Below, piece after piece: positions 1 to 64,000 of a DNA stretch of 64,000 nucleotides (position 1 is its first letter; each line of letters starts with the position of its first letter). Made by a program: the position numbers and the translations under genes. Source of the DNA: Chlorokybus atmophyticus. Its lineage: Eukaryota > Plantae > Mesostigma and Chlorokybus algae. Location: assembly GCA_009103225.1 (NCBI GenBank), contig RHPI01000797.1, positions 70,384-134,383 of the forward strand. The letters are read 5' to 3'. Below the pieces are notes generated by a model. The model searched no databases. It was given only the letters and a program-made list of their open reading frames with translations, and had not been told where the DNA came from.

Positions 1-720
1 CATCATAATCCTCAAGCTTCAAGCATATACAGCACCCGACATGTATGTCTGCATAGTACTGCAACTTTGAAACTGAAGCTCTGCCTTGCATGATAAGTTA
101 CTGAGCAGCGCTGACCTGAGAAGCCTAAGGGTACGTACGTAGGTTATAGGGGCGGACAGCTGGCGTGCGCAGTGCGGCACATGCAGATACTTCCCAGGCA
201 AGCAAGCAGCAGCAGCTGCGTCCAGCTCGCTCCCCGCCACCCCGCCGCCGCTGCCTCTGAACCTGCCGGTCCCTTAAAATGAGCCCGAAGCAAATCCTAA
301 GAGCACAACGCCGATATCGGGCCCTCACGTGCCGGCATTGTTGGGTTTGGCGGTGGCACCGTGCACACGGTACAAGATGATAGCTTGTGTAACACCTGTG
401 CACAAAAGATGCAAGAGGGAATGCATAACGTGCAAACCTACGTGCACATGCAATTCAACCAACACCACCAACACTCATCACATCGACCGGGGCAAGGCGC
501 CTACATGCTGCCTGTGTTGCCATTGGAGGGGCATGTAAATGTCGCCTAGAGATGTGTTTGTGAGTGGTCACGGTAAGCACTACCTGTTGCCGCAATAAGT
601 ATCCATAAAAGAAGCCCAGTGTCTACACATATCAGAGCCACACTTTGCATTGTGCAGGTGGTAGTGAACGCTGCTAATTAACGATAGGCTGTGCCACTTA
701 TGCGCAACCATGCGGGTGCA

Positions 721-786
721 TTGCCGGTGGCTATGGCCTCCGATTTGCTGCCACTCAGCGAATCCGAGGCCATAGCCACCAGGCAA
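721..786. repeat. Near-perfect inverted repeat (about 30-bp stem, 5-nt loop)
   Basis: TTGCC-GGTGGCTATGGCCTC-CGATTTGCTG-[CCACT]-CAGCGAATCC-GAGGCCATAGCCACC-A-GGCAA, with a 15-bp perfect core, one mismatch, one G-U and one bulge. Confidence 0.85.
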
Positions 787-1376
787 TCCATATCAAAGTG
801 CGCATTGTCAACAGAGCTTGCGCAAGTGTATTTTTTTTGTGAGATTGCCGTTTGCTGCCCAGGGCGTGGCTCTGTTGGAGAGAGCGACGACGGCCGCGTG
901 TGCAGCTCCGGGTTGGCCGCCACCGCGACCTGCTCCTATGACGACCCTCTGTGACAGTGCTCATGGTGTGAGGCCTGCGCAACCGATGCGCGCTAGCGTT
1001 CATAGTTGTGTTGTCATGTGTCTTCGCGTTGTGATTGTTTGGAATTGCGCAGTTGTGTTAGCCGTATGGCTTTGACACTAGGACCTTGTAATCGTTTGAC
1101 ATATTATTTACATAGAGAGAGAGTTTGCTGCACAGCTCCTTTCAGGGGAGTACACATGCGAAGTAAACAATTTACATCACCGCAAGCGCGCACGTTGACT
1201 ATGTACAACAAGGGTACTGGAGACGAATATGACTGCACACGTACCGCACCATTGCCGTTCAACATTGCATGGCCCTCAACATGGCTGCATGCCAACCCTC
1301 TCCGCTTACAGAAACCCTGAATGTTCTTTCACGAAGCTGCAGGCGAAGCCAAATCTTCCCACACCCAAAACAATGG

Positions 1377-4300
1377 TCACAAGTGTGGTGGTTGAAAGCC
1401 GGTGGCAGGATGAGGTTTTGCTGGCTCGCTACTGCTGTTGTTGTTGTTGCCTCCATGTCTATGCGGATCCAGCGACGAGGCAGCCGCAGGTTGCAAGCTT
1501 TGGAAAGCAGAAGCCACTGAAGGAGTCATTGTCGTGGGCGGTGCTGTGCTGGTTGGTGCCGTGCTGGTTGTGGGTGGACTTGCGGGTATGCTGCCAGGAG
1601 CTGGCTGTTGAGACACGGACCTGGTCAGTGCTTGGGGTGGAGTTGGATCAGGTGGTGGTGTAGTGCTGGCTGGCGGGCTGGCAGTTGCTGCATCAACACC
1701 GGGCCTGGAAGGTTCGATGTCCATTGCCTGCGCCAGCTGCATTCGTCAATCAAAACAATAATAGCTCAGCAACACGCGCCAATGCTGCTAGCTCACCTCT
1801 GCATGATCAGCGTCTCGGTGTTCAGCGCCGTTGCGGTTGGATCCCGCTGCGGGCTCCTGAAAAGGCTATAGTTCAACATGCATGTGCATGTCAACCAACA
1901 CGCGCACGCACGTGCATACACGACACAAAGCACAGAGATTACAGCCATGATACATCAGTACAGCTATACTCTATTAACCAACACCATACTGCCCCAGACC
2001 ACAGGTGCAATGAAACAAGCAATGTGAGTTAGCATCAATCACAGGCTTCATGCATCACCTCTGTTGCCATGGGCTGCGCTGCACCCTCCTCTAGCTTGGC
2101 AGACTTTGGTCTAGGTTCCATGATAGAAGGCCTTCACGTGCAAAACGGATGTCCACATCAGTAACGCCAAGCCAATACTGTACATAAAGAGATGGTCTTA
2201 CCTGTGAACTGCGTGCTCCACGGTAACTCGGGTCTTTGATCGTGTATGATCATCGTCATCGCTATCTGACATCTCGCCGTCGATAGACTTCTTACTGCGA
2301 TACCTTTGATCAGCATCATCTTCATCCTGCACACACATACACAAGTGAGGCATGAATGCATTCGAATGTTGGCATGACACCCTTGAGCCAATGGTGTGTG
2401 AATCGAACCCACCTCCTCTGCAAGGGTGTGCTCCGCCGGGCGATCATGAAACTGTACACTGGGTGCTGCTGGCAACTTTGAAAGGTTGTCTAGCAGCCTT
2501 GTCCTACAATGCCATGTTGTTATGAGCTGCAATGCGCTGGATGAGAGCGTGCGCGCGCAGATAAACGCACGCACACACATATAGACACGCATCAAACGTG
2601 ACAGCCAATGCTGCGTACCTGATCTTATCAAGGTACTCTTTGGGGTTCATGTTCTCCATGTTGCTTGGAGATATGTGCAAAGCAAACTCCGGCCCAAAGT
2701 ACTCGTAGTAATCGTTCTGAGGCAGCCTGTCTTCGAGCTCCACTCCCAAAAGGCAAGCTGTCTACAGGAATCAAAGCATATTGTCATGAAAGCCAAACAA
2801 AACCACATCTTTTAGGTTAATCACACTAATCAACATCATGCTACCTCATAACACCAACACCGTGCCACGTTGCGAATAGTGTACCCGCCCCCTCCCAGCA
2901 CCAGCAGCGGGACGCCGTAGCTGGAGACCAGCTTGACGCATTCGGCGTGGCCTCTGATGGACAGATTGAAACAGCCAAGCCTGTCACCCGCCAACGAGTC
3001 TGCACCGCATTGCAGCACAATAGCGCCAGGTTGGTACACCTCCATCACCTTGGAGACAAAACACATTAGAGGCTAAACAACCACACCTAACGTGTTGGTT
3101 TGTTGTAAAGGGCGTGTGTGAACAAGTGCAGGACGACAGAGGTGCAGTGCATGATGTTGGATGATGTACTACGAGTTTGGCCTTTTGAACACATGCACAC
3201 ACGCGCGAACACGCTGAAGGCTTCTCACCTTATCAATGAGCGGCTTGAACAGCGAGTGGTAGCTATCGTCATCGATGCCATCTCTGAGTGGCACGTTCAA
3301 CGAGTAATACTTGCCACGGCTGTGTCCAACATCACCCAAATCACCCGTGCCTGGAAAGTACTCTCCAAACTTGTGGAAAGAGACGGTCATGACGCGATCA
3401 GTAGTGTAAAAGGCTTCTTCCACACCATCGCCATGATGGATATCAATGTCGATGTACAACACACGATAGTGGTATTTCAACAACTCCAGGATGGCGAGGT
3501 TGATATCATTTACGTAACAAAAGCCAGAGGCTTCATTCTTCTTAGCATGGTGCAACCCGCCGGACCAATTGATGGCCACGTCTGTCTGCTTGTGATTCAG
3601 CTTGATCGCACCACCAATCGAGCCTCCGGCATATGTTTGACAAAACCGAAACAAACCATCAAAGACGGGACTGTCCTCACCTGTAAACACACATGCCCAT
3701 TGACAACTCCCTTGATGATGCATCTTGTCACAACAGTACGTTGTCACGTTTTACATGATATTATTGTGCATCATCACAACTTACACGAAGCCGCTGACAA
3801 TGTGTGCACAACAACTGCTTCTTACCGACATTGAAGCGCTTCATGTTGCGTGCTTGGTCATGCTGAGCTTCTGGCACGATGGTTTTGAGAAACTCCACGT
3901 ACTCGTCCGTGTGAAACTTGCTCATGTCCTCTTCTGTGGCCAAGTGCGGTCGGAAGATCTCCAGCTCCTTGTGCAGGCCGTAGTGCAAGAGAAGGTTGTG
4001 TGTCATCCGCATCCGGTGCGGCTTCATCGGATGCCCTTGCCCGTAATAGTAGTTGCCCACATCCGGATCGTAGAAGTAACACACCTGAAGTTGTACCGAG
4101 TTGAGCCATAGTCAAGCAAGCAAGTCAGTCACTGGACCTGTCTACTTAAAAATGTAAACAAGTGCATATGGGTCAGCAGAGTACAAGCGTCAGCAACAAG
4201 CAAAGCATGCAAGCATACTACCGTCGTTCACATCAGCTTAACCTGTCCTATCACTGCATGCAAAGACTATAGCTTTCCTCTATAAGCACAAGCATATTTT

Positions 4301-4676
4301 GACGTAAACAGCGGACTTACAACTTCCCTGCAAGCACATAACAAGTACAAGAATGCATGTACATCCAGCCCCCGCACTCACAGCGATAACCACAATTGCA
4401 ACACAAGGATGGTAGTAATAACCATTGCACTCCACAATCCACCTAGAGCTCAATGTGCACAGACATCGCTGTAAAGCTGCAGCAGCATGCATGTTGCATA
4501 AGCTGAATATGACAAGACTAGACGTCTGGAACGTTCTGTTCCGCCTCCAGCTTGCCATACCGCACGACTAAGCTGTCGCAACAGCCGTTAAACCTTACCT
4601 TTTTTTTCCGACCTATGCCTAGCTCCGGCCCAGACACGTTGCTGGCGCCCCCGCCGCCGTCCGCAAAGCTCGCCAT
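1377..4676 (-). CDS. HDAC1: Class I (RPD3/HDA19-like) histone deacetylase, about 10 exons, with a long Pro/Thr/Ser-rich C-terminal tail
   Basis: Exon 1 4676-4599 ([26 protein letters not shown]) splices to [29 protein letters not shown] (4084-3826). Catalytic motifs [57 protein letters not shown] and [12 protein letters not shown] are present. Acidic SDSDDDD exon and phase-compatible GT-AG exons continue to TGA at 1377-1379. Confidence 0.96.
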
Positions 4677-5011
4677 GGCGGGGTGTTGATGCTGCTCAGC
4701 CCAGCATTGAGGCCAAATGCCAGCTACGCCACAGCAGAGAACACTAAGATCCACACCACTCTGAAGAAAAAACTGACCAATCAGCCAGCAATGCCAACCA
4801 GGCCTATGCCTCCGCCGCCGCCGCCGCCGCCGCCGCCGCCTGCTTGCTTGCTGCCGCCAACGACGCTGGCGCTAACATGCAATCCGGATCTATTTGACTC
4901 CCAAACAAAACCGAGTCGACCAAACACTATCTTTGATCCGGATCGCGACATGTTTTTGCGGAGTATTTTTGCCACTTTTGCGGGCAGTTGCTTGCGGCAT
5001 TGTTCTCCGCC

Positions 5012-7935
5012 ATGGCGGCGGTCGCAGGAGACGGCGGCGGCGATGGGGCAGGTGGTGACGTACGTGACCTGTTTGGCCCAGGCAATGAGGTTTACATGCG
5101 CACGCAACCGCTTAGCCCTTGGCCACTCCCGGGCGGTTCGCTCAGCTTCCCCTCCGCCGCCACCGCTGCTCCCACGCCGCCACCGAGAGCTCCATCAGCT
5201 GGTTCTGAAACCCTAGATTACCACGTTACAAACCCCAGCCGGCATGCATCAGCAGCATTAAGCAAGCAAACATGGCAGCGTAGCTAGCTAGCATTGTGTT
5301 GATTTGCGACATGCATGCGCATGCATAGGCACTTCCCATGCATAAAATAACAGGTTGGTTACATCTACCAGACGACACCATTGAGCGTTCGTGACTTAGT
5401 ATGCAATCGGCGTGGAGCTTGCATGCCCAATTTTTGTAATATGTGACCACTCTTGAGGACGCATGACTCAACCATACATCACTTCTGCAATTGCACATGA
5501 TTTAGTGAAGGAGTTGTTTGACATCTGGCCTGTGTTTGACATCAAGTGCTAGCGTGTGTGAAGCATGCGTGCATGAGAAACATCATCCGCAAGCATGCAC
5601 TGATGCAAGCTGCATATGCTTATCGCCTGTAGCTGTTACTTGTTCACATGCAGCATTGTTCATCACACGTCATGCGGCACGTGAAGCATGGCATTTACTA
5701 AGCGAGCTTTTCCAAGTTTGAGCTTTTGGCCTCCAGTTGCATGCATCGCCAATAGCAAGTGCTGCATGAGCATCCTATGTTAACTCTGTTAACCCTCGAT
5801 GCCCTGGACTTGGCAGCTGAGGGCAGGCGTTTAGAAGCCGCGGTGCAGTTAGCGCAGCAGTTAGCTGCGCAGACCCAAGATGATGATGGTGCAGAGCACG
5901 CGGACAACATGCCGAGCGGCAGCGGGCGCACATACAAGCAGCCCTCTGCTCGCTTTGCACGACCCACACCGTCATCAAATGCCGCCAGGCCAGAACAACA
6001 TCAACAACTATTCCCGCCGACGACAATGTACCCCACTATAACGCCTGGAACAGGTGTGTATCTTGCGAGCAGCTGCAATCGACACGCGTCCTGTCTTTGC
6101 ATGTTCGTGTGCTTGTGTAAACAAACATGTTGCGCGGTTGTTGTATCTGCAGTTTGCGTGGCTGCGTTCAACATGGGGCCTGTCGGACACCTGAACACCG
6201 CGCTGCAGCGTAAGACAGACTTTCAGCAGGTGCTTGTTGACAGCAAGCGCTTGTGTGCATATGTGTGCGCTACAATGTGCCGTGCACGCTTGTGAACCAC
6301 ATTTGTTCAGATGCACGACCTTACACTGTGTGCCCCATGCAGCCAAAGCAGATCGCTTGCTTCAGCAAAAGTGCTGATGGCTCCGTCACCTACGACGATC
6401 GCCAGCTGGTTGGTGCTTGATTCATTGTGCATGCATCATTGAGACCAGATACAAACTAAGCAATGCTTTCATAAACCTTGGCAGCGCATGTTTCATCCAC
6501 CAAAGCTGGGAGCAGACCTCAGCCAGGGCATCGACACTTACATCGCCAAGAGCCGTGGTATTGTGCTGCATGCGCGAACAACATGGTTTGCAAGCCATGC
6601 ACGAGTTCCATGTGGCCTGCATGTATGCGTGCTGAATTTCGTGTTGCTCCTGCCTTGCATGCAGGCAAGGGTGTTGGAGAGGCGGCACCGTTGGGGGATG
6701 TATTGGACGGCCTACTTGCACACAATGCTTCCCTTCAAGACGTGCACTTTGTGGTATGGGTGCAAGTGTTGCAGTCTGTGCCTGCAGTGTTGCAACGTAG
6801 TATACATGTACACTTACGCCATGCTCTCTGATCTCTTCCACAGACTTACCGCAACAATCTCAACAAGGTTAGCTGTCTTCTTGTTGAGTGCTGTACCGCA
6901 TGCCCCTTGGACGGGCACAACATGACAGTACACACAATGTGCTTTGTTGTGGTGCACTAAGCTGCCATACTCACACAGATTCTGGGAACTGCCTACAACC
7001 GTGTGGACCCTTGGGAGATGGGAGTGGAGCGGCATGGCAGCACAATCTTCCTCGACGTGCATCAGATGGATGAAAGCCACAGAGAGAGTGACTGGCAACG
7101 CCGTTGGTATGTACAATGTCGACATTGTAGTCAACTTCTTTTTGCTGTATACAATGGGCAGTGTGGTGACCAATTTGTCTGTTGTTCTTCAGCATGTACT
7201 GGGGCTACTCTTTCGAGCGCTTTTGCACTGCGCCTGAAGATTCGACAGAGCCTGTGAATGCCAACGAGGAGTTCTGCTCGATACTGCGCACGAAACTCGG
7301 GCTGCATCGACTTGTTCTCGCTGCTGGTATGCTACGACAACCCGTACAACATGTGCTGATACACACCGCAGGCTAGTTACTGACACTTTTGATACGGGTA
7401 GAGGTTGACTGCTACAGGGTGGACTCCAAGCAGCGCCGGCAGTTTATGGAACTCAAAACCCACGGCGATCTCACAACCCCGAAAAAGGCAGCGGCTTTTG
7501 AGGATCGCAAGCTGAGACAGTTTTGGATCCAGGCGAGTTATTACTTCATTCGTACTGCCCGGATGTTGCCTTGCTGTGCATTATGATGATCATCACACCC
7601 AACACTCTTTTGGCGTGGTGCAGTCTTTCCTTGCAGGCATTGGGCGCATCGTGGTGGGCTTTCGCGACGACAAGGGGCGCCTCTTGAAGCTGGAAGACTT
7701 GGACACTTTCTTAATACCGAGGCGTGCGAAGGGCAAGTGGGAAGCTGCTGTCTGCTTGGCTTTTGCCGATGACGTCTTGACCTGGTTGCAACACAACGTG
7801 CTTGAGAACTGCCAATATGTACTGAAGTTTGACCCAAACTCCAACTTGCTGGAACTGTGTCAAGTGCACACTGGTATACCTGCATTGCAAGATACGCAAA
7901 GGTTGCAAGCGCTGCAAGCAGCAGCGCCTTCCTGA
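5012..7935 (+). CDS. DXO1: DXO/RAI1-family decapping 5'-3' exoribonuclease with an N-terminal extension (start codon tentative)
   Basis: Spliced exons give QPKQIACFSK, FHPPKLGADLSQG, TYRNNLNK, YWGYSFERFCT, NANEEFCSILRTKLG, EVDC, FMELKT, FWIQ/SFLAGIGRIVVGFRDDKG, ending TGA at 7933-7935. The 5' exons (ATG 5012, acceptor 5755) are phase-compatible but unverified. Confidence 0.9.
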
Positions 7936-8375
7936 CTTGTTATGTGCCTGAACTGTACCAAAGGGGTGTGCTACTATTCCGGCATGCATGTGTGGTTCAT
8001 TTAACTGAGACAGACACAGGTCACACACGCGTAACATATAGGATGCAGGGATTGTGGCATTGTGCTGAGTGTCAACATTTGCGTGATACCAAGCATAGCG
8101 TTCTGGATTACACAAAACACTCACACTTGCCAGTACACTTACTATACGTATACGACTACAGCAAGCAACATGCTTACTAACGCCGGTTGCATTGTTTGTG
8201 CGTTAGTCAGGGAGCAAGGAGCTGCTGATCACAATAAACACATACTGCAATAGTCAGTCAGCAAGATGCTGCTCGGAAGACAGCCATGCTATACACAAAC
8301 ATCACACCAACCTTTCTCTATAACTTCCAAGACAAGCACGCAACACGTGCACAACTCTTGCGGCAATCACCACAG

Positions 8376-8380
8376 TTACA
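8376..8380 (-). promoter_or_regulatory. Putative TGTAA polyadenylation signal directly after the PPCDC stop
   Basis: TGTAA follows the TAA immediately. The same pentamer lies shortly after the OTU-UBC stop (14164-14168, +) and the RTF1 stop (51066-51070, -). UGUAA is the known chlorophyte poly(A) signal. Confidence 0.55.
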
Positions 8381-8941
8381 TTATTCAATTTGTCTTTGCA
8401 CATGCTGTTGGACAAACTGAACAAGTGTAGCCAGCTCAGCCATAGCTCCATTGCCTACATCTCCGCAGGCCAAGCGCTTTGACACGGGAGGGATGATCTG
8501 CACTCCCAGCGACTGCAATGCAGACAGATGGCGCTCAGTGAAGGGACTCTCCCACATGAAAGTGTTCATGGCCGGTGCAACCAGCAGCGGCTTCGAGAAA
8601 TCCCAAGCGCGTACGATGCACGTAAGCAAGTTGTCGCACATGCCGCAGGCAATCTTCGCCATGGTGTTGGCGGACAGCGGCGCGACCACAAGGATGTCGG
8701 CCCATCTCCTCAACTCAATATGAAGCACATCATCGCCTATCTTGGTCCACTGGCTCCATTCATCTTCATCCGTCAACAGAGGGACTCCCTCAGGCAACAA
8801 GCTGCGGTTGACAAAATGAAGTGCCGCACGTGTTGTCACAACTTTAACGTCTGCTGTCTGCGACAGTGCAGTGGCAATATGTGCAAGCTTGATGCCTGCA
8901 ACACTGCCACTTGCGCCCAACAAGATGCGAGGCCTTTGCAT
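8381..8941 (-). CDS. PPCDC: Phosphopantothenoylcysteine decarboxylase (HAL3/CoaC flavoprotein), single exon, 186 aa
   Basis: Intronless ORF: RPRILLGASGSVA, LHIELRRWADILVVAPLSANTMAK, CDNLLTCIVRAWD, PAMNTFMW, KRLACGDVGNGAM. Confidence 0.96.
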   Translation of the reverse strand: MQRPRILLGASGSVAGIKLAHIATALSQTADVKVVTTRAALHFVNRSLLPEGVPLLTDEDEWSQWTKIGDDVLHIELRRWADILVVAPLSANTMAKIACGMCDNLLTCIVRAWDFSKPLLVAPAMNTFMWESPFTERHLSALQSLGVQIIPPVSKRLACGDVGNGAMAELATLVQFVQQHVQRQIE

Positions 8942-9020
8942 GGTCAACTGCAGCAATCATTCCCAAAGCTGGGGAGGTAAAAGACTCCTTGATTCAAGCC
9001 AGCAACCGCCGTGCTCTAAA

Positions 9021-9858
9021 CTAGTTCTCGCCTCTCAGCAAAGCCGCATCAATCTGTCGCCTCTCTCGCAATCGCTCTTTCTCCAACTTGCTTTTCTCGA
9101 AGTTGGCTGCCCGCTTCAGCTGCTTCTGCACACGCCAACAGTTATGCCTAATGCCATACACCTACCGCTGTGGACAACGCATTGAACAAGTGTGCAACGA
9201 CCCCAGTCTTTAATACAAATCTGAACTGCACTGCATAGAGCTGGCCAGCAGCAGCCTTGACTCAGACAGTTTGACTTGGCGCTTGACTCCAAGGAGTGCA
9301 TGGCAAAGGTCTATTGTGGAAAATGCTTGCACATCATTAGCCTTGAGCGCACCAGTATGCCAACGAAAATTTGCGTACCTCGCGGCGAAAGCACGCATCT
9401 AATGCTTCTTTGTGCTTGTTGCACACTCCAACAAACTTCTGCACAGGGTTTTCGTCGTGGCACTGCACCAAGCCTTCAATCTCCTGCACACGCCTTCATT
9501 GTTGTGTCCGGTTTCTTGACCTCGGCAACTAGCGACTCACAAACAATTTACGCATGCAATGCGGAAACTACATGTACAACACCCTAACAGACTAAGCAGG
9601 GTGGATGATCAGTCGAGCGTAGCGCTCAGCGAGCGTGAAAGTGACTCTGCACATCACGACACAATGCAAGCCCGGTCCACTGTGGCTCCCACGAATTGCA
9701 ACGGTTAAACCGGCAATACTTGAGCAAGACTGCGCTATGCAGCTAACCAGAGAAGGCTGACAAGTGAACAAGTGAACAAGTGAGATGCTGTAATTGTCTC
9801 TATTTGGCCTCACCTGCGTACACAGCGGATGCTTGTGCAACGACAGAGGCGGATGCAT
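9021..9858 (-). CDS. CMC2: CMC2-type twin-Cys mitochondrial cytochrome c oxidase assembly protein, 84 aa, 3 exons
   Basis: Exons 9858-9814, 9483-9379 and 9125-9021, all phase 0 with GT-AG, give MHPPLSLHKHPLCTQEIEGLVQCHDENPVQKFVGVCNKHKEALDACFRREKQLKRAANFEKSKLEKERLRERRQIDAALLRGEN*. This has the MHPPL..HxHPxC start, two CX9C motifs and the KRxxNFExSK motif typical of CMC2. Confidence 0.93.
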
Positions 9859-10487
9859 ACCCAGGTACACAGCTGTCTAAGTCCCCTTCTTCCAGCTGCC
9901 GCTCGTCCTCCTCGTCCTTCTCGTCCTCCTTCGCCTCCACCTCAGCCGGCGCCGAACACAGCTGTGCTGCAGGTGACGTACCACTTAGCGTTTCTCTGGG
10001 TTGGTTGCATGCGTTGCCCGCCTGTGCTGGCGCCCTGTTGCCTCGCAGTGCGCAACTCTCAGGGTCAACTTGGCACGGCATCGATGATTTCTTGCGTGGA
10101 TGCTACCATCGGCGACGGCGGTGACGTGCAGGACCACGAGGAGGAGGTCGTCGTGCTTGCTGTGCATGCTCGCTGCTGGTCTATGTCCAGTTGCCTTCCT
10201 GCCTCGTTTAAGCAGCCTGCGCGAAGTGAGCTTCGCTCCGCTTGCCTGCATGTCATGCCAGGCCAGAAGCATGCGGTAGCACCAAGCTTGCAGCAGCCGC
10301 TTCTGATCCCTGAAGGCGTAGCGTCTATATCTTTTTCAAATTCAGCTTAGTTAGAGCTGGAGTTTAAACTGGATCTGACTTTCGTGCATGTCGCATGGTC
10401 AAGTGGCCCAGGCTGCATTTGGGTCATGCGCTCGGCCAGTTCTATCGTGATTAATTAGCAGTTCAGCTGATATTGCACTTATTGACC

Positions 10488-13400
10488 ATGGGTCAAGTGT
10501 GTTCGGCTCCTGGCTCACGATCACGCTCCATGTCGGAGCCTTTGAACCAGCTGTCAAGGGCGTACAGCGTACACAACCATGCGCACCACTCCGCTCCGGG
10601 ACACGCCCTCAACCAATCAGCAAATGCCCTTAAACACACAAACTCAGCGCCAACGTCACCCTCTGCAGCGGCACTGCAGCGGTTGCAAAGCACGTTCAAG
10701 GTGAGCTAGGCTGCGTACATACTCAGCAACATTTTGCAACGCATGTGTTCTACCAGTTCATCTAGTGCTTGCTTACGGACACGTTCTTCTGGTGTATACA
10801 ATCGATCGAATTGGTTTGGTGGTTGCCTAGGGGTGTATGTCTCAGGTTGTCCAGCAGGATTACGCTGTTATTGGCTACTCATCCGCTTGAGTCAATCACA
10901 GTAACGTGGGTTGTGTTTCAGAACCTCACCCCAGATGAGAGGGATCAATTGCTGCGCGATGACCTTCTGCTGCTGGCGCCAGTGATTCAAGAGGCCTTTC
11001 ACACACTGGTATGTACTTACTTACTCTGCGTATCTTTGTGCGTGCGCAAAAGGACATACGGACAGCATTGTTTGGGACTATTGAGTCTGGCCAGCATGCT
11101 GCATGCGCTTTACGCAAGTGTGCATGAGACTCTCAGTGACTTGCTTCTGTTACCTGCTAATAACTCACGCTACTTGTTGTGCAGCCAGTGACCACCTGCA
11201 CATTCATAGTCAAGTACGATGAGCACATAGATCCAGGAACCACCCAATACTTGTGGACAACACTTGATGCCTGGCGCACAACACGTGGCGCAGTGATATT
11301 ACCCCTGCAGGTACTTCAGTAAGCAGAGGAGCTTCTGGACTTTCAAGTGGTTGTCAGGTTGCTGAACATGCCTTTCCTCAGACTACTGGAGATGGAAGTT
11401 GTTTGCTCCACGCTGTGTCCCGAGGAGTCTGGGGCGTGGAGGTTTTCTCTGATATCCTGCGCCACTTTGTGTGGGAGGAACTCAACCAAAACCGTGCCTG
11501 GTAGGGTTCATCAGTCCCACTGGATTCTTTTTTGCAAATCACATGGGACACATCCTGTGCTATCCCGTCAGGTATACTGAGCGGGTTGGGGAGGCAGATT
11601 TAGCAGAGGCATTGGTGCAAGCAGCCTCACCGCACGAGTATCTATCCAACCTACACATTGTTGCACTCGCGCACGTGCTCGGGCGGCCTATCATCCTGTA
11701 CGATTCACAAGTATGCACTGTAATGCAATGTATTTTGCATACTCCAAGTCGCTTTCAACAACTGTCCTATGTACTTTTAGGAAGCTATGGCGCAATACGG
11801 CACAGGCTATTATGGAGTGGCTGGGCTGTTTGTGCCATCTCGCATTGCAAAGGCGAGGTGGTACGCTTGGCCAGTAGTTATCAGCTGGGCAAGGTATGAG
11901 GTGATCGCTCGTAACCCTGTGTTGGAGTCGAGCCTTTGCTGATCTGGCTTGCGTGCTGTGCCTTGTGCAGCCAGCATCATAATCACTACGTACCGCTGGC
12001 CTGGACACAAGGCAAGCAGATCCTGTGGCCCTGGCCTGAGGAGCTGCTTAACGCGAACGCGACAAAACAGTTGAGACCCAGCGACTCGTTTGCGGGATCG
12101 GTTGGTGCCGGACCATTCGCAGTCAGCCCGGAGGTAGATGTCCAGTACAGCACAACTTCATGGTAGCAGTGATAGCGTTCATGGTAGCAATGGTGGCCGC
12201 CACCCTGCTCTCATCGATCATGGTGTTATGACCGTTCGCTGCTAACTGTGCTGTGGCGCTAATAATAGTGCACCACTTAGCTCAGCTCATTCATGCAGAC
12301 AAGGATGTGGTTGAGAAAGAGCATGCGAAGGTCGCGGCTCGAAGAGCCGACATTTGTGCTTGATCTGGTTGCAAAGGTGTGCAACGTCGATGAAGTTGAG
12401 GCATATACCCGCTGTAGTGTCTCTGCCTAGCTCATCACATTATATGCGTGCAGTTGCGCAATGAGGTGATAACAACAGAAGGCCATCTGCTTGCAAGAGC
12501 ATTGGCAGCGGCAACAGAGGGCGCAACAACAGTGCAGCCGCCTGATCTGCATGGTTCAACAGCTGCAACACCAGGGCTTGATGTCGAGAAGAGCGTGCTC
12601 ACCAGTGTGCCATTGGCATTGAACGCGGCACACAAGTGGCGCAAAACCGTTGCAGTCAACAAGGTGCCCTTGCGTCGTGCACAGTGCAAAATTGATACCG
12701 GTTCATTGCGCGCACATGTACACGCACATTTTGCATGACCAACCGTATGCATTACTTCAATGGTTTACCACCCATCAACATATCATCTTACTTGGCATAC
12801 TGCCGCTGTTGCATTTACTGGCTGCAGGTGCGTGCGCGACCTATGAAACGGAGGCCGCCCGCACCCTTTGAGATGGACTGGCCAGCCGCCAGCGCACCTG
12901 AAGCGCCACTGCACACCCGGCAAAAGTCGTTCAGAGTGTCGGCGCGCGACATCGCGCACTCCAAGGCTGCTGAAGTGCTGCAACACAGTAATGGCAGCAG
13001 CCGACAGGAGAGGTATGGTGTCTGCAATACTGCTAAGGCGCTGTTATCTGTAGTATAATAAACCTACATTGATTGCTGGCTGCTTTCAGGTATGCGCATG
13101 CCTCTCCAGCAGGAGTCGCGCATGACGCTGGCCATGCATGGGCTGAGCTTGCGCGAGATATATCAGAGAGACGCAGAGGGTTGGCTGTCGCAGATGTTGC
13201 ATTGGAAGCCCTCCAACAGGTGCGTAGAGGGTGAGACGAGTAGGATGAAGCCCATGCATGTATGAGTACTGATTGTTTGTGTGTTTATACCAGCCCTTGC
13301 CGTCGAGCTACCATCAGGTCACCAGTGAGAGCCGCACCAGGCTGATGGCTGCAGCCACAGCCATGGTGCGCATATCGCAAGAGTTGCGATTGCTCATGCG

Positions 13401-14145
13401 CACTCCCTTGTACGGGATCAATGCAGCGCCTGCACATGAGGACAACCTGTTCATGTGGCGCGCAGTGTTTGCAGGCCCACCTGGAACTGCATGGGAGGGT
13501 GGCAGGTACTGTCGTGTGAAGCTGCTGCATGTAGACATGCAAGCCATGTGCGCATGCACTTGCACGCGTGCACGCAAGCATGCTTTCAGCTGCATGGCTA
13601 TTCGGTAGAGTGTAGCCACAGTGTCTTACCAGCAAGACTTGGCATATTGCCTTGGCAAAGCTGTTACTACAGCTGCTTATGCGTTTTGCGTGATGCACTC
13701 CAGGTACGAACTCCAGGTGCAGCTCCCCGAGTCATATCCTCGGCAACCACCAACCTCCGTGCGCTTTGTCACACGGATGTTCCACCCCAACATCGACACT
13801 GCCGGAATCCCCTGCATTGATGTACTGAGTGATACCGACCGTGTTGCCAATGTCACCAGCAGCAGCATACCGCCGAATGGATCCAGACTGCCGGCATCGG
13901 TGCGCAAGCTGCGGCCTTGGCAATCCAACGTTGTGAACAATGCGGACTCCTCACGCTGGTCACCGTACTACAGCCTCAGCTCCATTCTCCTTGCGACACA
14001 GTTGTTGCTCACAGAGGTGTTCCCGGAGAAAGTTGTCAACCCTTCTGCTGGTGCTTTGTACATGTCAGATAGGCACGCGTGGGCGCAGCAAGCCAGAGAA
14101 TGTGCGATTACCAGTAGAAATCAGAGCCCATTGATTGACATCTGA
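10488..14145 (+). CDS. OTU (VCPIP1/A20-like) deubiquitinase fused to a C-terminal ubiquitin-conjugating (E2/UBC) domain, 746 aa, 13 exons
   Basis: Exons 10488-10700, 10922-11008, 11185-11310, 11358-11500, 11572-11710, 11781-11893, 11971-12133, 12299-12376, 12454-12663, 12828-13012, 13090-13219, 13294-13505 and 13704-14145 are all GT-AG and phase-compatible (2241 nt). OTU motifs: TTGDGSCLLHAVSR, HIVALAHVLGRPIILYD, PVVISWASQHHNHYVPL. UBC motifs: RISQELRLL, DNLFMWRAVFAGPPGTAWEGG, LPESYPRQPP, RFVTRMFHPNIDTAGIPCIDVL, WSPYYSLSSILL. Confidence 0.85.
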
Positions 14146-14831
14146 GGTTTGGCCGTATGGCGTTGTAAATAGGCAGCTGCAGTTGTGCTGCTATGCCTCG
14201 TCTCAAGTGTTGATGGTAGCAGTAAGGGTAGCTGTATATTGCATTTGTTCGTGTATATTGTCAGCAACATTTTTTCCTGTCCTATTGCCCAGGCACAGAC
14301 ATGTATACAAATGTTAGTCGCAGGACGCGCCGGCAGCGCGAGAAACGTTCTCGCAGGTACAGCATGACGCTTGATGCTAGTTGCAGGTGACTGCATGTCG
14401 CAGCCAATTCAGGTATTACAAGTTACCTGTGCCTGGTAAGCCTGCAATGGACAGCACGACACACGGCAACAAGGTTGTGTTTGGGTTCACTAGCATACCA
14501 CAACACATACTCAGAACAACTCACATTATCATCACACAATGCTCCAGGAGTGCGTCCATGCCTAGCATAAAGCCCGCCACAGTATAGAAGCGCAGCCTTG
14601 TTGAAGAGCTGCATGCAGCTGTTGAGCATGATGCTTGGTGGTGTGCGTGTACAAGTCCCAAGTACTACTGCAGCATGCACCTGTGCGTTTGTGGCACATT
14701 GCATACTTCAGCTGTATGCAGACATGCGTGGTGGAGGGGCGAGAGACAGGTGGAAAAAAGACAATGACAACATGGCAGAAAACAAGAAGCAAGCTTAGAG
14801 TAGGTAAAACCAATCTGCGTGCGTGTGCAAT

Positions 14832-15223
14832 TCAAGTGCGCCATTTGCGCCAGTCTCTGAGATTTTTTGCAACTTTGGGCTTTCTATCCGCCATCTTCAC
14901 GTACTCTTTGCCCTGCCTGGCGGCCCGCTCCGCAGCAATCTCTTCGCACAGTGCCAGCGCCGCGTCCGTGATGTACCTCGGTTGCACCGTAAACAGCTTG
15001 TCCTTGATTAAGTTGTCATACTGCAATACCAGCCCCTCTCAGCAACAACAACAAAGACATGCATGGCTATGACGGCCATGTCGACAATGCACAGGAGGTA
15101 TTTTCCGCTCCAGCTTACCACAAGGAAGCCAAAGGTGGCCGCCACGACTCCCTGGAAGACGTCCACGCTGGCGTGGGGCACGCCAGGGTCGCCCCTGTAC
15201 ACCTCCACATTGGCGGGGTTCAT
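14832..15223 (-). CDS. Small uncharacterised protein (97 aa, 2 exons) with one hydrophobic segment and a basic C-terminus
   Basis: Exons 15223-15119 (GTG|GTAAG) and 15020-14832 (CAG|TAT) join in phase 0: MNPANVEVYRGDPGVPHASVDVFQGVVAATFGFLVYDNLIKDKLFTVQPRY...WRKWRT*. Codon usage is GC3-rich and coding-like. Confidence 0.7.
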
Positions 15224-15849
15224 CGTGTCCTCCTCGGCGTCGCCGTCGCCACCGTCGCCGCCGCTTAATTTTTGCACTCAACCCTAGCCATAGTGTTTCC
15301 CAGTCAAGGGCCTAAATTGCACACTTTGACTGTCATCACTTAGAACCCAGTTACTATTCTTGGCAATTGCTGACCAAAAGGTTAGGTGGCAATCAGGTTT
15401 CCCGGTTAAGGGTCTGCTTAAAGTCAGGTCAGTTCGGTAATCACGGCGCGTGCTTTGGATGGGTTTTGGGCCAGAATTTTATGCCTACGTGGGTTGCATT
15501 GAGAAGCATTTGCCAGGCCGCGGTGGCGGTGGCGGTGGCGGCGACGGCGGTGTGACTGTGAGTGGTCAGGGGTTAAGACTCTCCTGCTTGTCTTTGTGGG
15601 AGCTGGAACCTGCTGTTGGCGTTGATTAGGGCACATGGGGGCCTACCACCACGGCTTGAGCTGCTCTGAGCAGCACAGGCGGCAGCAGCCTGCTCCTCCG
15701 TGGGAAGTGCGCAAGCCCAGCTGACATTGCGGCAAAGCCTGCTGAATTGCGCTGACTGAAGCATTACAGAGCAGTGTGTCGCCTGCCCAAAGCATATTAT
15801 AGCCACCGCGGGAGCAGTGTTGTTGGATAGGTAGGCAGCAAGCCCAGCC

Positions 15850-18800
15850 ATGCTTTCGGCCAATTGGGCGCTGAAGCGCCTATACAAATTTGCGTTAAAG
15901 CGGGCGCTTGGCAAAGTGCTTCAAAATGAGTTGGACTTGGAGCAGCTGGACGTGCAGATGGGAACAGGCACCGTTGAGCTGCGCAACCTGCTGCTTGATA
16001 CAGATTATCTTACAGAGCAGGTGCGTTTCCAACTGCTGCCTCAGGGTTCAACTTGTGCTAAGCTGTGGTCGGATAACGTGGTTTAAGCATAGTGAATGCT
16101 CTTAGCTCTGCTTCCACATGGCAATGTGTTCAGAGCATGCTTGAACTGTGAACATATGGCTTCCCTATCCCCGCACACACAACCTTTGTAAGTGGCATTA
16201 TATTGCGTGTGACTTGTTTCTGCATGCTTGTTTGCACAGTCACCTTCCTCTGCTAAGCACTTGTGGCATATAACCTCTGCACTGTCAGTTGGTGAAGCCA
16301 CGTGCAATTGCTGTTGGTACACAGCTTGCATGACACTTAGAGCAGCTGACTAGTTAGGCTTGCTACATGCCAGAGCGTTTCAAGCTTACGTGTGCTGACT
16401 TGCCCATGCAATGCAGCTAGCAGGCCTGCCTGTGGCTGTTACTTCCGGGTACATTGGATGCGTCCGTGCCATCATCCCGTGGACCGGTTTGGTTACTTCG
16501 CCGGCTGCAGTAGAGATTCATGATCTTGACATCACAGTAGCACCTCGCCCGGACTCCATCCCATCCAGAGCAGCCTCGCCTCAGCCCAATGACAATGGCG
16601 AGGATGGTGGCGCTGAAGACGCTGAGGATTGGCAAGATGGTGCAGACATTGGCGGGCTTGGCTTTGGTTCCATCGATGGCGTCAACATCATTGCGAGGCT
16701 GGTGGAGCGGTTTGTAATCAACTTGCGAGCGGTGATTATCAATCTGCGCGTGCGATTGGAGATGCCAACAGCAGACATAACGGGCTCGGGCTCATCCGCA
16801 GGAGCAGCCCTCATCTTGCGCTTGGCACGACTTGACTATTCCAACGATGCAGCTTCAAGCGAAGGCAGTAAAGATACAACGCTGCAGGAGTCGGTTGCAC
16901 TGACCAAAACAGTGTCCATTCAGGGTCTCACTGTAGCAATCTGTGAGTTTGAAGCCAGTGTTGAAGACGACATGGCGTGTGATGACAAGGACGCAGCGTC
17001 AGACGTAAATGGCAGCATGCAGCTGGCGAATGACACCATCATCTCGGGGGCTGATGCTGGTGGGCAGGGCTCAGTGCATGTCACAGTCTCTTGGCAAGGT
17101 GGTCTTCAGAGGAGCCCACAGGTCAATGCGGTGGTTGACATGGAAGCTCTTCATGTTAGACTGACCCCACGCCAGTTGCAGCTGCTGACCTGTCTGCCAG
17201 CCGCATTTGTGGTTCAGCCACTGCAGTCCGCAGCACAGAGCTTCTTGGCGGCTTCTACAGCCACCATTGAGCAGGTTGTGTCTCAGAGCATGATGAAGGC
17301 ATCCGCTGATGAGACGGGTCTGGATGCCAACAGTGAGGAGGGTGCAGCCGACACGGCAATTGCTGTTGATAGGCAAGAGCTGGCCAGCTCAGCTTATGTG
17401 TCTCTGCTTGAAGACTTGTTGGTTCGAGAAGAGTACAGCACACAAGGGAAGGGTGCTGCGCGATCCAGCTTTCTTCCAAGCTGGTTGGTTGGTGATGGGT
17501 CTCGTGCCAACATGCGCCGCGTGGATTCACAAAGCAGCATGGACACAAGGTATGGAGGCGTTATTGCCAGTACGCATTGTAGATACGACCAGCTCTTGAT
17601 GGACTTATGTCATGTTGCATTTTGCAGCATTGACGAATTCTACGAATGTGTGGAGGATGAGCCGGCAGACGCGAACATGAGTGTGTGGGCATGGGCAAAG
17701 AGCACATTTGGTGGCGTGCGGCCCACTGTTGGCGCAGCCAGTGCCTTGCCAGTAGAGGCTGCCATCATGGAATGGACTGTAACAATGCATCTGGCTGGAC
17801 TATCCGCAACAGCGTTGTACCTGAACACTGCCAACGACAGCCAGGATGAGTGGTGTGGGGAGTGTCTGAATTTCAGCGTCATGGACATCAGCTCGCAGTT
17901 GAAGGTGATGTTTGGTCCTGCTGTCCCAACTCCGAAGAAACAAAACATATACTGTGGTGTTGTGCTTGTGGTTGGGTGATCCTAATGAGTTGGTCTATGC
18001 AGGGTGTTGATGGCAAGGTGTCCTGCACGGCATCAGCACAGTCCTTAACAGCTTATGAACAGTTGCGACAGACAGCAGTTGACGAGTTTACCCTGCGCGC
18101 AGCCTGCGAACAGGTTTTTGCTGTTCTTCCGCTCATGGGCATGGCAGACATGCCGCACAACAAAGCCGGCTTTCACAGCAAACACAAGCTGTACTGCCGC
18201 CAACTGTTGCATGTTGTGCGACAATCTGACCCCATGTCAAGAACAGCTGCTTTGGAGTTGTCCAGCGTGCAATGTGGCCAGGCGTCTGAAAGGAAAACAA
18301 TAGTCACAGTCGAGCTGGAACCGATCTGCGTGTGGTGGGATGCAAGTGCGGTGCTGCGTATCGCTCAGTTTTTGCCGGAGACAGGACCTGAACAGGCTAA
18401 GCGAGAACAGGACTACACTCCTCAGTCTGCTCTTGGTGATGACGAAGATATCTCAGACAATGGCAGCCAGCTTGTGACGAGCAACCTGGAGTTGACAGTG
18501 TGCGTTCAGCAAGTGCGGGTGATATTGATGTTGCAAGAAGGCAACGGGCTGCACCCGTTAGGTGAACAGCTTCTTGCAGTGGACATCTTTCGTGGCGTGG
18601 TGGCCCCTTACATGCCCTTGCCACCATTGCTCTGCGTGAAAACCTCAGCGGGCTGCAGTGGGCAACAAGACTGCAACATGTCTTTTGACGCTGGCCAGGT
18701 CATGGTCAACATGATCTCCGCGCTGCAATCTGCTGCTGGAAGGGAGGCCGCTCCACGCCAGAATGCTCCAATGCGCTGGTTCACCGCACATCGCATCGCT

Positions 18801-21800
18801 AGCGTGCGGACCAGGCGGGATGCCATGGCAACAGACTTGGATCACAGCGCTCTGAAAATTGAAGTCAACTTGCAGCGGGGTCATGAGGCTGCGCGAAATT
18901 TGCTGCGCAAAGCTCATGATGCAGTCAGCCTGTCGATGACTGGGAGCCGCCACAGCCATCTGAGTTCATTGCGGCCAGCAACTGCTGCGCAGGATCAAAG
19001 CACAGCGTGCAGCGATGACGATATTGGATCGTTGGAGCTGCGGGAGACAGCCGTGGCGAGTTCAGATGTATTTATTCATGTACAGGTAGCCAAGGTGCAG
19101 GTTGACATAACGTCTGTACAGTGCAGCAGGCTGGCAAGTTGCAAAACAGCAGCGACACAGTCACTGCCAACGCACAGGCCTGCAGCTGCCAAGCCCTCCA
19201 AACAATGTTCATTCCAGGTTCTTGTGTCCACAGTGACATGCAAGCTGCATGTAGATCCCGCATCCGCAGATGCAAGCCGATACTCAGCGTTTACTTTTGC
19301 CTTGGATGAGTATCAAGCCTTTCACATATCTTCGCTTGACCAAGTGGCGTCCGCCAGCTATACGTGGTCACAGTTTGACAGCTGCAGCCTGACTGTGACC
19401 AGTAGTGCAAAGGACGAGGTCAGCTCGCGAGTCCTGTTGTGCAGCAGCAGTAGCTTGGGCCGAGGTGACGGCGTGCCCACTAGAAGCACTCCAGCAACCT
19501 CCCTGTCGCATGGCACTGCGGGTGTATCAATTGTGCTGTTGGCGCTGCCCCCAAAGTTCAGCACTCATCCTGGACCCAAGTATATGGTGGTAGGCACCAT
19601 GCGCGGCGCATCGGCAATGACATTGGATGGCAGCTTTGCATGGCTGAAAGAGCTACGGGACAGTGTCAATGTGAAAGATGTTGGCATAAGCAGCGCGCCC
19701 GCGGCTACCCCTCCTATGGTTGAAGCCTTGCTAGAGTTGCGCGACATAGCTGTCATGTATCAACCCGTACAGCCTCAAAGCACAGCATTGCCTTCAAGCG
19801 CTGCGCCCACAGGATCAGCTGTGCTGGCAGTTTCCTCAATCCGCATATCCAGTGGTGATGCGGCAGCCAGCTCAGGTGAGTGCCTCCTTCGTCTAGATTG
19901 GGATACATTGTCTGGTGGTACTCATGGTGATGCTGTACACTGACGGTGTCCTTGTATGCCAAAAGTACGTTAGAGTGTATGCTGCCTTGCTATCTAACAC
20001 AATGTGCACCTATTCGTGCGCCAATGGGGTCTTGACTTACTGTTTTACTCTACAGGCTTGGCAGCTCACAAACTTGGGGTGCGTCGATTTGGTTTGCTGG
20101 TCACACCTTTCAACACCCACCATGACATTACCGCCGTGTTGACTGCAGCAGGCTTGCGACGGGCAGGGTTTGTTCGGGTAGGTGTTGTGAGCGCAGGTGG
20201 CTTTAATCTTATCGTTTGCTGTCCCACCTTTATGCTGACACTCTGTGCTTTGCAGGTGGCGCAAGAACCTGCCTTGGAAGCTTCTCTGCAGCTAAAGTTA
20301 AACAGGGAGCCAGACACTATACAGCCCAGCATAGTGTGGGCCTTGAGTTGCAGCAATTGCGAGCTGCACTTTGCGACTTGCAGTGATTCTGCGGCGGCTC
20401 TGCTGCAAATAGCCAGCTGCTTGCAGCAATCTTTATTGCCCCCGCCAGTTACTTCAGGAGACAATGGCCTGGGAGTGGTCGGGTGCCGCTCCGGCGCAAA
20501 GGTGGTGCTTGACAGCGTACTTGAAGACGCCTTTGCTTACTCAAAATTGTCGGGCCATCGTACTTCGTCCAGTAGCTCAAGCGACTGGCCCGGGATCACC
20601 TCAGCCCCCATTTTTATTGAGGACCACTTCCCCAAGTCTGTAAGCGATGGGTCATCATATGGCCTCGGGTCAAGCAGCGGCTACTCCAGCCAGCAGAACA
20701 CACCGAGGCCGAGCTCCTCCATGCAATCAACCCCCGAATCCACCTCTTGCAGAGAGGTATGCCCATGCTTGTATGTTGCACAATGGCAACTGTTTGAGCC
20801 TCAACTCAAGGGTTACAAACTGACATGTGCTGCAAGCTGGGGGTGCTGTTGATGTGTTGGGCAAGGTTACTGACTGCTCGCGTGTGCAGGCAGCTGGGTG
20901 GTACGGAGGGGATGCACCACAGGTTATGGACAATCACGTGCCGCGGTCAAATCCAGCTGAACCTGTCAAACATACTCGCAACACGCAGAGAAAGCGGCCG
21001 CCAGCTTTGGGAACCGTCATTCTGCGCGACTTGAATGTGCGCTGGCTGATGTGCGCCGGCCTGGACTGGCCAGATGGCATGAACGGCGTCTCGCGCCCGA
21101 CGCGCGACGAAGCCACCAGCATTGAGGTGGTCGTGGATGGGCTGCGAGTCTCCCAAATGCAGTATGCCCCAGGACATCATTATGTCTCACAACTCCATGT
21201 GGTGAGCGGTCTAATACCCTTGCACTGCGATGTGCATATGTACCTCCACTGAGTCATTGCTAACAATTCACTGGTTTGCTCTGTTGCAGGCCATAAGGGA
21301 GCTGGCTGTGTATGATCACAGGAAAGATGCATCATGGCGGCGCATCATGGGTTACCACAGTGCGCATGGCCCTCGCGAGACAAATTCGTCTATGGTGCGG
21401 GTGGAGTTGACCGCCGTTAGGCCAGAGCCAAGCGCGCCATTAGAGGAGCATAGATTGCGCGTGGCACTACTACCCATTCGGCTACATCTTGACCAACATC
21501 ACGTGCACTTCTGGACGGCCTTCTTTGCACCCTTGGCAACTATCAGCATTGCCACCGCCCAGACCGACCCGTTGCCACAGGATGCCATGCCTTTCTTCCA
21601 GGTGAGGCGCCCTTTTGGTTGTCTGTGCAGCTGGCATATCGGCAACTGCATCAACAGCTTTCTATGTAGTTATCCTTAGCCAGTTGCGGTGATGTGTGGT
21701 GGGCTGGGTTACAGCATGGAGCCATATGCTGTGATGAATGCTAGCCGCCTTTGCGTCTGTCTGCGCTATGTATCATGCTGACCAAGATTTGTGCAGATGT

Positions 21801-22621
21801 GTGAAGTGTTGTCAACCGTTGTGCGGATTGATTACAAGCCACGCCATGTGGACCTCATTGCACTTCGCGACGGCAACTTTGCTGAGATCCTGAACTTGGT
21901 GCCGTGGGAGGGAGTGGAGTTGCAGCTCAAGAAAGCCAAGGCATCCGGGCTGCAAGGCTGGAGTGCACTGGGTGCGTCGCTTGGCGAGCAGTGGCTTCAG
22001 GACATAGCCGCGAATCAAGCGCACAAGTTTGTGACGGGGATCGCTCCCATTCGCTCGCTGTGCGCCGTTGGCTCGGGCGCGGTTCAGCTTGTTCGGCTGC
22101 CCACGGAGCAATACAAGAAGGATCGTCAGCTGGCACGGGGCTTACAGCGCGGTGTCACCGCTTTCGTGCGCAGCATTTCTCTTGAGGCCTTGGGCGTTGG
22201 CGCTCAAGTTGCCGCGGGCGCGCACGATCTTCTGTCCATGGCCGAAATCGCGCTGGGTGGAGCCAACTCCCCAACCCACCCGCCTCAGTTCACCCGCAGC
22301 TCGAGTCAGCCTCTCAACGCAAGGGAGGGCCTCATGCAGGCGCGCGAGACCCTCGTGCGAGGGTTTGAAAGCGCCGCAGCCACTGTTGTGGGCACGCCAA
22401 TGAAGGCGTTCCAGCGCGGCAGCAGCACGCGCAATGCCGTTGCAAGCGTCTTCAAGGCGGCGCCAGCTGCGGCCGTGGCACCTGCATCCGCAGCAGCGCT
22501 GGCCCTGCATCGCACGCTGTTGGGTGTACGCAACAGTCTCGATCCACGCTACAAAGTGGATCATGATCTGGACCATACTCCACCCCCGTGCTCGCATGCC
22601 CGAGGCGCAGGTAGAAGCTAG
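15850..22621 (+). CDS. ATG2: Autophagy-related protein 2 (chorein-N lipid transfer protein), multi-exon
   Basis: Chorein-N start (WALKRLYKFALKRALG...LDLEQLDVQMGTGTVELRNLLL; GYIGCVRAIIPW), long internal exons, ATG2_CAD region (LEEHRLRVALLPIRLHLDQ), VRIDYKPRHVD, ILNLVPWEGVELQLK, and C-terminal NQAHKFVTGIAPIRSL, RGLQRG, HRTLLGVRNSLDP. Stop at 22619-22621. Confidence 0.95.
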
Positions 22622-23390
22622 GAGTGAGTTTATCGTATCTCACCATAACCAATCGTTTATTGCAGATGCAGCCTTGTCGTGGTGTCCTAATGTGTACAGT
22701 TTGTGTATAGTGTAGTTGCTGATGTTGCTATAGATACATGCAGAGTTGAGCTAGGCTTAGAGTTGTAGTCTTCCTTTGTTGTTTGTGTTTACCAATTGAT
22801 TCCCTCACTGGGGTCGCTGCTGCAGTATTTGCGGCATGTCCCTTCTCTGAGTGCATGCAAGGATGCAGTTGTATTCGTCCAATTATTGGGTGCACCGCAG
22901 TGGGCAGGTTGATGCTTTGGGTACATGGCACATGATCTGGTGGATGCATGTTGCAGTGCCCCCAGCTTGCATGGCACGCCAAACTGACCGCCAGTTGGGG
23001 GCACTGCAACAGCAGAAGCATGCATCAACAAGTCATCTGCAAGATTCCGCACTTAGTCAGTATCTGTGGTGGCTACACCCAGCTGAGTTACAGTCATCTT
23101 ACCTACGCAGGCTCGGCTAGCTGTGCTATTTGACATGGAGCAATGTTACCTGTGGTGGCAATGGCCAGATAAATCACTATCACCTACAAACATACATAGT
23201 ACAGTACGCAGCCTCGCGCTTATCCTGTACAAGTACACCCTCTTACCTAGGCAATGCCTCATCAGTGTTGTCGATGGCTACAGCTAGACAAGTCACAATC
23301 GCCTACATATATACATATGTACAGTCCTACATATGTACAGTCATCTTACTAGGGCGCTGCCTCAACACAGATCACACACACGAGGGGGCA

Positions 23391-24038
23391 TCATAGAGGC
23401 TGAGGCTGGTGTAACATGTGTAAAGCCAACATGATCTGACTTGTGGAAAAGAAGCGGGTTGTCTTCACCGTCGTCCCATAATCGGACACCACCATCCCCA
23501 AGACGTGCCCACTGTGGGAAAGAATCGGGCCGCCGGAGTATCCACTATCAGAATGTGCAGCAACGGTGTAGTATGGGCTTGCCATACTGATCAGGCCCTC
23601 ACTGACTCTCAGCTCTTGCGCAATAGCATCATAACCAAGTATCAGTCCTGAAGACCCGGTTGTTGCGTCTGCTTTCGGCAATGCATGGTGCAGTGGCCTC
23701 AAGGACTGCACCACCGCCAGGTCTGCTGTGTCAAGGTGGCCCACGACATTTGCCTCCCACATGTGAGGCTTGTCGCCGTGTGCCCAGCACAACACTTCAC
23801 CGGGCTGAACACCGTCCACAACGTGTTTGGCTGTGAGTAGGAGCGGTGCGCCAGCCTTGTTGTAGTAAGCAATTGACGTGCCCAAGAAACGCCGCTGGCT
23901 ACTGTCCGCTGAGCTAACAGCCCACAGCTGCAGCACAGCAGTGGCAGCTTCGGTGAGCAGGGCTGTGCGCGCGACGTCCGAGAAGCGCTCATTGTGTATA
24001 TACTTGGCGGCCATGGCTTTAAGAATGGCGTCCTCCAT
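23391..24038 (-). CDS. Trypsin-like serine protease (copy 1), 215-aa uninterrupted catalytic exon; upstream exon(s) uncertain
   Basis: Catalytic triad motifs LLTAKHVV (His), ADLAVV (Asp) and SDSGYSGGPIL...GHVLGMV (Ser). An acceptor-like CAG lies just upstream of the ATG. Confidence 0.82.
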   Translation of the reverse strand: MEDAILKAMAAKYIHNERFSDVARTALLTEAATAVLQLWAVSSADSSQRRFLGTSIAYYNKAGAPLLLTAKHVVDGVQPGEVLCWAHGDKPHMWEANVVGHLDTADLAVVQSLRPLHHALPKADATTGSSGLILGYDAIAQELRVSEGLISMASPYYTVAAHSDSGYSGGPILSHSGHVLGMVVSDYGTTVKTTRFFSTSQIMLALHMLHQPQPL

Positions 24039-24682
24039 GTTTGTCCCTGCTGCAGGTGGCATGCAACTACTTGTCAGATGCATGCATCTGCCAACACGAA
24101 ACGCACCTCGCATCTCACGTTCAAGCAGCAGCTGCCGCTGTTGACCAACAGCGGCAGCAGCTGGCGATCCAAGAGAATGAAACACAAAACTTGATTGAGA
24201 TGGACCACAACGTATGTTTTCTGCAAACATGAAGCAAAACAGCGAGCGACCGCTGCTACTGCTACTACCGACCAGACGAATGAAGTGTATTACATGGAAA
24301 CGCGTGGGTTCGTGGCCTAAGACCAGACACTTACATGGCGGGCGATGGAGGCGTGGGCAAAAGGAGAAGCAGCTTTCAGCCGCCTTTGTTCTTGCTCTAA
24401 CGATTACCCTCGTCGTCACGCACAATCCAACTGTAACAACCAACACGCCCGCCGCCTGCGACGCCGACGCCGATGACACCGCCAACGACACCCTGCTGCA
24501 CGAAACTCAAAGCCAGCATGTTGCAGAGGTACTTTTGAGTGTGAATAAAAGCATTGACCTAAGACTGCCCGTATTGTAATAACAAGGGTAGGCCAACATG
24601 CATTGTTTAGGCAGCCCATCGCTGGAGGCGGCGGTGGCGTTGGCGCGCTCCGGCCTGTCAGCGGTGTGCTGGCCTGCGAGCG

Positions 24683-25805
24683 TGGTACGACATCACCTTT
24701 GAGCTGCATGAGCGAAGGGTGACAGCGGCAGCTGCTATCATGGGCTTGAGGGAGGCATGGCAAGGCGGGCCAGGCTAGGCCAGGCCGGTGATAGGGCTGC
24801 TGACTGTGAGGCGCTTGGAGCGTTCATATCATGGTATACAGGTGAGCCGGCCGCAAAAGAGGTTGGAACGATGCTTTATTCAGCATTGCGTCCGCGCATG
24901 CATGGGGCTGAGCGCTCGCCCGAAACAAGTGCTTTACAATTGTGTTGAGCGGCACTCTAAGACGCATTACAGAACCAGTCTGCACACAAACACACACAAA
25001 CATGCACACATGCACGCAAGCCCGCATTCAGAATACGGCACGCAAGCACAAGCACATACAGGCTGTACTCAGGCTTGCACTGGCTCAATCCTTGTACTCA
25101 GCTGCGACATATAGGTGGTGATGGGAAAAGTACTGACTAGCAATAGACTGCATGCATGGCTACCATCATGCACTGCAGAGCCTGCACCTGAATTGAAGCA
25201 CACAGGATGGTGTGCTTCAACTCAGCACACCAATCCTGGCAGACATCCGGTGTCTTTCATGACTTCAAGTTGTTCCACTAGAGCGGCATGGCACACTTGG
25301 TGACGCACACGCGCACAGCACGCATCCATGTGACGTTGTGCCACGATGGTGAGCGCTGCTCGTAGAGTACCATGCTGCGCGTGCTGCGTAGTCTTCGGGC
25401 ATCACTAAGTGATGTGTTGCAGCACAGTCCTTTCGGTTGTTTTTGCGACGTTGTATGTGGGCTTGTGTATTCATTGCAATCCACCTGGCTTGTGTTTGCT
25501 GTCTCGAGTGTCAGTGAGTGTCAGTGAATGTCAGTAAACGTGTGCTTTGCATGTGCGTGTAAGCCGTTTGGGCGATGTTATGCATTACATTAGGACACGA
25601 GCCTCAGGCAAGCAGATTCAACCTCAACAGACTACTCCTAAGTGCTTGTGCACAGTTGCTGCCCTGCCAGCGGCTGCCACTTCATTTGCACGCAGGGCTG
25701 CGGGTCCACCGCACGCACGGACATGGCAGAGCTCTTTCGGCTGCTGTGTGTGGCTGACAAGTACGTAGTGGATAGCGCATGGAGCGCTGTGCAAATGCCC
25801 TTGCG
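24683..25805 (+). pseudogene. Degenerate BTB/POZ-domain-like gene fragments
   Basis: Three separated pieces in different frames resemble BTB consensus: WYDITFEL (about 24683), EALGAFISWYTG|GT (24808-24841) and AELFRLLCVADKYVV (about 25727). No continuous gene model could be built. Confidence 0.4.
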
Positions 25806-26026
25806 GCCCGAAGCAGTATACGATGGACGCTGCGCGGCGGTTTTCGTCTCAACACGTGCCTGCGATTGCTCAACATGCTGGAGCATCATACGAATGCTGC
25901 TGCGGCCAGGCTTCAGTTATGTGCATTTGCAGGTGCACGTGCATGTGTCCACGCGCGTGCATGCGTGTGGGCGTTACAACAGTGTGCGGTCACATGCAAT
26001 GCACGAGCAAGGTTTCTTGAAGCTGT

Positions 26027-28333
26027 CGCAAGAACCTGCCTTGGAAGCTTCTCTGCAATCAAACAGGGAGCCAGAAACTACACAGCCCAGCATAGTCAGG
26101 GCCTTTACATTGCAGCAATTGCGAGCTGCACTTTGCGACTTGCAGTGATTCTGCGGCTCTGCTGCAAATAGCCAGCTGTTTGCAGCAATCCTTATTGCCC
26201 GCGCCAGTTGCTTCAGGAGACAACAGCCTGGGAGTGGTTGGGTGCCGCTTCGGCGCAATGGTGGTGCTTGACTACGTACTTGAAGACGCCTTTGCTTACT
26301 CAAAGTTGTCGGGCCATCGTACTTCCTCCAACAGCTCAAGCGACTGGCCCGGGATTACCTCAGCCCCTATCTTTAGTGAGGACCACTTTCCCAAATCCGT
26401 TAGTGATGGATCATCATACGGCCTCGGGTCAAGCAGCGGCTACTCCAGCCAGCAGAACACACCGAGGCCAAGCTCCTCCATGCAATCAACCCCCGAGTCC
26501 ACCTCTTGCAGAGAGGTATGTCCTTGCATGTGTTGCTGTATGTTGTACATGGCAACTGCGTGAGCCTCAACTCAAGGTTTGCAAACTGACATGTGCTGCA
26601 AGCTAGGGGGTGCTGTTTGATGTGTTGGGCAAGGTTACTGACTGCTTCCCGTGTGCATGTGCAGGCTGCTGGGTGGTACGGAGGGGATGCACCACTGGTC
26701 GTGGACAATCACGTGCCGCGGTCACATTCATTTGAGCACGTCAAACACACTCGCGACACGCAAAGAAAGCGGCTGCCGGCTTTGGGAACCGTCATTCTGC
26801 GCGACTTGTGTGCGCTGAGTGTGCGCTGGCTGATGTGCGCCGGCCTGGACTGGCCAGATGGCATGAACGGCGTCTCGCGTCCAACGCGCGTTGAAGTCAC
26901 CAGCATGGAGCAGGTCGTGGACGGGCTGCGAGTCTCCCAATTGCAGTATGCCCCAGGCCATCATTTTGTCTCACAACTCCATGTGGTGAGCAGCCTGCCA
27001 GCTCTACCAGCCTTGCACTGCGTTGTGGATATGTATCTCCAATGAGTCATCGCTGATTAGCCACTGCTTTGCTCTGTTGCAGGCCATAAGGGAGCTGGCT
27101 ATATATAATCACACGAAAGACGCATCATGGCGGCGCATCATGGGTTACCACAGTGCGCATGGCCCTCGTGAATCTAACTCGTCTATGGTGCGCGTGGAGT
27201 TGACCCCCGTTAGGCCAGAACCAAGTGCACCACTAGAAGAGCACAGGCTACAGGTGGCACTGCTACCCCTTCGGCTTCATCTTAACCAGCATCACGTGCA
27301 CTTCTGGACAGCCTTCTTTGCACGCTTGGCAACTATCAGCATTGCCACCGCCCAGACCAACCCATTGCCACAGGATGCCATGCCTTTCTTCCAGGTGAGA
27401 GGCCCTTGTGGTTGTCTGTGCAGTTGCCTTAAAGGCAATTGAATTAACAACTTTCCATGCAGTGATCACTTAGGCAGCTGCAGATGTGTGGTGGCTGTGG
27501 TACAGTATGTAGTCTTGCAGTGTGATTGGTCGCCATTTGTATCCGAGTGCGCCACACATCATGCTGACCTACGTTTGTGCAGGTGTGGGAAGTGTTGTCA
27601 ACGGTCGTGCGGATTGATGACAAGCCACGCCATGTGGATCTATTTGCACTGCGCGACGTGGCAACTTTGCTGAGATTCTTAACCTGGTATCGTGGGAGGG
27701 AGTAGAGCTGCAGTTAAAAAAAGCCAAGGCATCAGGGCTACAAGGCTGGAGTGCACTGGGAGCGTCCCTTGGCGAGCAGTGGCTTCAGAACACAGCTGCG
27801 AACCAGGCGGACAAGTTTGTGACAGGATTCGCTCCCATACGCTCACTGTGTGCCGTCGGCTCGGGCGCGGTTCAGCTCGTGCGGCTGCCCATGGAGCACT
27901 ACAAGAACGATCGCCAGCTGGCCCGGGGCTTACAGCGCGTTGTCATTGCTTTCGTGCGCAGCATTTCTCAGGAGTCCTTGGGCGTCGGCGCCCAGGTTGC
28001 TGCGGGCGCGCACGATCTCCTGTCCATGGCCGAAACTGCACTTGGTGATCCAACCGACCCACCCACCTCAGTTCTCCCGCAGCTCGAGTCAGCCTGTCAA
28101 TGTGAGGGGAGGGGCTTATGCAGGCGTGCGAGACCCTCGTGCGGGGGTTCGAGAGCGCTGCAGCCACTGTCGTCGGCACCCCGATGAAGGCATTTCAGTG
28201 CGGCAGCAGCTCTGGCCCTGCATCGTACGCTGTTGGGTGCGCAACAGCTTTCACCCATGTGACAAAGTGGATCATGATCTGGACCATACTCCACCCCCAT
28301 GCTCGCATGCCCGAGGCGCAGGTAGAAGCTAGG
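26027..28333 (+). pseudogene. ATG2: 5'-truncated ATG2 duplicate (exons and introns of about 20259-22621) with frameshifts
   Basis: Colinear with the ATG2 3' part including introns, about 90% nucleotide identity by eye in exons. Lesions: +1 insertion near 26105, +2 insertion at cgcgacGTggcaac (about 27657), DYKP changed to DDKP, and a deletion of the STRNAVASVFK...AAS segment near 28205. Confidence 0.92.
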
Positions 28334-29525
28334 GGGTGAGTTATTATCTGTCACTATTTTCAATTGTTTACTGCAGATGCAGCCTTGTCGTGTTGTCGTT
28401 ACGGTGTACAGTTCGTGTATTGTGCTGTTGCTAGGGTTACGCGTAATTGCGCTAGGCTCACAGATTTAGACTCTCTTATTGTTATTATATTTTCACCTGC
28501 TGGACTAGCTGTGCTGCAGGCGGTGTTTGCAGCATGTACAAACAATGTGAAACGGAAATGCACATGCATGTGCCTATGATGCATGTAATGGTGCAGTTGT
28601 GGTCGCCCGAGTTGGGTTCACCTCAGTTGGCAGGTGTGCAATGCTGTACATGGTGCAGATTCTGGTTTACATGGTGCAGTGCCCCCAGCTAGCATGGCAT
28701 ACCAAACTGACCGGCTGGGGGCTTGGCTCAAACAGTACCATGCAAACAAGTCACATATCAAGTGCAGCGTGCAATGTACAAAAGATGCAAAGGGCAACTG
28801 TGTAACTGGAAGACATAAGAGCGTTGAAGACCAGATTTGGCAACGGACACTAACATGCTGCAGGTGTGCAAATTGACATATGGTGTCACTTATATGTGGT
28901 GGCTACAGCCGCATCAGTTCCGGCCGGTCTTGCCTACGAAGTGCTTCAGCACAGAGTCACTCAGAAGTTTCGCGCAACTCGGCAACAACTTGCCAGTTTG
29001 CGCGGAAGTCAGCAGCCATACTTAGTGGCCTACCTACCCAACCTTAGCTCTAAGTCACACATACATGCGTACTTTATACTCCGCCGTGTACTTAGCAGTG
29101 TTCCCTACCTACGCACGCACGCCATTGCACACCTCAACTATGCATGTGGTGCGACTATGCCTTGCAGTACAAGGCATGCAGACTTCTGCCGTACATTCTC
29201 TCCTCTCCTCCCTCTCCTCCTCAATCGTACGCTAATTGTTAGTACCACACAGCAGCAAGGGGGGACTTTGATTGGTGGGTTGGTTAACTTGTTTTGAGAT
29301 GCGACATGAGTGCATGCTTGCAAACGGTTAAAAACGCTACTTTGAGTAAGGCACATCACGTGAGAGGCCAACACAGCTGATTCAGACATTCATTGCATAC
29401 ACGCTTGAATGTTGAATGTGATAGCAATGTTAACACCCTCTCCACACGAGATCATGCATCACGAGCCAGCACTGTCACTAAAGTAGTTGCTTTGCAGATA
29501 ATGCAAGGCAACTGATTCACATACC

Positions 29526-30179
29526 TCATGGCACCACCAATGGTTGGTTGATCAAGTTCAACGCCATGATGATCTCCTTGGTACTCAAAAACCTCGTTGT
29601 TCTTGTAACGGTGCTGACTGACTCCCCGAGGACCATTCCAAGGAAGTTTCCGCTCGCGCCAACGATCGGGCCTCCCGAATAACCGGAATCGGCATGCGCC
29701 GAGATTGTATCGTTTGGCACACCATCACTAATGAGACCATGGCTGAGGCGCAGCTGTTGCTCCACACTATCAAATCCAACCACAAAACCAAAAGACCCGA
29801 TACTGGCTCTTGCGCCTGGCAGGGCTTGCGGGAGTTGCCTTGAGGACCTCACGACTGCAAAATCTGCACGAATGAGGTGACCAACCACCTGTGCCTCCCA
29901 CGTCGCTGGTGTGTCGCCTCCGCTCACGCAACACAACTTCTCACCAACACGCACTTCATTGACGACATGGTCGGCCGTAAGCAGGAGAGGCTCCTGATTG
30001 GTGTTTAGATAGGCAAATGCCGTGCCCAAGAAGCGGCGATGGGTGTCATCCAACGAGTCCACCGCCCATAACTGGAGCACGGCATTAGAGACATGCGCCA
30101 GCATGATTTTGCGCGCCACTTCTGTCAAGTGCTCATCGGCAACATACCTAGCCATCATGGATTGATAGATGGCATCCAT
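29526..30179 (-). CDS. Trypsin-like serine protease (copy 2), 217-aa uninterrupted catalytic exon; possible upstream exon near 30933-30808
   Basis: LLTADHVV, ADFAVV and ADSGYSGGPIV...GNFLGMV triad intact. About 50% amino-acid identity to copy 1 by manual alignment. Confidence 0.82.
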   Translation of the reverse strand: MDAIYQSMMARYVADEHLTEVARKIMLAHVSNAVLQLWAVDSLDDTHRRFLGTAFAYLNTNQEPLLLTADHVVNEVRVGEKLCCVSGGDTPATWEAQVVGHLIRADFAVVRSSRQLPQALPGARASIGSFGFVVGFDSVEQQLRLSHGLISDGVPNDTISAHADSGYSGGPIVGASGNFLGMVLGESVSTVTRTTRFLSTKEIIMALNLINQPLVVP

Positions 30180-31122
30180 TCCGTTCAGCCTGCTACAGGG
30201 TGCAATAAGTTAGATGCATGCAACCGAGACCAAACAAGTGGCCTGCTACATGCCACTAGCACAAAGCAAAAGAATGCAACAAACGTTGAAAGGAGGTTGG
30301 ACGCAGCCGAGCCATAGGCTGCTGTAGATTAGACCACTACAAGCACAGCCGAAACCAACATCACATTGAGCAACGTGTGCTTAAGCAAGCATGCAGCAAC
30401 ACAGCAACACAGACCAGCGGGCTGCGGCTGCTGCTCTATGTTGCTGCATGCCGCTAGCATTCAGCGCAAGAAAGCAAAACACTGGCATCGCAAGAAGGTT
30501 GGGCGCAGCAGAGCCGTAAGCTGTTGTACTGACTACTAGCAGCACAGACTACTACTAGAAGACTACTACCAGCACAACCAAAACCACCATCACAATGAGC
30601 AACGTGGGTTTGAGTAAGCATGCAGCAACACACAGCAGCGCGCGGCCGCTGCTGCAAAGGTGAAACTACGTAGTCTAGACAAGCAGCATCGGTTGAGCTA
30701 GTGGTATACTGCCAGCTCAACCAATACCAACAGCGCATCCTGTTGGTGCGAAGATGCAGCAGCACAGAGCAGCGGCCGCCCGCTGCTGCTACCGACAACA
30801 CACTTACCGGGCGGCCGAAGGAGGCTTGGGGAGAAGGAGAAGCCGCCTGCAGCCGCCTTTGTTGTCGCTCTAACGGTTGCCCTCCTTCAACTACAACACC
30901 CAACACGACGGTCTTTGCGCGCAAACCAAGCATCCAGCACAGACTTTGATGGTGGTTAGGCAGGATGATGACTACAGTCGTCACCCTGTCTACCTACCTC
31001 ATCAAGCACAGGTTTGAGGTAGGTAGCCAGGATAGTACAGGTGCAGTCGTCATCCAGTACAGGAGGACCCCATGAATGACAGGGCCAGCCCCTTCCTGTT
31101 TCTGCCCAACCAGGCGGTGGTA

Positions 31123-31155
<33 letters not shown>

Positions 31156-31169
31156 AGGGGGGCGTCGCC

Positions 31170-34100
31170 ATGGGGTAAGACGACCTGGACGACGATCTAC
31201 TCGAGGTTGTAGGTAATAAGCGAGGTGGCGGTGGCGGCGGAAGCAATCGGAGCAGCCAAAGGGCTTACTTGAGCGATGAGGATTCCCTGTCTCCGTCCTC
31301 TTCTGAGGTAAAACTAGCATGCCTTATGCCAGTATTCAGATTATGCTAGCACTGAATGCACCCATCAAACAACATAGCTGCCGTAAAGTGTGAAAATCTT
31401 CTTCAATTTCATTGGGTGTCATGGTGTTGTTTACCACAATTTGTGTCGGCAAGGACGTTGGACAAGCAGGCGCCTCTCAGTTGGTTGTCTTGCTGCATGC
31501 ATGTACACAGCATGAGACATGAGTCAAGTTCCTGTGTAGTTTGATTGACTCAGTTTCTTGCTATGCACCACTTCCAGTGCTGTCAAGTTCAGTTCCATAC
31601 AGTTACTGTATACGTCTCTTGTACTACATAGAAGCATTGATTAGTATATACTTACGGTCTGCTACATACATACACACTGAACCATAGGTGTGACACTGAT
31701 GTCAAGTTCACACAAACCGACTTACCATACCACAGCAAGGCGTGTGGCAAGAAGGTTGAAAGGGATCACCAATCGCCGTGTTGTTTCCAGGATCAAGGGG
31801 ACGGAAGAAAGGGCAGTTCCAAAGTGCGCAAGGTGTCCGCGTCTGTGAGGGACAAGGCGAGCGACATGCCGATCAAGACGCATTTCAAGAAGGGGAACGT
31901 CGGCGGGCGGGGTCCAGGCCTCGACATCGATGTAGATGATAATAATGACGGCGGCGGCCGCAACAACGGCGTGTTCGATGATGGATTCAAGAATGACGTC
32001 ATGGGGGGGACGACGACGACAGAGACAGGCTTATAGGTGAGCGCATTGTGAAGTGGTGCTATTGCTTTGGCTTGGCTTTGTTGTGGCAACGCATTGCAAG
32101 AGTGATCAGTTTTGCTCAATGACATGTGTGCAACATAAAGTCGCCACTGCTCGTGCTATTCACTGGCTTGCGTGTGGTGACTGAAGTTACTCGTAGCTTG
32201 GTCATGTCAACCACCCACAAGCTAGGCCTTTGCAATAGCGAACCAACATGACATTTAGGTTGTTGTTGGAGACTCAGACTCAATTTGTGAACGTCAACAT
32301 ATTATCAACGCGGGCTTTGTTCACCAACAGACAAACTACATGATTGCAACTACGGACATGTTTGCATTCCGAGCGTTTACTGTGATAGTCAGTCAGTGGC
32401 AAAACTATAACCATGACATCTGAGTTTTTGCAACCAGCCATGACGGAGTTTTGATCGTGAGATGTTGCTGAGGGAGCATGCTGAGAGGCGGCAGCAGGTG
32501 CAGGACAGAAAGTATCTCATGCAGCGCACCAAATCGTCCGTTGCCGCCGTGCCCTCCGCCTCCAACAAGCAGAGACACAGAGACTTGCACAAGCGGGACT
32601 CACGTGCACCTGTGCATTCACAGGTGCCGTGTGCACGTGGACATTTGTGTTTCCTTGTGCATGCGCGTGTCTAGGCATGTGCATGCTATTGGAAGTGGGT
32701 GTACGCAAGGAATCCTTGTGTGGCTTAGACAAGGTCAGCGGTGGAAACTCTTGGTGCTGATGGTTTGTGTGCATTGGTCAGCCGCGGGCATCTTCAACGC
32801 GAGTGGCTAAAGGCGCAGCCACCACAAAGCACCAAGCCATTGAGAAGCTTTTGGCCAAGAAGACGCAGATAAAGGAGGCCAGCGAGCTGCGGGCGAACAG
32901 AGTCCAGTCCAGTCCAGTCCAGGTGGGTCACTGCCAACTGAACACCATTCCTTCAGATAAGACGGGATATGCGACAGTAGCAAGCGGTGACTGTGATGTG
33001 ATGACACAACATTATCACTCAAATGTATGGTTGAAGTTGTTGTTGTGTAACATCCTGCTTAGGTACATGCTGGGTATCACCCAGTGGTATTATCACATGA
33101 TGCAAAAGTGCACACTCAAAGAGCACATGCTCAACATGTCTGTATGCACATGAGCGTCTTTGGACAATTCGGACTGTACCATTTGCGAACTTCACTCAAC
33201 TTTAACCCACAGCCATGCTCAGGGACGGCAGCCCGCCCCGCAGCGACTCGGGTTTGGAATTTCTCGAGCGTGTTGGACGACTCCGCATCATTATCCAACG
33301 AAGATGATAACAACTTGCCCTATTGCGACGGCGACCGCAAGCCAGCCCGTGCAGGAGGCCTTGTTTGATCACATTGCGCAGGTGACCCTCCCGCGCGAAG
33401 CTTATCAACTGGCTGAACGGTCCGTGCTTCCGCCGACACCACCGTGAGCTGCCTCGTCAAGACACAAGAGAACCGACCCGACAAGGAGAACTACTATCTC
33501 CTGCATGAGATCGTGTCGGTTGAAGACAAGCAGGAGCAGCCTTACAAGTAGGTTGTCGTTGACTGTGTTGTTGGGTGTTATTGTTGTATATGTTGGGTTT
33601 GTTTTGATTTCATTCTTTTTCCATATGACATGATGATATGTGTGCAGGGTTGAGGGCTTGGAAGGCTTGTTTATCACAAACATCTGAGGACTCGACGGGG
33701 CAAAGAGGAGCAGATGCTCAAGGTACAGGAGCTGTCCAACCAGCCGCCAACTGAAAGGGAATGGTAGGACCTGGGACAGAAGATGAGGTGCGTGCACACA
33801 TGGTTGCTAACGTATTGATGACATGCTGTGTCTCGTGAGTGCTGAAGCTGAGTGTGAGAGGTCTTTCTTGTTTGCAGTGCTGATAGGTGTCAACCCTCCG
33901 AGAAGCATGAGCTGGACTTGAGGATACAGAACCTGCGCAAGCCCGAAGAGTTCAGGTATTCAGCCGCTGATGTTCAAGGCATCCTTGAGCAGAAGCGCAA
34001 GATGCAGCGCATACCCCACAACATGGCTGCCGAGCGAGAGCGGGTAAGTCTTTTCTCACACCAACCAGTACATTACACAAAGTTAGTTTACAGTTTGACA

Positions 34101-35305
34101 TGGTGTCGAGCAGTCACCGGACCCAAGCAGAAGACTAATCTTTCATTAACTGCCAAGTTGACTTGCGCGCGCGCGAAAGTCACACACACTGTTGCTGAGT
34201 GCATGTGTGCTTAGGCACGTGTTGAATCGTGACATGACGATTCATGCATGACCATATTGTGACGCGGCAGCTGCTACTGCAAAGGGATGCCGCGCTGGAG
34301 AGGGGTGATGAGGACGAGGCGGATGCGATCATCGTGCAGCTGGCAGAGCTAGATGCTCTCGTGGCGGAGATGCACGAGCGGGCCGGCAATTCTTTCCTTG
34401 CGGTGCTTGACCTCAGGAGCAAGCTGCAGAACGCCAAGCTGGACGCCACCGGCTACCATCGCATGCAGCAGCAACTCACCGGCAAGCAAGGTACTGCAGT
34501 GATCAGCTTTGTGCATGACATGTTACAGCTAGCTGCATGCCTGATCTGTTGTTCAGTTCCAACCTTGCACACGTATCATGCATTACTCATGACATACCGG
34601 ACCGCACCCAACTGAACTGAACGCAACCCAATGTATCTGAACCCAGCTGAATGCAACTGAACTGAGCCAAACCTGATCTAATTGACCGCACAGAACCACA
34701 CCTTGCTGAACTGAAGTGAACTGACATTCATACTCCATGAAGCTACTGCAGACGGTTCGCAGCCGGTGTCGAGCCAATTGCCGAGGACGGTGCTCAGGTC
34801 CCCGAGTCCCCGAAGGATGGAGAGAGAGAGAGAGACCCATGGCCAGGTGAAGAAAATGATGGCGAGGCAGATGCTGGAGAAGCTGCATGACTTTGACTTG
34901 CATACTGACTTCGCGCGGCTGCAGAAGATGGACCCCGTTGTCGCCCCCGCGCAGGTGATACGTTCTGCCCGCATGTACAACCTTCCCAGCGTCGGATGTT
35001 GTCCAATCCCCTGCCCATCAGCACTACCTAACCTTCGCCTTTGCCTACCCCCTATCTTGTGCAGATAGTTTGGCAGATCTGTCCTAACTGCCACTGCCTG
35101 CTCCACTGCGTACACTTTGCACGCACATAGGTAGCAGCCCCCTTAGTGTAGCTTGCTAGCTATGTGTTGCTTGCTGTGGTGTTTTTTGCATTGATTGTTG
35201 TTGCGTTCCTACTGGTTGCTTGTTGGCCCCTGTGCTATACCCTATGTAGACATCTGCAGCTCACAGCAAACAGCTACAAGCGCCGCATGGGCTTGACGGA
35301 CTTAA
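31170..35305 (+). pseudogene. RTF1: RTF1 pseudogene, an inverted full-length duplicate of the gene at 51110-55233
   Basis: Same exon/intron layout as the intact copy. Codon 3 GCA is changed to TAA (31176-31178), there is a frameshift in ATGACGGAGTTTTGATCG (about 32441), TGG AAG is changed to TGG TAG (about 33766), and further indels occur in the Plus3 exon. Confidence 0.92.
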
Positions 35306-36003
35306 TGTTGTTGTTGCGCTGTATGTACATAAAAATTACAACCCCCCTTGTAAGATATGCTCGGGCAGAGGGTGGCGTGCATGTGACAGCAACTTGTTGG
35401 TCGTCAAGCAAGCAGTATTTGCTTTTGCTGCTTCAGAGGTAGCTCACATTGTCAAGTCATTTCCTCCTAACGGTCAATGCGCGCAACCAATGACTTGCAA
35501 TCAATGGTGTCTTGTGGTTCCTCAAGCAGCACCTCTGTGCAAAAGTGTGATACACTAGTATGCAACATCGTCACACCAAGCTACGTACTGTCATCCCAAA
35601 AGGTAGGGACAACAAGCATTCTGCTGTTGTCAGTCGATGCAATCTTGGGGTATTGTTGAGAGCGTTTTCCAAATTAATAGCAAGCTATAAACTTGGAACA
35701 TGTCTGTGAGTTCTCAGCATCATATTTCTGGCCATGTACTTTGCCCGCCTATGTGATTACACTACACCTTGTATGTGAATTTCAATTGTTAACAACCCTC
35801 AAACGCGATACAACCCCAATTGAAATTATGGGGCTCTCGTACAATGAACTCTCCCCTCGAGTTGGATGCAATGGGTAATCAGAGTCTTAGAGAGCCAATG
35901 CAAGGGTGCACGCCGGCGCTCAAGGGCGCATTGCAGCAACAGGAGTAACCACCTTGCTTGCTTACTACTTGCTTGGTTGTCTACGCTACCCCCCTGATCC
36001 TCG

Positions 36004-36168
36004 TGGCTAATTTTCATTACACCAACTCCCAAAAAAAAAAATATATATATATATATATATATGGCTAGTTTTTATTACACCAACTCATAAAACAAAAAAA
36101 TATATATATACATATATATATGGCTAATGTTTATTACACCAACTCAACAGTATATATATATATATATA
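36004..36168. repeat. Three tandem 58-59 bp units (TGGCTA..TTATTACACCAACTC + A-run + (AT)n)
   Basis: Units start at 36004, 36062 and 36121. They are AT-rich and unlike the surrounding sequence. Confidence 0.85.
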
Positions 36169-36555
36169 ACAATTTGTGTCGGCAAGGACGTTGGACAAGC
36201 AGGCGCCTCTCAGTTGGTTGTCTTGCTGCATGCATGTACACAGCATGAGACATGAGTCAAGTTCCTGTGTAGTTTGATTGACTCAGTTTCTTGCTATGCA
36301 CCACTTCCAGTGCTGTCAAGTTCAGTTCCATACAGTTACTGTATACGTCTCTTGTACTACATAGAAGCATTGATTAGTATATACTTACGGTCTGCTACAT
36401 ACATACACACTGAACCATAGGTGTGACACTGATGTCAAGTTCACACAAACCGACTTACCATACCACAGCAAGGCGTGTGGCAAGAAGGTTGAAAGGGATC
36501 ACCAATCGCCGTGTTGTTTCCAGGATCAAGGGGACGGAAGAAAGGGCAGTTCCAA
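36169..36555 (+). repeat. Apparently identical 387-bp direct copy of 31436-31822 (RTF1 pseudogene intron and exon start)
   Basis: Constant offset of 4733 bp at both ends with no differences seen. It is bounded by an (AT)n tract on the left and an N at 36556 on the right. Confidence 0.9.
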
Positions 36556-36769
36556 NCGTGTGCGAGTCTGCTTGGGGAGGCACCCGGCCCAGATTATCTG
36601 CTATACTACTACTTCAAGTTGGGCATTTGTGGATGCTCGCACAAGCACCGCAGGCACTACCCTGCGGTGCCTCCCCACCTCAGGCACACGCAGACATGCA
36701 TGCACATGTGCGATCATCTACAATTTCTGCAAGGATGCGGCAGACCTCTACTGCAGGCTAGGCTATGGG

Positions 36770-39700
36770 CTACCTTGTTCTCGCTAGCGCGGCCTCAACA
36801 GCGTTCATAACTTGAACCGTATCAGTGAGCAGGTCTTCAAAGATCATGTCACTGAGCTCAAATTTCAGCTCAACTTCATCCTCAGAGAAGTCATTCCACC
36901 TGTCCTCTTCCTGTTCCACACAAGACAGAAAAACACGCACACCAACACATCAGCATTGCATGCATTGACTCACTTGCAAAAATACCACATAGAAGCCCCA
37001 ACTCAAAGTCACCTGTAAGTCTTGTATGATGATGGCATCCAAGTTGTCACCCAACATGCCTGTTTTCCCGCCACACGCGGCCCATCTCATGACCATGCGC
37101 CGAACTTGCTCCTTCACTTTGTACACTCTGACAGGCACCCTGAGCAGGAGTAGGAGAAGTGGTAGGTAATGCATACGTCTGTCTACGCTGTAGACACAAC
37201 TGTGTACCTGCTCAAGTGGCTGCTGCGCATCCATGAAGGCATCTGGCGCTCAGGCCGGTTGCCGTATGGGTACAACTTTGTAATGGCCTCGTTGATTGCG
37301 TCGAAGATGAGCTTGTTGTGTATGTGCTGGTAGTCGCTCACCTCCTCCCTGGACCTCTCCAGCTACAACACAACACAACAACATTCACACATCGACACTT
37401 GACACAAACCGCAACAAAACATCAATACAACGGCTCAAAGGCACAACAGCATAACAGCACAACAGTCCACGACGAAATCCTACAAGCGACACAACATTAA
37501 TACATGTACAACACCTTCTCCTCCCCTCTCACCTGTAAGAACTCCTCGAGGGCGAGCACTTCGCCTTCGCGCGGGTCCCACACGGCGGTGTTGTCATTAA
37601 GCTTGCGCGAGGCCGCGAGTGCCGCGTCCACGTAAGCCTGCACGGACTGCATGTCCGTGGAGACGGGGGCCGGCGCGTCTGGCGGGAGCGAGTGCTCTAT
37701 GACAGACCCTTCTGCAAAGAAGGTGGGTAATGTGTGTGTGTGTTCGCGTGCATGCGTGTGTGTGTGTGTGTGGTGGGGCGAAAGTGTTACCGAAGGAAGA
37801 GGCAGTTGAGCTGGCGCTGAGGGTGGGGAAGCCCTCTGCCGACAAGCACAGGTCCAGCTGCAAGTCCTCAGGGGATGCAAGCTCTGTGTGTGTGTGCACA
37901 GAACATCAAGCGCCAGAGCCACAGACACAAAGCCACATACACACGCACACGTCATGCGCACACACGCGCACATGCGCAATACGCACTGACCAGAGTCCTT
38001 TGGCATGCGAGTGGGTGAGCCAATTGGCGGTGAGGCCACGTCGTGCGGGGGCGGGGGAAGAGGCTGCGACGGAGTCTGTATCGACAGTATGTTGGGACGG
38101 TTCCTGTGGCGGGGCCTCGTTGTCGCTATCGCCGCCATCACACCAACCGCATCCTAGCACCATGAACACAATATGAGACAAGCTCAAGTGTGTATTGCGC
38201 AAAGAGAAGGTGCTTACACATTACACTCACCTGCAGTGCATCTTCAAGCACGTGGTCAGCGATGGTCTCAGCTTTTGTGTGTGTGACACCTGTGACAACA
38301 CAACAAGTTTGGTCAAGCGATCCAACATGCAACTTGATACGTGTCTGTTGTTGTGTGTGATTGTATCACTACATTCATACCTGCTGCGAGCGCTGCTGTT
38401 AGCAGCTGCTGGAGCATAGCTTCAGATATCTGCAAAGCGTAGCCTGCAATCGTTGCACGGTCGATATCATTATTCTTATCGCATAATTCAGCTTCAATCG
38501 CTGGAGACATCTGTAAGGGAGATGTGGCCTCCTCGGTGTCGATAGCAGACTCGACCGGTGAGGGAGAAGCTTCAATTGTTGGTGGCAACGCTTGCTTTGA
38601 GCGGATATCTTCCATGCCTGGTGTCGTGGATATCGCAGCCTGATTGATAACGATACGCGGGGTTGATACCGGTGGTATCGGGTGACTTGAATCAGTGCCA
38701 AGGGCCGATATCGGCTCTGACATGGCCACAACTGCTGGCTCGGATGTCGTGGCCACTGCTGATAATTGCGACGGTGGTACGCTGTTATCTGTAAGATCCA
38801 GCGACATCAACTGGTCATGGCTTTGTCCCGGCAATGTCTTCAGTTCAACAGGTTGTTGAACTTTCAACACAGCTGCAGCAGACGCCGCCAATACACTGTG
38901 TGTAACAACAGCTTCAGGGCTTGGAGGTGATACTGTCGATTGCTGAGGTTCATTATGAACATCCGTTTGAGCCGCAATCCCCTCAGTACTTCTGGACAAG
39001 GCATGTTGTTCTAGTTGTTGTTGTTGTTGCTCCTGTTCTTGTTCTTGTTCTTCTTCTTGAACTTCAATCTCTTCATCAACGCTGTCACCATAGAAGCTTG
39101 CCTCCGCAACCAACTCAGCACTTTCTTCCTCTTCTTGCTCATGCAAACCTGTCGCTGCTGCTGCTGCTGCTGTTGTCTCGCGCACTGTTGTTGTGTCCCC
39201 AACACCACGGTCAACTCCCTCACCCTCATGTTGCTCACTGCGCTGGCTGCTTGCAACTTCTTCTTTATGCTCTTCTTCTTCTTCTTCTTCTTCTTCTTCT
39301 TCTTCTCTGCTGCTCTGATCCCTCGATGTCTCCTGCGCCTCGGATATCGGTGGTAGCACCGGCGGTATCGCATCCGACAAAGGTGACTGTATAGAAGCTG
39401 TTTCATCTAATGTGGGACTGAGTTGGCTTCGCCTGCTGCTAGCTGGACTCAACAATGAAGGCGTGTAAGAGGAAGCATAGGACTGTTGTGCTTCAGGCGA
39501 GGTCACTGATATCGGCGATGTCGCTGATGTCGCCGGGGTGCTTATATTGTCAAAACCTGTCTCTGTATCGCTCGCATACGCACTGCTATCAAGCTGCAGA
39601 GAGCTGCCTGTAACTGCTGATATCATAGCTTCCCGCACTGGCGGTGACGCGATAGACGTGGCTGGCGAGGCGATATCTTCAAATATATCACGTGACAGAG

Positions 39701-42700
39701 GGATATCTATGCTCCTTGTCGCTGATATCGCCATTGTGGACTGCGTTGTGATTTCATTAAGCAGCAGGGATGCCATAGATGTCCCTGGAGTAGAGATGTC
39801 GATATCAATTGACTGCGTGATATCTGTGCTCGCTGCAGATATCTCAAAGGTAGACCTGGCGACAGCTTCAGCTATATCGTGCTGCTGCGGTGATATTGCC
39901 AAAGGCTCGCTGGTGTCGCCGACATCAGTTTCATCCTGCAGTGTATCTGTGATCTGTTCACTCTGTACAGACGAAGCAATGGATGCACCGGATGCAGCGC
40001 CAACATCCTCTGCTTCAGATATCGACTCGGCGGGTGATGCACTCCCCACCTCATCGATATCTCCATCAACACCTCTGTCAACTAGCTCCTCTTCAACAAC
40101 AGACGTGGATATCACTGCACTTCTGCTAGCCACTTCATCAACAGTAGCTGTGGATATCGCAGATACCGCACTGGCATCCATAATCACAGAGCTTGTTTGT
40201 GTCTTATGCTTGGCAAAAGTCTCAATCTCAACAGAAGTCTCAACAGAAGCTCCAACAGAAGCTCCAACAGAAGCCTCGACTTCATCTTCAATCTCCTCCT
40301 CACTGTCGACAACAGACACGTCTCTTTCACTCTCACCTCTATCAGCCACCCCAATAACCTTCTCAGAGATAAGATCAGCATCTTCGTCATCGCCGATGAG
40401 TGCTTGCAGCCTCATCAGCTCTCTCTGCAGCTCGCGCTCGCGCTTCTCAAGAGCAATCTTCTCCGCTTTGGCTCTGGCGGCAGCCACCTGCGCTTCGAGC
40501 TGCTGCACTCGCGCTTTGGCCACTTGCGTGTCACTGATATCCTGCTTACTGTTGTTGGACTCGACGTTGCGGTTATACACGTCGGGCACGCTTGAAGCCA
40601 TGGGCAAGGTAGATATGCTGGAGGTCTTCACGCCGCCCGAGCTCTCAAAGTCCTCTTCATAACCCGTTTGCATCATACTCTCTTCTTCCATAATCGAACT
40701 TTGCTTTGAGATATCCACGCCTGCTTGAGTAGCAGCTTGCAACTCCTCAGAGACTGTATCGCGGATATCTGTCTCAGCACTCATGCCTTGGCCACTTGCT
40801 GCTTCAATGTAATCATCTACACGTTCAGCCACATCTCCAGTCACGTCTTCAAACACGTCTTCGGACACATCTTCATTGGACACAATAACATCGTGATTGT
40901 GTTGTGGTAAAGTAGTAGGCGCTTCAGGTTTGTTCTTGTGCTGATGAGAGCGTGTGCGCGTGGTGTTGGAGTGCGAGAGCTGCGCCTGCTCCCAAAATAG
41001 CTTCTGGCGCAGGAAGTCCGCGCGCGCGGATGCCAGCTGGCGCGCGGCCTCGGCGTCCTCCGACGCCTGCTCCATCTGGATCACGCGACGCAGGCGAGAG
41101 CTCGCCTTGCTGCCATCGGCCTGTGGACACATCATAAGCATGTGCGAGGCTAAGCCCATGTCAGCAATCCTCAATCGGTCGCATATGCACTTTGCAAGAC
41201 TACACAGCATCATCGCAAACACTCACGCGCACGTGCGCGCGCACATAGTATACATATCAATAGCATGTTGCATGATAGCATGCTGTGTATGAGTCACAGT
41301 CTCTATTAACGTCCACTACTCGCATAGTGAAGTTTCATGCAAACACACTCCCATGCGTTACTCCAACACTTGCTTACCGGCATGAGTGATAGTCGCCTGC
41401 TGCACTCTTCGACTCCCCGCCGTCGCCGTTGCTTAATTTCAGCCACCTGGGCCCGATATCTCGCTTGAGCCTCAGCAAGAAACCTCGCAGCAAACTCGTT
41501 TGTAATCGTGCCGCTGCGGCTCGCCCTGCTTAGAGCCTCGGATGAGATCGACTGCAGAGACTCCATATCCGTATCGGACCCATCTGCTTCGTCTGCCACT
41601 TCAGCCTCTTCAGAGTTGATATCAGCGCCGCTATGGCTGATATCGTCTACGCGCGCCTCCACGGAGTATGCGATATCCTCTTGTACCTCAGCTGAACCAG
41701 CGTGGAAGTCGTTCTCAGACTGAATATCATCTGCGATGTCTTCGTCCACTGCTGACTGTCGGTTTGCGGATATCTCACCCACCTCACCAGGAAGAGACTC
41801 GGCGATATCAGACCCATCATCTTGCCCCACATGAGCTTCATGCTCTTCGAGTATAGTCTCAGACACTTGATGAGCACCCTTCTCCTCCACCTCCTCCTCC
41901 TCCTCCTCCTCCTCATCATCATACTCCTCAACACCCCCCTCAGCCACACTCTCAAAGTCCTCCGTATACTCACCCTCCTCCCTCCTCCCACTATCACCAT
42001 CCCCACCGACACCAACACCCACATCCATAGCAGTGTCATTATCTTCCTCAGTCTGCACTCCAAACGGCCTCAACCGTCCCTGCACGAGTTGTTTCGCGAA
42101 CATCTCCGCGATATCCCTCAACCCCTCGCGGCTCTCTGCAGCGATCTCCCGCGTGAGGGTCTTGATCGTGGTCTGGAGCTCCTGGGCGTGGGAGGCGCGG
42201 AGGGACTCGAGTTGTGTGTGGGTGTCGAGGTGGCGGGAGAGAGTCACTGTGTCCTGGGAGAGAAGGATGAGACACATATGAGTGCAGTGTCGAGAGGAGG
42301 TAAAGGAGTGGGGAGAAGGTTTGGATGCAGGTGAGTGTGTATGAGTGATGCGTGAACGTAAGTTGTGGTGTTGGTACAGTAGAGACACCGAAAGCTGCAA
42401 CCTGTCATTTCTACGACAGTGAGATGCTGGTTCGTGTTTGCGAAATGCGTGCACACCCACAATATGCACTTGTATCATACTACAACTGCACCATACAGTA
42501 CCTCGTGGGCCAAGGCAACGGTGCGGTCGCGCTCGATCCGCGCGAGATCTAGATGTGCCTCCTCAACCTGCGCTTAACACACGCCTTGTGTAAGGGCTGC
42601 AACTGAATGAGGATAGAATTGTTCCAAGTAGAGTTCAACGACACAAACCTGCTCCCACAGCTGCAGCTCGCGCACAAGCTTGTTCTCCAATGAGCGCGGC

Positions 42701-45700
42701 GAAAGCCGCATCATCGGCTTGCTGCTGCTGTCGAGGTTGTGATTGTTGCTGCTATACTTATTGTTGCTGTTGTTGTTGTTGCTGACAGCATCATACGCTG
42801 CCCGTGTATCCTTCTTCCCACCACTGTTGCTGTCATGCCAGTCATCCGCATAACCTACATCGCCATCGGCTTCACTACCGGCCTGGTTCGGTTGTTGGGA
42901 GACATTTCTCCCAACAGGGATGCCGCTGTTGATATTAGCGAGGGACGCGGCATTGTCTGGAAGAGCAGAGGGAGACCACGCCTGGATATCCGTGCTGGCT
43001 TCGGGCGCAGAGGGGGCTGAGGGCGATATCAGCGCCGCGCTAGCTGAGGGGGACTGTGCTGGCATCACCTCGCTGATATCGCTGCGGGTGCTCACACCCT
43101 CACCCGACATTGTCATGTCATAATGACTTGTATGATGGGGGCTACTCGCATGCTCGTCCTCCTGACAAACACAACCCAACTTCAAGTCAATCAACACAAC
43201 CATCACCACCGTTACAACAGTATCTTTTCACTAGAAGCATACATCAATACCCAACACTAACCTCGACAACGTTGGCGAGTCCCTTTATTCCAACACTCTT
43301 CCCTTCCCCAACTGGCACGCTGCCACCAGCGTGCAGTTGTTGTTGTTGCTGCTGCTGCTGTTGTTGTTGTTGTTGTTTTTGTTGTGTCTCGATAGCGTGC
43401 TTGAGTCGTTCCCGCCTCGCTAGCTCCGCGACGTACAGTCTCACGACGCTGTGGATGTCGCCGCGGGGGAGGAGGGCCAGGCCGTCGTGGGGGAGGGCGA
43501 TCAGCTGGGCTTGGGGGTGGGGGTGCGGGATGGAAGGGGGCTGAGGCTTGGCTGCCAAGAGGAAAAGGAGTAGGTGAGCTTGTTGTTGTGTGGCACAACA
43601 TGGTTGAAGGTACACGGCAGCTAAGCAAGGTAGCACAAGGTGTGCAGTATAGTATTTGCGCACAAGCCAACTTGTGTACACGCATGCACCCCCGCCCACG
43701 CGTATGCGCACCCGCACACACATGCACAAGGTAGCCAATCAGATGTGAAGTCGAGTAATGACACCTCTCAACGATGGAGTCAATGTGATAGCCGTACAAG
43801 ATGCGGGATGTCACTTGTTTGCAATTGCAACAAGTACTCACCTGTTGTCGTATTGGGATTGTTGTGGTGTGCGGCTGTTCTGTGCAGGTGTCTTTGTTGG
43901 TGTTGTTCAACCCCACGCCTCCCCTTTGAGTGGTTTCTTCTTTGCCGCGTTGTGCTGTTCGCCTTCAACGAACCCACAACATTCGTGATCGGCACTAATT
44001 TTGGCAGCGTCGGGGAAGCCGGGATGACAATCTTTATGGTGGACTGCAACTCATTGCCATTGTTGCTGGTGTTGTTGTTGTTGTTGTTGTTGCTGTTGTT
44101 GTTGTTGTTCTCGCTGTCGGTTGTTGTTGCAGCAAAAGCAGCAGTGTTGGGTGATGTATATGCTGAGGCAGGGGGTGAGATATCCGCTATGTCTTCTGCT
44201 GCGTCCTCCTGTTCATCTGGGAGCGATATGGGCGGCACAGAGGTGCGTGCAGGAACCGATAGTGAGGATATCGAGCCTGAGATGGATGTATCGACAGCAT
44301 TGGCCTCAGAAGAGATGCCAATCTTCTCTTTGGGTGCGATATCCTCCACCATCGGTGATATCTCCACTTCCTCCTCGATCTCAATTGCAGCCTCTGCTTT
44401 GCCAGAGACCGCAGCTACAGATATCTCTGCCAAGGTTGCAGATATCATTTGCAGCTCTGTGGATATCGTCTGCACTTCTGCGGTTGTCATCACCGGCTTC
44501 ACAACCACAACATGCTTTGGGGTGATATCACCGCCAGATAATGGCGACAATGGAAACATGGGCTTGGCATCGGCAGCCTCAAGATCGCCAAGCAATCCCA
44601 TATCCTCCAAGGCGTGATCAACAACACCGTCTAACAACCGGACAACAAGAAGTTGGATGGATGCATGAGTACCAGCTTGGCATTGACCCAAGCATGACAG
44701 ATATGTGCTCGTATGCACACGCGTACACACGTGCACACGGCCTTGATGCGCGTGTGCACGTGTGGATGTGCACACAAGCATGTTTGTGTCTGCATGCGCG
44801 TGTGCACATGCATGTGTACATGCGTGCACATGCAAAGTAAGCAAGCATGCTGGTGTACATTGATATATGTGTCGACGCGCACACAAGAATGGGTAACATA
44901 CACACAAAACGTACCGATTGTTGGGCGATTGAAGGACAGCGCCGCGATCTTGCGTGTGAGACGCATCGTCACATCCTGCAGGAGCTCCAGCTGCGCCTCC
45001 TCCTGTATCGCAGCGATGGTGGCTTCCACCCTTGCTTGGGCCTAAACAACACAATACAGACAATCAACACACACACTCTTCAAACATGTCACCAACCACA
45101 CCCTGTCTCTCACCTCCAGCAACTTGACATCCCTCTCGTCCACCTCCTCGCACACCTCCTCACGCTCTCTACTATGCTTACTACCACTATCACTCCTTGA
45201 AGCCTTGCTGTTCACGGCGTGTATGCGCGCACGCCTCTGCCTCTGCAACACACACCCAGACATGTAAGCACACATCCACCACAACATGTTCCAGCTTCAA
45301 CACACACACTGAGTGTGACACACACACTCACACTCACCTGCTCAGCGCCATAAGTGGCGGCCTTAGCCCGTCTCGCCAGAGCCGCTTGCACGGGGTTCTG
45401 CTTTGTGTTGCCTCGCATGCGTTGTTGCTGTTGTTGATTTGAGCGCACGGTTGGCCTTCGCTTATGCTTGAGAGTGTCAAGTGATGTAAACGTTCCAGGA
45501 CCAGGCATGCTACCTGCGGGCGAGCGGGTGAAAAAGGGGTCTCAGCCTCTCTTACAGGTACACTCACCGCCAGCTGACTGGCTTGAATGCGTGTACGTAC
45601 ACCTGGCTGTCTGCTTGCGTGCAAGGGCGCATGCATGCGCGCGCGTGTATGTGCATGCGCGTGAGCGTGAGCGTGAGCGTGTGTGCGCGCGCGTGCGTGC

Positions 45701-47917
45701 GTGCGTGCGTGCGTGCGAGCGTGCGAGCGTGTGTGTGTGAGCATCCCAATCCTAAACGAGATTGCTTACTGGGCGGCTCTGGCACTGTGCTGGCTGCATC
45801 AAAGCTGCTCGTGCTCGCATGCACCGACGCTTCCGCCTGGACAACAGCAACAACATCATCAACCGCATGACCATTATCATCATGGCTGTCATTATCACCC
45901 TTGCCTTCAAGTTGCCATCGTCCCAGGCAGGGCGCAAGGCGGATGATGACGGATGGCTGTCGTTGTTCACGTTGTGGTTATGGGCGCTAGCGTAGGCGCG
46001 TGCACGGGCGCGCTCGGCCTCCGTGAGCTCCGCCATAATCATGCGGCGACGGGACTCCGCCTCGCGACGTGCCTTCTGCTGCGCCTGGAGCGTGCATGTG
46101 AGTGAGTATGTGTGACACAGACAAAGAGCGTGCGTGCGCATGCGTGAGCGTGTCAGGACATTGTTGTTTGCAAGTTCATGCTATCCCTACCACCCCATAC
46201 ATACCTGTCTGCGCTGCTTGTCCATCCGGCGCCTATCCGCAATGTACTCCCTCACCTGCACACACGACATGCAGGTCAACATTCTGCGCAATCTGTCGGT
46301 TAAGCTGCAGCTTCAACCCAATCGCAGCATACATTTGCACGGCCAACATGACGTGCTGCACTCCCCAACTCTCCAATTTCAAAACTACAGATACGTACAT
46401 CATGTACAGTCCACATGTATGTCATGAGACAATGCCCCATGAAAAGGTGCTCACACCCAAGTGCGACACACCCCACGCCAAAAATGGACACAGGCGCAAG
46501 CATAAACCATGACATCATCAGGCATCACACTACTCGCACGCTTACAAGGTCTCAACCAACACTCGCAAAGCAACAGCACTCCACAAACACCTCCACCCAC
46601 CCACCCACCCACACATCCCCTCACCGCCGCCAGCTTGGCTTCATCCATGCCAAGCTCTCCCTTCCTCTTACTATCCCCACCCTCCCCCTCCTTCTTCCTC
46701 TTCTCCTCCGCCTCTTTGCCCCGCCCGATCGCCCTCGCCCGCCTCGCCCGCGCGAGCGTCTTGGCCGGGTCGGCGCGGGACACTCTGGGAGGAGGAGTTT
46801 GGAGGATAGGAGTCTTGAGATTGGGTTTGGGAGTGTTTGGGGGGGGGCGAGTTGAGGTGGATGTCGGGGGTGGGGTGGGTGTTGGTGTCGGGGGGATTGG
46901 TGTTGGGTCGGGTGAGGAGGGGGGAGGCGGTTGTGGCGTGCTGGCGGCGGCCTGAAACAAGCAGTGAAATCTGATGGCACTTTATTTACGTGGATACTAT
47001 ACACCAGGGTGCACGCTTGCAAGAAGTGCATGCGCTGCACGCACGCATGCACGCACGCATGGAGTGCACTGGCCTTGTCTGCATTATACATGGAATGGAT
47101 AGACACATGCATGGCCACACACACATGTAAGTAGAGTACACACGCGCGCACGCGCATTCCCACGCTGCATGCAAGCTGTGCAGCAACGCACAGATGACAC
47201 ACAAACCGCACGACTTGTCTCACGCACGCCAACCACAACCCCCACACACACCTGCTGTTGTTGTTTGGCCCGCACGAACTGTTTCTCCCGTCTCGCTCGC
47301 GCTTCCGCCGCGCGGGCTCTGCACGCCTCCGCTGCCGCCTTCTTTGCTTGCACCCTCTTCTCCTCCACGTTAACGACACGTTGTTGCCCTTCACCGCTCC
47401 TCTTAACTTGAGGTGGACTCGTCAACACGTTGCGCGTGCGCACGCGGGCGTTGAGCGCCTCCAACGCAAGAACTCTCTCCCTCTTCTCACTCTCTTTGGC
47501 ACGAACTTCCCGCTCGCGTGCGCTCAACTCGTCCAATGCAAGCTTCGGCTTGCGGATCGGGCTTATTGTTGTTGTTGTTGTTGCATTGGGTGGAGCGGAC
47601 TTGGGCCTATGTTGAAGCCAGTGTTGTGTCGAAGGCGTGGAAGAGTTGTTGGTGGTGTTGGTGCTGGTGGTGGGTGTGATGTGGCGAGTTGGGATGAGGT
47701 GTGAGTCGGCGTGTTGTGTGTGCGTCGGAGCCCGGGCGGTTTTGGGTAGGTTGGCATAGATGTTTCTGCCACCATGCTGCTGCTGCTGCTGTTGTTGTTG
47801 ATGTTGTTGAAGTTGTTGTTGTGTCTGTGTATATTGAGCGAGTAGGAGGTTCTGAGGTTGAGCAGCAGCAGCGATCTCAAACCATGCTAGCTTCCTCACA
47901 CCAGCAGCCCCGTGCAC
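36770..47917 (-). CDS. CEP350: CEP350-like centriole/basal-body protein: large acidic low-complexity and coiled-coil protein with a DUF4378-type C-terminus; 5' end unresolved (upstream of 47917, near the gap)
   Basis: RLSPRSLENKLVRELQLWEQ/VEEAHLDLARIERDRTVALAHE (42700-42490) matches the CEP350 'SP.SL..R..AEL..L...EE....L..VER.R...LA' block. C-terminal exons are LIFDAINEAI (about 37300), KVKEQVRRMVMRW, LDAIIIQDLQ and EEDRWNDFSEDEVELKFELSDMIFEDLLTDTV...TR* (TAG 36770-36772). Includes a 969-codon open stretch (38313-41222). Confidence 0.75.
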
Positions 47918-48158
47918 CTGTGTTTGGGGGGACACAGTGTGATTATCAATACCACATGTTTGCGTTTAATGCATCAGAATCCCAATCCTCTACCATTCCA
48001 TTGGCCTCCATATTGGTTGACCTGCGCATCCGTCAAAGTGCGCCTGTGCCTGCCTGTATCCGTGCGTGCGTTCGTGCGTGCATACCTGGACACAAGCAAG
48101 TGAAAATGCTGGATAACATGCACTGCTGTGTGCCGCGCGCGCGTGGGTGTGGGTGTGG

Positions 48159-48620
48159 NNNNNNNNNNNNNNNNNNNNNNNNNNNNNNNNNNNNNNNNNN
48201 NNNNNNNNNNNNNNNNNNNNNNNNNNNNNNNNNNNNNNNNNNNNNNNNNNNNNNNNNNNNNNNNNNNNNNNNNNNNNNNNNNNNNNNNNNNNNNNNNNNN
48301 NNNNNNNNNNNNNNNNNNNNNNNNNNNNNNNNNNNNNNNNNNNNNNNNNNNNNNNNNNNNNNNNNNNNNNNNNNNNNNNNNNNNNNNNNNNNNNNNNNNN
48401 NNNNNNNNNNNNNNNNNNNNNNNNNNNNNNNNNNNNNNNNNNNNNNNNNNNNNNNNNNNNNNNNNNNNNNNNNNNNNNNNNNNNNNNNNNNNNNNNNNNN
48501 NNNNNNNNNNNNNNNNNNNNNNNNNNNNNNNNNNNNNNNNNNNNNNNNNNNNNNNNNNNNNNNNNNNNNNNNNNNNNNNNNNNNNNNNNNNNNNNNNNNN
48601 NNNNNNNNNNNNNNNNNNNN
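48159..48620. other. Assembly gap (N run)
   Basis: 462 Ns flanked by CA/GT microsatellite-like sequence. Confidence 1.
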
Positions 48621-51109
48621 AACTGTATGCACCTTGAAGGGGGGGCGGTGCGCCATGCATGTGCGTGCAGCTGAGACTGTGTGCTTGCATGACAAAGACT
48701 GTAAGTGCACAGGCGCGCGCGCATGTGTGTGAGTATATGCGCGCCCGCGCACGTGCGTGTGGGTGGGTGTGGGTGTCGATGGGTGACTATCACTCTGATA
48801 GTGCCTGCTTGTGTGTCACATTATGTGCAAGCACGCTCTGTATGCCGCTGCATGCGCGGCCAACACATGCGCATGTTGAAGCAAGGTCACAATGTTGTGT
48901 GCGTGCACGTGTGCAGGTGCGTGCGCTCATGTGTGTGTGGGTGGGTAAGTTTCAACATTGGCTGGCTATGGCATGCAAATAGTCACGCGAGTCAATATGT
49001 GAGTCAATATGTAAGCGAGCATTTGTAGGCTTGGTACCAGCATTTCTTCTGGCATTCATTGCGTACAACCTCAAGTGCATGCATAAATCGCTGGTATCCG
49101 GCATTGTTTCAACAGTTGCGACTGCGTTCATTTCCTCGCCGCTCCGCCCTTTTGCAAGACATACCTCGTGCCCTCCCGTCAGTGCCGCCGCCGCCGCCGG
49201 GGCCAATGGCAGGCTGCTCCGCCCTCCCTTCCCACCACAACTCCGGCGAAGTCGGCAGCGCTTTCATTGGTCACATCATCAACCGCAGCGTGCCGCCCTT
49301 GCCTGGCCGCCGCCGGCTGGCGCCTCACACTAGCATAGCTCACCAGGCCAGGCCAGGCCAGGCCAGGTGCTCCAGGCTGCCAACGGCTACACTGCTGCTG
49401 CTGCTGCTTGTCGTCAACCGCTAGGCTAACCACCAGAGTGTAGAATGTCTCATGCTTGCCGCCATTGTTGAGAGAATGCCTCAAACACGCCACGTCAGTC
49501 TAGGCCGGACCAGGCCAGGTCAGGGCCAGGACTACGCCAGGCCTGGGCCGGGCGCGGAAGATATCGGCAGCGTTGTTAGTTGAAAGATGGGCGCGCGCCC
49601 CCTCGCGTTCAAAATGCACCGATATCTTGCGCTGAGAGCGTGGACATAACTTGCAATCGATGACAAGCTCCGGAAGTAATGTTAGAAATGACAACATCAA
49701 TACTGTTGCATAGTACACAACCATTGGATCGGGGCCAGTCAGTCAAGCAAACAAGCACAACACAGCAAAGCTTGACATTACAGCACAAGGCAAAACAACG
49801 GGGTGGGGGTCCCCACTAGGCTATAGCTAAGTGCACTACCTATGGACCGGTGGAGGAGTGTGGGCAGAGGGAAGGGGGAACGGGTAGCAGCAAGCAGCAA
49901 AGGAAGCACCTGCAGAGCACAGCGGGGCATGCATGACGAAGCCAAAGGTGAAGTTAGGCCCTGAGTACAATCCATGAGACTCGCATGGTGACTCAACATT
50001 GGTGGGAGCTTATCATCGGAAGTGCCATTCTCCATGAGCTAAAGCGAGCACATTAGGTTGTGAAGGGCAGTGTCGCCTGTTACGTGAGAGCGTTTTGAGT
50101 TGCTAAAATTGCTAATTGAAAACGCTTCCATTAAGCATTTGTGCAATTGCAATGCACTGTTGTATTTGAACATAACAAGAACGTCAATCTGCACAAAGTT
50201 TGCGTGCAGGCTTAGGGCTTTGTTTATCCAACGTGAAGGGAGCTGTAACAGAGCACCCTAACTACAATACGCTCCATATACTGAACAAAGTTGGGATGGA
50301 ATCGAGGGTGGAGGTTGTGAACAGTTCATAAAGGGGTATCAGAATGAACAGATAGGTAGCCGAACTAGTTGTGGCAAAGTATGCTATATTTGCTTAAAGA
50401 ACATACAGGGCACAGCAGGCTGAGGCAGGGGGTGGTGGCGGGGGCATAGCTTTAGCGTTGTCGTCCTTGCAGTAAAGCCGGTCGCTATCCACGCCCAGCG
50501 CCAACCCACGCCCTGTCTACAGATATAGCCATACGTGCTTGCTGGCTGCCGTTCGTCTTCAATGTCGGTTGCACTTAGCTAGTTGCTCTAGGGTCTTAGC
50601 TAAGCCCTCCAGTCAATAAAGCTCTGGGTGGGTGGGTGGGTGGTTATGCGTGTGAGACTGCCATGTGTGGGACTGCTATGTGTACAGAATATGCGAGAGG
50701 GGTATGTGTGTGTTTGCATGTGGCATAGTGTGAGCGCATGAATGGAGCAGTCTATTAGATTTGTACACACACATGCTACAAGTCAATAGAAAGGCTATCA
50801 AATCTTATTCGCTAAGAATGCATTGATACCAACAGAAAGCTTGTATTCCTATTTTTTGCACAAAGGTGGTACCCGAGGAACCACATGCCATCATCGATTG
50901 CAAGTTATTGTTTGCGCGCATGACCATTTCAATGCGATGACTTGGCAATGAGGGCTATGACAAAGCAGCAACGCAAAATCAAATCCTACTTGCTCAACCT
51001 CACCAACATTAAGATGCTTGCTGTAACATGCATGCCACCATGCTCGCATTCTCCGCAATCGTATCTTACAAGAAAGGTTATGTACACACAGCCCACAGCG
51101 CAACAACAC

Positions 51110-54100
51110 TCAGTCCGTCAAGCCCATGCGGCGCTTGTAGTCGTTTACAGTGAGCTGCAGGTGTCTACCACCAACACTTGGAGGTTTATACACCGCAGGC
51201 GGTACATATCGCCTGCGCGGGGCGGCGACGGGGTCCATCTGCTGCAGCCTTGAGAAGTCAATGTGGAGATCAAAGTCATGCAGCTTCTCCAGCACCTGCC
51301 TCGCGTCCGCCATCAGCTTCGTCACGTGACCGTGGGTCTCTCCGTCCTTGGGGGACTCGGGGACCTGAGCACCGTCCACCTCGGCACCTTGGCTTGCAAT
51401 CGGCTGCAAACCGTCCGCAGTAGTAGCTTCCACTGCCTGCTTCGCATCCACAGGCGCTTTGGTCTTCCAGTAGTTCTGCGAACGAGTCCAACGACGGGAA
51501 AACGGATCCACCACAGGTCCACTAGTACCTGCAATGAAGTACAAGTGCGAACAGTTCAGCGCAGTTCACCAAGGGGTGGTTCTGTTCTGCTTGCTTTGAC
51601 GAAATGTTCAGGTTTGAATGGGTTCGGCTGGGTTTGGATGTTGAGTTGGGTTCCTTTCAATTGGGCGGTTTAGTATACAATGAGTACACTTAAAATGTCT
51701 CCTCTTCAAAGCTGGAGTTGAGAACAGTCCAAGCATGCTAGTTTAGTCAACATCCACAAAGCTGATCACTGCAGTACCTTGCTTGCCGGTGAGTTGCTGC
51801 TGCATTCGGTGGTAGCCGGTGGCGTCCAGCTTGGCGTTCTGCAGCTTGTTCCTAAGGTTGAGCGCCGCAAGCGAGGTCTTGCCATCCCGCCCGCGCATCT
51901 CCGCCACGAGAGCGTCTAGCTCTGCCAGCTGCACGACGATCGCGTCCGCCTCATCCTCATCACCCCTCTCCAGCGCAGCATCCCTTTGCAGTTTCAGCTG
52001 TCGCAACACGAAATGATCACTATCATGCACTAAGCATGCATCCACATATCGCTCTGTAACCAGCGCGCACATGCATTCCAACAATAGTGCGTGCATGTGC
52101 GCAAGTCAACTTGGCATTCAGTCAATAAGCGACTAGTTCTAGTCTGATTGGGTCCAGTGGCTGCTGATACAGTGTCCAACTGTATACCGATCTGCTGTAC
52201 AATGTAGCTGTTGGTGTGGTGTCTAAACTTACCCGCTCTTTCTCAACAGCCATGTTGTGGGGTATGCGCTGCATCTTGCGCTTCTGCTCAAGGATCCCCT
52301 GCACGTCCGCGGCCGAGTACCTGAACTCTTCCGCCTTGCGCAGGTTCTGTATCCTCAAGTCAAGTTCGTGCTTCTCGAAAGGTTGACACCTATCAGCACT
52401 GCAAACAAGAAAGACCTCTTGCACTGAGTTTCAGTGCTTACGAGAACAACATGTCATCAACATGTTGACAGCCTTGTGAACTCGCACCTTATCTTCTGTC
52501 TAAGGTCCTTCCACTCCCTTTCACTCGGCGGCTGGTTAGACAGCTCCTGAATCTTGAGCATCTGCTCCTCTTTTCCTCGTCGAGTCCTCAGATGTTTGGT
52601 TGTGATGAACGAGCCTTTGGAGCCGTCAACCCTGCACACACAATCCATCATATCATACGCAAGAACAACCGCATCAAGCCCAAACCAACACATGTGACAA
52701 CACCTGCAACAACAAAGCCAACCACAACCGTACTTGTAAGGCTGATCCGGCTTGTCCTCGACCGACACAATCTCATGCAGTAGGTAATAGTTCTCCACGT
52801 CAGGTCGGTTCTCTCTCGTCTTGACGAGGCAGCTCGCAATTGTGTCGGCAAAAAACGGCTCGTTCAGCCAGCCGATGAGCTTCGCGCGTGGGAGGGTCGC
52901 TCGCGCGATCTGCTCAAACAAGGCTTCCTGCACGGGCTCGCGGTCGCTGTCGCGGTCCGGAGAGCGCGCATGGTTGTCGTTATCGTCATCAGATGATGAT
53001 GCGGAGTCATCCGACGCACTGGAAGGCGAACCCGAGTCGCTGCGGGGCGAGCTGCCATCCCTGTGCATGGGTGTGGGTTTCATGTCAACTACTGTTGGCA
53101 CTGGAGATGGTCCAAGGTCGACGTCATCATGTGCATACAGACAAGTTGAGCATGTTATGCTATGTGTAATCAAGTGCGCACTTGTGCATAAAATAATAGT
53201 ACCACTGGGTGGTACCCAGCACATACCTATGCAAAATGTTCAACAACTTCTTCAATCATACATGTAAATGAAGTGATGTGTCATGGCAGTCGCCATTGCA
53301 TATGCTATCACAACCAAAGAATGGGTACTCGGTTAGCATTGACCCACCTGGACTGGACTCTGCTGGCCCGCCGCTCGCTGGCCTCCTTCATCTGCGTCTT
53401 CTTGGCCACAAGCTTCTCAATGGCTTGGTGCTTTGTGGTGGCTCCACCCTTCGCCACTCGCGTTGAAGATGCCCGCGGCTGACCAATGCCCATTGCATCA
53501 GCACCAAGCAAAGTTGAAACCACTGACTTGTCTGGGCCACACACAAGTGCGTGCATACACCCACAATAGCATGCACATGCCTAAACACGCGCACGCACAA
53601 GGAAACACACACGTCCACATCGTGTGTGCATTTGAAGACGGCACCTGTGAATGCACAAGTGCGCGCGAGTCCCGCTTGTGCGAGTCTCTGTCTCTATCTC
53701 TGTCTCTGTCTCTGTCTCTCTGCTTGTTGGGGGCGGAGGGCGCGGCGGCTTCGGACTCTTTGGCGCGCTGCATGAGACTCTTTCTGTCCTGCAGGTGCTG
53801 CCTCTTTTCAGCCCGCTCCAGCAGCAACATCTCACGATCCACCTCCGTCATGGCTGTTGCAGGATCTCAATTGTCAAGGTGATGGGATCGCTAGTGACTG
53901 ACTGTCACAATAAAAGCTCTGATGGCAGATATGTCCATAATCGTAATCAATGATGTAAATTGCCTGTTGATGACCCAAAGCCCCCCGTAATCGAGTGTTT
54001 GACCTTCCAAAACCGATAGTCCAACAACAACGCGATTGCCATGCTGTATCGCTAATGCATAGGCGTTGTCAGTTACTGGAATGCCACCAAGCTTTGAGAC

Positions 54101-55233
54101 TACAATGACCACACGCAAGCCAGTGAACAGCACTAGTAGTAGCAAGTTCCAATTCCACACATGTCATTGACCAAAACTGTTCACTCAGTTGCAATGCGTA
54201 CCTACAACAGAGCCCGAACAAACGCACCACTTCACCACTCACTCACCGTTGAGCCTTTCTCTGTCATCGTCGTCCCCCATCAGGTCATCCTTGAACCCAT
54301 CATCAAATACGCCGTTGTTGCGGCCACCACCATCATCATCATCATCGTCCTCATCGCTGCCGAGGTCCGGTCCCCTCCCGCCACCGGAACCCTTCTCAAA
54401 ACGCTTCTTGATCGGCATGTCGCTCGCCTTGTCCACCTTGCGCGCTTTGGAACTGCCCTGTTTGCCTCTTCTTCTGTCTGCCCCTTCATCCTGAAACGAT
54501 TGCAATCAATTCCCTTTCTTAACGTTTCCATCTTGCCCCATATCTGGTTGTGGTATGGTAAGTTGTTTTGTCTGTGAACCTGACATTAGTGTAACACCCA
54601 TGCTTCAGTGCGTGGGTGCCATATCACCAGAGTGCAAGCGTGCTAACAGTAATAGCTGGTACGGAACATTGGTGCTCTGCAGTGAATGGCATGTATGTGA
54701 TACATGGCGTGTATGTAGCATACGTGTACTATATATTGCTTGTATGTAGTATGTGACATATAGAGCAACTGTATGCACCTTGAAAGCTCTGGAACTGGTG
54801 CTGTAGCAAGAAACTGGGTCAATTCAACAGCACTGGGATCTGACTCATTGCTCATGGTGCATGCGTGTACCTGCATGCGACAAGACAATCTACTCAGAGG
54901 TGCCTACATTTCCAACGTCCTTGCTGACACACATTGTGGTTGATAACACCATGACAGCTGGTAATATGCGGGTAAGAGGTTCACGTTACAACCAACTAGC
55001 AATGCTGAAGCTGTTGTTTGATGGATGTATATCGGTGCTAGCATGACTCAGTACTGGCACAAGGCGTGCTATAATTTTACCTCAGAGGACGACGGAGACA
55101 AGGAATCCTCATCGCTCGAGTAAGCCCTTTTGCTGCTCCTATTGCCTCCGCCTCCGCCTCCGCCTCCGCCACCTCCTCCTCGCTTGTTACCTACAACCTC
55201 CAATAGATCGTCGTCTAGGTCGTCTGCCCCCAT
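51110..55233 (-). CDS. RTF1: RTF1/VIP5 PAF1-complex subunit (Plus3 domain), intact multi-exon copy
   Basis: MGADDLDDDLLEVVG; DDGFKDDLMGDDDDRERL; MTEVDREMLLLER; Plus3 domain LPRAKLIGWLNEPFF...SNQPPSEREW; YSAADVQGILEQKR; NLRNKLQN; DPFSRRWTRSQNYW; HDFDLHIDF; LTVNDYKRRMGL*. Confidence 0.93.
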
Positions 55234-55867
55234 GACGACGCCTCCTTCACCGCCGCCGCCGCCGCTTTCACTGCCTGCCTGGGCAGGGTTAGGGCTTGCA
55301 GCGGAAGCTATTTGCACTTTGCTTCCAGTGAGAACCGGCTTCCGCTAAAAACCTTCCTTTGTGCGTCACGTGAGCTGTGTATGTCAAGATACGGTGATCG
55401 CTTACAGCACTGACGGTACAATTACGTGGCGTTACGCGTGTTAATGAGACGACTGTGTATGCAAATAGCAACAGAGATAGAGAGATGCATCATCTCAGAT
55501 GATGGGTGCATAGTTTGCGTGCCAGCAATTGGTCAGCACGTGAACGGACCGTGACTTGAGTCCAACACTGTGTCAGTGTCCAGCAGTTACACTATTGTAA
55601 GAGAGGTGCAACACTTGTTGGACTGCTGATCTGTGTGTGGTTGTGTGTGCATCAAACACAACAATAACAGAACTCCTTCTAGTGTAGTTCTGCTACGTGT
55701 AAGCGGATGAATTACACTTTGGCACACCGTACGCCGCATTAGCTCAGATCTGACTCATTGCAGATAGTTGCATGCCTGTGGGGAACCTATATTATAGTTG
55801 GGTTGTGCGTATGTGCTGTAAGGAGAGAGGCAATCAGTAGTTGTGTGGTTTGGAATTTGCTGTAAGC

Positions 55868-58800
55868 ATGCAGCACAGTGCGTATGGACGCACACTGCGA
55901 GCGAGCGAAGGAGTGACATACGAGACAAGAAGTAGTACTAGTGATGATGTTGCTTCCAACAATAATGGCGTCGACACCACCGTTGTCATCGCCGAGGGAG
56001 AAAGCGAACGCACCCCACGCAGCGCCACCTTGCGGTAACCCATGATACATCTCAAACGCACGCAAGCACGCACGCGCGCACACTCAGATACTCACTCACA
56101 CGCACACGCACACTCGCGCGTGCACGCACATACACACTCGAGCACACACGCGCGCATACACAATTTCCTACCCTCAACTACATCTTCTTGCGGTAGCCCA
56201 TGACTTGTCTCACACATGTGCACGCACACACGCACGAACTCACCCTTCCTCTCCTTTCAGGTCCAAAACCATGTTCAGCGATTCCAAGCTCCGCTCCTCC
56301 TCCTCTCTCTCCTCCTCCCACACTCTCCCCCCTCACCCCTCACTCCACCCTTCCACACTGCCGCCAGTGCAGGCCCACATGGACAGCATGAGGCGGGTTG
56401 ACTTGGTTGAAGAGGAGGAGAGGAAGGGGAAGGGGAAGGGAGGGAGTGGGAGGGAGAGGAGACCCGCGTTCCATGAGGACCCGCTGACGGAAGAGCTGTG
56501 CGGGGGGTTCACGCTGCATGGTGAGGGGGAGAGATGGTTGTGGTTGTTGTTGTTCTTGTTGTTGTGCGTGTGGGAGTGAGGCCTCACAGGAGGCTGTGTG
56601 CAGCGGAGAGGAAGAGGCTGCGTGTGCGCGTGAGTGTGCCTGTGTCCGTGCTTGCAGCTGCGAGCATGTGCTTGCTGAAGTGTGCGTGCGCGCGCGTGCG
56701 TGTGCATGTGCGTGTGTGTCTGTGCACGCACGCATGCGCCCACACACGCCCCCCCCCCCCCCCCCCNNTCTTTCCTCACCCTCCCTCTCTCCCCCCCTCT
56801 CCCTCTCCCCACTCTCAGCCCTCCCCAAATCCTGCGAGCTCTCCTCCTCCCTCCCCCGTCGCTTCATCTGGCTCTTCATCTTCCTCTTCTTCCTTGCCCT
56901 CTTCATCTACACCACCGCTCTACAAGTAAAAGACTACCGCCGTTACCCCACCTCGACCGACGTGGACGTGTCGACGGCAACATCACTTCCTTTTCCCTCA
57001 GTATCAATATTCAGCAACAATCCCGTGAGGGCGAGTGCGGCGAGGGGACACGTGTATGAAGAGGATGTGTGTGGAGTGGGGGGTGGAGGTGGGGGGGATG
57101 TTGGGGGGATTGTTGTTGGGAATATCGGGACGAGTTTCAAGAGGTATCCGCTGGATTGGACGGATGAGGATATAATTGCGAGGGGGCATAGGCTGGAGGA
57201 GTTGATACTGGACTGCTCCTTCGACAATGCGGTGAGATGATGTTGGGGTGTTAATGACACACATGCACACACACGCACGCATGCACACACGCGCGCAAGC
57301 ACGCACAGAGTGTACTCGTCCTTGTTGGTGTATCGTTACAGGAGGGATCAACTGGCTTTATGTGCACATCAGCAAATGTGCACATAAAGCCAGTTGATTG
57401 AAGCTTGCGTTGTAGAATGTTAGTTGGGTCTCATATGTGATACTATATGCAGCCATGCGAGAAAGGGGACTTGACTTCTTCGGTGCCTCCCTTCCCCTTC
57501 AAGCGCTACGGTCCCGCCCACTCGTTCGACATCTTCGGACTGAAGCACGCGACGTCCAACGGGCCGGGAGGCGGACTCCAACTCATCATGGATATACAAC
57601 CGGTAAGTAATAATAATATCTAACATCCAGCAGGACAGCCCCGCATGTGTGCGTGTGCGTGTATGCATGCGTGTTGATGACATTTTCCTGTTACTTTTGT
57701 ATCCACCAGGAGGAGTACTGTCCCAGCACTTGGTCGAGGGGTGTGATGGTGGAGCTTCACAGCCACAGCCATCTCCCTCCAGAGCGCGTGATGGAACACA
57801 TCGGTGAGTGAGGCAACAATGGTTGCATATCGTTAATGTGCATGAGTTGCGCTGATGACAACTGTCCGACAGACCCCAGGGAGCGCATCACCATCGCGCC
57901 GGGGTTTGTGTGGACGCTTGCGTTAACGCGAACAGAGGTGGAAAGCCTCAAGCCTCCGTACAGTAAGTGATGTGTGCGTGCATGCATGCACACGCGTGCG
58001 CTCTTAATCCGTGTTGGTAACAACCTGTGCGTGCACAGATGAGCCCTGCATCGACCTTGCCAACGGCGAAACCTTCCCTTATGTAAGACAACTTCCCGCA
58101 TCACTTAATCCCTAATATGCTTACTCACTGACTTTTTAACTCGCACGCACGCGCGCACGCGCACGCGCGCGCATGCAGCCTTGGATCAAGCATGCACACG
58201 CAAATGCACAAGCACACGCACACGCACACGCACATCCCCACTTGCCCACTCCCCCACCCACCCACCCTCTCACCCACCCANNNNNNNNNNNNNNNNNNNN
58301 NNNNNNNNNNNNNNNNNNNNNNNNNNNNNNNNNNNNNNNNNNNNNNNNNNNNNNNNNNNNNNNNNNNNNNNNNNNNNNNNNNNNNNNNNNNNNNNNNNNN
58401 NNNNNNNNNNNNNNNNNNNNNNNNNNNNNNNNNNNNNNNNNNNNNNNNNNNNNNNNNNNNNNNNNNNNNNNNNNNNNNNNNNNNNNNNNNNNNNNNNNNN
58501 NNNNNNNNNNNNNNNNNNNNNNNNNNNNNNNNNNNNNNNNNNNNNNNNNNNNNNNNNNNNNNNNNNNNNACACCCCCCTCTCACTCCCCTCCAGCGTACC
58601 GCCCTCCTGGACTGTGTACTAGCCTGCCCCGCAGCCCCTCCTTCCAACATCAGCACATCGGATCCCACCGCCAATGCCGCTCGCACGCTGGGCGACCTGT
58701 ACAGCCCCGGCGCGGCGGCGCACCTGTCGGAGAGCGAGCTGCTGGCGCTGGCGACGACCCAGGGGAAGAAGTGCGTCGGGGAGTGCTTCCAGAGCGTCAC

Positions 58801-59875
58801 GTTCAAGTGAGGGAGGGAGGGAGGGAATGAGTGACTCACACAGTTGACTTGACCGACACACTCACTCTCAGTTATTCATATACATGCATACGCGTATGCC
58901 CATGCATGGGGCGCATCTGCACACACGCGCCCGCACAACACAAACACGTTCACCCACACACCCCCAACCCCCCACCCACACCCACTCATCCACCCTCCCC
59001 CACACCCACCCACCCACCCACCCAGGCTCTGTCAAACCACCTCCTTCGCCAAGTACATCGGCGCCTCTTCCTTCCCTTCTCCCTCCGCCCTGCCCTCCCT
59101 CCTCTCCTCCTTCGGGTCGCGCTTCGGTCTGTCCGACGTGAACCTCACGGACGAGACGGAAGCTGCGAGGGCGATGGAGGTTGTACGGGGGAGAATGGTG
59201 GTGCTGCAAGTGTACTACGAGAAGCTCACGCAACAGACGTGAGTGGGTGGTGTGGATGTTGGGAGTGTGCAGTTGTGCACGACGTGCAGTGCATGCAAGA
59301 AAAAGGGGATGTGGTGTGGGGTGCAAGGAGATCTTTTGTGCGCACACACATGTGTGCACAACTCCGCGCGCATATGTGCACGGATGTATGTGCGTGAGCG
59401 CGTGTGTGTGTGTGCACGCACGTAGTCACACACATACCCCGGCATGTGCGCATGTGTTCGCTGACTGAAAGTACGTACTTCCACACACGTGCATACCCAC
59501 ACACACACTCACCCACCCTCACCCACCCACCCACCCATCCACCTTCCCCTCCTCCCCAGTTTTACCCAGAGGCGCCAGCTCTCCTTCGTCTCCCTTGCCT
59601 CCTCCATCGGCGGCCTGTCCGGTCTGCTCCTTGGCGCCTCGGTCGTGACGCTGTTCGAGCTGGGGGAGATCGCGGCCGTCCTGTTCTGCGCGCACGGGGG
59701 GGAAGCTGTGGCGGGGAGGGGAGGGGATGGGAGGGAGAGGATGGCCGGGAGGTTCAGGAGCAAGAAGAGTGGGGATGGGAGGAAGGATGGGGGCGACCAT
59801 GCTGGGGCGTCGGCGTCGGAGAGGAGGAGGAGCTTCAGTGAGTGGTATATGCAGAGAAGGGTGTCAAACGCGTGA
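55868..59875 (+). CDS. DEG/ENaC/ASIC-family (amiloride-sensitive) two-TM cation channel subunit, about 652 aa, 10 exons
   Basis: Exons 55868-56034, 56261-56520, 56819-57231, 57453-57602, 57710-57803, 57873-57962, 58039-58082, 58595-58806, 59026-59238 and 59560-59875 are phase-compatible GT-AG. Motifs: pre-TM1 FTLH, TM1 RRFIWLFIFLFFLALFIY, YPTST..LPFPSVSIFSNNPVR, GHRLEELILDCSFDNAPC, KRYG..SF, GPGGGLQLIMDIQPEEY, GVMVELH, IAPGF..LKPPY, thumb cysteines, FPS, VLQVYYEKL, TM2 LASSIGGLSGLLLGASVVTLFE. Confidence 0.9.
57347..57398. repeat. Perfect 23-bp inverted repeat (hairpin, 6-nt loop) in an intron of the DEG/ENaC gene
   Basis: ATCAACTGGCTTTATGTGCACAT-CAGCAA-ATGTGCACATAAAGCCAGTTGAT. Confidence 0.9.
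58281..58570. other. Assembly gap (N run) inside a DEG/ENaC intron
   Basis: 290 Ns. The flanking exons join in phase 0 (FPY|RTALLDC), so probably no exon is lost. Confidence 1.
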
Positions 59876-62013
59876 GGGGCGTAGTTAACAAAAAAAGTAG
59901 GCAAGTCGGAAGCACGACACCGCAATCAAGATGCGTACTGAATTTTGGGGCTGACACCAGCCGCCATACTACACACCAAGCAATCTGCTAGAACGTGCCT
60001 GTCTATCTCATTGACTGCGTGGGTGAAGTGGACACTTGACACTAAAAGCAGGTTGTGCCCCGCAAAAGTGTTTTCAGTTCAGCTGCACCTTGTGTTGCTT
60101 GGTTGCTTTGAACCTTACTCCTGCCCACGTAGCGTGACTGCATTGAGGCAGAGTGCCCTGCGCTGTGCCCTTCCGTTTGCACTACCGCAAACTTGGTTGT
60201 GAAGGTACCCGCAGCAGCGTAGACGAGTTTATTGTTACACTTGCCTGGATACGAAGGGGCACAGGTATGCTGTACATGCTCTTGTTTGCCCACTGCCACT
60301 GCCTCAGCACCTTTGCTCTCTGTTTGTTGTTGGTTATTGTGGTGGTCAGCATTGAGGGGCTTTGACCCAGCCTGTGTTCGTAATATCAACTTGTGTCTGC
60401 AGAAGTTGATGTCCCATTCAAATTGCAGCATGCCGATGTTCAAGTGCATTGCGTTTGCGACGCGCATACTGGCCGAACACGAGTGGATGAACTGGTTGAC
60501 ATACACACTGATTAAACCGCCAGCGTGATAGCGTGCACAACACTACTTGTGTCGTGTTTGGTCAGTATGCCACGGGTGTTAGCAACATGCATGTTCTTGC
60601 GAGCAGGCTGGGTTGATGCCGTTGCTGCCGACTGAGAACACATAGCCTTCGAATGCATAATGTGGCATCCGACCCGGGCTGGTTACAAACGCTCTATGTT
60701 GTAAATGTTACACCACCTCGGAGAGTGAGAGCAGTGGCAAAGGACTCTTCCCTCAGCATGCACTTGCAGCAGCAAAGTGAGTACAAAGGTACTTGTACCT
60801 TCATACTCGTTGCAAGTCATTTGATGACTACTAGTCATGTAGTACACGGTTACCTTATGCCTCTAGCCATAAAAACAACATACGGTTGGTTAGAGAGCCT
60901 TCTTTGCAGTGATCAATGCCACATGCATGACACACATTTCAGCAATGTAAGCCGGAGCTTTGTGTTTTTATGCGCTTTTCCTTGGAGTTATGCACGTTAA
61001 TATCAGATGAATCCAATGTTATTGTAATTGCAAGAAAATCCACAATTGAGTTGATATTGAACTATGAGTCATTGTGAAAAGCAAACCATCTTGGCTATAA
61101 ACTGCACGATCATGCCCTCACAGCTGTAAACAACTGCCAAATTCTGTCATGTGTTAAAACATTACAAAATGCGTACAATTAAACCGCGTCAATTTATCAT
61201 GCATATTGTATTGAATGACAGATTTTATATATTTAAAGTTGGGGCAACGACAACTGTAGTGTAACATGTACTAAGATACACTGAGTGTAACATGTAACTT
61301 TAACATATGCCACATTCGCAGTGAGTGCTACAAGTACACTGTAGCCTACACAATGTGATGTATACAGTACTCTACCATGCACACCTATTGTTACATGTGA
61401 TGCGTCGGGTCTGCTAGTCTTCACCTGATCAGCAACAATAATTACTTTGTCACGGAGTGTTCGTGTACCACACGACGTGTAGTGACATGCAATTTCTAAA
61501 ACGGATATTTAGCAGCACGGACTTGTCTCTCACACTAACCTTGCATCAATATTCTTACAAGAAAGCATTAGGGTTTCCTGAATGCAATGCAAGCAACTTC
61601 CCGTATCGCCACGTCTCCTGGGGGCGGCGGCGGCGGCGGTGCCGTCAGCCGGCAGCACAGTGCTTGCCAGTCAGGGGACAACCTCTTGTGGGTCTGGAGC
61701 CGCTACTGCGTTGAACACAAGGACGCTTTTGCTTTTAAGACCGGGGGCCAACCAGGCGCAGCTGGAACAAGGCTGCCCTGATTTGTCTTGTCTGTCTCCG
61801 TCCAGGCTGCTTTGCTTTTCTTTGCTTAGCTTGGGGTTTGGTCTATCAGCAGAGAAAGCATTGCTTGTGTGGTAGGCTGCTGCTGAATAAAGCCTCTATG
61901 GGAGACCGTGCCCGGGAAGGTTGGGCCAGCTGTGCAAGCCAGGGGCAAGCAGGAGTTGTACCCTCTTGATAGGGTCGGCTAGCCTTGTACCAGCTACTTG
62001 TCAACCATCAGCC

Positions 62014-64000
62014 ATGAGTCGGCCAGGGAGGAGGTCCAGGATGTTCCACAAGCTGGAGTACATGCCGGTGGTGGTGGCCTACACCGCCGCCTCGGTGGCG
62101 TCTGTGTCATGGCGGCTTGTGGAGGCGTACAGCGCGGCCGAGCGCAGGCGTTCAGAGGGAGAGGAGGGCCTCTTTGTGCTGGAGACTTTGTTTTCTTCGC
62201 AACTGACACTCTTCCTCATGGCCAACCTTGCAGCTTCTTTCTTCCTGCTCGGCGCCCTCATAACCAAGGCACGTACGCTTTTCGGGTTTTCATGAGCTGA
62301 ACTGCACATGCACAAAGGTGGAAGCATGTATTCTCATGTTACTGCCGCGTTCCCGTTCTGTCTTTTTAGTATTTCGTAGTTTGTTAGAGGATGCATGGAG
62401 CCTGTATGCGGCTTGTTGTGTGGCTTCATAGTCATCATTTGCTCTCAAGCAAGGCATTGCGCAAGTACAGGTACAATACCATTCTGCAGCGCACAGGTGC
62501 TGCAGAGCTGCAGTCTGTAAGAGCGTCCTGCTTGCTATGTTTCTTTGCTTTTGTCAGCACGCTGTAAACTGTTGTTGCATGTGACCACAGAAGGCAGAAG
62601 CTTTGTTGTTTTTGCACGTATGTGCTTTCGTCAATGATCGCTGGTCAATCTCAGGCGGTGTTCCTTGGTAAACTCACGATAGAAGAGTCGCACAAGTTGG
62701 CAGAGCGCTTGATCAATTATGTCCTCTTCAAGGTGAGGTGTTGCACGAATGCTAGGCAAACTGGCATGCGAGCTGCCCAACATGGGTACGAGCTGCATTA
62801 GCACCTAACAAACGCAGTGCTTTCAGATGGTGTTCATGAGCGCAGTGGTTGAAAACTTTGAGCTGCTTGAAGTAATGCTGTGGACTTCATGGTTTTCAGT
62901 CCTCGGGTTCCTGAAGGTAAGATGTTAATGGCTGGCGTCTGCTGCAGTACTATGAGGCTCATGCAAGTCACATTGTCCATGCATGCAGATGTTTGCCGGC
63001 CTGTCTCGGGACCGCTTTGAGCGCCTTTGCGCAGCCCCTGGCGCAACAGTCAGCTCGCACGTGCGCACGCTGGCACTCGTCTCCATTATTTTTGCAGTGA
63101 ACTTGTCTTGGTACGTTGAGCAGGGAGCTGCTGTAACTTTACATGGATGTGACGAAGTAGATGAAAGAGGCAGGCTGCCAAATTGCATGCTAGCATGTTT
63201 GTCTTGAGCTCACACTGAAGTCTGCCTACGGTGTGCAGCGTGTACATGTCCCTTGTTGTATTCTCGGAGCTGGGCTGGAGCAAGCTGCTGTTGCTGCTGT
63301 TTGAAGCCGTCCTTATAGCAATGGATTGCTCTCAGGTGATGCGTTGACACAGGCATGGCGATGGAGTAGACATTTGTTGCGTTGAGCTATAGACTATCGC
63401 TGAAAACGCTTGCTTCATCTGCAGACACTTCTAAGATATGGGCTGCACTTGGCGGAGGCATGGCATATGCGCCCAAACGCTGTCAGCAGTTTGGACTCAG
63501 CTGCAGGTATGGGTTTGAGTCGCCAAGCTGGGCCCACTGCTGCTCATATGCATGATGCAAGCTAGTTGGTGGTTGCAGGTCCCTGGGAGTGGCGTGGAGC
63601 ATTGCTGTTTCACATCGAGTTTGCGGCTGAGGTGTTCACGCTGCTGCTAACGCTCCTGCATTACATGCACATCTGGTGTCTACACGGCATATCATTTCAG
63701 TTGATTGATGCCGTTCTGTTCCTCAACATACGGGTATGTAGCTGAGACAAACCTGTTTGCACATGCCATGTTCGCATGGGCACATACAGCATCAGGAAGC
63801 TGTAGCTTGCACATGAGAAGTTCAGAGCAGCATAACATTGTATGTCTCGTCTGCACAGGCTGTTGTGGGTAGTTTGCGAAGAAGGGTGAAAGGCTTTCTT
63901 AGGTATCGCAAGGCGACTCAGAACTTGCGCAAAGCCTTCCCCGATGCAACCAATGAGCAGCTGCTTGTATTCAACGACGACTGTGCGATATGCAAGGTAC
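62014..64000 (+). CDS. RIN2: RIN2/RIN3-AMFR(gp78)/HRD1-type membrane RING-H2 E3 ubiquitin ligase, 5' part (truncated by window end)
   Basis: Exons give AVFLGKLTIEESHKLAERLINYVLFK, MFAGLSRDRFERL, LLLLFE, WEWRG, LLHYMHIW..HGISFQLIDAVLFLNIR, RYRKATQNLRKAFPDATNEQL..FNDDCAICK (start of RING). The ATG is at 62014 or 62041. Confidence 0.88.

What the first reader, a model, noticed from the sequence alone, without database searches (positions are those of the whole stretch)
8376..9858. Probable bicistronic CMC2-PPCDC transcription unit
Seen: the CMC2 stop (9021) is only 79 nt upstream of the PPCDC ATG (8941) on the same strand. The spacer has no TGTAA, whereas TGTAA directly follows the PPCDC stop. 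The upstream ORF is short (84 aa) and PPCDC is intronless in an otherwise intron-dense region. Known: polycistronic nuclear mRNAs with a short upstream ORF and leaky scanning are reported in Chlamydomonas and Chromochloris. Inference: one mRNA encodes a COX-assembly factor and a CoA-biosynthesis enzyme. Alternative: the CAG at 8950-8948 (TTGCTGCAG|TTG ACC ATG) is a phase-0 acceptor that could splice CMC2 exon 1 or 2 in frame onto PPCDC, giving a fusion isoform. A few short out-of-frame ATG ORFs in CMC2 and the spacer count against simple leaky scanning.
Basis: partly seen in the sequence, partly recalled or inferred. Interest (0 to 1): 0.75.

Follow-up and report, generated by a model that had tools for sequence, protein, structure and literature searches.

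The report
Two-gene CMC2–PPCDC messenger RNA
A small mitochondrial assembly-factor gene (CMC2) and a coenzyme-A synthesis gene (PPCDC) lie 79 bases apart and appear together on one spliced RNA; the same pairing is already listed for Auxenochlorella and is also found here in Klebsormidium, liverworts and mosses.

Summary
On the minus strand, a three-exon, 84-residue CMC2 gene (ATG 9858, stop ending at 9021) lies 79 nt upstream of an intronless 186-residue PPCDC gene (ATG 8941, stop 8383-8381).

Spliced transcript contigs from two studies carry CMC2, the spacer and PPCDC in one piece. A roughly 91%-identical relative bridges the spacer too. Contigs are not single molecules, so co-transcription is strongly suggested but not proven.

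The gene pair is not new. Supplementary datasets of Duenas et al. 2025 (PMC11892635) list CMC2/COAC1 as a bicistron of Auxenochlorella, in the same order and colinear in five other trebouxiophytes.

What I found no paper describing is its reach into streptophytes. The genome looks like a streptophyte alga; an earlier scan note says Chlorokybus, which I only partly checked. CMC2 lies directly upstream of PPCDC in Klebsormidium, Marchantia and Sphagnum, and on RNA contigs of a moss and two unidentified streptophytes. The link is absent in tomato, in a lycophyte and, apart from a possible decayed relic, in Physcomitrium.

Leaky scanning is plausible but not clean: three AUGs lie between the two starts and one overlaps the PPCDC start. 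The proposed fusion isoform has no support.

The scan has noted two other bicistrons in this genome, with different gene pairs.

The parts
9859..9921 (-). 5' untranslated leader (minimum extent, at least 63 nt)
   Evidence: The X2 contig, record 5, reaches about 9921. It holds no AUG.
9814..9858 (-). CMC2 exon 1, coding (15 codons, MHPPLSLHKHPLCTQ). The start context is ggtATGc.
   Evidence: The MHPPL N-terminus is shared by all plant CMC2 proteins aligned.
9484..9813 (-). CMC2 intron 1 (330 nt, GT..AG, phase 0)
   Evidence: The joint 9482/9813 is seen in X1, X2 and X3.
9379..9483 (-). CMC2 exon 2 (35 codons), which carries three of the four twin-Cx9C cysteines (C23, C35, C45); the first, C13, lies in exon 1
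   Evidence: Pfam Cmc1 at E 1.5e-7; alignment.
9126..9378 (-). CMC2 intron 2 (253 nt, GT..AG, phase 0)
   Evidence: The joint 9125/9379 is seen in X1, X2 and X3. Low-depth unspliced pieces are X1 record 3 and X3 record 9.
9021..9125 (-). CMC2 exon 3, coding part (34 codons plus TAG at 9023-9021). It begins the last exon, which also holds the spacer and PPCDC.
8942..9020 (-). 79-nt inter-ORF spacer with no TGTAA or AATAAA. It contains one AUG at 8963-8961.
   Evidence: It is bridged without a break by contigs of X1, X2 and X3.
8847..8963 (-). Out-of-frame 38-codon ORF that starts in the spacer (context ggaATGa) and overlaps the PPCDC start. It is expected to dampen PPCDC translation.
8948..8950 (-). 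No evidence of use was found.
   Evidence: No joint occurs here, and no fused relatives appear.
8381..8941 (-). PPCDC (HAL3/CoaC-type flavoprotein) ORF, 186 aa, intronless. The start context is accATGc.
   Evidence: Pfam PF02441 at E 2e-31. AtHAL3a at 264 bits, with His74, Asn126 and Cys159 aligned to AtHAL3a positions 90, 142 and 175.
8207..8380 (-). 3' untranslated region. TGTAA is at 8380-8376. Contig ends are at 8356 (X3), 8311 (X2) and 8207 (X1).

Best explanation
This is a bicistronic nuclear gene. One RNA polymerase II transcript starts at or upstream of about 9921, in a short region shared with a divergent plus-strand gene. Two phase-0 introns are removed from its CMC2 part. Its last exon contains the end of CMC2, a 79-nt spacer, the whole intronless PPCDC ORF and the 3' UTR. 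Both ORFs encode intact, conserved proteins: a twin-Cx9C factor of the mitochondrial intermembrane space used in cytochrome-oxidase assembly, and the cytosolic flavoenzyme of coenzyme-A synthesis. PPCDC is most likely reached by ribosomes that scan past the sub-optimal CMC2 start (G at -3, C at +4) to the better PPCDC start (A at -3). Two weak-context AUGs inside CMC2 open 9- and 4-codon ORFs that end early, so ribosomes that use them could still re-initiate. A spacer AUG 19 nt upstream of the PPCDC start opens an overlapping ORF that should lower PPCDC output. The locus has the same gene pair and order as the published CMC2/COAC1 bicistron of Auxenochlorella, so it looks like an arrangement inherited from early green plants. 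Shown: gene order, splicing, contig continuity across the spacer, and conservation of the arrangement. Inferred: that single molecules carry both ORFs, that no separate PPCDC mRNA dominates, and the translation mechanism.
For:: X2 record 5 (1029 nt) and X1 record 2 each carry CMC2 exons 1-3, the spacer and PPCDC with both introns removed. X3 record 8 (a relative) bridges 8356-9127. The runs are cDNA-like, because 15 joints with GT..AG or CT..AC ends remove introns of three genes on both strands. PMC11892635 Datasets S01B, S02B and S05 list A. protothecoides ORF 1 = Cmc1-like (276 nt) and ORF 2 = PPCDC, with an inter-ORF of 2 nt and 0 extra AUGs. The pair is colinear in Prototheca, two Chlorella species (PacBio support in C. 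sorokiniana), Nannochloris and Coccomyxa; in Klebsormidium, CMC2 (2868-3704) lies upstream of PPCDC (from 4001); in Marchantia, CMC2 exons end 163 nt before the PPCDC ATG, and RNA contig L005 runs unbroken from CMC2 exon 3 through the spacer into spliced PPCDC; in two Sphagnum genomes the gap is about 107 nt. RNA contigs L003, L009-L011 and L014 hold both ORFs. ORF 2 starts have a purine at -3 in all four taxa, while ORF 1 always has C at +4 and has a pyrimidine at -3 in two taxa; the L003 spacer of 351 nt has no AUG (P 0.014).
Against: Short-read contigs cannot prove a single molecule. The X1 contig also runs on into the divergent plus-strand gene (9813-10698), which cannot be on the same mRNA, so continuity alone can mislead. 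X3 record 8 and Marchantia L005 both stop at the 5' edge of CMC2 exon 3, which would also fit an internal start site. AUG depletion before PPCDC is not significant here (3 observed against 5.8 expected, P 0.16) and is absent in L009 (9 AUGs), so leaky scanning is not the clean fit it is in Auxenochlorella. The spacer AUG overlaps the PPCDC start. No ribosome or protein data were available.
Confidence: 0.75

Rival explanations
1. These are two tightly packed monocistronic genes. CMC2 mRNA ends in or just past the spacer, PPCDC mRNA starts in CMC2 exon 3 or the spacer, and the assembler merged the overlapping ends. Alternatively, the bicistronic RNA is only a minor read-through product.
For: Contigs are not molecules. 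The X1 contig wrongly joins the divergent neighbour too. X3 record 8 and Marchantia L005 end at the exon-3 boundary. The genome annotations on record for Klebsormidium and Sphagnum call the two as separate genes, and Marchantia's annotation names CMC2 as a gene of its own (Mp_6g03370).
Against: The spacer is only 79 nt and holds no poly(A) signal motif. Bridging recurs in three assemblies here and in four other taxa. The adjacency and order are kept from trebouxiophytes to mosses. The Auxenochlorella locus is on the paper's curated master list of bicistronic loci and has PacBio support in Chlorella sorokiniana. Breaks at splice junctions are the usual effect of spliced and unspliced paths in an assembly graph, and low-depth unspliced pieces are present.
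Confidence: 0.13
2. The RNA is bicistronic, but PPCDC is translated mainly by re-initiation, either after the short internal ORFs or after CMC2 itself, rather than by leaky scanning.
For: Three AUGs lie between the two starts here and nine in L009. The two internal ORFs here are 9 and 4 codons long and end 175 and 94 nt before the PPCDC AUG, which is a geometry that allows re-initiation.
Against: Re-initiation after an 84-codon ORF is inefficient by established knowledge of eukaryotic translation. Duenas et al. 2025 showed leaky scanning experimentally for other Auxenochlorella bicistrons, and the orthologous locus there has a 2-nt spacer and no extra AUG. The start contexts here follow the weak-then-strong pattern.
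Confidence: 0.2
3. A fusion isoform exists: the donor of CMC2 exon 1 or exon 2 splices to the CAG at 8950-8948, giving an in-frame CMC2(N-terminus)-PPCDC protein.
For: Both donors and the CAG are phase 0 and in frame with the PPCDC ATG.
Against: No such joint appears in X1, X2 or X3, although contigs drop rare variants. None of the 120 best PPCDC relatives carries a CMC2-like N-terminus or a twin Cx9C motif. In the other taxa the RNA contigs keep a stop codon and a spacer between the ORFs.
Confidence: 0.04

Closest known systems
CMC2/COAC1 bicistronic locus of Auxenochlorella protothecoides (UTEX250_A10.26400.1 / UTEX250_A10.26395.1; Duenas et al. 2025, PMC11892635, Datasets S01B, S02B, S05)
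   Same: It has the same two protein families in the same order: a short Cmc1-like ORF first (276 nt there, 255 nt here) and PPCDC second. The 5' UTR is short in both (37 nt there, at least 63 nt here). The five bases before the PPCDC ATG and the two after it are identical (TGACC ATG CA).
   Different: The spacer is 2 nt there and 79 nt here. There are no extra AUGs before ORF 2 there and three here, one of them overlapping the PPCDC start. ORF 2 is longer there (1100 nt) than here (561 nt). That locus is on the paper's curated master list of bicistronic loci (the Iso-Seq basis is my reading of the paper's methods, not checked); this one rests on short-read contigs. The two lineages, Trebouxiophyceae and a streptophyte alga, lie on opposite sides of the deepest split in green plants. 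I had no Auxenochlorella sequence, so orthology rests on family names and order.
CDC26-TTM3 bicistron (Lorenzo-Orts et al. 2019, as cited in PMC11892635)
   Same: A very short conserved ORF sits upstream of a metabolic enzyme on one mRNA, and the pairing is conserved between green algae and land plants.
   Different: The genes are different. CDC26-TTM3 persists in Arabidopsis, whereas CMC2-PPCDC was found linked only up to bryophytes and not in the lycophyte or tomato loci examined.
Polycistronic nuclear mRNAs of chlorophytes in general (Gallaher et al. 2021, PMC7896298)
   Same: ORF 1 is short, the inter-ORF is short, and both ORFs are conserved protein-coding genes. Mitochondrial small proteins are frequent as ORF 1 in that set as well.
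   Different: Those loci were defined by Iso-Seq in Chlamydomonas and Chromochloris. This pair is not reported for Chlamydomonas in the conservation table, and the host here is a streptophyte alga.

Membership tests
Green-lineage bicistronic nuclear mRNA (as defined by Gallaher 2021 and Duenas 2025) | Two conserved, non-overlapping protein-coding ORFs on one strand with a short inter-ORF | tested here: met
   The ORFs are 84 aa and 186 aa with a 79-nt spacer, and both match curated families.
Green-lineage bicistronic nuclear mRNA (as defined by Gallaher 2021 and Duenas 2025) | A single mature transcript molecule contains both ORFs (full-length reads) | tested here: inconclusive
   Spliced short-read contigs from two studies and one relative span both ORFs, but contigs are not molecules and no long reads were available.
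Green-lineage bicistronic nuclear mRNA (as defined by Gallaher 2021 and Duenas 2025) | Expression is exclusively polycistronic, with no monocistronic mRNA for ORF 2 | not testable with these tools
   This needs cap-mapped 5' ends and 3'-end sequencing.
Green-lineage bicistronic nuclear mRNA (as defined by Gallaher 2021 and Duenas 2025) | Both ORFs are translated | not testable with these tools
   There are no Ribo-seq or proteome data. Indirect support comes from both proteins being intact, with the catalytic or cysteine motifs conserved.
Green-lineage bicistronic nuclear mRNA (as defined by Gallaher 2021 and Duenas 2025) | Leaky-scanning design: a weak ORF 1 start, a stronger ORF 2 start and few AUGs before ORF 2 | tested here: inconclusive
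   The contexts fit: ggtATGc for ORF 1 and accATGc for ORF 2. AUG depletion is not significant (3 against 5.8 expected, P 0.16), and one AUG overlaps the ORF 2 start.
Counterpart of the Auxenochlorella CMC2/COAC1 bicistron | Same two families in the same order and on the same strand | tested here: met
   The paper's datasets give ORF 1 as Cmc1-like and ORF 2 as PPCDC, and the window has the same order. No sequence-level comparison with the algal proteins was made.
CMC2 (COX assembly mitochondrial protein 2, Pfam Cmc1 PF08583) | Twin Cx9C motif and family profile match | tested here: met
   Exon 2 hits Cmc1 at E 1.5e-7. C13-x9-C23 and C35-x9-C45 align with proteins from moss to Ricinus that sources name CMC2.
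PPCDC / HAL3 (Pfam Flavoprotein PF02441) | Full-length match to a solved PPCDC, with the catalytic His, Asn and Cys present | tested here: met
   The match to 1E20 AtHAL3a is E 7.6e-78 over residues 2-177. His74, Asn126 and Cys159 align to positions 90, 142 and 175. The catalytic role of those residues is from my own knowledge of AtHAL3a.

The most novel reading that the evidence does not exclude
CMC2-PPCDC is an ancestral bicistron of all green plants. It was kept for roughly a billion years in trebouxiophytes, Chlorokybus, Klebsormidium, liverworts and mosses, and was broken up several times (Mesotaenium, Physcomitrium with a decayed relic, vascular plants). That would make it the second such deep case after CDC26-TTM3, and one that can be tested genetically in Marchantia. 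The long retention would imply selection for translational coupling, for example PPCDC dosage being set by how often ribosomes stop at CMC2.
Probability: 0.55. Interest if true: 0.62.

Novelty: new member of a known kind. Interest (0 to 1): 0.48.

Why it matters
Bicistronic nuclear mRNAs are established in chlorophyte algae. The only one the held literature describes as shared with land plants is CDC26-TTM3. If CMC2-PPCDC is a second one, it shows that the mechanism is ancestral to green plants rather than a chlorophyte speciality. It also offers natural variants of the same gene pair, with spacers from 2 to about 400 nt and from 0 to 9 intervening AUGs, for testing leaky scanning against re-initiation. 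Finally, it places a testable case in the genetic models Marchantia and Sphagnum. There is a practical consequence too: the window's own PPCDC protein is absent from the large protein collection, which may reflect gene predictors mis-handling such loci.

Tried and rejected
- **Gallaher 2021 supplements.** No supplementary files of PMC7896298 are held, so I could not check whether Chromochloris has this pair.
- **The window's own PPCDC in the protein collections.** It is not among the homologue hits and has no exact-match contig, so I could not fetch the transcript contigs themselves or read their ends.
- **Fusion isoform.** No joint at the proposed acceptor and no fused relatives were found, so I rejected it as a main product.
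- **AUG depletion as a signature.** It is not significant in the window (P 0.16). It is significant only in L003 and absent in L009.
- **Structured RNA or a snoRNA in the introns or spacer.** Rfam gave no match at E up to 0.1 over 7900-10600.
- **Literature on the pair.** Searches for the pair as a bicistron in plants found nothing in main texts. One search was a malformed query.
- **Cryptomeria CMC2.** The look-up found no record.
- **Organism names.** Run and organism names are coded, so I could not confirm Chlorokybus directly. I verified only that the nearest PPCDC relatives are streptophytes and that the run pattern fits the Chlorokybus cryptic-species study: one label, and strains about 90% alike in a 2021 study (PMC8611356).
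- **The joined CMC2 model.** I sent it to no search tool. Database searches used single exons by reference or relatives' contiguous ORFs. The exons were joined only inside local scripts, to count AUGs and make a local alignment.

Full report
**The observation**

On the minus strand the window holds a three-exon ORF. Its exons are 9858-9814, 9483-9379 and 9125-9021, ending in TAG at 9023-9021. Seventy-nine bases downstream lies an uninterrupted ORF from ATG 8941 to TAA 8383-8381. The spacer (9020-8942) has no TGTAA or AATAAA, and TGTAA (8380-8376) follows the second stop directly.

The downstream protein (186 aa) matches Pfam Flavoprotein at E 2e-31. It aligns over residues 2-177 with the solved Arabidopsis PPCDC AtHAL3a at E 7.6e-78. 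His74, Asn126 and Cys159 sit opposite AtHAL3a positions 90, 142 and 175; that these are the catalytic residues is my own knowledge.

Exon 2 of the upstream gene matches Pfam Cmc1 at E 1.5e-7. The 84-aa product was joined only inside a local script. It aligns along its whole length with plant proteins that sources name 'COX assembly mitochondrial protein 2 homolog', including the MHPPL N-terminus and both Cx9C pairs.

**Transcript evidence**

The single run search found two small runs of one organism from two studies that hold half or more of the sampled words (X1 0.67, X2 0.51), and two more runs of the 2021 study that hold few (X3 0.10, X4 0.03) and turned out to be about 90% alike. The runs are labelled 'RNA?' only by guess. 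When laid on 6800-12000, their contigs skip 15 intervals with GT..AG or CT..AC ends in three genes on both strands, so they are cDNA assemblies.

- **X2 record 5** (1029 nt) equals 8311-9125, 9379-9482 and 9813-about 9921. That is PPCDC, the spacer and all three CMC2 exons, with both introns removed.
- **X1 record 2** shows the same structure.
- **X3 record 8**, about 9% diverged, covers 8356-9127 across the spacer, with a TT insertion behind 8987. X3 also shows both CMC2 joints.
- No joint lands on the CAG at 8950-8948.
- Low-depth pieces (X1 record 3, X3 record 9) are unspliced intron 2.

Three caveats apply:

- Contigs are not molecules.
- X1 record 2 continues through 9813-10698 into the divergent plus-strand gene, which cannot be the same mRNA. 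Continuity alone is therefore not proof.
- X3 record 8 stops at the exon-3 boundary.

The 3' ends of the contigs lie 20, 65 and 169 nt beyond the TGTAA. That motif therefore does not by itself define the 3' end.

**The host organism**

An earlier scan note (s1-174110) calls the genome Chlorokybus. I could verify only two things. The best PPCDC relatives are all streptophytes, led by Klebsormidium at 72%, then Mesotaenium, Spirogloea and land plants. The run pattern, one organism label with strains about 90% alike in a 2021 study, fits the Chlorokybus cryptic-species work (PMC8611356).

**What is already published**

Duenas et al. 2025 (PMC11892635) list UTEX250_A10.26400.1 (Cmc1-like, mitochondrial) and UTEX250_A10.26395.1 (PPCDC) as the bicistronic locus 'CMC2/COAC1' of Auxenochlorella protothecoides. 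The details are ORF 1 of 276 nt, ORF 2 of 1100 nt, a 5' UTR of 37 nt, an inter-ORF of 2 nt and no extra start codon before ORF 2. The pair is colinear in Prototheca cutis, Chlorella sorokiniana (PacBio), C. vulgaris, Nannochloris and Coccomyxa, with no entry for Chlamydomonas.

The pair appears only in the supplementary datasets. No main text in the held library mentions it. [quoted passage not shown]

**Conservation in streptophytes**

| Taxon | Evidence | Result |
|---|---|---|
| Klebsormidium nitens | genome | An 87-aa Cmc1 gene (2868-3704) lies on the same strand just before PPCDC (from 4001) |
| Marchantia | genome (L004) | Three CMC2 exons with the product of Mp_6g03370 end 163 nt before the PPCDC ATG |
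| Marchantia | RNA contig (L005) | Matches 5765-6353 without a break, from CMC2 exon 3 through the spacer into PPCDC exon 1, then splices to PPCDC exon 2 |
| Sphagnum (two genomes) | genome | CMC2 lies about 107 nt before PPCDC |
| Two unidentified streptophytes | RNA contigs L003 and L009-L011 | Both ORFs present, with spacers of about 350-400 nt and 142 nt |
| A moss (PPCDC 82% identical to Physcomitrium) | RNA contig L014 | Both ORFs present, with a spacer of 73-82 nt |
| Tomato | genome | No CMC2 within 5 kb upstream of PPCDC |
| Diphasiastrum (lycophyte) | genome | No PPCDC within 6 kb downstream of CMC2 |
| Mesotaenium | source names only | The two genes carry different scaffold names |
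| Physcomitrium | genome and RNA contigs | The PPCDC leader keeps only a weak exon-2-like stretch with the cysteines replaced (E 0.006-0.03) |

The two phase-0 CMC2 intron positions are shared by the window, Marchantia, Sphagnum and Diphasiastrum. Klebsormidium lacks the first intron.

**Mechanism**

In the spliced RNA the CMC2 start is ggtATGc and the PPCDC start is accATGc. In the other three taxa, ORF 1 also has C at +4, which is forced by the conserved Met-His. ORF 1 has a pyrimidine at -3 in two of them, while ORF 2 always has a purine at -3. This matches the weak-then-strong design tested by Duenas et al.

The window nevertheless has three intervening AUGs:

- Two have T at -3 and open 9- and 4-codon ORFs that end well before PPCDC.
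- One lies in the spacer (8963-8961, ggaATGa) and opens a 38-codon ORF that overlaps the PPCDC start.

Three AUGs against 5.8 expected is not a significant depletion (P 0.16). L003 is strongly depleted (1 against 7.4, P 0.002, with none in a 351-nt spacer). L009 is not depleted at all, with 9 AUGs.

I therefore favour leaky scanning with some damping by the overlapping ORF, and I keep re-initiation as a live alternative. One inference: because PPCDC is intronless here, no exon junction lies downstream of the CMC2 stop. That would spare the RNA from junction-dependent nonsense-mediated decay, unlike the intron-bearing PPCDC genes of Marchantia, Sphagnum and Klebsormidium.

**Fusion isoform**

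The geometry is right, because both donors and the CAG at 8950-8948 are phase 0 and in frame. However, no joint supports it. None of the 120 best PPCDC relatives carries a CMC2-like N-terminus.

**Verdict**

The phenomenon and this very gene pair are already on record for trebouxiophyte algae, so the locus is a new member of a known kind.

The added value is its presence in an early-branching streptophyte alga, Klebsormidium, liverworts and mosses. That points to an arrangement dating back to the common ancestor of green plants, later lost in the vascular plants examined (a lycophyte and tomato). Two other bicistronic mRNAs with different gene pairs were noted earlier in this genome by the scan (s1-186367, s1-078875); I did not test them.

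Noticed in passing
L007:261-353 (also L008:238-330 and L006:5498-5590): The 5' leader of Physcomitrium PPCDC holds a stretch resembling CMC2 exon 2 in which both cysteines are replaced (tblastn E 0.006-0.03 in a tiny database). It may be a decayed relic of the lost upstream cistron.
   Followed up: partly
window 9813-10698: The X1 contig runs without a break from CMC2 exon 1 into the divergent plus-strand gene (the OTU-E2 gene of note s1-174110), whereas X2 leaves 9922-10358 uncovered. This could be overlapping divergent transcription from a region of at most about 440 nt, or carry-over of unspliced RNA or DNA.
   Followed up: no
window 8937-8946: The ten bases TGACC ATG CA around the PPCDC start are identical to the ORF 2 start context listed for the Auxenochlorella locus, where TGA is the CMC2 stop and CC is the 2-nt spacer. 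This may be coincidence or a relic of a tighter ancestral junction.
   Followed up: no
L002:1-420: One RNA contig (ERR12684109) has a different 5' part that replaces the first 15 CMC2 codons. This is a retained first intron or an alternative first exon, so a variant without an intact CMC2 start exists in that species.
   Followed up: no
window 7533-7623: The convergent plus-strand gene (exons 6977-7105, 7192-7325, 7401-7529 and 7621 onward) has one intron that reads GC..AG once the 3-nt ambiguity of the joint is resolved.
   Followed up: partly
L001:2868-3017: Klebsormidium CMC2 has lost the first of the two phase-0 introns. Those intron positions are otherwise shared by the window, Marchantia, Sphagnum and Diphasiastrum.
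   Followed up: partly
window 6977-11900 (runs X3, X4): Runs filed under the same organism label in the 2021 study differ from the window by about 8-10% in exons. This fits deeply diverged cryptic species rather than strains.
   Followed up: no
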